IMG/VR virus record: IMGVR_UViG_2877958089_000004
Reading direction: 5' to 3' (one strand)
Length of the DNA: 46,766 nucleotides
DNA from: a virus
Lineage: Duplodnaviria; Heunggongvirae; Uroviricota; Caudoviricetes
Each line of letters opens with the position of its first letter. Position 1 is the stretch's first letter. The position numbers and the translations under genes were made by a program. The notes under the pieces were generated by a model. The model did not search any database and was not told the origin of the DNA. It worked only from the letters and a program-made list of their open reading frames with translations. Shown piece by piece: positions 1 through 46,766 of the stretch.

Positions 1-933
1 ATGGACAACGACAAAATTGATCAACACAGCGACGAAATTGAAGTTGAGAGCGAAGAAAAAGAGCGCGGCAAAAAAATAGAAATAGATGAAGACCGACTCC
101 CCTCCCGGGCGATGGCAATTCATGAGCATATCCGCCAGGATGGTGAAAAAGAGCTGGAACGCGACGCAATGGCGCTACTGTGGTCAGCCATTGCGGCGGG
201 TCTGTCGATGGGCGCTTCGTTACTGGCAAAAGGGATATTTCATGTCGAACTGGAAGGTGTGCCGGGCAGCTTCTTACTGGAGAATCTCGGTTATACCTTT
301 GGTTTTATTATCGTCATAATGGCCCGCCAGCAATTATTTACCGAAAACACCGTGACTGCGGTACTACCCGTCATGCAAAAACCGACAATGAGCAACGTCG
401 GCTTACTTATGCGATTATGGGGCGTCGTGCTGCTGGGTAATATTCTCGGGACAGGTATTGCTGCATGGGCATTTGAATATATGCCTATCTTCAATGAAGA
501 AACTCGCGATGCATTTGTCAAAATCGGCATGGATGTGATGAAGAACACCCCCAGCGAGATGTTTGCCAACGCGATCATTTCCGGCTGGCTGATCGCCACT
601 ATGGTTTGGATGTTTCCTGCTGCGGGTGCGGCAAAGATTGTGGTGATTATATTGATGACCTGGCTTATTGCACTGGGTGACACCACCCACATCGTTGTCG
701 GTTCTGTTGAAATCCTCTATCTGGTGTTTAACGGCACGCTGCACTGGAGCGATTTCATCTGGCCCTTCGCACTACCTACTTTAGCGGGGAACATCTGCGG
801 CGGCACCTTTATCTTCGCGTTAATGAGTCATGCACAGATTCGTAACGACATGAGCAACAAGCGTAAAGCAGAAGCACGCCAAAAAGCAGAACGTGCGGAA
901 AACATTAAGAAAAATGATAAAAACCCAGCATAA
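1..933 (+). CDS. yfdC: Formate/nitrite transporter family inner membrane protein YfdC
   Basis: 310-aa ORF starting at window base 1; multi-TM protein recognised as E. coli YfdC; sits immediately upstream of argW as in E. coli K-12. Confidence 0.85.
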   Translation: MDNDKIDQHSDEIEVESEEKERGKKIEIDEDRLPSRAMAIHEHIRQDGEKELERDAMALLWSAIAAGLSMGASLLAKGIFHVELEGVPGSFLLENLGYTFGFIIVIMARQQLFTENTVTAVLPVMQKPTMSNVGLLMRLWGVVLLGNILGTGIAAWAFEYMPIFNEETRDAFVKIGMDVMKNTPSEMFANAIISGWLIATMVWMFPAAGAAKIVVIILMTWLIALGDTTHIVVGSVEILYLVFNGTLHWSDFIWPFALPTLAGNICGGTFIFALMSHAQIRNDMSNKRKAEARQKAERAENIKKNDKNPA

Positions 934-1008
934 ATGGCGAGGGTTTAAGCAATCGAGCGGCAGCGTACTTACCCCGCAGTCCATTAGCGGGTATACTCAT
1001 GCCGCATT

Positions 1009-1083
1009 GTCCTCTTAGTTAAATGGATATAACGAGCCCCTCCTAAGGGCTAATTGCAGGTTCGATTCCTGCAGGGGACACCA
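1009..1083 (+). tRNA. argW: tRNA-Arg (anticodon CCU)
   Basis: 75-nt sequence GTCCTCTTAGTTAAATGG...GGGGACACCA; D-arm, anticodon loop CCCCTCCTAAGGG with CCT anticodon, T-arm GGTTCGATTCC and 3' CCA are all readable. Confidence 0.9.
1069..1083. repeat. attL core: 15-bp direct repeat CTGCAGGGGACACCA (tRNA 3' end)
   Basis: Exact 15-bp copy recurs at 45062-45076, downstream of the torI-like gene. Confidence 0.8.
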
Positions 1084-1244
1084 TTTATCAGTTCGCTCCC
1101 ATCCGTACCAGTCCGCAAAATCCCCTGAATATCAAGCCTTCCGTAGATTAACAGTTCGTAATGGTTCGCGTCAGATCGTTGACAGCCGCACTGCATGACG
1201 GGTAAAAAGTGGATAAAATAATTTTACCCACCGGATTTTTACCC

Positions 1245-2402
1245 ATGCTCACCGTTAAGCAGATTGAAGCAGCAAAGCCGAAAGAAAAACCATACCGCCT
1301 TCTCGATGGTAATGGCCTGTACCTTTATGTCCCTGTATCAGGGAAAAAGGTATGGCAGCTTCGCTACAAGATTGACGGTAAGGAGAAAATCCTGACCGTA
1401 GGAAAATATCCGCTAATGACTTTGCAGGAGGCAAGAGATAAAGCATGGACCGCGAGGAAAGACATCTCGGTTGGCATCGATCCGGTAAAAGCGAAAAAGG
1501 CTTCGTCTAACAACAATTCCTTTAGTGCCATTTACAAGGAATGGTACGAGCACAAGAAGCAAGTCTGGTCAGTAGGCTATGCAACTGAACTTGCCAAAAT
1601 GTTTGATGACGACATTTTACCCATCATCGGCGGTCTTGAGATTCAGGATATTGAGCCGATGCAACTGCTGGAAGTAATCCGCAGATTTGAAGATCGCGGT
1701 GCAATGGAGCGAGCCAACAAAGCCCGCAGAAGATGCGGCGAGGTTTTCCGTTACGCCATTGTCACTGGTAGGGCTAAATATAACCCGGCACCTGACCTTG
1801 CTGACGCCATGAAGGGATACCGCAAGAAAAACTTCCCGTTTCTTCCTGCAGACCAGATCCCGGCATTTAACAAAGCACTGGCAACATTTTCAGGAAGCAT
1901 CGTATCGCTCATTGCGACCAAAGTTTTACGCTACACAGCCCTAAGAACGAAAGAGCTTCGTTCCATGCAATGGAAGAACGTCGATTTTGAAAACAGGATT
2001 ATCACTATCGACGCCAGTGTGATGAAGGGACGCAAGATTCATGTTGTCCCGATGTCGGACCAGGTGGTTGAACTTCTCACTACGCTAAGCTCAATCACCA
2101 AACCAGTATCAGAGTTTGTTTTTGCCGGGCGTAACGATAAGAAGAAGCCAATCTGCGAGAACGCGGTATTGCTTGTGATCAAACAAATCGGCTATGAGGG
2201 TCTGGAAAGCGGTCACGGATTCAGGCACGAATTCAGCACGATTATGAACGAGCACGAATGGCCTGCTGATGCTATTGAAGTGCAACTGGCACATGCCAAC
2301 GGCGGATCTGTGCGCGGGATTTACAACCATGCTCAGTATCTCGATAAACGCAGAGAAATGATGCAATGGTGGGCGGACTGGCTTGATGAAAAGCCTGAGT
2401 GA
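1245..2402 (+). CDS. intS: Tyrosine integrase, IntS/P4-like family
   Basis: 385-aa product from MLTVKQIEAAKPKEK...; recognised as the E. coli KplE1/CPS-53 IntS; an in-frame ATG at 1209 is an alternative start. Confidence 0.9.
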   Translation: MLTVKQIEAAKPKEKPYRLLDGNGLYLYVPVSGKKVWQLRYKIDGKEKILTVGKYPLMTLQEARDKAWTARKDISVGIDPVKAKKASSNNNSFSAIYKEWYEHKKQVWSVGYATELAKMFDDDILPIIGGLEIQDIEPMQLLEVIRRFEDRGAMERANKARRRCGEVFRYAIVTGRAKYNPAPDLADAMKGYRKKNFPFLPADQIPAFNKALATFSGSIVSLIATKVLRYTALRTKELRSMQWKNVDFENRIITIDASVMKGRKIHVVPMSDQVVELLTTLSSITKPVSEFVFAGRNDKKKPICENAVLLVIKQIGYEGLESGHGFRHEFSTIMNEHEWPADAIEVQLAHANGGSVRGIYNHAQYLDKRREMMQWWADWLDEKPE

Positions 2403-2553
2403 TCCACCTTAACAACTATCGAATAGCACAAAGCCTTGCAATCCAGTGCAAAGATTTGTGTGTCAGAGTTTTTCTCATCAACTACCGCAAGTATCGATCG
2501 ATTGAGACTTGGATGATAGACTTCATGCCTTTGATTATTAGCTGATAGAAGAA

Positions 2554-2916
2554 ATGTTAAAGCTATTTGCAAAGTACACCTCGATTGGTGTGCTGAACAC
2601 ACTTATACACTGGGTGGTTTTTGGTGTATGTATCTATGCCGCGCATACCAATCAGGCTCTGGCAAACTTCGCAGGTTTTGTTGTGGCTGTGAGTTTTAGC
2701 TTCTTCGCGAATGCAAAATTCACATTCAAAGCATCGACTACAACGATGCGCTACATGTTATATGTCGGGTTCATGGGAACACTGAGTGCAACTATTGGAT
2801 GGGCTGCTGATAGATGTTCACTTCCTCCAATTGTCACTCTCGTCACCTTCTCCGCCATCAGCCTGGTGTGCGGTTTCGTCTATTCAAAGTTCATTGTCTT
2901 TAGGGATGCGAAATGA
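2554..2916 (+). CDS. gtrA: GtrA-family bactoprenol-linked glucose translocase (flippase)
   Basis: 120-aa small 4-TM protein, first gene of a three-gene gtr operon next to the integrase. Confidence 0.85.
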
Positions 2917-3830
2917 AGATATCTCTTGTAGTTCCTGTCTTCAATGAAGAAGAAGCGATACCAATTTTTTATAAAACGGTACGTGAATTCGAAGAGTTGA
3001 AGCCATATGAAGTGGAAATTGTTTTCATAAATGATGGAAGCAAAGACGCTACGGAGTCAATTATTAATGCTATGGCTGTTTCAGATCCCCTAGTTGTTCC
3101 GCTGTCATTTACGCGCAACTTTGGTAAAGAACCAGCATTGTTTGCAGGGTTAGACCATGCAACTGGCGATGCCGTGATTCCAATTGATGTTGACCTGCAA
3201 GACCCGATTGAGGTCATTCCTCATCTTATTGAAAAGTGGCAGGCAGGTGCTGATATGGTGCTGGCAAAGCGTTCAGACCGCTCTACAGATGGACGTCTAA
3301 AGCGAAAAACTGCTGAGTGGTTCTATAAGCTCCACAATAAAATAAGCAACCCAACGATTGAAGAGAATGTTGGTGATTTCCGGTTAATGAGCCGTGAGGT
3401 TGTCGAAAATATCAAGCTTATGCCAGAGCGCAACCTTTTTATGAAAGGGGTACTGAGTTGGGTAGGAGGATCGACCGACATCGTCGAATATTCCCGCGCA
3501 GAACGTGTTGCTGGTAATTCAAAATTCAATGGATGGAAATTGTGGAATCTTGCGCTCGAAGGGATTACAAGCTTCTCAACATTTCCCCTGCGCATATGGA
3601 CTTATATCGGGTTAGTGGTAGCTGTCCTAGCATTTCTGTATGGCGCATGGATGATATTTGACACGCTCGCATTTGGAAATGCTGTACGAGGATACCCTTC
3701 ACTGCTGGTGTCCATTCTGTTTCTTGGAGGAATACAACTAATCGGTATAGGCGTGCTCGGAGAGTATATAGGACGTATCTACATTGAAACAAAATCAAGA
3801 CCTAAATATATTTTGAAGGCCAGAAAATGA
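2913..3830 (+). CDS. gtrB: GtrB bactoprenol glucosyltransferase (family 2 glycosyltransferase)
   Basis: 305 aa; N-terminal GT2 domain (VVPVFNEEE...DGSKD...DVDLQDP) with C-terminal TM segments; start overlaps the gtrA stop. Confidence 0.9.
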
Positions 3831-5257
3831 ATTTCAATTCTTTTTTTAAACAGCGAGTTACTATAATTATAGGATTGGCTTATGCATTGCCTATAGTTTT
3901 GAATGGCATCGATTACATTGATGATATGGGTAGGGCCATATCTGGGTATGGATGGAGTGACGACGGTAGATTTGTATCAACTTTATTAATGCAGATATTG
4001 TCATTTAGCGACAAAGTATTGCCACTTTTCCCTTATGCGACTATATTATCTGTAATAATAACATGCTTTTCAGGATTCATTATTTCAGAATTATTTTTCA
4101 AACATTCTAAATATAAATTTATTTTTTCTTTAGTGTTACTAACATCACCTTTTTTTCTTGAAAACCTATCATACAAGTATGATTCTCTACCTATGTCGCT
4201 TTCTGTTTTAATGGCAATAGTACCTTTTACATTATACAGAAATCATATATTTATCCCGATATCAATACTTTGTCTTGTTGCTGTATTGGGATTGTATCAG
4301 ACTACGTCTATGTTATATTTCGCCGTGACAATATGTATTATCATGTCTTCTGTATTAGACGGTAAAAATAAGACAGAATGTTTTAAATTAGCATGCAAGA
4401 CACTAGTGTCATTTGTTGTTGCATTTTTAATATATAAGTCATTAGTTCTTTTGCTAGCATTAAATGTTCCTCGCTCGCAATTTATAAGCATAAACAGCGA
4501 AATACTTAATTTATTAATAGAAAGAACAAAGCATTTCCATATAATGTTAAAGGCTCTTTTTGATAGTGGGTATTTTATTGCCTCAGCACCATTTGTAATT
4601 CTGTTTGCAATGTCTTTAGTTTATCTTCTGGCATTAAGAAAATCATTAACTATATTTTTCATTATAGTATTATGCTTTATGTCTTTGTTAATATTGACAA
4701 TGATGCCAAATATTTTGCTAAAGGAGATTTTTTACACAGCCAGAACTATGATTTGTTTTCCAGCAATTATTATTGCAATGCTTATAGTTATGGATCGATG
4801 TAAAATTGAAAACGTCAATAAGCTTTGCTTTATATTTGTTATATTATTAGTGAGTTACTCTTTTTCACTATCTGCAAAACTTGGGGCCGTAATAAAAAAT
4901 AACAATGAGGCTAGCAATTACTTTGCGGGAAGAATAACCTCTGATATCTCAACGATAGATTCGTCGGATACTTACAAAATTGTAATCTCTGGTAGAGTAC
5001 CGATTAGCGCTAAAAGCAAGCTATTATATAATGAAACTCCATTTTTAAATTGGCTTGCCCCTGTTTATGCTTCTGGTGGTTGGGGGTGGGGGGTCGTAGA
5101 TCTTTCAAGATATGCAGATTTCAAATGGCAGGAAAATGAAACATTTATCCTACAAAACAAATGCCATATTGCTCCATTATTTAGCAATAAATTTTATGCC
5201 ATAAGAAAGAAAGATAACGTATATATTATAGATTTTAACTACAAAGATTGCATATAG
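3827..5257 (+). CDS. Serotype-specific O-antigen glucosyltransferase (GtrC-type polytopic membrane protein)
   Basis: 476-aa highly hydrophobic protein, strongly AT-rich, third gene of the gtrAB operon, where the variable serotype-specific enzyme lies. Confidence 0.7.
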
Positions 5258-5262
5258 TAATA

Positions 5263-5308
5263 TGCCTACCCATTTATAATTTAAAACATTTTACGAATGG
5301 GTAGGCAG
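5263..5308. terminator. Hairpin between convergent gtrC and tailspike genes (possible bidirectional terminator)
   Basis: 12-bp inverted repeat TGCCTACCCATT / AATGGGTAGGCA with an AT-rich 22-nt loop, exactly between the two convergent stop codons. Confidence 0.45.
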
Positions 5309-5319
5309 CTATTAGGAGA

Positions 5320-7197
5320 TCAGTTAATCCTTATTTTTACAGCAGTTCCAGTTCTATATAACGCCCCAACACCGACACCGACACCGTAATTTTGCGGTGT
5401 ATCATCAGGCACATCCCTAAACACAAATCCTCTCAAAACATCTCCGCTATCGTATGCATAGTTATTAACATATGATCCTCCATTGACGCTCCTTGGTTTG
5501 TTAGATATAGAGTTATCTATTACTCTTGTTTCTGCGCCATCAGTATAAATAGAATACTGACCAGAGCAATCAACAAGCTGACCATCTATAGTAACTTTCC
5601 CTTTATTGTTAAGAACCTTAACAGCAGCAAGGCGCGGGCCATACATAGGGTAAGATGGATCTGGGGCATCGTTTGGGAATGTAGCATGAATAGTCCCATT
5701 AAAATATAAATCCATGTTGCTATTTGCTCCAAAAACCAATACTGCCGCATCATCATTTTTCAGGGAGCCGGCACCATTTATTTTCAACGAGCTAAATATA
5801 TTATTCACACCGTATCCAGATCCATCGCCAATAGCTACAATAGCGGCTCGTTTAAAAATATCAAACCACATACCTGTCATAGTTAACCATGACGTAGCGA
5901 CCATGTGAACACCTATACGACAATACTCTATTTTACCTCCAATAAACGAATTTCCGAAGTTTGGTCCACAAGCCACAGCCGCACCTCGATAATCATATAC
6001 ATCATCTTCGTCAAAATAAGTTTCCCCATGATAACCAATATCATTGAAATAGCAGCCTATGAAAATACTATCTGACAATGTAAATCGTGAAAGGATGCCA
6101 TTTTCTTTAAGAGTGGTAAACTGGCATAGTGTGACCCGCATTAAACCAGCCATATCAGAACGCAGACCAATTAATGCATCTCTAAAAACACAGGCCGTTA
6201 TCTCATGATTATGATAAGCAACTGTTTGCTGTGACCTGTCTCCATATTCAATACACGTGCAATTTGAAGCTGAGCCATCAATGTCAATATACGAAATAGA
6301 TGTCTGTTTTTTCTTTCTCACATCAACAATAGGATCTGCATATCCAATAGTATGGTCATCTGCTAGCTTAAGTGTAGATTTAAGATTAAAACCTGATGAA
6401 GAGTAAGCCCACGCAGATTTGATGCCTGTGAGAGCCTTGTTATCTTGCATAACTACAGGTGTCTTAATAAACAAATACCTGTCTACTAGCACCTCAACCC
6501 CATACGGACTGTTCAGAGCTTTATTTATTGGTATAGCGTTATCGGTTTCGGGACCTGGCTTAGCTCCGTAAAAAATCGCATTCAGAGGTCCATTGAAAGT
6601 CCCAGCATACAATCCATCCCTCACAACCTGACCTACCGCTCCAGTATTAATGACAATACCATCATCTGGATCTAGGTTTCGATTGCTGTAATATGTGAAA
6701 CGCCCCCCAGCTAAATCGCCAGTTTCGAATCCGTATTTCGCTATAATAATTGTTCCGTCTTCAAAATCATCTCCTGTTTCGGCAGCAATATCTACGTATC
6801 TGAATCCTAGTCCGCCAATAAGTGTATATCCATTTTCCCCTTCAATTAACCCCCTAAATTGATCTGGGTCATACTTAATTATGTTTGGATAGTAGAACTG
6901 CTGTGTACCATACGCATCATAAACAGCCATAGAATGGCCTTGCACAGTTACGAACTTGGCAATCTGTCCGTTATATACCGGATATCCAGCAGCATTAATG
7001 ATGATTGGTTGCGGAACAGGAACGTGAGAGCCGTCTTCGTTCTCCACATAAACCTGAATCTGGTTTTCAGGATTTACCGGGTCAGTGTCAATTTTACCGA
7101 TATAAATTTTGCCATTAGCTACGGCTTTAAAAGAACGCGCCATAGTGAAGAGTTGCGAAGGCATGCTTACCACAACATTTGCGGTGATATCTGACAT
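5320..7197 (-). CDS. Tailspike protein: P22-type head-binding N-terminus with a divergent receptor-binding domain
   Basis: N-terminus [46 protein letters not shown] closely matches the conserved P22/Sf6 tailspike head-binding domain; the rest differs from P22. Start placed at the ATG at 7197 with a GGAG RBS; the ORF track extends to 7245. Confidence 0.85.
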
Positions 7198-7318
7198 TTC
7201 ATTGCTCCAGACGAATGATATGATGCAACCATGAAGAGATTGCATACCGAAATGGTACTATTGAGTATTTATCCAGTAAGTTACGATGCCATTCCACCCA
7301 ACTGGTGAGGCATCAAGG

Positions 7319-7579
7319 ATGTACAGCAAATACGACGAGGCGCAGTTTCACTTGAGACTTCCGCATGAACTCCACGCGAAAATTAAACAGCGCGCGAAGA
7401 TGAATAACAGGTCGCTGAACTCAGAGATAATTGCAGCGATTGAAGAATCATTGGATAAACAAAGCTCTGCATCAGTTTACATTGACGATGCAGAGCGTAT
7501 GGCAGAACAACAATCGGATATGGTTAAGAAAATTGTCTTTGATACGCTCAAGAAGCTATATAAAAAAGACAGTAGCTAA
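7319..7579 (+). CDS. mnt: Mnt/Arc-family ribbon-helix-helix repressor
   Basis: 86 aa; FHLRLPHELHAKIKQRAKMNNRSLNSEII...AERMAEQQSDMVKKIVFDTLKKLYKK resembles P22 Mnt; lies between tailspike and gp16 homologues as in the P22 immI region. Confidence 0.7.
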   Translation: MYSKYDEAQFHLRLPHELHAKIKQRAKMNNRSLNSEIIAAIEESLDKQSSASVYIDDAERMAEQQSDMVKKIVFDTLKKLYKKDSS

Positions 7580-7596
7580 CCATCCGTGGCTTTCCG

Positions 7597-9930
7597 TTAC
7601 TTCTGGTTATCATCACTGTTCATCCAGTACATGATGCCTAGCCTTGATATGGTTTTCTTATCTGATTCTGGAAGTGAGTTGTAAAACGAGCGCCAAGCAG
7701 AAGAGCGTCTTACTGTTGTATCAACGATGCTTTCTGGTGCTTGTTTTACTGCCAGCCTTGCTGCTTTCTGGAATTCTGGTGAGCTAATTAGCTTTTCTGC
7801 AGATTCAATTGATTCAGCGCCGCCCATCGCCCTGATTTTGCTGGCGACTTTTGCCCCAATTTCTGACCCAGCAACAGCACCTACTGCACTGAACGGTCCT
7901 GACACAGTTGAACCAACCGCAGTGCCAATGCGTTGGGCATGGTTAGCAACAAATTCATTTGCCGCAGTGACGCGATTAAACCGTTTGACGAACTCGTTTA
8001 GTCTTCCTGTAGTTATCTCGTAAGATTTTGCATCTTTGATAGCCTTTGCGACCTTATATACATCGTTCAGACCTGACATAGTCTCTTTTGGTAAATGTCG
8101 GGCAAGATTGCGCATCTGCCCGTTTGCTAACATGTTTTGATACCAATCAGCAAACCCTGCAGGATTAAAATCAGCGCCACGTTTTCCGTTCGAAAGCATA
8201 TCCCGAAGACCTGTTCCCAGTAGCTCGGTTCTTAGCTTCCTGGACGGCGTGTTTTGCATCAATTCACGAAATCCTTTGGCATCGCCTTTCGACATTGCCT
8301 GTAGTGCTGTAGTTGCTTTGCGAGAAACATCACCGTTCAGCGTTCTGCCAGTTAGATTAATCATTTGCTCTTCCATGCTTTTTCGCATCTGAACAAGCCT
8401 CTGAGCAACTTCAAAATCACGTAATGCATTTGTCTCTGACAGCGCCGCCTTTTGATCATCGGCGAGCGAACCGTAAAGCCTCGATAAAGCAGCGCGATCA
8501 GCATCTTTATATGGTCCAGAATTCTTATGAAGTGCATCACCAACAAGTCGTCGTTGCTTATTGAGATTTGCATAAGTTAATGCGCCGTTCTTGCCTGGAT
8601 TAACTGCCCGAAAGACTCTCTTTTCAATAGGGTCAAGGTTTTTCATCCCGCCAAGATCTTCTGCCACCTGTTTGAGCATTGACCTTGTTGATGGCGCATC
8701 AATTTTTGCACCTGCAGGCATCGCCTTTTCAACATTGCGATAAAGCTGGTCGCTTCGTTTCATCAGCGCAGACATTCTTCCATTGACCGTATCAATAAAC
8801 TTGTCGCTCATACCAAGAGCATCTTTTGCACCGGAAACGCGATCAATTATCTCCCCCGCGCCCTGTGCTAGTTGCCTGATTGCTTCATTTTCCTGCACCC
8901 GTAGAGCAGAACCCGCACGGGACTTGATTGCTTGCTCAACTGCCTTGTATTGCTCGTTCCCGGAAAAGTGTGAAGGGAGTAATGAATCAACATTAAGCCT
9001 TTCAGCAGACTCCAGAACTTCAGCCTGAGGATTGATATCTAGTTCATCAAGCGATGAAGCGAGATTTGGCCTTTTTTGTGCTGCTACTGTGCGAACGACT
9101 TCCTCTGGGTTCCTCGTCGCAGGCGTCATTGGTACACCTTGTGCTACTCTTGCCTCTGCTGCATGAACCGCAGGATTTGTTGCTGCAGCGGAATGAACCG
9201 CAGGATTTGTTGCTGCAGCGGCATCACCGGAGAATGGTGATGTTTCTGTTGGCGAAGTGGTCGCTCTCTGTGCAGATGTTTTATTGCCACTAATTATATT
9301 TGATGCACCACGAACACCACGGGTAACGCCATTTATCAGGCCATGCGTAGCAATGTTAAGTCCGGCATTAATAGCGGCATTTTCGGCAAAATCACCCCGT
9401 TGATTCGCCGCGTCAGCGAGAGAACCAATGACCATGTTTCCAGCTACTCCTGCTCCAGGAACAAGATAACCGCCTATTGACTCTCCAGCTTGAGCGTAGG
9501 GGTCTGTCGGTCTGTCTACTGGGCGATAAACATCATCCAAAACCTTGGGGCCACCAAGCCCCTGGCTGATTGCATTAATCAGACTTGCGCCGCCCTGCAA
9601 CACGTCAAATGGTATGTTTACCAGACCTCGACCAGCCTGTTCTGCAATTTGCCCTGCACTTTGACCACCAGTGAGCCATTCTCCTGCACGCTGCATAAGT
9701 GATTTGTCTTGCTGAATGGTATCAGGAGATTGCCCTACTTCCTGCTGTTCTGTCTGCATTGAAGGCAATGGATAGGCATCATAGAAAGCTTGCTTAGCCT
9801 GCTCTGCATTTTCTCCGGCTTGCGGTGCCACGACTTCATTGAAGTATTGCTCCTGAGCCTGCGCTTTTTGTTCTGGTGCTAACGCCTGATACTGTGGAGA
9901 GGCGATAACATCTTTCCATGCTTTAGCCAT
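7597..9930 (-). CDS. DNA ejection/injection protein, P22 gp16-like
   Basis: 777-aa protein in the gp16 position (after gp20, before tailspike region); carries an internal 30-bp tandem duplication. Confidence 0.65.
9163..9221. repeat. In-frame 30-bp tandem duplication inside the gp16-like gene
   Basis: ATGAACCGCAGGATTTGTTGCTGCAGCGG occurs twice in tandem (encodes AATNPAVH twice). Confidence 0.8.
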
Positions 9931-11387
9931 TAATCACCCCATAGTGAAGAAAAGTTACTGCTGGCTGCTGGCTGTGATACCTGCTCAGATTGCGGCAATG
10001 TCTGCGACGAAGAAGAAGTTCCTCTGTCAACTGCTGAAATAACCCGCAAAGCATCATAAGCTCGACCAGAAGCAGCTTTCAGCGAATTGAACTGGTTTTC
10101 CATCTTCCGGCGCTTGGTATCAATGGTTTTTGTGGAATCACCAGGCTGAGGGAAATACATTTGATAATATTTTGACATTTCAGCAGGTACGATAGCTGCC
10201 CCTGTTTCCTGACGGAGTATTGCCATTATTGCGTCATTAGCATTAACAACGTATTGCTGCTCTGTTGGGCTGAGCGTTAAGTTAGCCAGCGTCCCATTAC
10301 CCAAAGCATTATTAATGATCGCCACTCGCTGTGGGCTAATCTGGCCTTTCAGTGTATCCATTGAATCAAGAGCATCCCTAACTCTGTATGCAAATCCAGC
10401 AGCTTTTTTAGCCCCTTCTGGCGACTTTTCCATGATCTTTTGAGCTGTTGGCAAAGCTATTGGACGAAACCCATCTCCAGATATTGGCTGGTTTAGTTTT
10501 CCCTGCTCTTCACTTCCGTCTGTGTAGTATTTTGTGACAGTGCCATCATCGTTTTCCCTAACACTCATTAATTTTTTGGCGTTTGTATTAATTCCAGCCG
10601 CTGCCGCAAATGCCGCCGCCCCCTCTGGATCCGCCTTTAACATTTGCGCGTACTGATTGTAATTCTGCATTGCTGCTGTTGGTGCATATGCTGACGTTAA
10701 CGCATTTGCTCGGCTAATATCCTGCCCTCTCGCCTGAAGTGCTTCGCCAGCCTGATTGCTGCGGATTGTCTCTGCCAGCCTGCCTCGGTCAATCTCACGA
10801 CCAGCCATCTTGTCCTGAACATTGAAGTAGTCAATCGGACCGAGAGCAGCCATTCCAAGGTGATCAACAAACTCACCAAATCCTGAAGGATTCTGCTGAT
10901 ACATCTGAGCAACGTTATTAGGGTCAACACCGACGCGAGTCAGTTCCTTGGCGTTGTTTTGCAGCCATGATTGCATTGCTTCTGGAGACGAGGCAGCAAG
11001 GCGTGCGCCAGCCGCTAAGGTGCCGATAGAATTGCGCTGGTCTTCATCAATGAATCCCATGCCTTTACGAACAGATTCAATCTGGTCTGGATATTGAGTA
11101 GCCAACTGACGCAAAGCACCGCGATCACCAGACGCATAAGCATTAGCGTATGCCTGCTGAAATTCTTTCTGCCGCTGAGCCTGCTTTTCCTGCTGAAAAA
11201 CACCCGCAATACCAGAAAGACCTTGCAAAGCTGTCAGCCCAACATTGTTAGCGCCTGAACGCTCAATATCATTGTTCTGCCTGATAAGCTGAAGCGTATT
11301 GCCGATGTCATTTACGCTCGGAGCGTTTGAGTTGACACCACCGATACCAGCCAACAATCCGCCATTTGTTCCTTGCCAAGTAGCCAT
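9930..11387 (-). CDS. DNA ejection protein, P22 gp20-like
   Basis: 485 aa (P22 gp20 is about 471 aa); position between gp7-like and gp16-like genes. Confidence 0.65.
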
Positions 11388-11396
11388 GATTACCCC

Positions 11397-12009
11397 TTAA
11401 AACAACGATCCAAGCAGGCCAAGTCCGCCGCCAATTGCCGCACCTAATCCAGTGCCAAGTCCGGGAACAATAGAGCCAAGAGCAGCGCCAGTCATAGCCC
11501 CTGAAGCTCCGCCGCTAATTGCTGTCTGAAGGCCTGATGGTTTATTGGCGTTAGCAGCGGCAAGTGCTGCGCTTTGCTGTGCAATGCTGCTCATGTTGTT
11601 GGCGTACGTCTGCCCGGCGTTTGCCTGACCTTGCAGCGCACCAAGCCCAACGTTTGCCAGATTGTTGTAATTGCTCATCTGATTTGATAACCAAGACTGA
11701 CCGAGTGTCGGAGCGATCGTAGCCAGTTGATTGCTTGTGGCTGTCGAACCAAGTCCACCCGTCGCCTCCGCAGCAGCAAGACTCTGGTAACGCGCCTGCC
11801 CTGCAAGGTCTTTATACTGCTGAGAGTTGTAATACTGATTAAGTGCCTGCCCCTGACCTTCTAAACTGGAAAGGTTCTGAAGCTGGTTAACATACTGCTC
11901 CGCAAGAGGCGTGAACGGAGCAAGGTTTTTCATGATCGTCTGCCACTGCTGATTTTGCAGATCTGCAGCATACTTCTGAGCTTCTGCTGCATACTTTGCG
12001 CTTTTATCA
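11397..12009 (-). CDS. Ejection protein, P22 gp7-like; 5' end lost in assembly gap (partial)
   Basis: Gly/Ala-rich C-terminus; the reading frame stays open upstream of the annotated ATG (…DKSAKYAAEAQKYAADLQNQQWQTI-MKNLAPF…) and runs into the N run at 12010. Confidence 0.6.
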
Positions 12010-12109
12010 NNNNNNNNNNNNNNNNNNNNNNNNNNNNNNNNNNNNNNNNNNNNNNNNNNNNNNNNNNNNNNNNNNNNNNNNNNNNNNNNNNNNNNNNNNN
12101 NNNNNNNNN
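12010..12109. other. Assembly gap (100 N)
   Basis: Run of exactly 100 N. Confidence 0.99.
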
Positions 12110-12452
12110 AGAGAATCCTTAGCGTTGTGGTGAATGCGGCTCAGCGCACGCGGGTTAAGGTTGAGGCTGACAGTCGACCTTCTGTGGATACCCACCCGCC
12201 TGGTGTGCAACCTTCGCCAGGCACCGGGAGGCACCCGGCACCACAACTTTATGCTGTGTGTAGTCCTGGCGGTACCAGTTTGTACCCTTGCTTCCGGCTG
12301 GTACCGTCCTTTTTTGCAAAACAGAGAAGAGCATCACCGGACGACGGGCTCATAACCCAATCCATCCGGGCGGCTGCCACCGCAGGTGTTCTTCTCTGTT
12401 TTGTGGAGAAACCAACCGACCTTGCAGGGTCGATATGATGAGGAGCAGCAAA

Positions 12453-12815
12453 ATGGCTAGCGAACGCAGTACTGATGTGCAGGCATTTATCGGGGAGCTG
12501 GACGGCGGCGTATTTGAAACCAAAATCGGCGCAGTTCTCAGTGAGGTCGCTTCCGGTGTGATGAACACGAAAACCAAAGGGAAGGTCTCACTCAATCTGG
12601 AAATCGAACCGTTTGATGAGAACCGTGTGAAAATCAAACACAAACTCTCATATGTTCGCCCAACTAACCGCGGGAAAATTTCCGAAGAAGACACCACCGA
12701 AACGCCGATGTATGTCAATCGCGGTGGTCGCCTGACTATTCTGCAGGAAGACCAGGGACAATTACTGACTCTTGCCGGTGAACCTGACGGAAAACTCCGC
12801 GCAGCAGGTCGTTAA
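12453..12815 (+). CDS. yfdP: YfdP-like hypothetical protein
   Basis: 120 aa from MASERSTDVQAFIGELDGG... with GAGGAG RBS 7 nt upstream; recognised as a homologue of E. coli K-12 CPS-53 YfdP. Confidence 0.7.
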   Translation: MASERSTDVQAFIGELDGGVFETKIGAVLSEVASGVMNTKTKGKVSLNLEIEPFDENRVKIKHKLSYVRPTNRGKISEEDTTETPMYVNRGGRLTILQEDQGQLLTLAGEPDGKLRAAGR

Positions 12816-12880
12816 TATCGTTCGTAATAAACTGATTATTTATCTCATCACTGAATATCTTTATATAGTGAGGACTTATT

Positions 12881-13705
12881 ATGTCTCAGAACTTAGACGC
12901 AACCGCAATTAATCAAATCCATGCCCTTATTTCTGCTCAGGGTGTTAATGAAATTATCAGTAAGATTGGTGCCGATGCTGTGGCATTGCCTGAGAATTTC
13001 CGCATTCATGATCTGGAAAAATTTAATTTAAATCGCTTCCGTTTCCGTGGTGCACTTTCCACTGCCAGCATCGATGATTTTACCCGTTATTCTAAAGATC
13101 TTGCAGATGAAGGCACCCGCTGCTTTATCGATGCCGATAATATGCGTGCCGTCAGTGTGCTTAACCTGGGTACTATTGATGAGCCAGGTCACGCAGATAA
13201 CACTGCCACTCTCAAACTGAAAAAGACAGCACCGTTCTCTGCTCTGTTGTCTGTTAACGGCGAGCGTAACTCCCAGAAGTCACTGGCAGAATGGATCGAA
13301 GACTGGGCCGACTACCTTGTGGGCTTTGATGCTAATGGTGACGCCATTCAAGCAACAAAAGCGGCTGCGGCAGTCCGTAAAATCACGATTGAAGCAAACC
13401 AGACCGCTGATTTTGAAGATAATGACTTCAGCGGCAAACGCTCCCTGATGGAGTCTGTCGAAGCGAAGACCAAAGACATTATGCCAGTGGCATTTGAATT
13501 TAAATGCGTTCCGTTTGAAGGTCTGAAAGAACGTCCGTTTAAATTACGCCTCAGCATTATCACTGGCGATCGTCCTGTACTGGTTCTGCGCATTATTCAG
13601 CTGGAAGCGGTGCAGGAAGAAATGGCTAACGAATTTCGTGATCTGCTTGTTGAGAAATTCAAAGACAGCAAAGTAGAAACCTTTATTGGTACTTTCACCG
13701 CCTGA
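12881..13705 (+). CDS. yfdQ: YfdQ-like protein (DUF2303 family)
   Basis: 274-aa ORF, same length and recognised similarity to K-12 CPS-53 YfdQ. Confidence 0.75.
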
Positions 13706-13718
13706 TTTCATTACTGCA

Positions 13719-13745
13719 AATGCCCCTGCGGGGGCATTTATGGAA
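13719..13745 (+). terminator. Hairpin downstream of yfdQ (possible intrinsic terminator)
   Basis: AAATGCCCCTGCGGGGGCATTTAT: GC stem GCCCC/GGGGC followed by a short T-rich tract. Confidence 0.45.
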
Positions 13746-13832
13746 ACGTAATTAACTCAATAATCACCGGATGGTGAGGGCTTCCTTTTACCAGAATTCA
13801 GCGCGGTGCAGTGCATATACGTGGAGAACAAA

Positions 13833-14369
13833 ATGTCATTTATTAAAACTTTTTCCGGGAAGCATTTTTATTATGACAAGATAAATAAAGACGACATCGA
13901 TATTAACGATATCGCGGTTTCCCTTTCAAATATCTGTCGCTTTGCCGGTCATCTTTCGCACTTCTACAGCGTCGCCCAACATGCGGTTCTTTGCAGCCAG
14001 CTGGTGCCGCAGGAATTTGCTTTTGAAGCGTTAATGCATGATGCAACAGAAGCGTATTGCCAGGACATTCCCGCACCACTGAAACGCCTTCTTCCTGACT
14101 ATAAACGGATGGAAGAAAAAATAGACGCCGTAATCCGTGAGAAATACGGGTTACCCCCAGTTATGAGTACACCCGTGAAATATGCCGATCTCATCATGCT
14201 GGCAACCGAACGCCGCGATCTCGGGCTTGATGATGGCTCTTTCTGGCCTGTACTGGAAGGCATCCCGGCAACAGAGATGTTCAACGTGATTCCACTGGCA
14301 CCGGGTCATGCCTACGGGATGTTTATGGAACGTTTTAACGATTTATCGGAGTTACGCAAATGCGCATGA
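13833..14369 (+). CDS. yfdR: HD-domain phosphohydrolase, YfbR-like 5'-deoxynucleotidase family (YfdR-like)
   Basis: 178 aa from MSFIKTFSGKHFYY...; HD motif region (…HSVAQHAVL…MHDATEAYCQDIP…); start at 13833 chosen over the upstream in-frame ATG at 13806 to match the 178-aa YfdR length. Confidence 0.75.
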   Translation: MSFIKTFSGKHFYYDKINKDDIDINDIAVSLSNICRFAGHLSHFYSVAQHAVLCSQLVPQEFAFEALMHDATEAYCQDIPAPLKRLLPDYKRMEEKIDAVIREKYGLPPVMSTPVKYADLIMLATERRDLGLDDGSFWPVLEGIPATEMFNVIPLAPGHAYGMFMERFNDLSELRKCA

Positions 14370-14722
14370 ATGTTTTCGAAATGGAAGGGTTTCTTCGCGG
14401 GAAATGTGTACCGCGAGATCTGAAAGTGAACGAAACAAATGCTGAGTACCTGTTACGTAAATTCGACGCGCTTGAAGCTAAATGTGCGGCACTGGAAAAC
14501 AAAATAATACCAGTGTCAGCTGAACTGCCACCAGCAAATGAAAGTGTTCTGTTATTTGATGCTAATGGAGAAGGCTGGCTGATTGGCTGGCGTTCTCTCT
14601 GGTACACCTGGGGACAAAAAGAAACCGGAGAATGGCAGTGGACATTTCAGGTCGGGGACCTTGAAAACGTCAATATCACTCACTGGGCAGTAATGCCAAA
14701 AGCACCGGAGGCTGGAGCATAA
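14360..14722 (+). CDS. yfdS: YfdS-like hypothetical protein
   Basis: 120-aa ORF overlapping the yfdR stop; N-terminal domain paralogous to the ORF at 41557-42102. Confidence 0.7.
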   Translation: MRMNVFEMEGFLRGKCVPRDLKVNETNAEYLLRKFDALEAKCAALENKIIPVSAELPPANESVLLFDANGEGWLIGWRSLWYTWGQKETGEWQWTFQVGDLENVNITHWAVMPKAPEAGA

Positions 14723-14729
14723 TGACCAC

Positions 14730-14829
14730 NNNNNNNNNNNNNNNNNNNNNNNNNNNNNNNNNNNNNNNNNNNNNNNNNNNNNNNNNNNNNNNNNNNNNNN
14801 NNNNNNNNNNNNNNNNNNNNNNNNNNNNN
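14730..14829. other. Assembly gap (100 N)
   Basis: Run of exactly 100 N. Confidence 0.99.
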
Positions 14830-15178
14830 GGCCAATCATTGCGCAGTACATCTGACCGTGGCGGAATTTGCGCGCAGCGAACGATGTGACGCACTGAACG
14901 GTGGTGTTAGTCAGAATGTATCGCCAGAACGCCAGCCCGATTTCCTTGCTGAATCCGCGAATCTCTGGCAGGTACATGGCGTGGCAATCGAATGTCAGCG
15001 GCTGAATCTCCTGATAGTAAACAATGCCGCCAAACTGCCCGTGCACGTTCACCTCAAAGTAACGGCAATCAGGTTTGTAGTCGTATCCATCACCGTTGTT
15101 GCTCCCGGCAATAATGTCAGGGTGATTTCCGACTGCTTCGATCAGGTCGATGTTTCGCGTTGGTTTGAATGTAATCAT
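14830..15178 (-). CDS. P22 gp14-like ejection/assembly protein; 3' end lost in assembly gap (partial)
   Basis: ORF starts [23 protein letters not shown]... at 15178 and runs into the N run; position directly downstream of the tail-needle gene as in P22. Confidence 0.55.
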
Positions 15179-15879
15179 CAGTCAATCAGCCCATGTAATC
15201 TAAGTGCTGTTTCAAGCGCCAGAATACGCTGCCGCGCCTGCTGCAAACCTGTTGCGAGAGCTGCGACTTCGGATTGCGTGTACGTAGTGCCGACAGTGTA
15301 TGACTGGTTTGCGTTGAATGAGCCAAGAAGTGGCGTACCTGTGGCTGCAGTCCATCCGGTATTTCTTGCTCCAACGACCTGAATTCCATCAACTGAATAT
15401 GATGTTTTTACATCCAGCGGTGACGCAAGAGACTGCGATTCTGTTACGGTTTTCGATACGTAATCACTCTTAATGCCAGAGACATCGTTTTCTACGTCAT
15501 CCAGTCTTTGGTCAACAGTGACCAGATGCGCCTGAATATCGACAACCTCATCCAGCAAGTAATCAACATCGCTACGCAGTACGACTATCTTCCCTTCGGC
15601 AGTTGTTAACCTGACCTCAAGGAGATTTATCGCTTTTGTGTTTGCGGAGATTCTTGCATCGTGGTCAGCCAGTTCGACATCCTGTTCATCGTTTTTCACC
15701 TGAGCATCGTAAGCGCCCTGACCAGCCTGATTTGCCTTCCCGGCAATTGCGCCGACATCAGCCCCCTGATTAATGACATACAGTAGGTAAGACTGGCTGA
15801 ATATATTGCGTGGAAGGATTGATGTATCGAGTCGTGTAGCCTGAATTGTTACCGGCTTATTGAGATTCGAATCCGCCAT
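15178..15879 (-). CDS. Tail needle protein, P22 gp26-like
   Basis: 233 aa (same length as P22 gp26), coiled-coil-rich, positioned between gp10 and gp14 homologues. Confidence 0.7.
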
Positions 15880-17297
15880 TACTCAATCCTTATCTGGCAG
15901 CCAGACAGAGTGACAGGTGACTTCGTGATAACGCGCAATTTGAAGCCGACATTTTTCCTGATGCGCCCGACTCGCTTCCACAAAACGCGTTTGTCGTAAA
16001 CGAATGGTTCATTCTGCTCAATCATCTGCTCACGCCCGTAATTGATGCCGTCAGTGGTTGCAGAGAGAAAAAGGCGGTCAGCATACTGCGCAACACCAGT
16101 TGAAGATTCAACTTCAAGGTCGAAAACTCTGCCGTTATCAGCTTTGAACAACGGAGTAAACAGCAGGTGTTCCTGTTGCTTGTCGTACTGGCTGCTGATG
16201 TCGAATTGCAATTTCCCGGTCACGGACTCCAGCTTATCGCCGCACGTTATCTGATTGCCTTCGTAAATGAAGTCGATAGCGCGGTACACATCGTCATACA
16301 GGCCTGTTTTCAGCACACACCATTGTGGGCCATTGGCGCTTGAAGATGCGTCGTACACGAGGACGTGGCGCGGAAGGTGGATAATCAGCAACTCATGAGC
16401 ATCAAATCGCAGCGATTCCATCACACCATCAGCCAGTTCATCAGCAGTGTAGGAGCGGAGGATTTTCTCAATGCTCGCGCTGGCGATTGGTGACACCTGA
16501 CCGGATCCGATGATGTATACAGACGGAGCACCTGTTGCCGGATTGCTGATGAACGCATAAGAATCAGCGAATGGCGTTTTGCAGTAAGTCCCGGCAATGC
16601 CTTTCTGCACCATCAGCGATGGCTGTGCAACATACAAAGCGGCACCAACGGTGGTTGCGCCAGTAAGGGAGAAATATTCAATAGTCGATGAACCAAAGCA
16701 GACGATGAAGTCTCGCCATGTGCCGATGCCGATGATGCCGTCAGGCTGCGATTCTGCGCGATATTGTGCGCTGTATCGGTCAGGATGTGATTCGTCTTCA
16801 AGGTCAGTGATAAACCATGAATCAGTGCCGTCTTTTGACCACGCATAACGCCCACGTAAGCGCGTAATGTCGCGGACTGAGCCTAACTCGTACTGTGTGA
16901 ATCCGCTGTCTGTAGGCCAGTTTGAGACTGTTTTAACCGTGCCATCATAGCGATACTCGACCAGTTGACCATTAACGCCTACCGCCTGAGATGTTCGACC
17001 ATGCGCCATTGATACACGACCACTTCCGGCAACATCACCGACTTCACTTTCGCCTTTGTACAGCTTGCCCCCACACACGCGATATACAGCACTCTGCGCC
17101 ATGTTGTACTCGACGCCGCGCGATATACCGTTCACATCAGAACGTTTGGCAATGCCCGGGAATGAGCGAAGATATCCGCTGCTGTTAAGGATTTCTTTGG
17201 GTGTAGCCAACATATTCACTGGCAGATAGTCGATATAGTCGGCGTTTCGAAAGTCTTTGCCGACACCTTTCATAAGCGGAAGTTGCTGAATCGGCAT
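15879..17297 (-). CDS. Tail accessory (tail hub) protein, P22 gp10-like
   Basis: 472 aa (same length as P22 gp10); synteny gp4-gp10-gp26. Confidence 0.7.
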
Positions 17298-17306
17298 TTA
17301 TTCACC

Positions 17307-17768
17307 TCACGCACTCGGATCATCTTTCTCGATGTAAAACCGATTCCACGTAAACGCGCTTTTGTTACCACTACCGCGAGGCATGTCATTTCGCCGCTCA
17401 AGTGGTGGTATTTTGGTTAAAGCGATACAGATTGTCTGATATGCACTGTCAGCAGCGGTAAGGAGAGCGTCTGACGGCTGAATGACGTTATCCATGCACA
17501 CTTGCACAGCGAGTTTCAAAGCTACGCCATCATTTGCCCATGCAGGGATACCTGAATCATCGTCCGGTAACGGCATGATGCCGTTTTCTGTATCAGCAAA
17601 CTGATACCCAAGCTCGATACCTTTAGCCTGCCATGCTGCCATCATGTCTTCGAGGTCATTAATGGCATCTTCAATTGCCTGAGGGTCAGCATCTGTCAAC
17701 GTGGCATTGGAATACAGCCCAGCTTTTCGTAAAGCCTTTAGAACGAGATCACCCTTCGTTTTCGCCAT
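17307..17768 (-). CDS. Head completion / tail accessory protein, P22 gp4-like
   Basis: 153-aa ORF directly downstream of the coat region, upstream of gp10. Confidence 0.6.
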   Translation of the reverse strand: MAKTKGDLVLKALRKAGLYSNATLTDADPQAIEDAINDLEDMMAAWQAKGIELGYQFADTENGIMPLPDDDSGIPAWANDGVALKLAVQVCMDNVIQPSDALLTAADSAYQTICIALTKIPPLERRNDMPRGSGNKSAFTWNRFYIEKDDPSA

Positions 17769-17937
17769 CTTCTTCCGCCTTAGCCACTTTTTTCTTCGTT
17801 GCGGTTTCTTCAGGAGTTTTTACCCAACCTTTTTTCAGGTGAGATTTAACTTCTTCGTCATCAACAATGATGTAATCGACAGCAAACTGACCACAGGTGA
17901 TCATGTTGCCAGGCTTATAGAGCATTGTTCGTGCCAT
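17749..17937 (-). CDS. Small hypothetical protein between coat and gp4-like genes
   Basis: 62-aa ORF from MARTMLYKPG... with GGGAGAAG RBS; lysine/glutamate-rich C-terminus. Confidence 0.4.
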   Translation of the reverse strand: MARTMLYKPGNMITCGQFAVDYIIVDDEEVKSHLKKGWVKTPEETATKKKVAKAEEDGENEG

Positions 17938-17948
17938 TGTCTTCTCCC

Positions 17949-17975
17949 AATAAAAATGGGGCCGAAGCCCCACAA
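17949..17975 (-). terminator. Intrinsic terminator just downstream of the coat gene
   Basis: On the minus strand GGGGCTTCGGCCCC hairpin followed by ATTTTTATT, placed right after the coat stop codon. Confidence 0.6.
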
Positions 17976-17978
17976 AAA

Positions 17979-19232
17979 TTACTGCCCGGCAATAACGATG
18001 CCCGTATATTCAGGAACAAGTACAGAGCAACCGTACAGAGTGGTGAAACGAGCAGTGGTTACGCCTTTGATGTGGTCGAAGGCATAAGACATGATCAGCG
18101 TAGCGCCCTGCTCGGTGGTTGCTGTCATTACCTGTGGACCCTGCCCAGTCGGGAACGCCAGTTTGCCGTACATCAGTTCAACAGAACCATCAGCCCAGAA
18201 CAGGTTAGCCGGTGCGGCATTTTTGTTGAGAATGGTGATTGCTGCTGATGCTGCCGGCTTGGCATCGACGTTTGCATATGGACGACTCGCAACATCGGCA
18301 TTTTCAACAGGGAGAATCTTTGGAGAGATTGTTACGGTAGTTCCGCTAACAGCCAGAACACGGAATACCTGCGGTTGCCCGGTGGTATCTTTTGTGATCT
18401 GGTGTACGGAATTCACACCGGCAATGGTGAACGCATCACCAACCTGCAAGCCAGATGCAGATACCGTAATAGTCCCCTGTCGGTTATCAACTGGCATACC
18501 ATTTGAATCTTTCGCTTCAACCTTGTGTTCAGGTTGGCCTGATACCGTCAAGGATTCAGCGCTTCCTTTCGGTAATCGACCAGAAATATCGGTCTTGTAG
18601 CTATCAAAGGAAGCAACCGGAGGGATCTGCGCTTTTTCGTATGCTGTCAGGGTTGCGCCCTGAGCATAGGCACGGTGACCAAGCTCGCCAGCAAGATCTT
18701 TGTAGTTGAAGGGGTTCCAGAAAGAGCGACGGTTGATACCCTGAGGCACACCAATCGCCGTCATGGTGGCATCAATGCCTGCCGCACAGTTCCACAAATC
18801 ACGGCCCTGTGTACCTGTGGTTGAGTCAGCCATCGTGATCACGTTAGTAGCACGCTGCGTGACCATGGAAATCAGGTCAGAGTCAATCTGTGCAGCAAGG
18901 CGCATACCTGCGGCGCGACCAGCTTCAGTTTTATGTTCCGGGTCACGCATTTCACGCGCATCCAGAGTGTACAGAATGTTTTTCGGCTCCTTGAACACAG
19001 AAGGAACAAGGCGCTGAACCAGTGCTGTTGGCGTTTTGCCGCTGAGGTCTAGGCCTTCCTCAATGTTCATGTGGTAATGCTGCGGACGATACAGAACATC
19101 ACCTGCTCGCTGCATTGCTGTATCACCGGGACGGAATTTTTTAGCGTTACGGGAAACTACGCAGGCGGCCTCAAAGCCTTCAACGTAGTTTTCGAACATG
19201 ATTTCAAGGTCTTTTGCTAATTGGTTAACCAT
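17979..19232 (-). CDS. Major capsid (coat) protein, P22 gp5-like
   Basis: 417 aa; follows the scaffold gene; C-terminal region (…NLFWADGS…) resembles the P22 coat protein. Confidence 0.8.
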   Translation of the reverse strand: MVNQLAKDLEIMFENYVEGFEAACVVSRNAKKFRPGDTAMQRAGDVLYRPQHYHMNIEEGLDLSGKTPTALVQRLVPSVFKEPKNILYTLDAREMRDPEHKTEAGRAAGMRLAAQIDSDLISMVTQRATNVITMADSTTGTQGRDLWNCAAGIDATMTAIGVPQGINRRSFWNPFNYKDLAGELGHRAYAQGATLTAYEKAQIPPVASFDSYKTDISGRLPKGSAESLTVSGQPEHKVEAKDSNGMPVDNRQGTITVSASGLQVGDAFTIAGVNSVHQITKDTTGQPQVFRVLAVSGTTVTISPKILPVENADVASRPYANVDAKPAASAAITILNKNAAPANLFWADGSVELMYGKLAFPTGQGPQVMTATTEQGATLIMSYAFDHIKGVTTARFTTLYGCSVLVPEYTGIVIAGQ

Positions 19233-19250
19233 GCTTAATGCTCCGATAGG

Positions 19251-20144
19251 TTATTTTTTTGCCTTTTTAGCGGCGAAATACGGCGTCCAGTCACCAGTTT
19301 CCAGCGCCTTGGCTTTCAGTTTGTCTAGGTTGTTGATTACTGCGCCGTTGCTACCCTTAACTGTCGGGGTTGTGGCTGCCGTGGTTTTTGCTTTTGGCAT
19401 GATTCTGGCCTTCGATTCGATACGTTCCAGCAGACGACCAATTGCTACGGGGTTGGTAGCTTCTGCCAGTTGCTTGCGCAGTTCAGCGTTGCGACCGAGT
19501 GCCAGAACAACGATTTCCGGCTTCTCTGACTCAAACAAGATCGCGTTTTGTGTCTCGATGGGGATTTCCTCGAGTACGGCCTGCTCAGCTTCCTGATAGC
19601 CAGGAACTTTGAGAGCCTTAACACGTTGCTGATATTTGGATAATCGCTCTTGATAGGCAGCCTGAAGCTCCTGCTCCTTCTGCTTGCGAGCCATCTCCTG
19701 TTGCTGGTACTTGCCGTTATCCTCTGCCCACTTAGCCATGCGTTGCTGATAGATTTCTTCATCGAAACCGATGTCCTCATCATCCAGTTTTGGCATTCGC
19801 GGTGGTTGAGTGATTACCGGCTGCTGCTCGACGGGTTTCTGAGACTGACGCATCAGCTCTTTCAGCTCGCGGTCTTTCTCTTTAATCGTCTTGCGCAGGT
19901 GTTTTACCAGTCCATGCTCTGCGCTATCTTCGCTGGTTGGCGAATCCAGCTTTTCTTCACCAAAGTAGAATTCCTGTTCTGATTCGTCGTCATCAGTTTC
20001 AGTAGCTTCCTCTGCATCATTGCCGGAGGACTCACTGCCATCTTCTGTTTCGACTTCTTCAGCCAGTTCGACATCATCAGGAATCTGCTCTGACGCGTCG
20101 GTTTCGATTTCAACTTCTGGTGTGTTTTCTGCCATCTGGTCCAT
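19251..20144 (-). CDS. Scaffolding protein, P22 gp8-like
   Basis: 297 aa, highly acidic/charged and helical; located between portal and coat. Confidence 0.75.
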   Translation of the reverse strand: MDQMAENTPEVEIETDASEQIPDDVELAEEVETEDGSESSGNDAEEATETDDDESEQEFYFGEEKLDSPTSEDSAEHGLVKHLRKTIKEKDRELKELMRQSQKPVEQQPVITQPPRMPKLDDEDIGFDEEIYQQRMAKWAEDNGKYQQQEMARKQKEQELQAAYQERLSKYQQRVKALKVPGYQEAEQAVLEEIPIETQNAILFESEKPEIVVLALGRNAELRKQLAEATNPVAIGRLLERIESKARIMPKAKTTAATTPTVKGSNGAVINNLDKLKAKALETGDWTPYFAAKKAKK

Positions 20145-20234
20145 TTGTTACCCCTGTTTACTCGATGTTCAGCCCATCGGAAGGCAATAGGGTGCCAGGC
20201 CTCATAAAGACAGCCATTGCACGTTATGGGTTAA

Positions 20235-22433
20235 TTACTGCTGTGGTTGTTGCCGGGTTGATTTTTGCAGGATGCTGCTGATGTCCATGCGCTGCGCATG
20301 GCCCTGTGCCTGACTTTTCAGGACAAGCTCTGCATCAGCACGGGCATTGTCTCCTTGCTGTTGCTGGAACTGTCCGAGCAGTTTCAGAGCCTCGCGGATA
20401 TCAGATTTCTGCTGGCTATCGGCAGATGCGAGTATTTTCACAACATTTGCCGCTGCAACCTGAGCATCAGTCTGTGCCTGGAATGCTTTAACCTGAATGG
20501 CTGCCTGTTCGTTCTGCGCTTTCTGCAATTCAGCCTGACCAGCAAGAAGCTGACCTTGCGCTGCAACCATAGCCGGATCTGGCTGACTGGCCTGTTGTTG
20601 TTTCGCCTGTTCAACCACCTGCTGTTCTTCAGGCGTTCTCGGCTTGATAACGCCAGACAGAAGCAACTGATTGCGGTTGTATTCTTTCAGATCGTCCATC
20701 CCTTCGCCGTCCATATTGTCGAGAATCATCGACGATACAAGGTCGTGCTTCGGCGTTCCTGGTGGGATAAGTGCCAGCATGGAAAGTAACGACTTAACCG
20801 TTGCATCACGGCGAGTAGCGAACGACTGACCGACATCGACAGTCACTTCATAGTTGCCCTGCGAAAGGTCATTAAGCGCGATAACCTGTCCTGTCTGACG
20901 GTCAACCACTTCACCAGTCATCAGCGCCACGTCATCGCTGCCGTCATCATTAACGATACGCATCGGCGTATCACTGCCATAGACCTCACGTGCCATAGAA
21001 AGCCACACGACGCCAGCGCGACGCATGGATTTAGCCATGTTGTCCATGTAGATATAGGACTGCGTATCCATCCGGTTAAAGATGCTATCAACGGTATCGG
21101 TGGCGACGTTGCTCGGCATGTTCTCAAGCTGCGACGCACCTGTAATTTGCTGAATAGCCGTTCCGGTGTACTGCAATAGCCCGGCAAGAGCTGGAGGCAT
21201 TTGTGTTGGAGGGGTCCAGCCAGCAACCTGAGCCTCTGAAATGACTGTTCCGTTTTTGTCCTTCTTGCTGGTCATAGGAAGAACTGCAGGTCTTTTCTTA
21301 TTCCTCTCTGCCCAGTGATTCATTAATGGACCGGGAATGAAATCAACATCCACGATAGGAATGCCATCACCGCCAGCCTGAGTAGCGTTATCTGCAATCA
21401 TGGAAACCATAAGGTTCTCAAGACGCTGTGCATCCATCGCTTTTGCAGCGTGGCCTTCGATTCGCTCCTGATTATCAACAAATGAGCGACGCCCATATAC
21501 CGGGATGAGAGGAATATGTTCACCCGGAATACGCTTCGGTTCTTCCAGCCATTCAGCGCCAGACAGAAGGCCGCAATAAACGCGGCGTTTCTTCACTGTC
21601 CGCTCGCCAATCAGTTCGAATGCGCCATCGGTCAGCTCGTCAACAACATCTTTGATTTGCTCTTCATCATAGATTGCCGTTTCTCCGCTAACAGGGTTGC
21701 GCCACGCCGTGAGCTTCACCTTCTCTATGCGAACTTCGTAGTAGCGTCCAACATAGATGGCATCGGGCGTTGACCAGTCATACTGAGTACCAGTGTCATC
21801 ACGAGAAAGGCTTGCTGCGATGGAATCAGGGTATTCAGCCTCGAACGCTTTAGGCGTCATGGAGAACATTTCCATAGCCCACATAGCATCAGAGCGGTCA
21901 TATTGCTTGCTGTCCTGATCAAAGAAGACGCATGTCGCTGGGTCGTAAACAGGGAGAAGGCTTATACGGCGTTGCTCGTTACTCGGATCCATTTCATCTT
22001 CGTAATCGGCACACATGCGGAAACAACCGAATCCGCCCGTTACGGCATCATCAAATGCGTTATCACACGCTTCGCCACCGGATGTTTCCTGATAGTCAGC
22101 GCGGAATTTGCCGTTCATTTTTTCGGCTAACGCTTCCGATGCCTTGTCATCCTTCGGCCTGAATTTAACGCTGATGCGATTCTGTCGATACTCGCCAATG
22201 ATGCGATCACATTCACGGGCAATCTTATTCAGTTCAAAGCGCGGGTAATGCTCAAACCTGCCTTCATCAAATGAGTAACCAGCGTTTGTGCTGCCTTCCC
22301 ACTGTGCGCCGGATACCCGGACGAAACGTTGAGCCTCAATAATCTGCTCACGCATATCCTGCGTTGCTGACCAGGCATTATCAAAGTTGCACAGCACCTT
22401 GCGATGCCAGTCAGTCATCTTTTTTTCTGCCAT
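20235..22433 (-). CDS. Portal protein, P22 gp1-like
   Basis: 732 aa; immediately downstream of the large terminase; Gln-rich C-terminal tail. Confidence 0.8.
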   Translation of the reverse strand: MAEKKMTDWHRKVLCNFDNAWSATQDMREQIIEAQRFVRVSGAQWEGSTNAGYSFDEGRFEHYPRFELNKIARECDRIIGEYRQNRISVKFRPKDDKASEALAEKMNGKFRADYQETSGGEACDNAFDDAVTGGFGCFRMCADYEDEMDPSNEQRRISLLPVYDPATCVFFDQDSKQYDRSDAMWAMEMFSMTPKAFEAEYPDSIAASLSRDDTGTQYDWSTPDAIYVGRYYEVRIEKVKLTAWRNPVSGETAIYDEEQIKDVVDELTDGAFELIGERTVKKRRVYCGLLSGAEWLEEPKRIPGEHIPLIPVYGRRSFVDNQERIEGHAAKAMDAQRLENLMVSMIADNATQAGGDGIPIVDVDFIPGPLMNHWAERNKKRPAVLPMTSKKDKNGTVISEAQVAGWTPPTQMPPALAGLLQYTGTAIQQITGASQLENMPSNVATDTVDSIFNRMDTQSYIYMDNMAKSMRRAGVVWLSMAREVYGSDTPMRIVNDDGSDDVALMTGEVVDRQTGQVIALNDLSQGNYEVTVDVGQSFATRRDATVKSLLSMLALIPPGTPKHDLVSSMILDNMDGEGMDDLKEYNRNQLLLSGVIKPRTPEEQQVVEQAKQQQASQPDPAMVAAQGQLLAGQAELQKAQNEQAAIQVKAFQAQTDAQVAAANVVKILASADSQQKSDIREALKLLGQFQQQQGDNARADAELVLKSQAQGHAQRMDISSILQKSTRQQPQQ

Positions 22434-22434
22434 A

Positions 22435-23850
22435 TCAACCTACACCACAAGGAATTGAGTAACTGGAATAGTCGGGTTGCGCAGCCGACTCCGGGCAATG
22501 CATACACATCATCAGCGCATCAGCCAGGTTAGGAGATGGAATACCGAGCTTCTGCTTCATTTCGACCTTAGTCATAAGCTCCAGCTTCCCGTTATTATTG
22601 AATTTGCGCTGAATCTGCGTCAGTTCTGCAAACAGCTTCTCCAGCATCTTCTCGCCTATCGCTTCTTTGTCGAAACTCAGCATGTCGTCTGGGTCTGCAT
22701 ACTCACCGTGAACAACCGCCCGATATGTCAGATACAGCCTGTCAGCCAGCGCGTAATAGAATTGCGCTCGCTTATTGCGAAACACATCGCCAATAGTGCG
22801 AACGTTGTCACCCTTTACGACTTCATCAGCCCATGCTCCGGCCTGATACGGCGCATCTTCATCGAATGGCGATTCGCTGCCTTTGAACATCGTGGCGGTG
22901 ATTTTCTTGCCGGAGAACGCTTCCGTTGTCTGTCTGCGTAGCCCGGCACCAACACCATCACCATCCCACAGGTAGTGGTCAGAGCCGTCTTCAATCGCCA
23001 GCGAAGTAGCCCAGTCAGCACCCTCGTTGATGTCCATCAGCAGACCTTCGGCAATGCGCTTAACTACCGAACCGTGACGCGATGCATAACCTTTAGCATC
23101 TGGCCCTGTATCTGACGGGTCATGTGCAGAAACAACCGCGCCTTTCGCTTTCCATCCGAGTTTCTTGTGCGCATCGGTTGCGGCTTCAAGCCATTCACGT
23201 TTGATGATTGCCATATCACTTGCGCTTACTGGCTCACCAAGCCAGATGTGACGATACAGTGTCGGATTTCTGCGTTTACACTCTTCCATCTCCAGACGGA
23301 GAACTTCAGGAAAATGCGGGTTGTCGGTGTAGTTCACCGTCAGCAGGCAAATATCATCGGGAGGATTTACAACGAATCGCTGATAGGTATCGTCGAGGAT
23401 GTTCTTCGGGTTAAAGCTCACCCATATTTCGGAAAACGGCTTGCGGATGGTTGGTATCAGGATGTCCCATGATTCCTTTGTTACCGCTTCCGCTTCTTCC
23501 ACCCAGCAGATATCAATGCCTTCTAGCGATTTAATCTTCGTTGGGTTGTTTTTTATGCCGTAGAACATGAATTCAGCATTCGTTCCGAGATGACGAATCA
23601 TTGAACGCTGAATTTCAAACTCAGCCGAATACCCTTCACGCTCGATGGTGTCTTCAAGCAACCGGATTACCGAATCGCTGATACTGTTTTGCAGTTCACG
23701 AGCGCAGAGAATACGCACAGGCTGCCGACGCGCCGCTTCAACAAGCAGCCTCGCAATTGCCCATGATTTACCGCTACCTCGACCGCCTTTGGCGACTTTG
23801 TAGCGATGCGCCTCAATGAACGGTTCAAAGATAGGATTAATCGAGGTCAT
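22435..23850 (-). CDS. Terminase large subunit
   Basis: 471 aa; Walker A motif KGGRGSGKS near the N-terminus; C-terminal nuclease-like region. Confidence 0.9.
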   Translation of the reverse strand: MTSINPIFEPFIEAHRYKVAKGGRGSGKSWAIARLLVEAARRQPVRILCARELQNSISDSVIRLLEDTIEREGYSAEFEIQRSMIRHLGTNAEFMFYGIKNNPTKIKSLEGIDICWVEEAEAVTKESWDILIPTIRKPFSEIWVSFNPKNILDDTYQRFVVNPPDDICLLTVNYTDNPHFPEVLRLEMEECKRRNPTLYRHIWLGEPVSASDMAIIKREWLEAATDAHKKLGWKAKGAVVSAHDPSDTGPDAKGYASRHGSVVKRIAEGLLMDINEGADWATSLAIEDGSDHYLWDGDGVGAGLRRQTTEAFSGKKITATMFKGSESPFDEDAPYQAGAWADEVVKGDNVRTIGDVFRNKRAQFYYALADRLYLTYRAVVHGEYADPDDMLSFDKEAIGEKMLEKLFAELTQIQRKFNNNGKLELMTKVEMKQKLGIPSPNLADALMMCMHCPESAAQPDYSSYSIPCGVG

Positions 23851-24269
23851 TTTCCGAATAGAGTGCTCATCGGTGATGTTTCAATCTGGATTGCGCCGCC
23901 GTCCTTACCGACAAGCTCGTTAGTTACCTTGTCGCCATACTTACGGGGATTCATTCTGGCCAGCGCCCATTTGCGGGTATCAACGCGAAGTCTTGCCTTT
24001 GCCACCTCAGCAGCATCTGGAATCGCAGTGTCAGCAATTTCGAATATCTCTTCGAAAATAGAATCAGCTCGTGCCTCAGTTGCCTTCGCGTACTTGTCGC
24101 GAAAATCCTCATGCTTTGCCAACCAGCGGAAAACAGTGGACTTATCCGGCATACCAGGACGCTTACATACTTTCAGCAAACTTTCGCCAGAAGAAAGCAA
24201 CGAGCAGATATCGTCAGCCACCTCCGGCATATAATCAGAGGGGCGACCAGCTTTTGGTTCAGTCGCCAT
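23847..24269 (-). CDS. Terminase small subunit
   Basis: 140-aa ORF directly upstream of and overlapping the large terminase; size matches Sf6-type small terminase. Confidence 0.7.
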   Translation of the reverse strand: MATEPKAGRPSDYMPEVADDICSLLSSGESLLKVCKRPGMPDKSTVFRWLAKHEDFRDKYAKATEARADSIFEEIFEIADTAIPDAAEVAKARLRVDTRKWALARMNPRKYGDKVTNELVGKDGGAIQIETSPMSTLFGK

Positions 24270-24276
24270 ATTTATC

Positions 24277-24468
24277 TCATTTAATTGTCATTTCTGGTCG
24301 TTGGCTCTTCATGCTTTCAATCAATGACTGCTCCAGCAATTCGAGTGTGCCAATCGCCTCACATACACTGATTTCACCATAATCATGGATGACGCTTTCC
24401 AGCCGCTCGTATAGCTCTTGAGTAATTGGGAATTTCTTCTCCTTACCCAAATTGATTACGCGGCTCAC
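24277..24468 (-). CDS. Hypothetical protein
   Basis: 63-aa ORF tightly packed upstream of the small terminase. Confidence 0.4.
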   Translation of the reverse strand: MSRVINLGKEKKFPITQELYERLESVIHDYGEISVCEAIGTLELLEQSLIESMKSQRPEMTIK

Positions 24469-24469
24469 A

Positions 24470-24712
24470 TCATGCTCCGGTGGTGAACAGGTCTAACGCT
24501 TCCTTCGATTTACGCACCGCTTCGATTGTGCGGGTCGTGATATCCGAATTAGCGCCGCCTGACTGGAAGTGAATTTTGAATAGCTCAAGCTTCAACTCGT
24601 CAGTACCAATGAACTGAAATGCTTCTTCTGCGGCTGCGTTCTGGTTCATGACCAGCTTGTAAATCTCTAACTGGAATTTCTGTTCTTCAGTCATGGGAAT
24701 AATCTCTGCCAT
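24470..24712 (-). CDS. Hypothetical protein
   Basis: 80-aa ORF; its stop abuts the start of the following ORF. Confidence 0.4.
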   Translation of the reverse strand: MAEIIPMTEEQKFQLEIYKLVMNQNAAAEEAFQFIGTDELKLELFKIHFQSGGANSDITTRTIEAVRKSKEALDLFTTGA

Positions 24713-25159
24713 TGTTGGCTCCGTTTATCCGTTAAAAGGGATATCAGTTAAGTTATCCCGTGTAGGGTATAAGCCATTGTCGAGACCACTCATTGAATGG
24801 TCTCTGCAATAACCGATGTCTTTCCATCAGTCCGCCACCACAAAGAATCTTTTTTGCCATAAGGCAGGAGGTTCATCTTTCAGTGGCTGCCAGTGTTATT
24901 TCCCCACTTACTGGCTTGGGTTGTTTCGCTGTACTGCCGTAACTGGTTGCCCAGAATAAATTCCGGTTTCATTATCAAGCCCACCCGTAGATAGGCTTTG
25001 TAATGAACTGGCTCTTATCTCAACGAAGCCCCTTACCGCGCGCCAGATGCTCAATATCAAGCATCAGCAATGAGATGTTTAATCTGGATTCACTCCAGAA
25101 GTGATCACCACCCTGTCTACAGAGCCAGATGTGAAGGATGATGAGTAAAATTATCGCTA

Positions 25160-25597
25160 TCATCGAAGGCATTGTGTCCTGATGTACTCCTGCAGGTAGT
25201 TAACCTGCGCGGTTATCCTGTCGATTCCACTTCGGAGACGGTAATAATTGAGTTCAGCATCTGCTGTAAGTCTTGGGCTTTCTCCATCGCCCATGCCGCT
25301 GGCTCCGGTCGTTGACTTTGCACAGGTGGCGGCGACTTGCAGGCGCTTACGACCAGCAGAAACATCAGCACGAAGACTTTCGATAGTCGCGTTTGCATCA
25401 GCAAGCTCCTTTGTGTATCTGGCGTCGAGTTCTGCTACATCACGTTGACGCTTCTGCATGTCAGCGATGATGGATGTGGCTTTATCGCGCTGTTCTTTAT
25501 AGGCGGTGGCGTTATCACGGTAATGATTAACAGCCCATGACAGACAGACGATGATGCAGATAACCAGAGCGGAGATAATCGCGGTTACTCTGCTCAT
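25160..25597 (-). CDS. Rz: i-spanin Rz
   Basis: 145 aa with N-terminal TM segment and coiled-coil periplasmic domain; directly follows the endolysin. Confidence 0.85.
25213..25404 (-). CDS. Rz1: o-spanin Rz1 (lipoprotein embedded in Rz in another frame)
   Basis: Embedded ORF with lipobox LVVSAC and Pro-rich region [14 protein letters not shown]; precise start uncertain. Confidence 0.75.
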
Positions 25598-26070
25598 ACC
25601 TCAATCTCTCTGACCGTTCCGCCAGCCTCTTTGAATTTTGCAATCAGGTTGTCAGCCTTATGCTCGAACTGACCATAACCAGCGCCCGGCAGTGAAGCCC
25701 AGATATTGCTGCAACGGTCGATAGCCTGACGAATATCACCGCGATCAATCATCGGCAAAGCGCCACGCTCCTTAATCTGCTGCAATGCCACAGCGTCCTG
25801 GCTTTTGGGAGAGAAGTCTTTCAGGCCAAGCTGCTTGCGGTAGGCATCCCACCAACGGGAAAGAAGCTGGTAGCGTCCGGCGGCTGTTGATTTGAGTTTG
25901 GGGTTTAGCGTGACAAGTTTGCGAGGGTGATCGGAGTAATCAGTGAATAGCTCTCCGCCAACAATGACGTCATAACCATGATTTCTGGTTTTCTGCCGTC
26001 CGTTATCAGTTCCCTCTGACCACGCCAGCATATCGAGGAACGCCTTACGTTGATTATTGATTTCCACCAT
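25594..26070 (-). CDS. R: Endolysin, lambda R-type lytic transglycosylase
   Basis: 158 aa, [39 protein letters not shown]... essentially matches lambda R. Confidence 0.95.
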
Positions 26071-26377
26071 CTTCTACTCCGGCTTTTTTAGCAGCGAAGC
26101 GTTTGATAAGCGAACCAATCGAGTCAGTACCGATGTAGCCGATAAACACGCTCGTTATATAAGCGAGATTGCTACTTAGTCCGGCGAAGTCGAGAAGGTC
26201 ACGAATGAACCAGGCGATAATGGCGCACATCGTTGCGTCGATTACTGTTTTTGTAAACGCACCGCCATTATATCTGCCGCGAAGGTACGCCATTGCAAAC
26301 GCAAGGATTGCCCCGATGCCTTGTTCCTTTGCCGCGAGAATGGCGGCTAACAGGTCATGTTTTTCTGGCATCTTCAT
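26054..26377 (-). CDS. S: Holin, lambda S-type (class I)
   Basis: 107 aa, [39 protein letters not shown]... with dual-start MKM motif as in lambda S107/S105. Confidence 0.95.
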
Positions 26378-26904
26378 GTCTTACCCCCAATAAGGGGATT
26401 TGCTCTATTTAATTAGGAATAAGGTCGATTACTGATAGAACAAATCCAGGCTACTGCGTTTAGTAATCAGATTTGTTCGTGACCGATATGCACGGGCAAA
26501 ACGGCAGGAGGTTGTTAGCGCGACCTCCTGTCACCCGCTTTCACGAAGATCATGTGTAGAAGGCCGCAGCATAACTATCACTGATGAATTCAGGACATCC
26601 AGTGGCTACGGCTCAGTTTGGATTGTGGCGACCGGTGCTGATCTCCGGTTTGCTGCAACTGCCTACAGCGGGCTACGTGGCCACACCGAATCCAGCGAAA
26701 GATTCTTGCCCTTACACATCAGCCTGTGCATTCACCACAACGATAAGAGCACTGCGCGGCACCTTTCACCAATTCCGCGAGGTCTGAGGGTTCAATGCTC
26801 TTACCTGTTGTGCAAACAAAAAAAGCCACCGTTGCAACTTAAGAGTCACTAACGGCAGCTTATGCGAATAGTGTTGCTCATTTGCTCAATGATGTCAACA
26901 CGTT

Positions 26905-27393
26905 CTACGCTACATGTTTAATTTTCTCTACACGTTTCCGGTTTTTAAACGCACTATCCAGAACCGGGTAAATCATAAACAACGAGGCATTGAGGATTTC
27001 GTCAACTTCCCGACGACAGGTTGCGAGCGATGGTTTTTGAATGCGCCCGCCGCCCCGGCATAACATCTTGCGAGGTCTTGCGACGCGATGATAGTAAGAT
27101 GCAATGGCGTGCTTGGAAGAACCGTGGGCGTAGTAGCTGAGGAGGATGCCAAAGGCTTTCTTGTCAATGTACATGACGGAATCGACGACCTGAGAAATCA
27201 ACATTCCATCATCATCATTGCACATCGGCCTTGTCATAACTCTTCCCGGCTCTACGCTCTCCATGAACTTCGCTATTACGCTGCTCATGCGCTTTTCAAG
27301 ACGACCTGAATAAACCCATGCTCCCCACAGTTCAAGCCAGCCATTCAGCCAATCGTGCTGCTCTTTGGTGAGGTTTAGTTCTCTTATGCTCAT
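26905..27393 (-). CDS. Putative late-gene antiterminator (Q-like)
   Basis: 162-aa ORF positioned between ninH/rusA and the lysis cassette, followed by a ~530 bp non-coding region before S; called by position, not by recognised motif. Confidence 0.55.
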   Translation of the reverse strand: MSIRELNLTKEQHDWLNGWLELWGAWVYSGRLEKRMSSVIAKFMESVEPGRVMTRPMCNDDDGMLISQVVDSVMYIDKKAFGILLSYYAHGSSKHAIASYYHRVARPRKMLCRGGGRIQKPSLATCRREVDEILNASLFMIYPVLDSAFKNRKRVEKIKHVA

Positions 27394-27578
27394 CGTCTTC
27401 CCCTCTTGCCCTGTTTGACCATCAGGACGCCGTTAACTATTACATGACGCTCGCCTTTGCTGTCTCGGTTGTACTTGAGCACCGTTCCTCTTGCGCAGGA
27501 AAGCATCCTCGCCACTTCGGTCTGATTGCCTCGTGTCTGGATAAGAAGCTCTGGTATCGTTTGAATTGTGGCGTTCAT
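27390..27578 (-). CDS. ninH: NinH-like protein
   Basis: 62 aa; IQTIPELLIQTRGNQTEVARMLSCARGTVLKYNRD resembles lambda NinH. Confidence 0.8.
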   Translation of the reverse strand: MNATIQTIPELLIQTRGNQTEVARMLSCARGTVLKYNRDSKGERHVIVNGVLMVKQGKRGRR

Positions 27579-27937
27579 ACGTTCTCCAGTTCGGTGATTT
27601 TTATTCCAAGCCTTCCGCCTGGTACTTTCACGCCACGAATTACGCGAATGTCATCGAATTGCTCGTCGTCTTCCGCAAATCCGGCGTGGATAAGGGAGTC
27701 GAGTAAACCTTTAAGAATGTTGTCGAGGTCGCGGCGGCGGGAGTCTGGAACGTCTGCGATGACTTTGATACGGAGCCGTGATTTGGTGAAAATATCTAAC
27801 TTGAGTTGGCGGATGATTTGCTGAACGTCTTTTCGGTATTTCTGGCCTTTATCGCTGATGTAGTATTGGCTTCCCCTTCTTCGCCAGTAGGTGTTCAGCG
27901 ACGGCGGGTATGGAAGCACAAACTGATATTCGTTCAT
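27575..27937 (-). CDS. rusA: RusA-family Holliday junction resolvase
   Basis: 120 aa with LPYPPSLNTYW and RRRDLDN motifs characteristic of RusA. Confidence 0.85.
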   Translation of the reverse strand: MNEYQFVLPYPPSLNTYWRRRGSQYYISDKGQKYRKDVQQIIRQLKLDIFTKSRLRIKVIADVPDSRRRDLDNILKGLLDSLIHAGFAEDDEQFDDIRVIRGVKVPGGRLGIKITELENV

Positions 27938-28224
27938 GGCTTAATCTTCCCCTCCTTCAGCAGTATCGCCTGCGTCCTGATCACGCCTTCGAGGTGGTAA
28001 AGTCTGGCGTCTTTGTTGTCGAGATTATGGGTGCGTCGGTCGATCTCCGCGTGGCAGTCACTACAAGCCCATGCACCGATCAGGTCGTCAGGCTTCATTC
28101 CAGTTCCGCAAATTCCAGCCATCCGGTAATGTGCCAGAACTGTAGTTTCAGGATTGCCATTGCATACGCCGTAAATACGTACCTGGCATTCTCTGCCGCG
28201 TGCTTCTTTGCGTAGATTAGCCAT
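27934..28224 (-). CDS. ybcO: YbcO-like protein (DUF1364, putative nuclease)
   Basis: 96 aa; GRECQVRIYGVCNGNPETTVLAH...CSDCHAEIDRRTH resembles DLP12 YbcO. Confidence 0.75.
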   Translation of the reverse strand: MANLRKEARGRECQVRIYGVCNGNPETTVLAHYRMAGICGTGMKPDDLIGAWACSDCHAEIDRRTHNLDNKDARLYHLEGVIRTQAILLKEGKIKP

Positions 28225-28946
28225 TAAGCAGCCTCCCCTGTTACTTTCAGCATTCCGTTATCGAGCAGCTTTCTGGTCAGCCACTGTTGACCACGCCCGG
28301 TGATTTTTGTGGTGAACGATATCTGTATTCCGTGATTTGTGTTGACCGCTGTTTCTTTTACGGTGAAATAGCCGCGATCCATATATTCCTGCATTGGCAC
28401 ATTTCGCCGGGAACCTGAAGCAATAAGGATTTTGTGATCACGCATCCACGCAAACAGTTTGTTTGGACCAATACCGACAACCTTTGCAAAGTTTCCAATC
28501 AAAATTCCGCTGGCCTCGCCAACGCGATCGGCAAACTCAACTTTAGGTGCGGCAATTGCGAGCTGGTTTTCCAGTTGCATTTTCTGCTCAGCAAGGTCAG
28601 CAGCAAGGCGCAACGCTTCCGGTAGCGTTTTGGGGATATTAACCGCAGCTTCTTCAAGCTCTCGCCAGCGGTCAACAAGGCGAGCGGTGAACTCTGGCGA
28701 CAACTGGGCAACAACGACAATACTGTCTCGCTTACCTTGTTCGCCCTCGAAGACGTAATGCTCGTACTGAACATTGAACCCTAAGTTATTGATTCTTTCG
28801 GAAACCTCAATTTGAGGAAGCCGGATAACACCATTTTTAGCCAGCGTTTCGATGGTACGTTTCACATTGTCATGACGCTTACCAACCAACTCAGCGATTT
28901 CAATGCTTGTCATTTTGATGGCATTGCCATTTATTAACTCATTCAT
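28224..28946 (-). CDS. Phage antirepressor-like protein (Rha N-terminal domain + KilAC C-terminal domain)
   Basis: 240 aa; N-terminal Rha-type region and C-terminal KilA-C/ANT-type region; sits in the nin region. Confidence 0.65.
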   Translation of the reverse strand: MNELINGNAIKMTSIEIAELVGKRHDNVKRTIETLAKNGVIRLPQIEVSERINNLGFNVQYEHYVFEGEQGKRDSIVVVAQLSPEFTARLVDRWRELEEAAVNIPKTLPEALRLAADLAEQKMQLENQLAIAAPKVEFADRVGEASGILIGNFAKVVGIGPNKLFAWMRDHKILIASGSRRNVPMQEYMDRGYFTVKETAVNTNHGIQISFTTKITGRGQQWLTRKLLDNGMLKVTGEAA

Positions 28947-29109
28947 CGTCTTCTTCCTCGTACATTGAGCTATTCGGATCGCTCATCAGCTCTGCGCAGC
29001 AATCGGAGCACACGTGAACTTCCAGCATATGCAGCTTCTGACCGCAATTAGCGCACGTTAAAGCCCGCTCGACGCTTTGTTGTTCGTAACTTCGATTTGG
29101 GTCAATCAC
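28939..29109 (-). CDS. ninF: NinF-like small zinc-binding protein
   Basis: 56-aa ORF (GTG start) ending …[44 protein letters not shown], close to lambda NinF; stop overlaps the downstream ATG (ATGAATGA). Confidence 0.6.
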
Positions 29110-29284
29110 CTTGTTTTCCTCGCACGTTCTCTAAGCCACCGGATATCCCACAGGTGAGCCGTGTAGTTGAAGGTTTTTACGTCAGATTCTTTTGGGATTG
29201 GCTTGGGTTTATTTCTGGAGCGTTTCGTTGGAAGGTATTTGCAGTTTTCGCAGATTATGTCGGTGATACTTCGTCGCTGTCGTC

Positions 29285-29815
29285 TCATGCCGCCCTCCTG
29301 GCGCCCTGCCCGATCGCCATCAATGCCGATTTGGATACGGTAGTAAACATCCGTCGAGGACTGATGAACGGTCGCCAAATCAGCAGCATTGAGCCTTTGC
29401 TGTTTCCCTTCTTCTCCAGCCCCGTCGATGGTTCGATAAAATTAATCCGTCCATCAGTGATAATGCGAACTTCGTCGACACTCTCCAGAGCCTTGCTGAA
29501 CCATCCGACTGACATATCCTCTGGCACAAGCATAACTACCGTCTGTCGCTGTTGTATGCTCTGCTCAGCGGCTTTTTCCACCCACGGCCTGATATTGCTG
29601 TACGGTGGGTTATTCCAGATTGCACCGTGGCTTATCCACTCAGAATTGAGTGCGTCGTCGGCCTCAGTTAGCCAGTGAGCGCACAGAGCATTTTTGTCGC
29701 TCGCAGCTGAATCCAGCCAGAATCCAAACTCAATATCCAGCGCATCAAAAAGCCAAAGCGGCGTTTGCCAGCAGTCTCTAACTTCTTTTGGTGTTTCTGA
29801 TTTATGCTTAATCAT
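29285..29815 (-). CDS. dam: Phage orphan DNA N6-adenine methyltransferase (Dam family)
   Basis: 176 aa with catalytic NPPY motif (…[11 protein letters not shown]…) and the N-terminal [12 protein letters not shown] region typical of phage Dam; no adjacent restriction endonuclease gene. Confidence 0.8.
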
Positions 29816-30340
29816 TCAACCCTCGCATATTGTCCGTGATATTTGTTGATAGCCTCACTGGCAACCAAACCAGCAAGCTCAAGATCTTCATAGAACCCAA
29901 AATGCAACCGGCCAAAATCTGTGCGCACTTGAACGGCCCATTTATTTTTTTTGCTTGTTCCATAAAACATTTTTTATTCCAGAACGGCTATTGCACTTAG
30001 TTTTCTGATTTCGGCTGTTTGCTATCCGGCTTGCCTCCCTAAGATTTTTTGGGGAATTGTCCAGCCTGTTTCCGTTAATATGGTCAATATTTTTCAATGG
30101 CATTCTTTTGTTGTGCAGCGCAAAAACAACTACGTGAACAAACATCTGAATGCCTGCAAAACACACCTGTCTATACCCAGATCCATTTATCGATGTTTTA
30201 ATTTCATCTCCGGCCCGGTGGCTGTGGTTGGGGTGTTTTAGCGAGTCCTTTTTGTACCTGACTGTATCTCCGTCTAAATACAGATAATCCTCAATAAGCC
30301 GATACCTATCTGACGCTGGCGTATTTGATTTGATAGTCAT
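29812..30340 (-). pseudogene. HNH (HNH_3) + AP2-domain endonuclease gene, frameshifted at a homopolymer
   Basis: HNH region (…HVVVFALHNKRMPLKNIDHINGNRLDNSPKNL…) ends in a stop inside an 8-nt T run (29945-29952); the AP2-like region (WAVQVRTDFGRLHFGFYEDLELAGLVASEAINKYHG) continues in the +1 frame to a stop overlapping the dam start. Confidence 0.7.
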
Positions 30341-30783
30341 GCAGCCTTCCCTTTTCGTTGTGACCATTCATACTCTCGCCGGGAGTCATCACTCCACCGC
30401 ACGTTGCGCTCTGAGCCGAACCAGAACATGATTTCGATAAGCTCAGTCATGTTGGCCTTTCGCATTTTGCTGGTACGCACGCCAAGCATGACAACGCCAC
30501 CGTCGATACCAGGCGCACTTCTTTGCTCCAGTTTTTTTGTCTTAAGCCACAGGGCAGTGAACAGATCTTTCCAGTCCTCCGGCGCAAGTCTCTTTCCATG
30601 CCAAAGCACCTGACGTGATACGTCCTGCAATAACGCCCACATAAGGCGGTTTTGAGGATTACTCCGCTTGGGTTCTTTAACGTGGACTTCGTGGGGTGAT
30701 TTGTCGTCGATGGGAAGTGAGAGTATTGCGTCTATGGCGTTGTTTCTGATTTCTTCGTTGCGAAGCATGTATATTTGCTTCAT
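30337..30783 (-). CDS. ninB: NinB/Orf-family recombination mediator
   Basis: 148 aa; …NPQNRLMWALLQDVSRQVLWHGKRLAPEDWKDLFTA… parallels lambda NinB. Confidence 0.85.
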   Translation of the reverse strand: MKQIYMLRNEEIRNNAIDAILSLPIDDKSPHEVHVKEPKRSNPQNRLMWALLQDVSRQVLWHGKRLAPEDWKDLFTALWLKTKKLEQRSAPGIDGGVVMLGVRTSKMRKANMTELIEIMFWFGSERNVRWSDDSRREYEWSQRKGKAA

Positions 30784-30785
30784 CG

Positions 30786-31028
30786 TTACTCCTTCACTTT
30801 GACTCCAGCGGCGCTTAGCTCTTTTCTCATGTCATCTCTGCGGTGGTAAGTCCCGCCAGAAGCGTCTATTCCATGAGATGGCCATTTAATTTCGATAGCT
30901 GCGCGAGACTTAACCCATGACTGCCAAGCAATCATCTTGATGGCCTGAACGTGAAGTTCTTCGCTGTTGTTAATAGACTCGAACTCTTCACCAAACCACT
31001 CCAAAAACTGCTTTCTTGATTCGTCCAT
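30786..31028 (-). CDS. Hypothetical protein
   Basis: 80-aa ORF tightly packed upstream of ninB. Confidence 0.45.
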   Translation of the reverse strand: MDESRKQFLEWFGEEFESINNSEELHVQAIKMIAWQSWVKSRAAIEIKWPSHGIDASGGTYHRRDDMRKELSAAGVKVKE

Positions 31029-31039
31029 ATCAATCCCCG

Positions 31040-31240
31040 TTATGACAGGTTAATTTTCACCCAGCCCTTCCCACGCACATTTGCAACAAGCCCTTTCTTT
31101 CTCAGGTATTGCATACGGCGATCGATGGTTTCGATATACATTCCATTGCTCCGCCATTTAAGCCAGATATCAAAAACAGGTGTTGGTCTTTCACTCAGCA
31201 TTGAAAGAATGTTTTGATCTAATTTTTCGTACTTGCTCAC
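31040..31240 (-). CDS. Hypothetical small protein
   Basis: 66-aa ORF whose start overlaps the stop of the upstream ORF. Confidence 0.45.
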   Translation of the reverse strand: MSKYEKLDQNILSMLSERPTPVFDIWLKWRSNGMYIETIDRRMQYLRKKGLVANVRGKGWVKINLS

Positions 31241-31578
31241 AAATACCCTCTCTCACTTAATCGCGCCCACGCTTCGTTAAACTCATCTCTGGTTGCGCCG
31301 GATTTTCTTTCTTCAAACATCATGCATTCGCTGATGTCTCCCCATGACTTTGGTCGCTTTTCAGCGAACAGATCATCCCATTCGAATACCCAGCGTCCTG
31401 ATTTTCGGTAGTGGTAAATGGTCAGCCATGTTGTGCTGTTCGCTGGATACCCATAGAGAACTTCGACTTTTTGATCACGGTCTTTATGCTTTTTCAGCAG
31501 GATAAAGCCAGCAACCAGCGAAGCTCCGGCAAGAATGATGATTGGAATTTGCCAGTCAGCCACACTTCCCTCTCCCAC
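31237..31578 (-). CDS. Hypothetical protein with N-terminal transmembrane segment
   Basis: 113 aa; hydrophobic segment IPIIILAGASLVAGFILL followed by a soluble domain. Confidence 0.45.
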   Translation of the reverse strand: MGEGSVADWQIPIIILAGASLVAGFILLKKHKDRDQKVEVLYGYPANSTTWLTIYHYRKSGRWVFEWDDLFAEKRPKSWGDISECMMFEERKSGATRDEFNEAWARLSERGYL

Positions 31579-31610
31579 AAATAAAAAGGCCTGCGATTAC
31601 CAGCAGGCCT

Positions 31611-32222
31611 TTATCTGTTTTTAACACGCTTTCGAGTCCTTTTAGATTTTTCCTTAAGATATTCCGCAAGTTTATCCTCATCATTATTAAATTGAGATAA
31701 AAGCTCATGCTCGCAATTAAGTGCTTTACTCGCATAAGTTCCATATAGTTTCTTTCTTGCTAGTGCTGCTATGAATGCTGCATCTTCTTTGCTATCGAAA
31801 TACCCTAACGATATTGTCTTATTTTTATAACCAACATAAGACTTCCACCTGCCAGTTGGCTTATACCAAGACACTCCAATTGCACCGGATGTGTTTAATC
31901 TATTCCCTACAATGTTTCTTGCATTCTGCTCTTCTGTTGCCAGTCTTAGATTTGAAATCCTATTGTCAAGTCTGTTCCCATTTACATGATCAATAAACTT
32001 AGGAGGCCATTTTTTGTATACATAGAACCAAGCAAGTCTATGCGCATAATACAAAACATTATTTATGCTAATGCATATATAACCACCACTAACACCTCCA
32101 GCAATACTACCTTTTACTCTTACTACTGAATTTGTTTTTAGCCATTTAAATATTCCTGTTTCTGAGTCATATGATAATGTTGACAGAAGCTCATCGTGAT
32201 CAATTAGTTTTTTTATTCGCAT
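31611..32222 (-). CDS. HNH (HNH_3) + AP2-domain homing endonuclease-like protein
   Basis: 203 aa; HNH region (…YAHRLAWFYVYKKWPPKFIDHVNGNRLDNRISNLRLAT…) followed by AP2-like region (GVSWYKPTGRWKSYVGYKNKTISLGYFDSKEDAAFIAALARKKLYG); locally AT-rich. Confidence 0.75.
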   Translation of the reverse strand: MRIKKLIDHDELLSTLSYDSETGIFKWLKTNSVVRVKGSIAGGVSGGYICISINNVLYYAHRLAWFYVYKKWPPKFIDHVNGNRLDNRISNLRLATEEQNARNIVGNRLNTSGAIGVSWYKPTGRWKSYVGYKNKTISLGYFDSKEDAAFIAALARKKLYGTYASKALNCEHELLSQFNNDEDKLAEYLKEKSKRTRKRVKNR

Positions 32223-32300
32223 AAAGAATATAATTAATAATATATACAGTAAGAACCATTAGTAACGATAACCCTGCTATTAGCTCAGTGACGTAGATGG

Positions 32301-33677
32301 TCATACGTCCGCCCCTTGTGCATATCGTCTGCCACGCGCAGCAGGTGCATTTGATGCTGTGCAAATCTGTCTGGCTTCATCCTGGTCACATGCAACAAAG
32401 TGTCCGTTGCAGAACCGCTGGTAAACCGTACCAAGCGAGCCAAAACGGTTTTTCGTCACGATGATTTCAGCAAATGGCGCGGCGCTACTGTTCTCGTCAT
32501 ATACCGCTTCCCGATAGAGCATGATGATTGAGTCTGCGTCCTGTTCAATGCTTCCTGAATCACGCAAATCTGCGTTTGTCGGGCGTTTGTTTGGTCGCTT
32601 CTCAACATCGCGCGAAAGCTGACTTAGGGAGATAACAGGCGTTTTCAGGTCTTTCGCCATCGCCTTCAGGCTTCCGGAGATGTGAGCAATTGCTAGGTCG
32701 TTGCGGTCTGCTTTCGGCTTCTCAATCAGGCCAAGATAATCCGCCATGATGAGTGACAGGTTTGGATTTTCCTGTTTGTGCCGTTCTGCGATTGAGCGTA
32801 TTTCTTCGACCGATAACCGCGAGGCATCGACCACCCATACATCCAAATCTGCAAGCTGACTCATGCCGTTAGCAACGCGCGCCCAGCCTTCGTCATCCAT
32901 CGATGCAGGATTTCGCAGTACGCTAACCGACATCCTCCCGGCGTTGGCAATGCTTCGCTCTGCAATCTGCAATGCGCTCATTTCCATTGAGAAAATCAAT
33001 ACCCCGCGCCGGACGTCAGAACCAGGAATAACGCGGCTTGCAACGCCTTCGGCAATCTTCAGCGCCAGTTCGGTTTTCCCCATACCAGGACGAGCGGCGA
33101 TAATCACCAGGTCTTCCGCGTTCATCCCTCCGGTGATGGCATCAAGTTCTTCGATTCCGGTCTTCAGGGTATCGGACTCTTCTCCGTTCCTCAGACGCCT
33201 GTCAAGCGTGTCAGTGTAGTCAGTGATGATTTCCCCTAACCGTACCGGTTTAACCTCGTCACGGGGCTTTCTGATGGCTGAGAGACGCTTTACAAGCTCA
33301 TCCATCGCCTGACTCGATGCGTCGATGGTTCCGCTCTGAATTGGTTCACGCATTTCATCCATGATTTCCAGCACCAGACGGCGGTGATAGTTATCCGCGA
33401 CCATTCCGGCATATCCCTTCAGGTTTGCGGCGCTCGGGCAGTTTTTGCTGGTCATCAGGATTGACGTGAAATGCTCCTCTCCGCACGCCTCGGCAACCAT
33501 CATCGCGTCGATTAGTTTTCTGTTTCGCGCCTGCTTGCGGATAACCTCGAAGGCTTTCCGGTAGAGCGGAATTGAAAACGCTTCCGGCTCAAGCGTTGCC
33601 AGAACGTCACTGGCAGTTGGTGTTAATCCACCAATCAGCAGGCCACCGATAACGCTCGCTTCGATATCCTGTCTCAT
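32301..33677 (-). CDS. Replicative DNA helicase (DnaB family; P22 gene 12-like)
   Basis: 458 aa; Walker A ([17 protein letters not shown]) and DnaB-type C-terminal region; follows the O-like initiator. Confidence 0.9.
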
Positions 33678-34621
33678 GCAATACCCCTGTCTGCAAACTT
33701 CCCTTCCCGTACTCCAGTTAACGAATCTTCCCTCAGCAGGTAATCAAAATCAGCTGTCCAGCCCGTGTCGTTGTCTCCGAAGTAAAACGGCTTGGCCTGA
33801 TGCACAAACGCCCTGACATACGCTCTGAAACCGTCCACGTTTGGCGTTTTCAGTTGCGGGATGATTTTCTTCAGGCGGCGTTTGCGTTTCTCGTTGACCG
33901 CAACAGCGTGTGGCAGTCTGTCACCGACTTCGGTGTTGTAGGCGTTCAGGAAGGATTCGTAGTCGATTCGTTCTGCCTTGCGACGTTCAGGTTTAACCTG
34001 CCCATCGCCTCCCCCATTGGGGGGTAGGGGGGTATTATTTATATTCTTGTTAATACCTTCTTGTTCATGATGTGCGGTTGTTTGTGCGGCTTCATGTGCG
34101 CTTTCATGTGCGGCATGTGCGCTGAAAGCCGCGCCATTACTGGCTTCGCCATGTGCGGCATCATGTGCGGTTGTTTGTGCGGCTTCATGTGCGGGTAAAT
34201 TGTCCATTTTTTGAGCATATTCATGGTAATTTGTGATGGTTATCACACGACCTTTTTGCTTCTCTCCATCAATGGAGATCATCCCCTCTTTCACAAAAAC
34301 CTGAAGCATCCGCTCAACCTGATCACGGCTTGCTGGCTTGCCATGTCTGTCGCATAACTGAAGACCTAAATCAGCTGCTGTCACAACCAGTTGACCGGGT
34401 TGCAGATGCCATTCATGACCTTTGAAATTCGCTTTGTATGGCTTTCTGGCGGCATTCAGGAGAAGGTTTTCCCACAGGGTGCGAAGATAAACATCTTTCG
34501 CCCATGACTGTTTCAGAATGCTCCGGTACAACGGAATGTAACCAGTTTTCTGGTTCTCCATCCTGTTGCTCCTGCGCTCGTGTGCGGCGCTGAAATCGTA
34601 GATTTTTGCTGTATTGCTCAT
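33674..34621 (-). CDS. Replication initiation protein (lambda O-like N-terminus)
   Basis: 315 aa; N-terminus [10 protein letters not shown] resembles lambda O MTNTAKILNF; the gene contains an iteron array (ori). Confidence 0.8.
34066..34194. repeat. Putative replication origin iterons inside the O-like gene
   Basis: 30-nt exact direct repeat TGTGCGGTTGTTTGTGCGGCTTCATGTGCG at 34071-34100 and 34165-34194, plus several shorter ATGTGCGG copies between them. Confidence 0.7.
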
Positions 34622-34623
34622 AA

Positions 34624-34896
34624 CTACCTGCCTTGACGAAAGACCTTAAGAACATCGTTAAACTGACTTACGGATATGTCTTCTTTGAGCAGCTTTTCCA
34701 GAAATGCGTTTGGAATGAACGTATATCCCTCCTCTTTTGGTAGAGACGGGAGCAACGCCCTAGCCTCAGCCTTCAGAAGCTCAGTTCTGGCAACTTTCAC
34801 AAAAGAGATTTGAGTTCTTTCATCAATGGAACGAAGGAAGCGCAAACGCTTGGCTTCTTTGTGTGTATCAGGTGGATTAAAGCCTTTGTTTCGCAT
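34624..34896 (-). CDS. Hypothetical protein between cII and the replication gene
   Basis: 90-aa ORF from MRNKGFNPPDTHKEAKRL... with GAGG RBS; the longer 181-aa frame overlaps cII and is rejected. Confidence 0.45.
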   Translation of the reverse strand: MRNKGFNPPDTHKEAKRLRFLRSIDERTQISFVKVARTELLKAEARALLPSLPKEEGYTFIPNAFLEKLLKEDISVSQFNDVLKVFRQGR

Positions 34897-34918
34897 ATAA
34901 TTACCTCGTTGGATGTTA

Positions 34919-35212
34919 TTAAAATTCCATCTGGATTTGTTCAGAACGCTCGGTTGCCGCCGGGCGTTTTTTATTGGTGAGAATCGAAGCAACTTGTCGT
35001 GCCAATCGAGCCATGTCGTCGTCGACGACACCCCATTCAAGAACAGCAAGCAGCATTGAGAACTTTGGAATCCAGTCCCTCTTCCACCTGCTGATCTGCG
35101 ACTTATCAACTCCCACAGCTTCCGCTGTCTTCTCAGTTCCAAGCATTGCGATTTTGTTAAGCAACGCACTCTCGATTCTTAGAGCCTCGTTGCGTTTGTT
35201 TGCACGAACCAT
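34919..35212 (-). CDS. cII: Transcriptional activator CII
   Basis: 97 aa, MVRANKRNEALRIESALLNKIAMLGTEKTAEAVGVDKSQISRWKRDWIPKF... essentially matches lambda CII; the upstream in-frame extension to 35299 is rejected. Confidence 0.95.
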   Translation of the reverse strand: MVRANKRNEALRIESALLNKIAMLGTEKTAEAVGVDKSQISRWKRDWIPKFSMLLAVLEWGVVDDDMARLARQVASILTNKKRPAATERSEQIQMEF

Positions 35213-35270
35213 ATGTAAGTATTTCCTTAACAAATAAGAAGTTATGCGCATCAACTTATGCGCGTTGTAT

Positions 35271-35314
35271 TCCCGCATTTCGGCGGGAATGAGGACCATG
35301 ACTGTTAAAGAGCG
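35271..35314 (-). promoter_or_regulatory. nutR-like site (boxA CGCTCTTTA plus boxB hairpin)
   Basis: On the minus-strand transcript: CGCTCTTTA, a 17-nt spacer, then hairpin UCCCGC-CGAAAU-GCGGGA; located between cro and cII. Confidence 0.65.
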
Positions 35315-35320
35315 GTGTTA

Positions 35321-35521
35321 CTATTTGTTTTTCTTGTTGCTTGGGAAAGGACGAACTTCCTCTCCAATCACACTGCCATCAGGCTTTACCGTAACCATAA
35401 TGTTACGGCCTGCCAGAATGGCCTTGCTGATAGCGCACTGGATTACACCAAAGTCACTGGCTGCTTTAGCCTGTCCATGGATTTTGGCGTAATCGGCAAG
35501 TGTCATTCGAATCATATGCAC
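35321..35521 (-). CDS. cro: Cro repressor
   Basis: 66 aa; ITLKDYA...QTKTAKDLGV.QSAINKAI.AGR...DGSV..EEV.PFPSNKK pattern of lambda Cro. Confidence 0.9.
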
Positions 35522-35546
35522 TCTCCGTTATTAACCATGAACAAAG

Positions 35547-35610
35547 AATACTACAGGTATTCAAAGCAATCAATACTCAGGGTATTTTTAGTTTAAGTAC
35601 CTTAGCTATT
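35547..35610. promoter_or_regulatory. OR operator cluster with divergent PR/PRM promoters
   Basis: Two 15-bp sites of form AATAC-N5-GTATT (AATACTACAGGTATT at 35547-35561; AATACTCAGGGTATT at 35572-35586), 25-bp spacing, plus a weaker third (35596-35610), between divergent cro and cI. Confidence 0.65.
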
Positions 35611-35621
35611 AGAATTAAGCT

Positions 35622-36338
35622 ATGGAAAATAAAAAATCACTGACGACAGAACAGCTCGAAGACGCTAAGCGGCTTAAGGCTTTGTATGAGTCAAAAAAGA
35701 AAGAATTGGGAATAACCCAATACTCAATCGCTGATGAACTGGGTATCACCCAAGGAGCGGTAGGGCATTATCTTAATGGCAGAAACGCGCTAAACGTTGA
35801 GGTCGCATCTGGTTTTGCACGTTTGTTGCAAGTCTCAATTGCTGATTTTAGCCAGTCAATTGCTGCCAAGGTTGCAGAACAGGCAGAAAGCCTTAAGAGC
35901 GATGCCAACGTAAGGTATGCAGGGGAATACAGAGCAGGAAAGAGGTATCCGGTGTTAAGCAGTATCCAGGCTGGCTCGTGGTGTGAAGCATGCGAACCAT
36001 ACACCATTAAAGACATAGATGTTTGGCTTGAGTCTGACGCGCATATTCAAGGCAATGCGTTCTGGCTTAAAGTGGAAGGTGATTCAATGACGGCACCGGT
36101 TGGGTTAAGCATTCCAGAGGGAACATTTGTTCTTTTCGATACCGGAAGGGAGGCGATCAACGGCAGCCTGGTCATAGCAAAACTTTCTGACTCTAACGAA
36201 GCAACATTCAAGAAGCTGATAATCGACGGCGGAAATAAATACCTCAAGGGACTTAACCCTGCATGGCCTCTCGTGCCAATCAATGGAAACTGCAAGATTA
36301 TAGGCGTTGCAATTGAGACAAAACTAAGGCTGGTTTGA
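35622..36338 (+). CDS. cI: CI-type prophage repressor (HTH + S24 LexA-like autopeptidase)
   Basis: 238 aa; N-terminal HTH (…ITQYSIADELGITQGAVGHYLNGR…), C-terminal S24 domain with Ser (…VEGDSMTAP…) and Lys (…ATFKKL…). Confidence 0.9.
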   Translation: MENKKSLTTEQLEDAKRLKALYESKKKELGITQYSIADELGITQGAVGHYLNGRNALNVEVASGFARLLQVSIADFSQSIAAKVAEQAESLKSDANVRYAGEYRAGKRYPVLSSIQAGSWCEACEPYTIKDIDVWLESDAHIQGNAFWLKVEGDSMTAPVGLSIPEGTFVLFDTGREAINGSLVIAKLSDSNEATFKKLIIDGGNKYLKGLNPAWPLVPINGNCKIIGVAIETKLRLV

Positions 36339-36357
36339 TCACGCAAGGGGGACGCTT

Positions 36358-36726
36358 ATGGTTGGAACCGCTATAGCAAGCTTTTTTGGGATGTTGGCAA
36401 TCTCAACAATTTACGGCTTAGCGCATGCTTTTATTGCGAAATCTCTATCAGAAAAAATAAGCCAGGCTTGGGCGCATAGATCAGCTCGTTTCATGATTCT
36501 AGTGGTCATAGCAATACAAGGGATATCTGCATTTATCCTCTATGGATCAAGCTTATACCTGTTGTATCAAGGCGCGACATTTACGCCTTACACCAGTGAT
36601 TACGGAACTCTATACGATGGTAGTGAAGACATCTCTATGGCTTGGATCGTCTTTGGTTTATCTATGGCCGTGTCTGTTGTAGCAGACATCATTAAGGTAA
36701 TTCTCGTCTTAACCTTCGCTGACTAA
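36358..36726 (+). CDS. Small polytopic membrane protein immediately downstream of cI
   Basis: 122 aa, 3-4 predicted TM helices; starts 19 bp after the cI stop on the same strand, upstream of the OL/PL operators. Confidence 0.5.
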   Translation: MVGTAIASFFGMLAISTIYGLAHAFIAKSLSEKISQAWAHRSARFMILVVIAIQGISAFILYGSSLYLLYQGATFTPYTSDYGTLYDGSEDISMAWIVFGLSMAVSVVADIIKVILVLTFAD

Positions 36727-36857
36727 ACCATAATCCCGGCAGCAATAGCTATCGGGATCCACTTCACATATCCCGCATAAAAATCACTGAACAAGCAGAC
36801 AGCGAAAAAATAAATATCCTTTGTATTCATTTGTTTATCATTATTTCATCAAAAATA

Positions 36858-36897
36858 AATACCTTGGGTATTTACACAATAAAATACCTACAGTATT
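36858..36897. promoter_or_regulatory. OL operator pair with PL promoter region
   Basis: AATACCTTGGGTATT (36858-36872) and AATACCTACAGTATT (36883-36897): same 15-bp motif and 25-bp spacing as OR. Confidence 0.6.
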
Positions 36898-36944
36898 CTT
36901 TAGCCATCAGCATGACGCTGGTAGCCAAACGGAACAGGTTGGCA

Positions 36945-36986
36945 GGCTCTTTAACAGTGATGGGATTGTCCCGCCGAAATGCGGGA
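36945..36986 (+). promoter_or_regulatory. nutL-like site (boxA GGCTCTTTA plus boxB hairpin)
   Basis: boxA-like GGCTCTTTA at 36945-36953 followed 15 nt later by TCCCGCCGAAATGCGGGA, identical to the boxB of nutR on its own transcript. Confidence 0.6.
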
Positions 36987-37386
36987 ACCAAAGAGTAGTT
37001 GGCTTTGGGATTGGATGAATGAGCAGGCTGATGCTCGACCAATGTATAAACAGCGCTCATGGCAAGCAGTAACCAATCTGCGCCTCAAGACAGCGTCACT
37101 GGTAGTGCGGGCGCTCTAACCAGTAAGCCGGAGTTCAGCACCGGCCATCCAATCGCCAAAGTCAATTCCATAGGCGTTATGCAGCCGCCACCATATTCAA
37201 GAAAGCTGCACAAGAGGTAGGAGGATTTATGTGAATACTTACATTCAGTTGAGAGATTAATTAAATAGAACTGATCGAGCAGAGTCCATGAAGGCTCATA
37301 AATGCTCTTCCATCCCCGTCTAATTGGCGGGGAAGGAAACCACTTTGTAATAAAAAAATTCCAAAGTTGTTTCATCGGAGGTCAAC

Positions 37387-37692
37387 ATGACAGTAGTCAT
37401 TACATATCTGGCTGACGATAACGCCAGAAATCGCCGCAGAGCACGCAGACAGGCTCAACGTGAACAGGCAATGCAAGAACAGCGACTGGCGCGAAAAATT
37501 GCGCTAAAGCTCTCTGGTTGCGTCAGAGCAGATAAAGCAGCATCACTCGGAAGCCTTCGCTGCAAGAAGGAAGAAGAAGTCGAGAGCAAACAGAACCGTA
37601 TTTACTACCGCAAGCCACGCAGTGAAATGGGTGTGACTTGCTCGGGCCGCCAGAAGCAACGCGGAAAATCAATTCCAGCTTATTACGATTGA
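37387..37692 (+). CDS. N: N-like transcription antitermination protein
   Basis: 101 aa; Arg-rich N-terminus (NARNRRRARRQAQREQ) and C-terminal …GVTCSGRQKQRGKSIP resembling lambda N …GITCSGRQKIKGKSIP. Confidence 0.75.
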   Translation: MTVVITYLADDNARNRRRARRQAQREQAMQEQRLARKIALKLSGCVRADKAASLGSLRCKKEEEVESKQNRIYYRKPRSEMGVTCSGRQKQRGKSIPAYYD

Positions 37693-37700
37693 GGTGAGAT

Positions 37701-38150
37701 ATGGAAGAACAAGCAAACAAGATTCTCGTAGAACTACTGCAAAAAGCCAGCAATGGAATAGACGCGGCTGTTTCATTCAGCCAAGCGCAGATTCCTGATG
37801 TTGTTCATCAGTTGCTGCTATGGAATATGGTTGACAGTCTGATTAAAACATTAATAGCCATTCTAACAATCCCACTGGTTTTCTGGTTTATGAAGAAGCA
37901 GTGCCAAAGAGTTGAGACAGGTAAAATCGGTGATGAAGGATACTCATGGGAGAGGGGAAATCCCAAATACAGGCCGACAATGGTTTGGGATAGCAAAGGA
38001 GATATTAACCTTCTTATCATGCCATTGGTTGGAGTTTTGACTCTGTGGGGGATTTTTATTATTGGTGTAGTAACCAATATGACTTGGTTAAAAATTTGGC
38101 TGGCCCCAAAACTTTACCTTATCGAATATGTAGCATCATTGGTTAAGTAA
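37701..38150 (+). CDS. Membrane protein downstream of N
   Basis: 149 aa with two strongly hydrophobic segments (LIKTLIAILTIPLVFWFM; LLIMPLVGVLTLWGIFIIGVV); GAGGTGAG RBS; first gene after N. Confidence 0.5.
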   Translation: MEEQANKILVELLQKASNGIDAAVSFSQAQIPDVVHQLLLWNMVDSLIKTLIAILTIPLVFWFMKKQCQRVETGKIGDEGYSWERGNPKYRPTMVWDSKGDINLLIMPLVGVLTLWGIFIIGVVTNMTWLKIWLAPKLYLIEYVASLVK

Positions 38151-38338
38151 TTTCAGGCCGCATAACCGTCCTTTATTTTTGGCATAAACAACAGAATAAA
38201 CATAGCACTGTGTATTCATTCCAACGAGTGAATACACGGAGCAATGTCGCTCGTAACTAAACAGGAGCCGACTTGTTCTGATTATTGGAAATCTTCTTTG
38301 CCCTCCAGTGTGAGGGCAATTTTTTTGATGGAGGATAT

Positions 38339-39307
38339 ATGAGTGAAGTAACAGATTTAGTTGTTATTGAAAAAGCAAATGCAATGACTGTATTTCAGTC
38401 TGCCGACCAGATTGAAGAAATCCTTCAAAAGGTTGAACGTGAAGTTATGTCCTTTGTGCCTGATATCACAACGGCAAAGGGCAGAAAGGAGATCGCTTCT
38501 CTGGCGTATAAAGTTGCGCAGACGAAAACATATCTCGATGGTCTTGGCAAAGACCTTGTTGCTGAACTGAAGGAAATTCCAAAGCTAATTGATGCTAACC
38601 GCAAGACAGTGCGTGATCGCCTTGATGAGCTGAAAGCCAAGGCGCGCCAGCCTCTTACTGATTATGAGGAAGAACAGGCGCGGATTAAAGCCGAAGAAGA
38701 AGCTAAGGCAGCAGCTGAAGCTCTCGCAAAGCAAATTGAGTCTGACCATGAAATAGCTATTTTGATGGATCGCGAATTTGACCGCCAAAGAGAAGAGGCA
38801 AGACTCAAAGCGGAGCAGGAAAAGCGAGAGCATGAAGAACGATTAAAAAGAGAAGCTGAAGAGAAAGCCAGAGCAGAAGCCGAAGCAAAGGCAAAAGCCG
38901 AAATTGAAGCAGCAGCAAGGCGAGAAGCAGAAGCTAAGGCCGCAGCGGAACGTGCAGAGCGTGAACGCATTGAAGCCGAGCAACGAGCACAGCGCGAAGC
39001 AAAAGAGGCAGCAGAACGAGCTGAAAGAGAGAAGCAGGCAGCAATTGAAGCAGAACGCAGAAAAGCACAGGAGGAGGCTGAACGAATCCGTCGCGAGGCT
39101 GAAGCAAAAGAGCAAGCCAGAATAGCAGAAGAAAAAAGAATCAAGGACGAAGAAGAGCGTAGAGCAAAGGATAAAGCTCACCGGAAAGAAGTAAATAACA
39201 AAATACTTGCTGACCTTATCAAGGTTGGCGCATCAGAAGATGTTGCTAAAAATATCATAACAGCCATCGTAAAAGGCGAAGTATTCGCAACAAAAATAAC
39301 CTACTAA
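38339..39307 (+). CDS. Hypothetical protein with long charged coiled-coil region
   Basis: 322 aa from MSEVTDLVVIEK... (GGAGG RBS); central ~150 aa of E/A/K/R-rich repeats; the upstream in-frame ATG at 38285 is rejected. Confidence 0.55.
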   Translation: MSEVTDLVVIEKANAMTVFQSADQIEEILQKVEREVMSFVPDITTAKGRKEIASLAYKVAQTKTYLDGLGKDLVAELKEIPKLIDANRKTVRDRLDELKAKARQPLTDYEEEQARIKAEEEAKAAAEALAKQIESDHEIAILMDREFDRQREEARLKAEQEKREHEERLKREAEEKARAEAEAKAKAEIEAAARREAEAKAAAERAERERIEAEQRAQREAKEAAERAEREKQAAIEAERRKAQEEAERIRREAEAKEQARIAEEKRIKDEEERRAKDKAHRKEVNNKILADLIKVGASEDVAKNIITAIVKGEVFATKITY

Positions 39308-39854
39308 TAAAACCAACATAAGGAACCACCCATGATTTACGCAATCGCGGGAGGCGCTCGCATGGGTGCCTTCCAACTAAATGAATCTTTACTTGAACGA
39401 ATCACCCGTAAATTACGTGACGGATGGAAAAGAGTTGAGGTCTTATTATGCGCAATGAAATAGCCATCAATCACCAGATGCTTCGTGCAGCACAAAACAA
39501 AGCAGTAATAGCCCGATTTATTGGTGATTCAAAAATGTGGCTTGAAGCAAATAAAGCGATGAAATCAGCTATCAACCTTCCGTGGTATCGCAGGAAATGA
39601 GTTTTACAGATAACTGGTCAGACGAAGAATTCATTCGTCAGATGAAAGAATTAATCGGTAACGAAGGAGATATTCATGTCACTTGCAACCACAGTGAAGG
39701 AGAGCAAGTTACAGAGACGCATGTACACGCAGAAAGCTCTCTGGTATCGCCATAATGGTGACCGCGAAGGAATGCGGGTATGCCTTAATTTGTCCCGAGT
39801 CGAAGTATTAAATCAGCGTTATTTCCTTGGGCCGTGTCCATTCTGAGGTGAATT

Positions 39855-40562
39855 ATGGATTTGAATAAATTCGATGAGCCATTCAGCCCTGAAGATATCG
39901 AATGGCGAATACAGCAAAGCGGTAAAACACGCGATGGCAAAGTGTGGGCTATGGTGCTGGCTTATGTCACGAACCGGGCAATCATGAAACGCCTGGACGA
40001 TGTTTGCGGCAAAGCAGGATGGCGCAATGAATACCGCGATATTCCCAACAACGGCGGCGTTGAATGCGGCATATCAATAAAGATTGATTCCGAATGGGTA
40101 ACCAAATGGGATGCTGCTGAAAACACGCAGGTAGAAGCCGTCAAAGGTGGTCGTTCCGGTGCAATGAAGCGCGCTGCCGTTCAGTGGGGAATCGGTCGGT
40201 ATCTGTATAACCTTGAGGAAGGTTTCGCACAAACATCTCTCGATAAAAAGCAGGGGTGGCACAGGGCAAAACTGAAGGATGGAACAGGATTTTACTGGCT
40301 CCCTCCATCACTGCCGGGATGGGCAATCCCAGCATCAGATAACAAACCATCACCAGAAAATACCAACCAGAAATCTCCATCGGTTGACTGCGAACAAATC
40401 CTGAAAGACTTCAGCGATTATGCGTCAACAGAAACTGACAAGAAAAAACTCATCGAGCGTTATCAGCGTGACTGGCAATTAATGGCTGGAAACGAGGAGG
40501 CGCAGGCTAAATGCGTTCAGGTAATGAGCATCAGAGTTAACGAGCTAAAACAGGCGGCATAA
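39855..40562 (+). CDS. Rad52/Sak-family single-strand annealing protein
   Basis: 235 aa; …RLDDVCGKAGWRNEYRDI…AMKRAAVQWGIGRYLYNL… pattern typical of Rad52/22 family; immediately followed by ssb. Confidence 0.7.
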   Translation: MDLNKFDEPFSPEDIEWRIQQSGKTRDGKVWAMVLAYVTNRAIMKRLDDVCGKAGWRNEYRDIPNNGGVECGISIKIDSEWVTKWDAAENTQVEAVKGGRSGAMKRAAVQWGIGRYLYNLEEGFAQTSLDKKQGWHRAKLKDGTGFYWLPPSLPGWAIPASDNKPSPENTNQKSPSVDCEQILKDFSDYASTETDKKKLIERYQRDWQLMAGNEEAQAKCVQVMSIRVNELKQAA

Positions 40563-41078
40563 ATGGCAAGCAGAGGCGTAAATAAGGTGATCATTATTGG
40601 TCGCCTTGGGCATGATCCAGAAATCAGATATTCACCATCAGGAACGGCATTTGCAAACCTTACAGTTGCTACGTCAGAACAATGGCGTGATAAGCAAACT
40701 GGAGAGCAAAAGGAGCAGACGGAGTGGCACCGTGTGGTAATGAGCGGGAAACTAGCAGAAATTGCCAGCGAGTACCTGCGAAAAGGCTCAGAGGTTTATC
40801 TTGAAGGCAAATTGCGGACAAGAAAATGGCAGGATCAAAGCGGACAGGATCGGTTCACTACCGAAATCATCGTGGGCGTTGGTGGAACCATGCAAATGCT
40901 TGGTGGCAAGCAAGGAGGCAATGAACAGTCTTCACCTCAGCGAAATAACGGTCAGCAACAAAGACAGCAACCTCAGCAGCAGGGAAATCACAGCGAACCA
41001 CCTATGGAGTTTGACGACGATATACCATTTGCGCCAGTAACTCTCCCCTTCCCTCGTCACGCTATTCACGCAATTTAA
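40563..41078 (+). CDS. ssb: Single-stranded DNA-binding protein with C-terminal extension
   Basis: 171 aa; OB-fold N-terminus ([23 protein letters not shown]…), Gly/Gln-rich linker, acidic tip …DDDIPF followed by 15 extra residues before the stop. Confidence 0.85.
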
Positions 41079-41091
41079 TCAGGAGAAAATC

Positions 41092-41385
41092 ATGCCAGCG
41101 CCTCTGTATGGTGCGGATGACCCGCGCCGATGTTCCGGCAATTCCGTATCGGAGGTGCTGGATAAATTCAGGAAAAACTACGACCGGATAATGTCGCTAC
41201 CGCAGGAAACGAAAGAGGAAAAGGAGCTTCGCCACTGCATATGGCTTGCAGAGAAAGAAGAACGCGAGCGAATTTACCAGACATCAATCCGACCATTCCG
41301 CAAAGCCACATATACCCACTTCCCTGAAATTGACCCGCGCCTGCGTAATTACCGCTCACGTTATGGCGCTATCAGTAATGACTGA
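41092..41385 (+). CDS. Hypothetical protein
   Basis: 97-aa ORF in the early-left operon. Confidence 0.45.
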
Positions 41386-41395
41386 GGAATTTACC

Positions 41396-41560
41396 ATGAG
41401 AGGACTTGCATACAATCCCGGCATTCTTCCGGCAGAAATGATTATTCGCCAACGCGTAAAGCCAATGCCATCGAGAGAGGAATTGCTTAAGAGAAATAGT
41501 TTCGGTTCTGTTAATGACAACAAATATCTGAATGCTATGTGGCGGAGTGGGAAGAAATGA
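41396..41560 (+). CDS. Small hypothetical protein
   Basis: 54-aa ORF with RBS; stop overlaps the next start (ATGA). Confidence 0.35.
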
Positions 41561-42102
41561 AACTAATGTCACTAATTGAGATGGATGGTTTTCTGAAAGG
41601 TAAATGCTTACCACGAGATTTAAAGGTTAACGAAACAAACGCTGAATATCTGGTGCGTAAATTTGCTGAAGCGGAGGCCAAGTGCGCGGCACTGGCGGTG
41701 GAGAATGCACTTGCTCGTAAAGCAGTTCAGGCATTCTGCGATGTTGTTGGCGACAACACCGAGGTTATCTGCGAGGAGGTAGGGAGAGATGGCGTTCTGG
41801 TTATTTTGGAGGCCATGAAAGTAACAGGAAATATGCCAGCCACCGACGCTTTCCTGGCTGAAATACGTGCGGAGGCACGCAACGAGGGGATTAACTACAC
41901 CGCAAGCCGCCTTGCTGCCGCTTTCAACCACGGATTTATCAATAAGTCTTTACGTGAAGTTTTCGACGTTACACGCATGATTCTGTCAGCGAAAGAAGAG
42001 TTGGCTAATGAACTGCACCCAATTGATGGCCTGTCCGGTGAATATGCGGAGAAATCCCTTGAAGAATGGGCGGAACAGATTCGCAAAGGAGTTCAGTCAT
42101 GA
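41557..42102 (+). CDS. Hypothetical protein with YfdS-like N-terminal domain
   Basis: 181 aa; N-terminal ~45 aa ([41 protein letters not shown]) paralogous to the YfdS-like ORF at 14360. Confidence 0.6.
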
Positions 42103-42332
42103 GCATCCGAACTGAACATGGATTTGGTCCGTCAACGGTCGAAGTCGAATGGCTTGATGATTGCCCTAAGTGCCAGCACGGCAAAGCCAAGGTAACAGGA
42201 TGGTCGGTAACCAAAGATTCTTTGTGGGCGGGTGATGAGGCCGTCTGTTCCAAATGCGGTCACAAAGGTGAAATCGATGCTGATGGAGAGAATGCCTGGG
42301 TGGAATGGGACGAAATCGAGGAGGCACAATGA
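42099..42332 (+). CDS. Small zinc-ribbon protein
   Basis: 77 aa with CPKC…(x27)…CSKC motif; ATGA start/stop overlaps on both sides. Confidence 0.5.
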   Translation: MSIRTEHGFGPSTVEVEWLDDCPKCQHGKAKVTGWSVTKDSLWAGDEAVCSKCGHKGEIDADGENAWVEWDEIEEAQ

Positions 42333-42868
42333 GCAACATCGACATCGATACACTGGCGCTGCGTGAGGCGGCAGAAGCAATAAAAATAGCAGCCACACCA
42401 CAAAAATTGCTGGCATTTCGTATGAAAGTCACACCTCAGGTTGTGCTGGCACTGCTGGATGAACGGGAAAGAAACCAGCAATACATCAAACGCCGCGACC
42501 AGGAGAACGAGGATATTGCGCTAACGGTAGGGAAGCTGCGCGTTGAGCTGGAAGGCAAAGACAAGCTGATTGCAGAGCTTAGAAAACAATGCGCTGAATG
42601 GGAGCGAAAAGCATTAAGCAACTTTGAAGAGTGTGCTGCGATGGCTGAACGTATCGAAAAGATGAGTAAGCAAAGTTGCGAAGCCCGGGAGCGTGATTTG
42701 TTTGAATCATGGGTAATGCATTCAATTTGTATCTCCAAATCGACGCTTGAAGGATTGCGTACCGAAACTGGATACCGTAACGCAACCTTATCAGGCACAG
42801 ACTTCAACCGCATGTGGGAACAATGGAAATCTATCCGCGCCGCTGGCATTCGCACTAAAGGAGAGTGA
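42329..42868 (+). CDS. Hypothetical protein
   Basis: 179-aa ORF from MSNIDIDTLALREAAE...; translationally coupled to neighbours. Confidence 0.5.
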   Translation: MSNIDIDTLALREAAEAIKIAATPQKLLAFRMKVTPQVVLALLDERERNQQYIKRRDQENEDIALTVGKLRVELEGKDKLIAELRKQCAEWERKALSNFEECAAMAERIEKMSKQSCEARERDLFESWVMHSICISKSTLEGLRTETGYRNATLSGTDFNRMWEQWKSIRAAGIRTKGE

Positions 42869-42869
42869 T

Positions 42870-43067
42870 ATGGACAAAAACACACCTGCTTACTGGAGTT
42901 TATCACTTGATACTGAATGCCCAAAATGCGGTCACAATTTCGATCTGCTTTGTGATGCTGATTTCTGGGAGTTTTCTGGAGCTAAACAGGCATGTGAAGA
43001 AATAAAAGGTTACGAAACATGCTGTCCAGAATGTAACCATGAATTTAAAACAGATTTTGTGTATTGA
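42870..43067 (+). CDS. Small zinc-ribbon protein
   Basis: 65 aa, CPKCGH…CCPECNH; AGGAG RBS. Confidence 0.5.
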   Translation: MDKNTPAYWSLSLDTECPKCGHNFDLLCDADFWEFSGAKQACEEIKGYETCCPECNHEFKTDFVY

Positions 43068-43077
43068 GGCATAACGA

Positions 43078-43944
43078 ATGACCACTTTTATTAAAGAACA
43101 ATTAATAGAGATGATTAAGCGCAATATAACGGTTATGGATCGTTATCCTGATTTAGTAACTGCACAAATGGATCTGGAAGTATACAAAATTGCGCTGGCA
43201 TCGCTGGAAGCAGAGCCTGTTCTGTATCAGTCCTGCACTCGCCCCACCTGGAATAGCGGTGTTCCGTGGACGGAATGGAAAGAACGAAGTCGTGAGTGCT
43301 ACGAAGACGATTTGCGCTTTACAGACACGCCTGACCATGCCGGTTGGATATACAAATGTCGAAAACTATATACCAATCCGCCAGCGCCGATAGCGTTGGA
43401 GGCTATTGAAAATGCAATTGAATACATTCGCAGTATCGCTTTTCACATAGATGAAGACGATTACCACGGCAAACATATTGCGTATTTCATGCGACAAGCA
43501 TTGGCCTGGCTGGAAGGGTATTCATGCAGCGACGACAGACTGGGTAAAGCCGAGAATCAAACAGTACACGGCAACCAGGCTGCCGAATCCAATCGCGGTA
43601 ATGAGTGGACCGGCAATCCTGATATTGATAACGCCATCATCATGCTCGGCATAGATACGGCGGAAAGTTACGATGATGACCGTATTGAGGCTGTTAAGGC
43701 TGTTTTGCGTAGACTGGCTGGCAACTCTCCGGTAACTCCGGGTGGTTGGATAAGCTGTAGTGATCGAATGCCGGAAGACACCAAAATGTTACTGGCATTT
43801 AGTCAAGGTGAAATCGTGGCCGCATATTGGAACTGGGTTGTAAATCCAATTGATTACAAAAAATATAGAGCTTTCACGTATTTATCAGGAAATATCTTGG
43901 ATGACGTAACTCACTGGATGCCGCTACCAGAGCCTCCACTTTGA
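43078..43944 (+). CDS. Hypothetical phage protein (DUF551-like C-terminus)
   Basis: 288-aa ORF; C-terminal region resembles the DUF551 domain common in lambdoid early regions. Confidence 0.5.
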   Translation: MTTFIKEQLIEMIKRNITVMDRYPDLVTAQMDLEVYKIALASLEAEPVLYQSCTRPTWNSGVPWTEWKERSRECYEDDLRFTDTPDHAGWIYKCRKLYTNPPAPIALEAIENAIEYIRSIAFHIDEDDYHGKHIAYFMRQALAWLEGYSCSDDRLGKAENQTVHGNQAAESNRGNEWTGNPDIDNAIIMLGIDTAESYDDDRIEAVKAVLRRLAGNSPVTPGGWISCSDRMPEDTKMLLAFSQGEIVAAYWNWVVNPIDYKKYRAFTYLSGNILDDVTHWMPLPEPPL

Positions 43945-44040
43945 AAGCGAAGCTTATACATATCTTTTACATCAGCAATCTATTGTTAATCTCCAATCAA
44001 TGTTACGTTGTCATCTCACTCATGCTTTGGAGGTAGTGAT

Positions 44041-44220
44041 ATGTCTTGTCCAAAATGCGGTTCTGGAAATATTGCAAAAGAAAAAACAATGCGTGGATGG
44101 TCTGGTGATTATGTGTGCTGCGATTGCGGATACAACGACTCTAAAGACGCATTTGGAGAGCGTGGTAAAAACGAGTTTGTTAAAATTAATAAAGAACGCG
44201 AAGGCAACGAAAAAAGCTAA
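44041..44220 (+). CDS. Small zinc-ribbon protein
   Basis: 59 aa, MSCPKCGSG…CCDCGY; GGAGG RBS. Confidence 0.45.
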   Translation: MSCPKCGSGNIAKEKTMRGWSGDYVCCDCGYNDSKDAFGERGKNEFVKINKEREGNEKS

Positions 44221-44283
44221 TTTATTTATTCATATATGAAAACAATGTAACCAATATTCGAATTGAAGAACTGAAAGAACACC

Positions 44284-44308
44284 AAGCCGCCTGATGGCGG
44301 TTTTTTAT
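44284..44308 (+). terminator. Intrinsic terminator within the early-left operon
   Basis: AGCCGCC-TGAT-GGCGG hairpin followed by TTTTTTATT. Confidence 0.55.
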
Positions 44309-44320
44309 TGGAGACAAGAA

Positions 44321-44665
44321 ATGTCAGATTTGGCTATGAAGGTTTTGAAATGGCAATCGACTGGCGATGTTGGCATCAGTAGCGCAACTCTTGCCTCAAT
44401 CGCATGTGGACTGAAAAAGAATATCTATGGTCATAGCTTCGGTGCTCCACATGACGCAGCCGATTTCCGACGATGCGTTGCGCTTGTCGAGCAGATTCCA
44501 GAAATCAGGGATTCATTCGACAAGGTTGCAAAGCGCGTTCCGGCATTCAAAGGAATCCTCAACGAATGGGATTCACTCGTTGCTCTGTTGAAGTCTGAAA
44601 TGAAGACGTACGGGAACAAAGCACCAGAGACTTACAGAAGAATCAGCGAGCTACGCAAGGACTAA
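44321..44665 (+). CDS. Hypothetical protein
   Basis: 114-aa ORF from MSDLAMKVLKWQSTG... Confidence 0.45.
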   Translation: MSDLAMKVLKWQSTGDVGISSATLASIACGLKKNIYGHSFGAPHDAADFRRCVALVEQIPEIRDSFDKVAKRVPAFKGILNEWDSLVALLKSEMKTYGNKAPETYRRISELRKD

Positions 44666-44720
44666 CCCGCCTCACACTCGATGAGGCATTTTCATTTATC
44701 AAGATATCCAGACCTACCAT

Positions 44721-44748
44721 CGCCGCATCAATGCGGTTTTTTTATTGC
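44721..44748 (+). terminator. Intrinsic terminator upstream of the torI-like gene
   Basis: CGCCGCATCAATGCGG hairpin followed by TTTTTTTATT. Confidence 0.55.
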
Positions 44749-44753
44749 CTGAT

Positions 44754-44769
44754 TTGCAGGTTCGATTCC
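44754..44769. repeat. 16-bp copy of the argW T-arm (TTGCAGGTTCGATTCC) upstream of the torI-like gene
   Basis: Exact match to tRNA positions 1054-1069; together with the attR core it makes up the tRNA 3' half, split by ~290 bp that contain the torI-like gene. Confidence 0.7.
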
Positions 44770-44788
44770 ATATTCGGAGATAGCACTC

Positions 44789-44989
44789 ATGCAACACGAA
44801 CTACAACCTGATTCACTGGTTGATTTGAAATTCATCATGGCTGATACTGGCTTCGGTAAAACCTTCATCTATGACCGGATTAAGTCCGGCGACCTGCCTA
44901 AAGCCAAAGTTATCCACGGACGAGCAAGATGGTTATATCGTGACCATTGTGAATTCAAAAATAAGCTCTTAAGCCGCGCCAATGGGTAA
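44789..44989 (+). CDS. torI: Excisionase / recombination directionality factor (TorI-like)
   Basis: 66 aa, MQHELQPDSLVDLKFIMADTGFGKTFIYDRIKSGDLPKAKVIHGRARWLYRD…; recognised as KplE1 TorI; last prophage gene before attR. Confidence 0.85.
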   Translation: MQHELQPDSLVDLKFIMADTGFGKTFIYDRIKSGDLPKAKVIHGRARWLYRDHCEFKNKLLSRANG

Positions 44990-45061
44990 AATAGCGGGTA
45001 AAATATTTCTCACATCTCAAAAACACCATTCCAATCAATCCCCTGCTGCCTCAAGTAGATG

Positions 45062-45076
45062 TCTGCAGGGGACACC
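45062..45076. repeat. attR core: 15-bp direct repeat CTGCAGGGGACACCA
   Basis: Identical to the 3' end of argW (1069-1083). Confidence 0.8.
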
Positions 45077-45518
45077 AGATACCCTTCAAACGAAATCTAC
45101 CTTCACCCCGTAAAAGATGGGTTTGGCAGCACACTTGCCTTATATCTACTCATTTTTACTGCAACAGGTTGAAATCTCAGCACTGTCAGAAAGCGCTGAT
45201 GACTAAACAGCCCTGAGCCGGGCGATGTAACCATCACACAGAATCCTGATAGCGAAATATGGCGTGACTCGATACTTCACTCCGCAATGCATTCCTTGAT
45301 GAATTCGCAGGACCGTGATACACGGGACAGGTCACTGAATGACGACAATGTCCTGGAAATCAGCGAACCGCGCATCTGAAGTACATTTGAGCGACTGTAC
45401 CAGAACATGAATGAGGCGTTTGGATTAGGCGATTATTAGCAGGGCTAAGCATTTTACTATTATTATTTTCCGGTTGAGGGATATAGAGCTATCGACAACA
45501 ACCGGAAAAAGTTTACGT

Positions 45519-46766
45519 CTATATTGCTGAAGGTACAGGCGTTTCCATAACTATTTGCTCGCGTTTTTTACTCAAGAAGAAAATGCCAAATAGCAACATC
45601 AGGCAGACAATACCCGAAATTGCGAAGAAAACTGTTTGGTAGCCTGCGTGGTCAAAGAGTATCCCAGTCGGCGTTGAAAGCAGCACAATCCCAAGCGAAC
45701 TGGCAATTTGAAAACCAATCAGAAAGATCGTCGACGACAGGCGCTTATCAAAGTTTGCCACGCTGTATTTGAAGACGGATATGACACAAAGTGGAACCTC
45801 AATGGCATGTAACAACTTCACTAATGAAATAATCCAGGGGTTAACGAACAGCGCGCAGGAAAGGATACGCAACGCCATAATCACAACTCCGATAAGTAAT
45901 GCATTTTTTGGCCCTACCCGATTCACAAAGAAAGGAATAATCGCCATGCACAGCGCTTCGAGTACCACCTGGAATGAGTTGAGATAACCATACAGGCGCG
46001 TTCCTACATCGTGTGATTCGAATAAACCTGAATAAAAGACAGGAAAAAGTTGTTGATCAAAAATGTTATAGAAAGACCACGTCCCCACAATAAATATGAC
46101 GAAAACCCAGAAGTTTCGATCCTTGAAAACTGCGATAAAATCCTCTTTTTTTACCCCTCCCGCATCTGCCGCTACGCACTGGTGATCCTTATCTTTAAAA
46201 CGCATGTTGATCATCATAAATACAGCGCCAAATAGCGAGACCAACCAGAAGTTGATATGGGGACTGATACTAAAAAATATGCCGGCAAAGAACGCGCCAA
46301 TAGCATAGCCAAAAGATCCCCAGGCGCGCGCTGTTCCATATTCGAAATGAAAATTTCGCGCCATTTTTTCGGTGAAGCTATCAAGCAAACCGCATCCCGC
46401 CAGATACCCCAAGCCAAAAAATAGCGCCCCCAGAATTAGACCTACAGAAAAATTGCTTTGCAGTAACGGTTCATAAACGTAAATCATAAACGGTCCGGTC
46501 AAGACCAGGATGAAACTCATACACCAGATGAGCGGTTTCTTCAGACCGAGTTTATCCTGAACGATGCCGTAGAACATCATAAATAGAATGCTGGTAAACT
46601 GGTTGACCGAATAAAGTGTACCTAATTCCGTCCCTGTCAACCCTAGATGTCCTTTCAGCCAAATAGCGTATAACGACCACCACAGCGACCAGGAAATAAA
46701 AAAGAGAAATGAGTAACTGGATGCAAAACGATAGTACGCATTTCTGAATGGAATATTCAGTGCCAT
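45519..46766 (-). CDS. cscB: Sucrose:H+ symporter, LacY-like MFS oligosaccharide permease
   Basis: 415-aa 12-TM protein starting at the last window base; recognised as CscB of the csc sucrose cluster; downstream genes lie outside the window. Confidence 0.8.
   Translation of the reverse strand: MALNIPFRNAYYRFASSYSFLFFISWSLWWSLYAIWLKGHLGLTGTELGTLYSVNQFTSILFMMFYGIVQDKLGLKKPLIWCMSFILVLTGPFMIYVYEPLLQSNFSVGLILGALFFGLGYLAGCGLLDSFTEKMARNFHFEYGTARAWGSFGYAIGAFFAGIFFSISPHINFWLVSLFGAVFMMINMRFKDKDHQCVAADAGGVKKEDFIAVFKDRNFWVFVIFIVGTWSFYNIFDQQLFPVFYSGLFESHDVGTRLYGYLNSFQVVLEALCMAIIPFFVNRVGPKNALLIGVVIMALRILSCALFVNPWIISLVKLLHAIEVPLCVISVFKYSVANFDKRLSSTIFLIGFQIASSLGIVLLSTPTGILFDHAGYQTVFFAISGIVCLMLLFGIFFLSKKREQIVMETPVPSAI

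What the first reader, a model, noticed from the sequence alone, without database searches (positions are those of the whole stretch)
36358..36726. Small polytopic membrane protein co-transcribed with cI (rexB-like position)
A 122-aa protein with 3-4 TM helices starts 19 bp after the cI stop on the same strand and ends before OL/PL. It should therefore be expressed from PRM in the lysogen, the position lambda uses for rexA/rexB and where lambdoid phages commonly carry exclusion or abortive-infection morons. I recognise no family for it.
Basis: partly seen in the sequence, partly recalled or inferred. Interest (0 to 1): 0.6.

Follow-up and report, generated by a model that had tools for sequence, protein, structure and literature searches.

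The report
HK620 hkaS membrane gene beside cI
This is a real, conserved but already catalogued prophage gene (hkaS of phage HK620). It encodes a small three-helix inner-membrane protein that follows the repressor gene and is probably made in lysogens; nobody has tested its function, and its position suggests defence against other phages.

Summary
ORF 36358..36726(+) encodes 122 aa and starts 19 nt after the cI stop, behind a strong Shine-Dalgarno. It ends 87 nt before the first OL-side operator-like site. It is not family-less: it is hkaS of coliphage HK620 (96.7% identity, annotated 'unknown' in GenBank record AF335538) and PHROG 6534.

It is a genuine gene. dN/dS is 0.14-0.20 between lineages, and all 81 copies compared (the window plus 80 IMG/VR loci) are intact. 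AlphaFold (pLDDT 92) and hydropathy give three TM helices, not four, with predicted N-out/C-in topology.

The family is tiny: 12 clusters at 90% identity and 2 representatives among 1.84 billion proteins, seen only in E. coli, Salmonella and Hafnia records. Every copy with upstream sequence lies 17-22 nt downstream of an HK620-type cI and inside the OR..OL bracket.

hkaS shows no homology to RexB, SieA or Hex, and fold searches were uninformative.

Co-transcription with cI is well supported by the anatomy but is not shown. An anti-phage role is only an analogy with rexAB, hex and bstA, which sit in the same slot. My best guess is a SieA-like block of genome entry at the inner membrane (about 0.35).

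Interest is modest: a known unknown in a known hotspot, cheap to test.

The parts
35547..35611 (.). OR operator cluster (OR1 and OR2 cores at 35547-35561 and 35572-35586; OR3 mapped at 35595-35611), between cro and cI
   Evidence: Exact matches to AATAC-N5-GTATT. OR1-3 are annotated in HK620, mapped with offset +33799.
35610..35615 (+). Putative PRM -10 hexamer TAGAAT, 6 nt before the cI ATG. This implies a leaderless cI mRNA as in lambda (inferred).
   Evidence: Sequence read. The geometry (OR3 ends 10 nt before the cI ATG) is the same as in lambda. Not tested experimentally.
35622..36338 (+). cI repressor, 238 aa, HK620 immunity type
   Evidence: Pfam HTH_3 and Peptidase_S24. 99.6% identical to HK620 cI.
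36345..36352 (+). Shine-Dalgarno AAGGGGGA of hkaS, inside the 19-nt cI-hkaS spacer
   Evidence: Purine-rich SD-like motifs stand at the same place in all diverged lineages.
36358..36726 (+). hkaS homologue: a 122-aa inner-membrane protein with three TM helices (the finding)
   Evidence: ORF. PHROG 6534, E 5.9e-79. HK620 hkaS, 96.7% identity. AlphaFold pLDDT 92. Purifying selection.
36452..36457 (+). A6 run inside hkaS where some copies carry a -1 frameshift (HF4s; metagenomic P0014)
36733..36758 (+). Stable RNA hairpin 7 nt after the hkaS stop, without a U tract. It may be a 3'-end or stabilising element of the cI-hkaS transcript.
   Evidence: RNA fold. Each diverged lineage has a hairpin shortly after the stop; those of the Salmonella and L008 lineages have different sequences, the Hafnia one resembles the window's.
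36808..36838 (+). Stretch annotated tIMM in HK620. Its core 36813-36827 also matches the operator consensus with one mismatch.
   Evidence: HK620 annotation mapped with offset +33801. Conserved in all lineages.
36857..36906 (+). OL2 (36857-36873), OL1 (36882-36898) and pL (36871-36906)
36945..36986 (+). nutL (mapped from HK620)
   Evidence: alignment.
37387..37692 (+). Antiterminator N, first gene of the pL operon
   Evidence: PHROG 271, E 5e-36.

Best explanation
The ORF is the hkaS gene of the HK620-type immunity cassette. It is the second and last gene of the repressor operon.

Transcripts that start at PRM in the lysogen, or at PRE during establishment, would run through cI and cross the 19-nt spacer. 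hkaS would then be translated from its own strong SD, and the transcript would end at the hairpin or tIMM region before OL.

The product inserts into the inner membrane as a three-helix bundle. The predicted topology is N-terminus in the periplasm, a basic loop 28-44 in the cytoplasm, an acidic aromatic beta-hairpin loop 71-91 in the periplasm, and the C-terminus in the cytoplasm.

It is an accessory (moron-like) function that rides inside the OR..OL bracket and therefore always travels with this cI. The most likely role is protection of the lysogen against superinfecting heteroimmune phages. It would act within the inner membrane to block genome entry, as P22 SieA, T4 Imm and HK97 gp15 do. 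It would probably not act as a RexB-type suicide channel.

**Status of each step.**
- Shown: the gene is real, its position, the predicted membrane architecture, and linkage to cI.
- Inferred from anatomy: co-transcription with cI and the topology.
- Inferred by analogy only: the anti-phage role and the entry-block mechanism.
For: **Gene and operon anatomy.** Searches show the ORF, the SD, and no + strand promoter or terminator between the cI start and the hkaS stop. Operators bracket cI-hkaS. The HK620 record annotates tIMM, OL1-3 and pL downstream of hkaS.

**Linkage to cI.**
- In 79 of 79 IMG/VR loci with upstream sequence, a 238-aa cI ends 17-19 nt upstream.
- The arrangement is the same in Salmonella, Hafnia and other lineages with only 52-82% HkaS identity.
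- All 16 phage records with cI at 99% identity or more carry hkaS.

**Selection.** dN/dS is 0.14-0.20. pN/pS is 0.31, against 0.04 for cI, and no copy among 81 is disrupted.

**Architecture.**. Basic residues K28, K33, R41 and R44 lie in loop 1; acidic residues D81, D87, E90 and D91 lie in loop 2.

**Accessory nature.**
- Relatives of this cI at 62-71% identity have nothing, or unrelated soluble ORFs, in this slot.
- HF4s, a viable lysogenising phage, has a frameshifted copy (preprint 10.1101/2021.06.09.447823).
- hkaS occurs in podoviruses, HK97-like and lambda-like siphoviruses and Stx phages.

**Analogy.**
- The cI-N interval is a recognised hotspot that holds rexAB and bstA, both expressed with the repressor (PMC8585504), and hex in phage 434 (PMC3564112).
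- P22 SieA is a prophage-expressed inner-membrane protein with three predicted TM domains, and its most conserved motif lies on the cytoplasmic side (PMC10883804).
- HkaS is likewise most conserved in its two cytoplasm-proximal segments: 82% for residues 110-122 and 71% for residues 28-44, against 46-57% elsewhere.
Against: - I found no transcript, protein or phenotype data for hkaS. Literature searches by gene name, accession numbers and carrier phages gave nothing.
- There is no hit in PADLOC and no homology to any known exclusion protein: RexB, SieA and Hex.
- The hairpin after the stop has no U tract, and the annotated tIMM is AT-rich and looks like an operator. Where the transcript ends is therefore unknown.
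- The gene accompanies phages with unrelated virions, so it gives no clue to a target.
- The best-conserved surface faces the cytoplasm, which would equally suit a host-directed or switch-related role.
- Perfect linkage to cI is explained by its position inside the immunity cassette and says nothing about function.
Confidence: 0.38

Rival explanations
1. RexB-like abortive-infection effector. HkaS oligomerises into a latent ion channel that an infecting phage opens, collapsing the membrane potential and killing the cell before progeny are made.
For: - It occupies the same slot and operon position as rexB (PMC8585504).
- It has invariant polar or charged residues inside TM helices: Q54, S106, D110 and K113.
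Against: - No rexA-like sensor gene is present; cI abuts hkaS directly.
- There is no similarity to RexB (BLASTP E 5.6; hhalign probability 0.7%).
- It has 3 TM helices, not 4.
- Only about 35 extramembrane residues are available to sense anything.
Confidence: 0.15
2. Switch or maintenance factor rather than defence. HkaS would tune lysogen stability or induction, as 434 Hex and lambda RexAB are reported to do. For example, it could act on a membrane protease such as FtsH/HflKC or sequester a regulator at the membrane.
For: - It has stayed linked to one cI lineage over a span in which synonymous sites are saturated.
- Its most conserved parts face the cytoplasm.
- There are precedents: Hex, cotranscribed with 434 cI, lowers spontaneous induction (PMC3564112), and RexAB assist the lysogeny-to-lytic transition (bioRxiv 10.1101/2021.04.19.439022, title and abstract).
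Against: - The linkage is explained trivially by location inside the OR..OL cassette.
- Related cI genes work without it.
- HF4s, with a frameshifted copy, still lysogenises (preprint 10.1101/2021.06.09.447823).
- HkaS evolves 4-5 times faster than cI at nonsynonymous sites, which is unusual for a core switch component.
Confidence: 0.15
3. Host-directed lysogenic conversion unrelated to phages. One example would be an intramembrane immunity-type protein against pore-forming colicins or other membrane toxins; another would be a modifier of a host transporter or stress response.
For: - The size and three-TM architecture resemble the immunity proteins of pore-forming colicins (from my own memory; not tested).
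- It is kept intact in 146 of 5426 complete E. coli genomes from diverse sources.
- Other cargo in this slot is not always anti-phage: a PagP-like gene is annotated next to cI in phage Huey.
Against: - There are no Pfam or NCBIfam hits to colicin-immunity or any other family.
- The best-studied genes in this slot act on phages: rexAB, bstA and hex (PMC8585504, PMC3564112).
Confidence: 0.12
4. Not a functional gene: a chance or decaying ORF between cI and OL.
For: - A few database copies are frameshifted or carry internal deletions (P0004, P0005, P0007-P0009, P0014).
- HF4s carries a frameshift.
- No function is known.
Against: - dN/dS is 0.14-0.20 and pN/pS is 0.31, with p = 1.6e-4 against neutrality.
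- All 81 copies are intact.
- The length is exactly 122 aa in lineages only 52% identical.
- The SD is conserved.
- The fold prediction is confident, pLDDT 92.
Confidence: 0.02

Closest known systems
HK620 hkaS (AAK28867.1) / PHROG 6534
   Same: It is the same gene: 96.7% amino-acid identity, the same length, and the same place between cI and tIMM/OL. Identical or near-identical copies occur in vB_EcoP-611R6, HK140, HK630, mEpX2, two Stx2c phages and others.
   Different: Nothing essential differs. The window copy has a 2-nt longer spacer and 4 amino-acid differences from HK620. The family has no assigned function.
Lambda RexB (with RexA)
   Same: Both are small polytopic inner-membrane proteins encoded downstream of cI, upstream of OL/pL, on the repressor transcript (PMC8585504).
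   Different: - There is no detectable homology.
- HkaS has 122 aa and 3 TM helices; RexB has 143-144 aa and 4 TM helices (the RexB helix count is from memory).
- There is no RexA partner.
- No Abi phenotype is known for HkaS.
P22 SieA
   Same: Both are prophage-encoded proteins with three predicted TM helices and no enzymatic domain. SieA is shown to be an inner-membrane protein expressed from the prophage; for HkaS both points are inferred. In both, the best-conserved motif lies on the cytoplasmic side (PMC10883804). This is the model for the proposed entry-block mechanism.
   Different: - There is no homology (hhalign probability 0.3%).
- SieA is 162-164 aa, has its own promoter and sits in the immI region next to the ejection-protein genes, not in the cI operon.
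- SieA's targets (gp16 and gp20) are known; HkaS has no known target.
Phage 434 Hex and Salmonella BTP1 BstA
   Same: Both are accessory genes placed directly downstream of the prophage repressor and expressed with it in lysogens. Both interfere with other phages (PMC3564112, PMC8585504).
   Different: I saw no indication that either is an integral membrane protein. No similarity to Hex was found. Similarity to BstA was not tested directly, but the PADLOC scan found nothing.
Class I holins (lambda S105 type)
   Same: They have a similar size and three TM helices with N-out/C-in topology (the holin topology is from memory; the HkaS topology is predicted).
   Different: - HkaS is not in a lysis cassette.
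- It has no dual-start motif and no basic C-terminal tail; it ends in the invariant ILVLTFAD.
- There are no holin family hits.
- Constitutive expression in a lysogen would be incompatible with a functional holin.

Membership tests
HkaS / PHROG 6534 | Full-length sequence match to the family profile | tested here: met
   phrog_6534 E 5.9e-79, residues 1-122 of 122. 96.7% identity to HK620 HkaS.
HkaS / PHROG 6534 | Location immediately downstream of an HK620-type cI and upstream of OL | tested here: met
   (79 of 79 loci; spacing 17-22 nt).
Lambda RexB | Sequence or profile similarity to RexB | tested here: not met
   BLASTP E 5.6. hhalign probability 0.7%. The profile search of 1.84 billion proteins found only 2 representatives, both HkaS-like in sequence (one full-length, one a truncated copy).
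Lambda RexB | Paired with a rexA sensor gene in the same operon | tested here: not met
   cI stop to hkaS start is 19 nt. There is no other conserved ORF between cI and OL.
Lambda RexB | Four TM helices | tested here: not met
   Three TM helices by hydropathy and AlphaFold.
Lambda RexB | Position in the PRM operon between cI and OL | tested here: met
Lambda RexB | Phage-triggered membrane depolarisation or abortive infection | not testable with these tools
   Needs infection assays.
P22 SieA | Sequence or profile similarity, including the FxRYPxEAxxFNK motif | tested here: not met
   hhalign probability 0.3%. The motif is absent from HkaS.
P22 SieA | Small inner-membrane protein with three TM domains expressed from the prophage | tested here: inconclusive
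   The architecture is predicted. Localisation and expression were not measured.
P22 SieA | Blocks DNA injection of specific phages | not testable with these tools
   Needs plating-efficiency, potassium-efflux and DNA-entry assays.
Class I holin | Encoded in the lysis cassette next to endolysin and spanin genes, with late expression | tested here: not met
   It lies in the immunity region between cI and OL.
Class I holin | Charged (basic) cytoplasmic C-terminal tail and a match to a holin family | tested here: not met
   The C-terminus is ...KVILVLTFAD. No holin family appears in Pfam or PHROGs.
434 Hex | Sequence similarity to Hex | tested here: not met
   BLASTP best E 4.4 over 8 residues.
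Known defence systems (PADLOC-DB 2.0) | Match to any defence-protein model | tested here: not met
   0 families at E up to 1.

The most novel reading that the evidence does not exclude
HkaS founds a new, very compact class of prophage defence: a single 122-aa three-helix membrane protein with no sensor partner, expressed from the repressor operon. It would either plug the inner-membrane step of genome entry for heteroimmune phages or act as a self-contained, membrane-sensing abortive-infection channel. The invariant D110/K113/Q54 intramembrane residues and the invariant ILVLTFAD C-terminus would form the active surface.
Probability: 0.3. Interest if true: 0.55.

Novelty: new member of a known kind. 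Interest (0 to 1): 0.35.

Why it matters
The interval between cI and N of lambdoid prophages is transcribed constitutively in lysogens. It has already yielded rexAB, hex and bstA.

HkaS is carried by about 2.7% of complete E. coli genomes (146 of 5426). It also occurs in model phages that are easy to handle, including HK620, mEpX2, HK140 and HK630, and in Stx2c-converting phages. Yet it has had no assigned function since 2001.

If it excludes phages, it would add a minimal membrane-only defence that current defence finders miss (no PADLOC hit). It would also matter for phage-therapy host range in E. coli.

If it does not, it still marks a lysogen-expressed membrane protein that could affect host physiology in STEC and commensals. 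Either way the experiment is cheap: one deletion, one plasmid and a phage panel.

Tried and rejected
1. **Remote homology.** Pfam, NCBIfam and PADLOC scans gave nothing usable; the only Pfam hit, Cation_ATPase_C at E 0.0012, is below the cutoff. The word-indexed search of 5.8 billion proteins found 12 clusters, all HkaS. The exhaustive profile search of 1.84 billion representatives found 2. A scan of one genome per species found none.
3. **Direct tests of homology.** RexB, SieA and Hex were all negative.
4. **A hidden partner gene.** The 35-aa hydrophobic antisense ORF 36723..36830(-), annotated in HF4s, is absent from the Salmonella, Hafnia and L008 lineages. I reject it as chance.
5. **Known RNAs.** There is no Rfam match in 34500-38500 at E up to 1.
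6. **A canonical intrinsic terminator after hkaS.** None was found. Hairpins are present, but without U tracts.
7. **Literature.** Searches for hkaS, accession numbers, PHROG id and carrier phages gave no functional data. The HK620 genome paper (PMID 11518522) and the HK97 gp15 paper are not in the library.
8. **svsR.** The svsR sRNA of prophage NC-SV lies at the 3' end of its cI gene (PMC12803456). Whether that cI is of the HK620 type was not checked, and I did not pursue it.

Full report
**1. The observation**

The window carries a P22-like (Lederbergvirus-type) E. coli prophage. Its immunity region reads, on the + strand unless noted:
- cro, 35321..35521 on the - strand;
- the OR operators;
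- cI, 35622..36338;
- the ORF in question, 36358..36726;
- the OL operators and pL;
- nutL;
- N, 37387..37692.

The ORF is 122 codons. It starts 19 nt after the cI stop codon (TGA, 36336-36338) and is preceded by AAGGGGGA at 36345-36352, 5 nt before the ATG.

The consensus scan finds no promoter-like or terminator-like site on the + strand between the start of cI and the end of the ORF. The only + strand promoter-like site nearby is pL, at 36871-36899.

The operator core AATAC-N5-GTATT, allowing one mismatch, occurs six times in 46.8 kb. Five of the six lie at OR (35547, 35572) and OL (36813, 36858, 36883). Operators therefore bracket the cI-ORF pair.

Hydropathy shows three hydrophobic stretches, at about 1-27, 44-70 and 92-121. 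An AlphaFold model built from seven family members has mean pLDDT 92.3 and pTM 0.79. It gives helices 2-29, 31-38 (short), 41-73 and 89-121, with a small beta-hairpin at 78-86. The protein therefore has three TM helices, not four.

The loop after TM1 carries K28, K33, R41 and R44. The loop after TM2 carries D81, D87, E90 and D91. By the positive-inside rule the N-terminus and loop 2 are periplasmic, and loop 1 and the C-terminus are cytoplasmic. This topology is inferred, not measured.

**2. Identity**

- It matches PHROG 6534 ('unknown function') end to end, E 5.9e-79.
- It is hkaS of coliphage HK620 (AAK28867.1, product 'unknown'), 96.7% identical in protein.
- The HK620 record annotates hkaS between cI and a terminator called tIMM, followed by OL3, OL2, pL/OL1 and nutL.
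- These features map onto the window at 36808-36838, 36835-36851, 36857-36873, 36871-36906/36882-36898 and 36945-36986. The two sequences are almost identical through this stretch.

Pfam, NCBIfam and PADLOC give nothing significant.

**3. It is a real gene**

Between lineages, dN/dS is 0.14 (window versus the Hafnia type, 82% identity) and 0.20 (Hafnia type versus the Salmonella type). For deeper pairs, synonymous sites are saturated in both cI and hkaS.

The length is exactly 122 aa in every lineage, down to 52% identity. A purine-rich SD-like motif precedes the start in each.

I compared 81 E. coli-type copies: the window plus 80 IMG/VR loci.
- None has a frameshift or premature stop.
- There are 21 nonsynonymous and 21 synonymous variants, giving pN/pS 0.31. 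This is significantly below neutrality (binomial p = 1.6e-4).
- The neighbouring cI has 5 nonsynonymous and 37 synonymous variants (pN/pS 0.04). hkaS is thus clearly less constrained than cI (Fisher p = 3e-4).

Between lineages, dN of hkaS is 4-5 times that of cI: 0.10 versus 0.02, 0.34 versus 0.08, and 0.42 versus 0.08.

A few database copies are damaged.
- Phage HF4s and the metagenomic protein P0014 carry a -1 frameshift in the A6 run at 36452-36457.
- Other copies have N-terminal frameshifts or short internal deletions.

HF4s is a viable phage that forms lysogens (preprint 10.1101/2021.06.09.447823). If that frameshift is not a sequencing error, hkaS is dispensable for both lytic growth and lysogeny.

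**4. Distribution and context**

The family is remarkably small.
- The word-indexed search of 5.8 billion proteins found 12 clusters.
- A profile HMM read against 1.84 billion representatives found only two hits.
- A scan of one genome for each of 185,579 species found none.

The named members come from E. coli, Hafnia paralvei and Salmonella. hkaS is present in 146 of 5426 complete E. coli genomes, always chromosomal, full length and at least 95% identical.

Context is invariant.
- In 79 of 79 IMG/VR loci with upstream sequence, a 238-aa cI ends 17-19 nt before hkaS.
- In the Salmonella (60% HkaS identity), Hafnia (82%) and L008 (52%) lineages, hkaS again follows a cI of 238-240 aa and is followed by operators of the same consensus. 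The spacer is 17-20 nt in these three and 22 nt in the short contig L014. N follows in every locus that extends that far.
- In the phage collection, the 16 records with cI at 99% identity or more are exactly the 16 that have hkaS.

Everything outside the bracket varies. The carriers include P22-like podoviruses (HK620, 611R6, HF4s), an HK97-like siphovirus (HK140), HK630, mEpX2 and Stx2c-converting phages. Their N, replication and recombination modules differ.

The more distant relatives of this cI have other contents in the slot.
- Serratia phage OS31 (71% cI identity) has nothing there.
- Erwinia phage 49 (65%) has an unrelated soluble 200-aa protein.
- Cronobacter phage ENT39118 and Escherichia phage Fostie (62-65%) have a small soluble protein further downstream.

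So the place directly behind cI is a variable cargo slot. hkaS is the cargo of one immunity type.

Because the slot lies between OR and OL, any exchange of the immunity specificity must carry it along. That is enough to explain the perfect linkage, which by itself is not evidence of a functional tie to cI.

**5. What the sequence says about how it works**

*Expression.* OR3 ends 10 nt before the cI ATG, as in lambda. A TAGAAT hexamer sits at 35610-35615, 6 nt before the ATG. This suggests a PRM that makes a leaderless cI message as in lambda; it is an inference.

With no promoter or terminator signal in between, and with its own strong SD, hkaS should be translated from every transcript that traverses cI. 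That means PRM transcripts in lysogens and PRE transcripts during establishment (PRE is annotated in HK620).

A stable hairpin follows the stop codon at 36733-36758. Each of the four diverged lineages has a hairpin at the corresponding place. Those of the Salmonella and L008 lineages have different sequences; the Hafnia one resembles the window's. None has a U tract.

The stretch that the HK620 record calls tIMM is AT-rich and matches the operator consensus with one mismatch. The 3' end of the transcript is therefore uncertain.

*Conservation.*
- The C-terminal segment 110-122 (D-I-x-K-x-ILVLTFAD) shows 82% mean pairwise identity, with 9 of 13 positions invariant.
- The cytoplasmic loop 28-44 (K-I-S-Q-A-W-x-H-R-x-A-R-F) shows 71%.
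- TM1, TM2, the periplasmic loop and the first half of TM3 show 46-57%.
- Invariant polar residues sit within the helices: Q54, S106, D110 and K113.

The protein has no enzymatic or nucleic-acid-binding domain, and only about 35 residues lie outside the membrane.

*Structure comparison.* Fold searches are uninformative.
- BFVD and PDB Foldseek gave no hit at E up to 1e-3.

**6. Comparison with known systems**

By position hkaS corresponds to lambda rexAB, but it is not a RexB.
- There is no similarity (BLASTP E 5.6; hhalign probability 0.7%).
- There is no rexA.
- It has three helices rather than four.

It is also unrelated to 434 Hex and to P22 SieA (hhalign probability 0.3%).

The literature supports the general expectation attached to the slot. 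Owen et al. note that the cI-N region is a hotspot of mosaic diversity that holds rexAB in lambda and bstA in BTP1. bstA lies downstream of the repressor, presumably shares its promoter, and is highly expressed in lysogens (PMC8585504). Hex of phage 434 is cotranscribed with cI from PRM, excludes P22 and also stabilises the lysogen (PMC3564112).

The closest architectural analogue with a known mechanism is P22 SieA (PMC10883804).
- It is prophage-expressed and 162-164 aa long.
- It has three predicted TM domains and lies exclusively in the inner membrane.
- Its best-conserved motif is on the cytoplasmic side.
- It blocks DNA injection by interfering with the ejection-protein conduit.

The same paper lists HK97 gp15, Tuc2009 Sie and TP-J34 Ltp as membrane proteins that block injection.

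The window has no type-A SieA homologue (tblastn E 0.85).

**7. Best explanation and rivals**

I consider it well supported (about 0.9) that this is a functional, lysogen-expressed, accessory inner-membrane protein forming the distal gene of the cI operon.

What it does is not known. I rank the options as follows:
1. Superinfection exclusion by an intramembrane block of genome entry, SieA/Imm/gp15-like. This is the most parsimonious role for a protein that is almost entirely membrane-embedded and has no sensor partner.
2. A RexB-like latent channel causing abortive infection.
3. A modulator of lysogen stability or induction, Hex-like or Rex-like.
4. A host-directed conversion function, such as immunity to membrane-active toxins.
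5. No function, which the selection data exclude.

The overall confidence of 0.38 attaches to the full statement including option 1.

**8. Novelty and interest**

The ORF itself is already known: it has been annotated in the HK620 record (AF335538) and is in PHROGs. The idea that genes in this slot are lysogen-expressed exclusion genes is textbook.

What is open is the function of this particular, very narrow family, which no defence catalogue recognises.

A specialist would not be surprised by the finding. It is nevertheless a clean, cheap candidate in tractable phages, and it is present in about 2.7% of complete E. coli genomes, including STEC prophages. I score interest at 0.35.

Noticed in passing
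window 36808-36838 (core 36813-36827): The stretch annotated as terminator tIMM in HK620 matches the operator core AATAC-N5-GTATT with one mismatch (AATATCCTTTGTATT). It is conserved in all four diverged lineages. It may be an extra OL-side operator, relevant to OL-OR looping or PRM control, rather than or as well as a terminator.
   Followed up: partly
window 37020-37104 and 37167-37373: Relative to HK620, the pL leader between nutL and N carries about 292 extra bp. It is mosaic: the first piece is shared with vB_EcoP-611R6 and the second with HK140. The small ORFs there (37059..37220 +, 37085..37375 -) match no family.
   Followed up: partly
window 37701..38150 (+): A 149-aa hydrophobic, probably membrane, protein lies immediately after N (PHROG 3054, unknown function; annotated 'TM helix-containing protein' in HF4s). 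It is a second uncharacterised membrane protein in the early-left region.
   Followed up: no
window 36452-36457: An A6 homopolymer inside hkaS is the site of a -1 frameshift in phage HF4s and in the metagenomic protein P0014. This could be a slippage-prone inactivation site or a recurrent sequencing error.
   Followed up: partly
window 36723..36830 (-): A 35-aa hydrophobic ORF lies antisense to the hkaS 3' flank and is annotated as a CDS in HF4s. It is absent from the Salmonella, Hafnia and L008 lineages, so it is probably a chance ORF.
   Followed up: yes
window 36872..37060 (-): A 62-aa ORF antisense to pL/OL1/nutL gives a weak partial PHROG 6589 hit (E 1.8e-7 over 20 residues). This probably reflects other phages annotating the conserved nutL region as a CDS.
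   Followed up: no
window 38285..39307 (+): A 340-aa protein has a long low-complexity repeat rich in Glu, Ala, Lys and Arg (EAKAKAE/AERAERE). Its function was not examined.
   Followed up: no
whole window: No homologue of P22 type-A SieA is present (tblastn best E 0.85), although the virion genes are P22-like.
   Followed up: partly
L016 2230-2832 (Erwinia phage vB_EhrS_49); phage Huey: Other cI relatives carry different cargo directly behind cI. Erwinia phage 49 has a soluble 200-aa protein 12 nt after its cI. Phage Huey has a PagP-like gene annotated next to its repressor. Both illustrate the cargo-slot nature of this position.
   Followed up: partly

What the first reader, a model, noticed from the sequence alone, without database searches (positions are those of the whole stretch)
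37701..38150. Membrane protein as first gene after N (sieB-like position)
A 149-aa protein with two strongly hydrophobic segments is the first gene downstream of N in the PL operon. Lambda and P22 carry superinfection-exclusion and host-interaction genes at this position; I cannot assign a family.
Basis: partly seen in the sequence, partly recalled or inferred. Interest (0 to 1): 0.5.

Follow-up and report, generated by a model that had tools for sequence, protein, structure and literature searches.

The report
Uncharacterised phage inner-membrane hairpin protein
The 149-aa membrane protein right after N is a real, strongly conserved gene of a very large phage family (PHROG 3054, the Sf6 gene 34 family) that nobody has characterised; it is unrelated to SieB and is wired to be made during lytic growth, not in the resting lysogen.

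Summary
Observation confirmed. ORF 37701-38150 (+) encodes a 149-aa protein with two hydrophobic helices. It starts 8 nt after the stop of an N homologue, in a PL operon with OL operators, a PL-like promoter and a nutL-like site.

It is a real gene: dN/dS is about 0.17, and a profile finds 2,578 clusters (at 50% identity) of homologues.

Family: PHROG 3054 (E 2e-63), which has no Pfam, NCBIfam, PADLOC or PDB relative and no literature.

It is not SieB-like. Profile comparisons with P22 and lambda SieB, SieA, RexB and T4 Imm all give probability below 0.4%. Real sieB genes sit on the opposite strand with their own promoter, and 9 of 80 close relatives carry sieB beside this gene.

The family moves like an accessory module (RBS, gene, terminator). 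It occurs after N/ral in early-left operons, directly after Rz spanins, between structural genes, and in early regions of virulent N4-like, phi92-like, Vibrio and Pseudomonas phages. No partner gene is conserved.

Only residues 26-41 and 129-149 are nearly invariant; they are predicted periplasmic.

Function is unknown. My best guess is lytic-cycle exclusion at the inner membrane (about 0.3), with lysis or late-envelope modulation close behind (about 0.25). Interest is moderate.

The parts
36813..36897 (.). OL: three repressor-operator copies (36813-36827, 36858-36872, 36883-36897) of the form AATAYCnnnnnGTATT
   Evidence: Repeat family D1/I1/I2 shared with the OR copies at 35547-35561 and 35572-35586, between cro and cI.
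36871..36899 (+). PL-like sigma-70 promoter, TTTACA-17-TATTCT, overlapping the operators
   Evidence: It is the only promoter-like site found on either strand in 36300-38500. That it functions as a promoter is inferred.
37303..37333 (+). nutL-like site: boxA-like TGCTCTT (37303-37309) plus a boxB-like hairpin (8-bp stem, 5-nt loop, 37313-37333)
   Evidence: Pattern search. RNA fold gives -21.1 kcal/mol, z -4.44. A matching CGCTCTT lies on the minus strand just after cro (35314-35308). The assignment as nut is inferred.
37387..37692 (+). N antiterminator homologue (101 aa, arginine-rich motif NARNRRRARRQAQ)
   Evidence: PHROG 271 at E 5e-36; Pfam N_peptide at E 0.008, below cut-off. 98.6% DNA identity to the HF4s region annotated as N.
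37691..37699 (+). Shine-Dalgarno GAGGTGAGA overlapping the N stop codon; suggests translational coupling of N and the 149-aa gene
   Evidence: Read directly from the sequence. The same TGAGGTG-N-ATG arrangement occurs in a Serratia relative.
37701..38150 (+). The gene: a 149-aa two-pass inner-membrane protein, PHROG 3054 (Sf6 gene 34 family)
37701..37835 (+). Acidic N-terminal helix (residues 1-45). Residues 26-41 (FSQAQIPDVVHQLLLW) are nearly invariant. Predicted periplasmic.
   Evidence: Majority-residue fraction is 0.74 for residues 26-41, against 0.21-0.31 in the TM helices. P32 and Q37 are invariant in 96 diverse members. AF2 predicts a helix over 2-68 at pLDDT about 90.
37836..37892 (+). 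TM helix 1 (residues 46-64)
   Evidence: Kyte-Doolittle mean 2.0. Over 210 members, K+R averages 0.33 in the 15 residues before it and 3.80 in the 15 after it.
37893..38009 (+). Variable, K/R-rich loop (residues 65-103). Predicted cytoplasmic. Dispensable in 120-128-aa family members.
38010..38078 (+). TM helix 2 (residues 104-126)
   Evidence: Kyte-Doolittle mean 2.45. AF2 helix over 106-125.
38079..38147 (+). C-terminal helix (residues 127-149) carrying the family signature WLKIWLAPKLYLIEYxASLxK
   Evidence: Majority-residue fraction 0.79, conserved on all helix faces (conservation moment 0.12). K137 is invariant.
38155..38180 (+). Weakened terminator-like hairpin (AGGCCG-CATAAC-CGTCCT, one mismatch) plus TTATTTTT, 4 nt after the stop codon
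   Evidence: Most close relatives have an intact AGGCCGCATAGTCGGCCT followed by a T-run at this position.
38208..38239 (+). 14-bp hairpin (loop CAAC) with no T-run, inside a strongly structured intergenic region
   Evidence: The RNA fold of 38151-38338 gives z -4.56. The region corresponds to the 'boundary sequence' annotated in Sf6 and CUS-3.
38298..38326 (+). Intrinsic terminator (8-bp stem, T7). It forms the end of the mobile module; the equivalent site is annotated tL2A in Sf6.
   Evidence: Terminator scan. Sf6 annotation. In 54 of 80 related loci, DNA homology to the window reaches or passes 38323-38338 (48 stop within that span, 6 run further).

Best explanation
Identity (near certain). 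This is a genuine gene for a small inner-membrane protein built as one long helical hairpin: an acidic N-terminal helix running into TM1, a variable basic loop, then TM2 running into a C-terminal helix. It belongs to the very large, uncharacterised PHROG 3054 family (Sf6 gene 34 family).

Wiring (inferred from sequence). In this P22-like E. coli prophage the gene is translationally coupled to N. It lies upstream of the first terminator-like hairpins of the PL operon. It would therefore be made together with N immediately after infection or induction, and not in the cI-repressed lysogen.

Mode of action (inferred). It works on its own. No partner gene is conserved, and the module of RBS, gene and terminator hops between phage genomes. 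It acts through the two almost invariant extramembrane helices (residues 26-41 and 129-149). These are conserved on every face, so they are probably buried in a homo-oligomer or in a conserved host envelope component. The positive-inside rule places them on the periplasmic face.

Function (a committed guess, probability about 0.3). It protects the already infected cell at the inner membrane during lytic growth, that is, it excludes superinfecting phage DNA in the manner of T4 Imm. It would not be a prophage-expressed abortive-infection protein of the SieB type.
For: Real gene and family.

Structure: the AF2 model built on 96 homologues has pLDDT 89.3 and pTM 0.67, with helices 2-68, 106-125 and 128-148.

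Topology: K+R averages 0.33 in the 15 residues before TM1 and 3.80 in the 15 after it; the N-tail carries 5.6 D/E against 2.4 K/R on average.

Conservation is confined to the two tails, on all helix faces.

Operon wiring:
- OL, PL and nutL.
- An 8-nt gap with the SD over the N stop codon.
- No other promoter-like site and no terminator-like site between PL and the gene.
- Terminators directly behind the gene.

Autonomy and mobility:
- Homology breaks at 37666/37689 on the left and at 38323-38338 on the right.
- In 80 close relatives the gene follows at least four N types, with or without ral, gp36 or sieB in between.
- It also occurs in virulent phages: phi92 gp220, N4-like, Vibrio and Pseudomonas phages.
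- It occurs in late-operon and opposite-strand positions too.

The setting suits exclusion-type functions. The N-to-cIII interval holds sieB, ral and gene 17 in P22 and lambda. T4 Imm is likewise a small two-TM protein encoded outside the lysis genes, and it keeps superinfecting DNA out.
Against: No experiment exists. No member of the family has a described function.

There is no sequence or fold relation to any known exclusion protein:
- SieB, SieA, RexB and Imm all score below 0.4% probability.
- No exclusion-annotated PHROG matches at E <= 1.
- No PADLOC model matches.

Exclusion proteins usually match a particular DNA-entry route. These tails are nearly invariant across podo-, myo- and siphophage types, which points to a host or self target instead.

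In 9 of the 44 same-strand upstream neighbours scanned (from 62 non-redundant loci), the gene follows an Rz spanin closely, with overlapping stop and start in several of them. In some P22-likes it sits in the late operon. Late-only synthesis fits exclusion poorly.

The topology rests on charge statistics only. The immediate-early timing rests on consensus scans only, and Rho-dependent termination cannot be seen with these tools.
Confidence: 0.3

Rival explanations
1. Lysis or late-envelope modulator. The protein tunes the last steps of infection from the inner membrane. It could hold off premature holin triggering, as an antiholin or lysis-inhibition factor does, or it could assist or restrain spanin-mediated envelope disruption. 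When it is made early, as here, it simply persists until late.
For: The commonest identifiable upstream neighbour is an Rz-like spanin: 9 of the 44 same-strand upstream neighbours scanned (from 62 non-redundant loci), drawn from four different spanin PHROGs (13, 214, 312, 17598).

About 10 of 37 species-level genomes have the gene right after Rz. In Proteus, Providencia and Pantoea its start overlaps the Rz/Rz1 stop.

The only time window common to early-operon and late-operon members is late infection.

The predicted periplasmic helical hairpin resembles the periplasmic coiled coil of i-spanins in general shape only.

From my own knowledge, T4 rI shows that lysis regulators can be encoded far from the holin and expressed early.
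Against: In this window the lysis cassette (holin, endolysin, Rz at 25160-26377, minus strand) is about 11 kb away in another operon.

In the virulent phages examined, the genes flanking this gene are early or DNA-metabolism genes, with no lysis gene among them. In the one whole genome read, Vibrio phage 466E53-1, the only lysis-type gene annotated (peptidase M15) lies about 11 kb away.

The space after Rz is one of the regions where lambdoid phages keep accessory genes (in P22, rha and three small ORFs lie there; that it is a general hot-spot is my own knowledge). A 15-25% share may therefore reflect hot-spot occupancy only.

The holins of the carrier phages belong to different families, yet the tails are invariant.

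There is no dual-start motif and no charged C-terminus, and no Pfam holin family matches.
Confidence: 0.25
2. Counter-defence factor. It neutralises a membrane-acting abortive-infection or exclusion system of the host or of resident prophages, as T4 rII does against Rex or P22 gene 17 against Fels-2.
For: It is made with N at the very start of infection. It sits among ral (anti-restriction), abc2-type and gene-17-type genes in the early-left accessory region. It is present in virulent phages, in early regions. Its patchy, mobile distribution is typical of arms-race genes.
Against: Members placed in late operons or behind Rz would be made too late to counter a defence. The extreme conservation of the tails is unlike fast-evolving anti-defence proteins. 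No target can be named.
Confidence: 0.15
3. Host take-over factor. The conserved tails bind and inhibit, or redirect, a conserved proteobacterial inner-membrane machine such as FtsH/HflKC, Sec/YidC, the divisome or a transport complex. This would parallel the neighbouring cIII (FtsH inhibitor) and Kil (division inhibitor).
For: The tails are invariant on all faces across phages of Gamma- and Betaproteobacteria, which suits a conserved host target. It is a neighbour of cIII and kil in the same operon. No phage partner is conserved.
Against: The gene is accessory and often absent: near-identical DNA is present in 237 of 5,426 E. coli genomes. No similarity exists to any known inhibitor. This is pure inference.
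Confidence: 0.12
4. One reading: a SieB-like superinfection-exclusion (abortive-infection) protein expressed by the prophage.
For: It has the same neighbourhood as sieB in lambda and P22 and is a small membrane protein.
Against: There is no homology. It is on the opposite strand to true sieB genes and has no promoter of its own. It co-occurs with true sieB. It is present in obligately lytic phages. PL is operator-controlled.
Confidence: 0.03
5. A chance ORF or non-coding leader of the downstream gene.
For: The window contains many long spurious ORFs.
Against: Full-length homologues number in the thousands. dN/dS is 0.17. The start and RBS are conserved. The AF2 model is confident.
Confidence: 0.01

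Closest known systems
Shigella phage Sf6 gene 34 protein; HF4s_0037 'TM helix-containing protein'; phi92 gp220 (all PHROG 3054)
   Same: True homologues. HF4s is 98% identical, with the same N-gene-gp33 order. Sf6 gene 34 is about 50% identical and lies in the same operon, followed by the same terminator and gene 33. phi92 gp220 is about 28% identical with the same end motifs.
   Different: None has a known function. In Sf6, gene 36 and ral lie between N and the gene. In phi92 the gene sits before an AAA ATPase gene in a virulent myovirus.
T4 Imm (immunity to superinfection)
   Same: Imm is a small protein with two hydrophobic helices, encoded by a lytic-cycle gene away from the lysis genes. 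It acts alone at the inner membrane, so that superinfecting DNA stays in the periplasm (annotation and sequence). This is the functional analogy I commit to.
   Different: There is no sequence relation (hhalign probability 0.17%). Imm is 83 aa with a 6-residue loop and has no long conserved extramembrane helices. Imm is confined to T4-like phages, whereas PHROG 3054 spans many phage types.
SieB of P22 and lambda
   Same: It lies in the same genome neighbourhood, next to N / gene 24, and is a hydrophobic protein.
   Different: It is unrelated in sequence. It is 184-195 aa. It lies on the opposite strand with its own promoter and, in P22, an internal esc start. It is annotated as excluding other phages; that it is expressed in the lysogen and acts by abortive infection is my own knowledge. 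It co-occurs with the present gene.
P22 SieA and HK97 gp15 (prophage inner-membrane proteins that block DNA entry; HK97 gp15 is from my own knowledge)
   Same: Small inner-membrane proteins encoded as inserted accessory genes.
   Different: There is no homology to SieA (probability 0.12%). SieA has its own promoter, and I take both to be expressed from the prophage (my own knowledge). The present gene has no promoter of its own in this window. HK97 gp15 was not tested here.
Accessory membrane proteins of lysis cassettes: T4 RI, P2 LysA, and corynephage LysZ (bioRxiv 10.1101/2025.06.24.661397)
   Same: In part of the family the gene is the last, translationally coupled gene of the holin-endolysin-Rz/Rz1 cassette. 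LysZ shows that extra membrane proteins of lysis cassettes can have new envelope targets.
   Different: In this window the gene is in the early-left operon, not in the lysis cassette. No sequence comparison with RI, LysA or LysZ was possible here. LysZ belongs to phages of Corynebacteriales.

Membership tests
PHROG 3054 (Sf6 gene 34 family) | Full-length match to the family HMM | tested here: met
   E 2e-63, residues 1-149 against profile positions 1-137 of 137. All 96 diverse homologues hit the same PHROG.
PHROG 3054 (Sf6 gene 34 family) | Signature ends, F.QAQIPDV[IV].QLL.W and W[LV][KQ]IW[IL]APK[LIV][YW]L[IL]EYAASL.K, flanking two TM helices | tested here: met
   Both motifs are present. 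P32, Q37 and K137 are invariant in 96 members.
SieB | Sequence homology to P22 or lambda SieB | tested here: not met
   hhalign probability is 0.35% for P22 SieB and 0.12% for lambda SieB. No exclusion-annotated PHROG matches at E <= 1.
SieB | Own promoter, transcribed against PL | tested here: not met
   The gene is on the same strand as N, 8 nt behind it, with no promoter-like site. True sieB is on the opposite strand, with a mapped promoter annotated in P22.
SieB | Mutually exclusive with other occupants of the slot (that is, an allele of sieB) | tested here: not met
   It co-occurs with sieB in 9 of 80 related loci and in phage Oslo.
SieB | Abortive-infection phenotype against superinfecting phage | not testable with these tools
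   This needs infection assays.
SieA / RexB | Sequence homology | tested here: not met
   hhalign probability is 0.12% for SieA and 0.19% for RexB.
T4 Imm-type immunity protein | Sequence homology to Imm | tested here: not met
   hhalign probability is 0.17%.
T4 Imm-type immunity protein | Small protein with two TM helices, made during lytic growth | tested here: inconclusive
   Two TM helices are shown. Lytic-cycle expression is only inferred from the operon layout.
T4 Imm-type immunity protein | Blocks entry of superinfecting DNA | not testable with these tools
   This needs DNA-entry or K+-efflux assays.
Holin / antiholin | Encoded in the lysis cassette with the endolysin | tested here: not met
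   The window's holin (PHROG 126), endolysin and Rz are at 25160-26377 on the minus strand. Some relatives, however, do follow Rz directly.
Holin / antiholin | Match to a holin family; charged C-terminal tail; dual-start motif | tested here: not met
   No Pfam or PHROG holin hit for the protein or for 96 homologues. The C-terminus is a hydrophobic conserved helix. There is a single conserved start.
Moron (autonomous inserted transcription unit) | Present or absent between otherwise conserved neighbours | tested here: met
   Homology breaks sit 12-35 nt before the ATG and just after the terminator. Flanking genes vary.
Moron (autonomous inserted transcription unit) | Own terminator | tested here: met
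   Terminator-like hairpins at 38155-38180 (weakened) and 38298-38326. 71 of 108 distinct family genes have one within 220 nt downstream.
Moron (autonomous inserted transcription unit) | Own promoter | tested here: not met
   None in the window. The mobile unit starts only 12-35 nt upstream of the ATG. A Serratia relative on the opposite strand probably has one.

The most novel reading that the evidence does not exclude
PHROG 3054 proteins are a new, mechanistically distinct class of lytic-cycle inner-membrane effectors shared by temperate P22-like and lambdoid phages and by virulent N4-like, phi92-like, Vibrio and Pseudomonas phages. A periplasm-facing helical hairpin, conserved on all faces, would dock onto a conserved proteobacterial envelope component. 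It would either shut the inner membrane to incoming phage DNA or control the final envelope-disruption step. Either way it would be a mechanism unrelated to SieA, SieB, Rex, Imm, holins or spanins.
Probability: 0.3. Interest if true: 0.6.

Novelty: new member of a known kind. Interest (0 to 1): 0.4.

Why it matters
The gene itself is ordinary. Proteins at least 90% identical to it already form a database cluster of 554 sequences, and it is annotated, without function, in HF4s and Sf6.

What is worth noting is the family. It has thousands of members in phages of Gamma- and Betaproteobacteria, two nearly invariant 16-21-residue motifs, no Pfam entry, no structure and no paper. It sits in places where phages keep host-interaction genes.

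Here it appears to share the immediate-early PL transcript with N. Only N holds that position in lambda, so the phage seems to want the protein in the membrane within minutes of infection.

A single small gene that is easy to delete in Sf6, HF4s or a P22-like prophage, and easy to express in E. coli, could reveal either a new exclusion mechanism or a new layer of lysis control.

Tried and rejected
Searches that found nothing:
- Pfam, NCBIfam and PADLOC give no hit for the protein. Pfam gives none for 96 homologues.
- A PDB sequence profile search gives nothing below E 1.2.
- Foldseek against PDB with the first, poor model (pLDDT 67.7) was meaningless.
- BFVD returned only uncharacterised family members.
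- afdb50 was not available.
- Five full-text literature searches and three of the papers read for this (phage L, epsilon34, lambdoid co-transfer) yielded nothing on this family. Two further papers (corynephage LysZ, CSP1 lysis suppression) gave only analogies.
- Rfam over the whole window found only a tRNA.

Hypotheses rejected:
- Homology to SieB, SieA, RexB or Imm.
- A conserved partnership with the downstream coiled-coil gene. The proteins after the gene in N4-like phages are unrelated to the window's gp33-like protein, and neighbours differ widely.
- A homologue in P22 or a paralogue elsewhere in the window.
- The spanin linkage as proof of a lysis role. I considered it and downgraded it, because the post-Rz region is a general accessory-gene hot-spot.

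Names given by sources were all 'hypothetical protein'.
Full report
**What is in the sequence**

The ORF 37701-38150 (+) starts at ATG and encodes 149 aa. A Shine-Dalgarno GAGGTGAGA overlaps the TGA of the preceding gene, which ends 8 nt before the ATG. Kyte-Doolittle 19-residue means peak at 2.0 (residues 46-64) and 2.45 (residues 106-124), with a strongly hydrophilic stretch between them.

The preceding gene (37387-37692) is an N homologue: PHROG 271 at E 5e-36, and a weak Pfam N_peptide hit.

The early-left operon is complete:
- cI (Peptidase_S24 plus HTH) lies at 35622-36338.
- Operator copies of the form AATAYCnnnnnGTATT occur both at OR (35547-35586) and at OL (36813-36897).
- The only promoter-like site in 36300-38500 is TTTACA-17-TATTCT at 36871-36899, inside OL.
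- A boxA-like TGCTCTT followed by a stable 8-bp/5-nt-loop hairpin lies at 37303-37333.
- cIII, kil and erf lie downstream.

**It is a real gene**

ORF length alone is weak evidence, since there are 91 ORFs of at least 90 aa in the window. Other evidence is strong:
- The word-indexed search found 462 homologues.
- A profile of 23 homologues scored against 1.84 billion cluster representatives found 2,578 at E <= 1e-3 and 1,151 at E <= 1e-10.
- Against 20 alleles with dS > 0.1, the median dN/dS is 0.17.
- Near-identical DNA occurs in 237 of 5,426 complete E. coli genomes, always annotated 'hypothetical protein'.
- The window itself is a P22-like prophage of E. coli. The best phage match is Lederbergvirus HF4s at 98.6% identity over N plus this gene.

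**Family assignment**

The protein matches PHROG 3054 end to end (E 2e-63). That family has no annotated function, and all 96 diverse homologues hit it too.

Nothing else matches:
- Pfam, NCBIfam and PADLOC.
- PDB sequences.
- Five full-text literature searches, including locus tags and the PHROG number.

Annotated members include Sf6 gene 34, HF4s_0037 ('TM helix-containing protein'), Oslo AMBK_46 and phi92 gp220.

**Anatomy of the protein**

Conservation is strikingly uneven across 96 members that are 30-60% identical to the window protein. The fraction of sequences carrying the majority residue is:

| Segment | Fraction |
|---|---|
| Residues 26-41 (FSQAQIPDVVHQLLLW) | 0.74 |
| Residues 129-149 (WLKIWLAPKLYLIEYxASLxK) | 0.79 |
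| The two TM helices | 0.21-0.31 |
| The loop | 0.24 |

P32, Q37 and K137 are invariant. In both conserved segments every helical face is conserved (conservation moment 0.12-0.14). This argues for burial in an oligomer or in a partner, and against a simple amphipathic membrane-surface helix.

The loop is dispensable: 120-128-aa members lack most of it.

With the deep alignment, AlphaFold2 gives a confident model (pLDDT 89.3, pTM 0.67). It is one long helical hairpin, with helix 2-68 (N-tail plus TM1), a loop, then helices 106-125 and 128-148.

Over 210 members, the 15 residues before TM1 carry 0.33 K+R on average and the 15 after it carry 3.80. The N-tail is acidic, with 5.6 D/E against 2.4 K/R. 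By the positive-inside rule the loop is cytoplasmic and both conserved tails face the periplasm. This is a prediction, not a measurement.

**Testing the SieB idea**

- P22 and lambda SieB are unrelated in sequence (hhalign probability 0.35% and 0.12%).
- So are P22 SieA (0.12%), lambda RexB (0.19%) and T4 Imm (0.17%).
- In P22, lambda and Oslo, sieB lies on the strand opposite to N; the P22 record also annotates a mapped sieB promoter and an internal esc start. The present gene is on the N strand with no promoter-like site of its own.
- Among 80 close relatives from IMG/VR, 9 carry a true sieB between N and this gene, and 15 carry ral. At least four different N types precede the gene. Only 15 of the 80 have it directly behind N.

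It is therefore a separate module of the N-to-cIII accessory interval. It is neither a sieB homologue nor a sieB substitute.

**How it is wired here**

No terminator-like site lies between PL and the gene. Several structures follow it:
- Four nt after its stop codon sits a hairpin plus T-run. This is intact in most relatives (AGGCCGCATAGTCGGCCT-TTATTTTT) and weakened by one mismatch in the window (38155-38180).
- A 14-bp hairpin follows (38208-38239).
- Then comes a clean terminator (38298-38326), annotated tL2A in Sf6.

DNA homology between the window and the 80 relatives breaks at 37666 or 37689 on the left. In 54 of the 80 it reaches or passes 38323-38338 on the right (48 stop within that span). 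The mobile unit is thus RBS plus gene plus terminator, without a promoter.

My inference is that in this phage the protein is made from the same pre-antitermination PL transcript as N. That would be immediately on infection or induction, and not in the cI-repressed lysogen. Rho-dependent events and weak promoters cannot be excluded with these tools.

**The family elsewhere**

This is the result that most changes the picture.

Hosts and taxa:
- tblastn finds the family in 181 phage records.
- Many are virulent: phi92-like myoviruses, where the gene sits before an AAA ATPase gene; N4-like Schitoviridae, where it sits next to RNA polymerase or thymidylate synthase genes; and Vibrio and Pseudomonas phages.
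- A strict motif scan of one genome per bacterial species found it in many Enterobacterales genera. It also found it in Alcaligenaceae, Oxalobacter, Uliginosibacterium, Thalassotalea and Pseudomonas.

Genomic contexts:
- Early-left operons after cro/cI/N: about 10 of 37 species-level loci.
- Directly behind an Rz spanin: about 10 of 37. In Proteus, Providencia and Pantoea the start overlaps the Rz/Rz1 stop.
- Inside the P22-type late operon, between genes 4 and 10.
- A two-gene opposite-strand unit between terL and portal, with its own terminators, in Serratia and Rahnella.

In 62 non-redundant loci the upstream neighbour is on the same strand in 51, and within 20 nt in 27. I scanned 44 of those same-strand upstream neighbours against PHROGs. 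The commonest identifiable neighbour is a spanin (9 of the 44, from four different spanin PHROGs). Otherwise the neighbours are heterogeneous: N, a Nun-like protein, ral, NinG, thymidylate synthase and methylases. No partner gene is conserved.

**What it most likely does**

Shown:
- It is a real gene.
- Its family is PHROG 3054.
- It has two hydrophobic helices.
- Conservation is confined to the two tails.
- The module is autonomous and mobile.
- It has no relation to known exclusion proteins.
- It is present in lytic as well as temperate phages.

Inferred:
- N-out/C-out topology.
- Immediate-early expression.
- Action through the tails on a conserved host component or by self-assembly.

Function is a guess. 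I commit to a lytic-cycle guard at the inner membrane that excludes superinfecting DNA as T4 Imm does (probability about 0.3). My reasons are these:
- The gene lives in slots used for exclusion and anti-restriction genes.
- It is made at once with N here.
- It occurs in early regions of virulent phages.
- It has the general make-up of Imm.

The close rival (about 0.25) is a lysis or late-envelope modulator. It is supported by the recurrent, translationally coupled position behind spanins of several families. It is also supported by the fact that late infection is the only time window common to all contexts. It is weakened by the distance from lysis genes here and by their absence from the stretches examined around the gene in virulent phages. 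It is also weakened because the post-Rz region is a general accessory-gene hot-spot.

Counter-defence (about 0.15) and host take-over (about 0.12) remain open. A SieB-like prophage abortive-infection role is very unlikely (about 0.03).

**Verdict**

The SieB analogy does not hold, and a family can be assigned, though it has no known function.

The gene is a typical member of a catalogued but unstudied family, so novelty is modest for this locus. The family as a whole is an attractive, cheap experimental target. Interest: 0.4.

Noticed in passing
window 36358-36726 (+): A 122-aa multi-TM ORF starts 20 nt after the cI stop codon, on the cI strand. This is the position of rexA/rexB in lambda, so it is probably co-transcribed with cI in the lysogen. 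It matches PHROG 6534 (unknown function, E 6e-79) and shows no similarity to RexB. It is a better candidate for prophage-expressed exclusion than the 149-aa gene.
   Followed up: partly
window 38151-38338 (+): The 188-nt spacer after the gene is unusually structured (z -4.56). It holds a weakened terminator (38155-38180), a 14-bp hairpin with no T-run (38208-38239) and a clean terminator (38298-38326). The hairpin region corresponds to the 'boundary sequence' (bsq) features annotated in Sf6 and CUS-3. Its role is unknown; it could be an RNase III site, a transcript stabiliser or a recombination joint.
   Followed up: partly
window 38285/38339-39307 (+): The next gene encodes a 322-aa E/K/A-rich coiled-coil protein, 99-100% identical to Sf6 gp33 (PHROG 1376, unknown function). 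It is labelled 'TolA' by PGAP and 'Agt/Gam antitoxin' in HF4s. The mechanical ORF start (TTG 38285) lies upstream of the terminator. The real start is almost certainly ATG 38339, behind a GGAGG.
   Followed up: partly
window 36900-37300: The PL leader between OL and nutL is about 400 nt long, and HF4s lacks it (HF4s homology starts at 37372). It contains a 96-aa minus-strand ORF (37085-37375) with no PHROG hit, and short plus-strand ORFs. I do not know what it is.
   Followed up: no
window 36723-36830 (-): A 35-aa hydrophobic minus-strand ORF lies between the 122-aa gene and OL. HF4s annotates a 108-nt minus-strand ORF of the same length ('putative phage protein') at the corresponding position. 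It has no PHROG hit.
   Followed up: no
L102 5440-6480 (Serratia marcescens prophage): Here the family gene forms a self-contained opposite-strand unit between terL and portal. The unit has a promoter-like region, a roughly 250-nt leader ending in a terminator (5762-5778), a 62-aa ORF, the family gene behind a TGAGGTG junction like the one in the window, and a bidirectional terminator (6443-6460). The leader with its terminator looks like an attenuator or a small RNA.
   Followed up: partly
window 37701-37824, against E. coli genomes: Many E. coli genomes match only the first 110-124 nt of the gene, at about 94-95% identity. Divergent alleles (for example the 120-aa N7/SPN9CC type, 50% protein identity) therefore seem to share a DNA-conserved 5' end. 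This could be a recombination joint inside the gene.
   Followed up: no
L094, L096, L097 (P22-like contigs): Family members 40-50% identical to the window protein sit inside the late operon between gene 4 (P22_Tail-4) and gene 10 (Phage_stabilise), just ahead of the tail-needle and ejection-protein genes. In L094 and L097 the start overlaps the stop of a 166-184-aa ORF of unknown function.
   Followed up: partly

What the first reader, a model, noticed from the sequence alone, without database searches (positions are those of the whole stretch)
44754..45076. tRNA 3' half split into two pieces around the torI-like gene
The attR core (45062-45076) matches tRNA positions 1069-1083, and an additional exact 16-bp copy of the tRNA T-arm (positions 1054-1069) lies ~290 bp upstream, just before the torI-like gene. 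The two pieces are contiguous in the tRNA but separated here by the excisionase gene, suggesting an extended att site or successive integration events.
Basis: seen in the sequence. Interest (0 to 1): 0.45.

Follow-up and report, generated by a model that had tools for sequence, protein, structure and literature searches.

The report
Conserved argW T-arm copy before torI
A 16-base copy of the host tRNA-Arg T arm just upstream of the prophage excisionase gene torI is real, but it is a conserved built-in part of the phage's own excision/integration module (probably a control site for torI), not a scar of repeated integrations.

Summary
TTGCAGGTTCGATTCC occurs exactly twice, in argW (1054-1069) and 19 nt upstream of torI (44754-44769).

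The interpretation mostly fails. The 16-mer is phage DNA: free phages HK620 and Sf6, K-12 CPS-53 and 75 of 80 IMG/VR contigs carry it at the same place.

Its 13-nt kernel CAGGTTCGATTCC (tRNA positions 50-62) sits 15-24 nt before the xis start codon in 12 lineages from nine enterobacterial genera. Every column is at least 90% conserved, while the left flanks are about 25% identical and xis DNA is 58-82% identical.

The kernel persists in phage phiEt88, where the RDF-type and arm-type repeats have changed. It is absent where xis is fused to an upstream operon. A published 135-bp attR that lacks it still excises in vitro. Most lineages keep a second, degenerate T loop beside the core, so "one tRNA half split by torI" is peculiar to the E. 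coli lineage.

Best reading (inferred, about 0.4): a selected cis-element in the torI leader copying the attB left arm, bound by the IntS core-binding domain. Rivals are an RNA hairpin hiding the ribosome-binding site, a TorI operator, a cII promoter, and a relic.

The parts
1009..1083 (+). argW, tRNA-Arg(CCT); the integration target, reconstituted at attL
   Evidence: ARAGORN; identical to the tRNA of an empty-site strain
1054..1069 (+). tRNA copy of the 16-mer: TT + T-stem 5' strand GCAGG + T loop TTCGATT + CC (tRNA positions 47-62)
1069..1083 (+). attL core CTGCAGGGGACACCA
1091..1178 (+). five TorI-type boxes on the P' arm: GTTCG at 1091, GTCCG at 1111, GTTCG at 1154, GTTCG at 1164, GATCG at 1174
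   Evidence: Positions. The motif identities GTTCG/GTCCG/GATCG are those mutated as sites I1-I5 by Panis et al. 2010 (PMC2951348).
1179..1244 (+). PintS -35 hexamer (TTGACA, 1179-1184) and IntS arm-type P' sites (GGGTAAAA 1200-1207, GGATAAAA 1211-1218, TTTTACCC 1222-1229 and 1237-1244)
   Evidence: PMC2951348 for TTGACA and for the TAAA motif in the P' sites
1245..2402 (+). intS, a P4-family tyrosine integrase, 99-100% identical to the integrases of CUS-3, Sf6 and Dewey
   Evidence: the start codon is taken at the position of the HK620 int start
44722..44745 (+). intrinsic terminator hairpin plus T run; this is the mosaic boundary of the recombination module
   Evidence: Sequence left of it differs among the 80 IMG/VR loci, while sequence right of it is conserved.
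44754..44769 (+). the finding: a phage-borne 16-nt copy of the argW T arm. The conserved kernel is 44757-44769, CAGGTTCGATTCC.
44776..44779 (+). torI Shine-Dalgarno GGAG, 6 nt after the kernel
44789..44989 (+). torI (hkaC / Sf6 gene 18), the 66-aa recombination directionality factor
   Evidence: 100% identical to the phage copies
44984..45005 (+). two IntS arm-type sites of the P arm, GGGTAAAATA twice
   Evidence: annotated as an attP repeat in HK620
45039..45046 (+). TCCCCTGC, the left arm of a conserved dyad; it is the reverse complement of 45065-45072 inside the core
   Evidence: compensatory changes in three lineages
45063..45077 (+). attR core CTGCAGGGGACACCA (annotated as the pseudogene pawZ in K-12)

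Best explanation
The 16-mer is the E. coli-lineage form of a 13-bp element, CAGGTTCGATTCC. This element belongs to the phage's own xis(torI)-attP-int recombination module, the KplE1/HK620/Sf6 type that targets argW. It lies between the terminator that bounds the module and the torI ribosome-binding site.

Shown here: the element is carried by free phages, it is under purifying selection, and it is a copy of tRNA positions 50-62, the bases immediately 5' of the attP/attB identity block.

Inferred: it is a cis-regulatory site that controls expression of the excisionase, which is the step that decides excision in this module. It most likely works as a decoy or operator copy of the attB left arm, bound by the core-binding/catalytic part of IntS. 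IntS is made constitutively in lysogens, and it could be helped by the two IntS arm sites just downstream of torI. Such binding would damp torI expression until strong read-through transcription arrives.

The element is not part of the crossover site and is not a scar of an earlier integration.
For: 1. Phage-borne. The same sequence sits upstream of hkaC in HK620 and of gene 18 in Sf6, in K-12 CPS-53 and in 75 of 80 IMG/VR loci. The homology boundary is at the terminator.

2. Selection. In 12 lineages (E. coli, Atlantibacter, Citrobacter, Serratia, two Pantoea, Edwardsiella, Hafnia, Cedecea, Salmonella phage g341c, Erwinia phages Midgardsormr38 and phiEt88) each of the 13 positions is at least 90% conserved. 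The 30-nt left flank is only 13-33% identical to the window in nine of the eleven other lineages, and xis DNA is 58-82% identical. The kernel ends 15-18 nt before the ATG in 11 of 12 lineages.

3. Link to xis control. The kernel is present when xis has its own upstream intergenic region. It is absent when xis overlaps or abuts an upstream gene, as in Klebsiella, Rahnella, Cronobacter and Mixta and in phages Chronis and EhrS_49.

4. It tracks attB specificity, not RDF or arm specificity. In phiEt88 the P' arm has no GTTCG repeats (it has CGATGTAAC/GCGTTAC instead) and the arm sites are GGGCATAA. The kernel and the argW core are nevertheless kept.

5. Boundary coincidence. The kernel ends at tRNA position 62. 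In most lineages attP matches the tRNA only from position 63 onward (GT(A/T)|TGCAGGGG). In the E. coli lineage attP also shows the dyad GATGTC|TGCAGGG|GACACC with a 7-bp spacer (read directly).

6. Literature. IntS is constitutively expressed and autoregulated, the torI promoter is described as 'non-characterized', and excision control is said to rest on RDF expression (PMC2951348).
Against: There are no binding data. IntS binding to this element was not tested and cannot be tested with these tools.

The overlap (cleavage) region of this att site was not available to me. If the crossover lies further 3' (for example in ACACCA), the left arm would be CTGCAGGG and the kernel would not be a half-site copy.

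The attP C site itself (TTCGATGT) shares only TTCGAT with the kernel.

Isolated core-type half-sites usually bind integrases weakly.

The near-fixed distance to the Shine-Dalgarno sequence, together with a recurrent predicted fold in which AUUCC pairs with GGAG and GGUU pairs with AACC, fits an RNA-level role at least as naturally.

Every module found targets argW. Covariation with a different tRNA, the decisive comparative test, was therefore impossible.
Confidence: 0.4

Rival explanations
1. The element acts at the RNA level. In transcripts that read through the terminator, the kernel pairs with the torI translation-initiation region (AUUCC with GGAG(A)U, GGUU with the AACC just before the AUG) and hides the ribosome-binding site. 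The identity to the T arm would then be incidental or historical.
For: The two-helix fold, or the UUCC:GGAG pairing alone, is predicted in most of the 13 leaders folded, with the SD G residues paired at probability above 0.9 in 11 of 13. RNAalifold recovers the UUCC:GGAG helix. The spacing between kernel and SD is nearly constant. Citrobacter has an extra U that turns a bulge into a U-G pair.
Against: Energies are weak. The z-score is about 0 in the E. coli lineage and at best about -2.7. The alifold energy is -1.1 kcal/mol with no compensatory pairs. The internal-loop bases C, G, A and the 5' CA are as invariant as the paired bases, which a hairpin does not explain. It is not known whether the kernel is transcribed from a torI-proximal promoter.
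Confidence: 0.2
2. The element is a neutral or nearly neutral relic. An ancestral attP carried a longer stretch of the tRNA 3' half, and xis plus the P arm came to lie inside it.
For: The two pieces abut exactly in the tRNA. attP sites commonly carry tRNA 3' segments. The element does appear to be tRNA-derived.
Against: The kernel is better conserved than the xis coding sequence, while its flanks are randomised. Most lineages have a second T-loop remnant next to the core, which indicates duplication rather than a split. The extra TTG that extends the match to 16 nt occurs only in the E. coli lineage.
Confidence: 0.12
3. The element is a TorI operator. The kernel contains GTTCG, the core of the TorI sites on attL, so TorI would autoregulate its own gene.
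For: GTTCG/GTCCG/GATCG are the TorI box cores (PMC2951348). GGTTCG is identical to site I4. TorI is known to repress PintS.
Against: phiEt88 keeps the kernel although the P'-arm repeats at the positions of its RDF sites have changed to GTAAC/GTTAC types. The conserved ATTCC 3' of GTTCG has no counterpart in sites I1-I5. The box is single rather than part of a phased array.
Confidence: 0.1
4. The element is part of a cII-activated pI-type promoter for xis-int transcription, as annotated in the HK620 and Sf6 records.
For: GenBank features give 'promoter, phage integration' and a 'cII protein' binding site at L001 1522-1560 and 1523-1535, and pI in Sf6. The 16-mer begins with the second TTGC.
Against: The repeat is TTGC-N5-TTGC (44745 and 44754), not the canonical N6 known from lambda. 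The first TTGC is TTAC in K-12 and in 18 of 80 IMG/VR loci. Neither TTGC is conserved outside the E. coli and Atlantibacter/Citrobacter lineages, whereas the kernel is. No sigma-70 consensus promoter is found. The module also occurs in Erwinia phages classified in genera other than Lederbergvirus.
Confidence: 0.05
5. The element is a scar of successive or tandem integrations at argW in this host, or a chance match.
For: None beyond the resemblance itself.
Against: The element is present in free phage genomes and at a fixed position in many genera. The chance expectation is 0.04.
Confidence: 0.02

Closest known systems
KplE1 (CPS-53) / HK620 / Sf6 / CUS-3 recombination module at argW (Panis et al. 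2007, 2010, 2012)
   Same: Same tRNA target and core. IntS is 99-100% identical and TorI 100% identical. The TorI boxes, the IntS arm sites and the order xis-attP-int are the same. K-12 itself carries the same 16-mer upstream of torI.
   Different: Nothing differs in the module itself. What is added here is that the leader of torI contains a conserved copy of the argW T arm. I found no mention of this in the papers I could search.
Promoter/att overlap regulation (PintS repressed by IntS and TorI at attL; RDF and Int as transcription regulators)
   Same: Recombination-protein sites double as operators, and the proposed role of the kernel follows the same logic (PMC2951348).
   Different: The kernel lies about 300 bp from the crossover and outside the functional 135-bp attR. 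It resembles a core-type (attB) arm rather than an arm-type or RDF site, and no binding has been shown.
Lambda pI / cII-dependent promoters
   Same: The position upstream of the recombination genes, the TTGC repeats, and the annotation as such in HK620 and Sf6.
   Different: The spacing is N5 rather than N6. The repeats are variable, there is no -10 consensus, and the repeats are not conserved across lineages.
attR pseudo-tRNA fragments such as pawZ
   Same: Both are short exact copies of the argW 3' region inside or at the edge of the prophage.
   Different: pawZ is the duplicated crossover core at the junction. The 16-mer is internal, is not duplicated by integration, and covers the part of the tRNA that integration does not replace.

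Membership tests
KplE1/HK620/Sf6-type argW recombination module | Integration into the 3' end of argW with the core CTGCAGGGGACACCA(T) duplicated at both ends | tested here: met
   core sequence as given in PMC2951348
KplE1/HK620/Sf6-type argW recombination module | IntS-type integrase next to attL and transcribed away from the tRNA; TorI RDF next to attR; attP between xis and int in the free phage | tested here: met
KplE1/HK620/Sf6-type argW recombination module | Five TorI boxes (GTTCG/GTCCG/GATCG) and TAAA-containing IntS arm sites on attL; arm sites on attR | tested here: met
   compared with PMC2951348
att crossover core / required part of attR | Lies at the prophage-host junction and is duplicated by integration | tested here: not met
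   The 16-mer ends 293 nt before the junction core and is already present in free phage DNA.
att crossover core / required part of attR | Needed for excisive recombination | tested here: not met
   The published 135-bp attR substrate starts at window 44966 and recombines in vitro (PMC3509656; position). This rests on the literature, not on an experiment done here.
cII-dependent promoter (pI/pRE type) | TTGC-N6-TTGC flanking a -35 region, with a -10 hexamer at the proper distance | tested here: not met
   The spacing is N5. TTAC variants occur. No consensus promoter is found.
TorI (RDF) binding site | GTTCG-type box | tested here: met
   GGTTCG lies within the kernel.
TorI (RDF) binding site | Changes together with the RDF boxes of the same module | tested here: not met
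   phiEt88 has different P'-arm repeats but an unchanged kernel.
Tyrosine-recombinase core-type half-site (attB left arm) | Sequence equal to the bases of attB that abut the overlap region | tested here: inconclusive
   The kernel equals tRNA positions 50-62 and ends where attP/attB identity begins. The cleavage sites themselves are not known to me.
Tyrosine-recombinase core-type half-site (attB left arm) | Bound by the integrase core-binding/catalytic domains | not testable with these tools
   Needs a gel shift or footprint with IntS.
tRNA gene or tRNA-like RNA | Detected as a tRNA or tRNA-like structure | tested here: not met
   ARAGORN finds only argW. Rfam gives no tRNA-type hit in 44500-45300 even at E up to 10. 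No conserved T-stem pairing follows the kernel.

The most novel reading that the evidence does not exclude
The argW-specific xis-attP-int module uses mimicry of its own target tRNA as a regulatory device. A perfect copy of the attB left arm sits in front of the excisionase gene and is read by the integrase, coupling integrase occupancy to RDF expression and hence to the decision to excise. Together with the covarying inverted copy of the core in the P arm, which in one Erwinia phage forms a 12-bp acceptor/T-arm minihelix look-alike ending in CACCA, this would mean that tRNA-derived sequence in attP does more than provide the crossover site.
Probability: 0.25. Interest if true: 0.55.

Novelty: new variant of a known kind. 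Interest (0 to 1): 0.38.

Why it matters
In this very common module the integrase is made constitutively, so excision is decided by expression of the RDF gene. A match to the torI region is present in 3074 of 5426 complete E. coli genomes. The authors who characterised the system describe the torI promoter as non-characterized and state that understanding excision control requires study of RDF expression (PMC2951348). A 13-bp element that is better conserved than torI itself, and that sits immediately before its ribosome-binding site, is a concrete and cheap-to-test candidate for that missing control site. It is present in K-12, where all the tools exist. For genome annotation, the result also shows that a tRNA fragment inside a prophage end need not mark an old junction.

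Tried and rejected
1. Chance was rejected by shuffles.

2. An integration scar in this host was rejected by the free-phage genomes and the cross-genus conservation.

3. The cII site / pI promoter annotation was checked and found weak: N5 spacing, TTAC variants, no consensus promoter, and no conservation across lineages.

4. A longer degenerate tRNA copy around the 16-mer was looked for. Identity stops on both sides (reading and of the alignment), and neither Rfam nor ARAGORN gives a hit.

5. A split-tRNA RNA bridging torI was considered. Only about 3-4 long-range pairs are possible and the acceptor 5' strand is missing, so it was rejected.

6. A conserved T-arm hairpin at the kernel was considered. 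The bases after the kernel vary and do not keep the stem.

7. A covariation test with modules that target other tRNAs was attempted. All TorI relatives found, down to 36% identity, still target argW. The distant IntS homologues examined (38% identity or less) have other gene orders, so the test could not be done. The second IMG/VR scan, made with an alignment, again returned only loci with an identical TorI.

8. The Panis 2007 (JBC) and Menouni 2013 (PNAS) papers could not be read. A full-text search for the 16-mer found nothing.

Full report
**Setting.** The window is an E. coli chromosomal segment. It runs yfdC (1-933), then argW (tRNA-Arg CCT, 1009-1083), then a prophage of about 44 kb, then host DNA with an oligosaccharide MFS transporter gene (45519-46766, minus strand).

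The prophage is P22-like, with about 95-97% identity in blocks to Sf101, CUS-3, phiv205-1, Kapi1, HZ41 and HF4s. Its left end carries intS (1245-2402) followed by gtrA/gtrB-like ORFs. Its right end carries torI (44789-44989).

An empty argW site in strain XH990 gives attB = tRNA...CTGCAGGGGACACCA|GATACCC. It shows that exactly 15 bp are duplicated at the two prophage ends.

**Check of the observation.** TTGCAGGTTCGATTCC occurs at 1054-1069 and at 44754-44769 and nowhere else, even with 2 mismatches allowed. The chance expectation is 0.04.

In tRNA terms the 16-mer is TT + GCAGG (T-stem 5' strand) + TTCGATT (T loop) + CC. The core continues from that last C to the CCA end. The two pieces are therefore contiguous in the tRNA, and in the prophage they are 293 nt apart with torI in between.

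**The 16-mer is phage DNA.** The stretch from the terminator at 44722 to the end of the core is 95-97% identical to free phages HK620, Sf6, Kapi1, HK633, N7 and others. In those genomes it continues directly into the P' arm and int, so the order is xis-attP-int.

K-12 CPS-53 has the same 16-mer upstream of torI, and its 15-bp core is annotated as the pseudogene pawZ. Among 80 IMG/VR contigs with an identical TorI, 75 have the 16-mer intact. The sequence conserved among them begins at the T run of the terminator, while the DNA further left falls into several unrelated types. This removes the idea of a scar left by successive integrations in this host.

**A 13-nt kernel is under selection.** I collected TorI relatives with 36-88% amino-acid identity from species-representative genomes, assemblies and phages. 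CAGGTTCGATTCC, with at most one change, ends 15-18 nt before the xis ATG in:
- E. coli, Atlantibacter, Citrobacter, two Pantoea, Edwardsiella, Hafnia and Cedecea;
- Salmonella phage g341c;
- Erwinia phages Midgardsormr38 (two tandem copies) and phiEt88.

In Serratia the distance is 24 nt. Every one of the 13 columns is at least 90% conserved. By contrast, the 30 nt to the left are 13-33% identical to the window in nine of the eleven other lineages, and xis DNA is 58-82% identical.

The TTG that extends the match to 16 nt is peculiar to the E. coli lineage.

The kernel is missing where xis overlaps or abuts an upstream gene (Klebsiella, Rahnella, Cronobacter, Mixta, phages Chronis and EhrS_49, relatives of phiEt88). 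In Dryocola it is missing although the terminator remains, so it appears to have been deleted cleanly.

A noncoding block that is better conserved than the adjacent gene, held at a near-fixed distance from the start codon, and present only when xis has its own upstream region, has the signature of a cis-acting control element.

**Not one tRNA half split in two.** In most non-E. coli lineages the bases directly left of the core read (A/G)TTCGATGT(A/T)|TGCAGGGGAC. That is a degenerate T loop followed by the identity block. The module therefore holds two T-loop copies, a perfect one before xis and a decayed one at the core. In the E. coli lineage the core-adjacent copy has decayed further, to GTAGATGT, and this creates the impression of a clean split.

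**Relation to the known att sites.** Panis et al. give the following, all taken from the papers:
- The core is CTGCAGGGGACACCAT.
- TorI binds five boxes on attL with cores GTTCG, GTCCG and GATCG.
- The IntS arm sites contain TAAA.
- The torI promoter is 'non-characterized'.
- IntS is expressed constitutively at a low level.
- Excision control rests on RDF expression (PMC2951348).

All of these sites are present in the window. Their in vitro excision assay uses a 135-bp attR whose inner primer corresponds to window 44966-44985 (PMC3509656). The 16-mer is therefore dispensable for the basic excision reaction.

**What might read the kernel.**

(a) cII. The HK620 and Sf6 records annotate this spot as a pI promoter with a cII site. 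However, the repeat is TTGC-N5-TTGC rather than the N6 known from lambda. The first TTGC is TTAC in K-12 and in 18 of 80 IMG/VR loci. The repeats are not conserved in other genera, and no sigma-70 consensus promoter is found.

(b) TorI. The kernel contains GGTTCG, the same as box I4. But in phiEt88 the P'-arm repeats at the positions of the TorI boxes have changed to CGATGTAAC/GCGTTAC types, while the kernel is unchanged. The conserved ATTCC also has no counterpart in boxes I1-I5.

(c) IntS arm-binding domain. The arm sites change from GGGTAAAA to GGGCATAA in g341c and phiEt88, and the kernel does not resemble them.

(d) IntS core-binding/catalytic domains. Of the module's DNA specificities considered here, only the attB specificity stays constant across all lineages, and the kernel is an exact copy of the attB bases 50-62. 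In most lineages attP matches the tRNA only from position 63 onward. The E. coli-lineage attP shows the dyad GATGTC|TGCAGGG|GACACC with a 7-bp spacer. Positions 50-62 are therefore plausibly the B arm abutting the overlap (inference). A 13-bp arm is of the size known for tyrosine-recombinase half-sites, such as the 13-bp repeats of Cre and FLP; this last point is from my own knowledge.

(e) RNA. In most leaders AUUCC can pair with GGAG(A)U and GGUU with the AACC just before the AUG, which would hide the ribosome-binding site. RNAalifold recovers only the UUCC:GGAG helix, at -1.1 kcal/mol and without compensatory changes. The z-scores range from about 0 to -2.7, and the unpaired kernel bases are as invariant as the paired ones.

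**Most likely mechanism.** I favour (d): a decoy or operator copy of the attB left arm in the torI leader, bound by IntS. Binding may be assisted by the two arm sites just after the torI stop codon (44984-45005), and it would limit torI expression in lysogens. Only the sequence relationships are shown here; the binding and its effect are inferred. I put this at about 0.4. The RNA model is at about 0.2, a relic with little function at about 0.12, a TorI operator at about 0.1, the cII promoter at about 0.05, and scar or chance at about 0.02. The remainder covers an unknown host factor.

The broader statement, that this is a selected, phage-borne cis element of the torI leader derived from or mimicking the argW T arm, I hold at about 0.85.

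**What could not be done.** Every TorI relative found still targets argW. The distant IntS homologues I inspected have other gene orders. Covariation with another tRNA could therefore not be tested. The IntS cleavage sites, and the 2007 JBC and 2013 PNAS papers, were not available to me.

**Novelty and interest.** The module is well known and extremely common: a match is present in 3074 of 5426 complete E. coli genomes. The specific point, a conserved argW T-arm copy in front of torI, did not turn up in the papers I could search. I rate it a new variant of a known kind, that is, recombination-protein sites used as operators or pseudo-att sites. The interest is modest, because it offers a concrete candidate for the uncharacterised control of RDF expression and is testable in K-12.

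Noticed in passing
window 45039-45046 and 45065-45072; alignment A6 of 17 lineages: TCCCCTGC in the P arm is the exact reverse complement of GCAGGGGA inside the core, 18 nt away. The dyad is conserved in 17 lineages and shows compensatory changes: Edwardsiella TCCCTGCA/TGCAGGGA, Cedecea GTTCCCTG/CAGGGAAC, Rouxiella CCCCTACA/TGTAGGGG. In Erwinia phage Midgardsormr38 it extends to a 12-bp stem with loop TGATTCGAT followed by CACCA, which looks like a tRNA acceptor/T-arm minihelix. Whether it is a protein dyad or an RNA hairpin at the 3' end of the xis mRNA is unknown.
   Followed up: partly
L003 2485-2520 (Erwinia phage Midgardsormr38): There are two tandem copies of CAGGTTCGATTCCC, 16 nt apart start to start, upstream of xis. 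All other lineages have one copy.
   Followed up: no
window 44982-45113 (HK620 hkaB / Sf6 gene 17 homologue): A 43-codon ORF annotated in the phage records starts inside the end of torI, runs across the IntS arm sites and the core, and ends in host DNA in the prophage. Its C-terminus therefore changes on integration, and it is probably not a real gene.
   Followed up: no
L090 (MAG labelled Actinomycetes) and L105 (MAG labelled Parachlamydiaceae): Short contigs in these metagenome-assembled genomes carry an enterobacterial-type torI module, including the kernel. This points to contamination or mis-binning of the MAGs.
   Followed up: no
L107 1501-3134 (Hafnia, 4.87-Mb contig) and L112 (Cedecea-type, 3.8-kb contig): xis, an attP-like junction and int are contiguous, as in a free phage. 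In the Hafnia contig this occurs within a 4.87-Mb chromosome-sized sequence, which suggests tandem prophages or an excised or circular copy merged in the assembly.
   Followed up: no
window 44660-44742: The 83 nt left of the module boundary, including a hairpin at 44669-44687, are 88-95% identical to an early-left region of HK022, HK97, mEp235 and 434. In the HK97 and phage 434 records that region is annotated as a terminator. The recombination module is therefore joined to different phage backbones at a terminator.
   Followed up: partly
window 44748-44762 and 44807-44821: CCTGATTTGCAGGTT in the leader is repeated at 80% identity as CCTGATTCACTGGTT in torI codons 7-11. It occurs only in the E. 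coli lineage and may be chance.
   Followed up: no
window 2554-3830 and 45519-46766: gtrA- and gtrB-like O-antigen modification ORFs follow intS. On the right flank, the homologous gene in the empty-site strain is annotated as an oligosaccharide MFS transporter, whereas K-12 has dsdC next to the argW att site. This fits the known variability of the argW-dsdCXA region.
   Followed up: no
L093 2900-3000 (Dryocola): The terminator and TTATTGCCTG are kept, but the sequence then jumps straight to the ribosome-binding site. This is a clean deletion of the kernel in a module that is otherwise intact.
   Followed up: no
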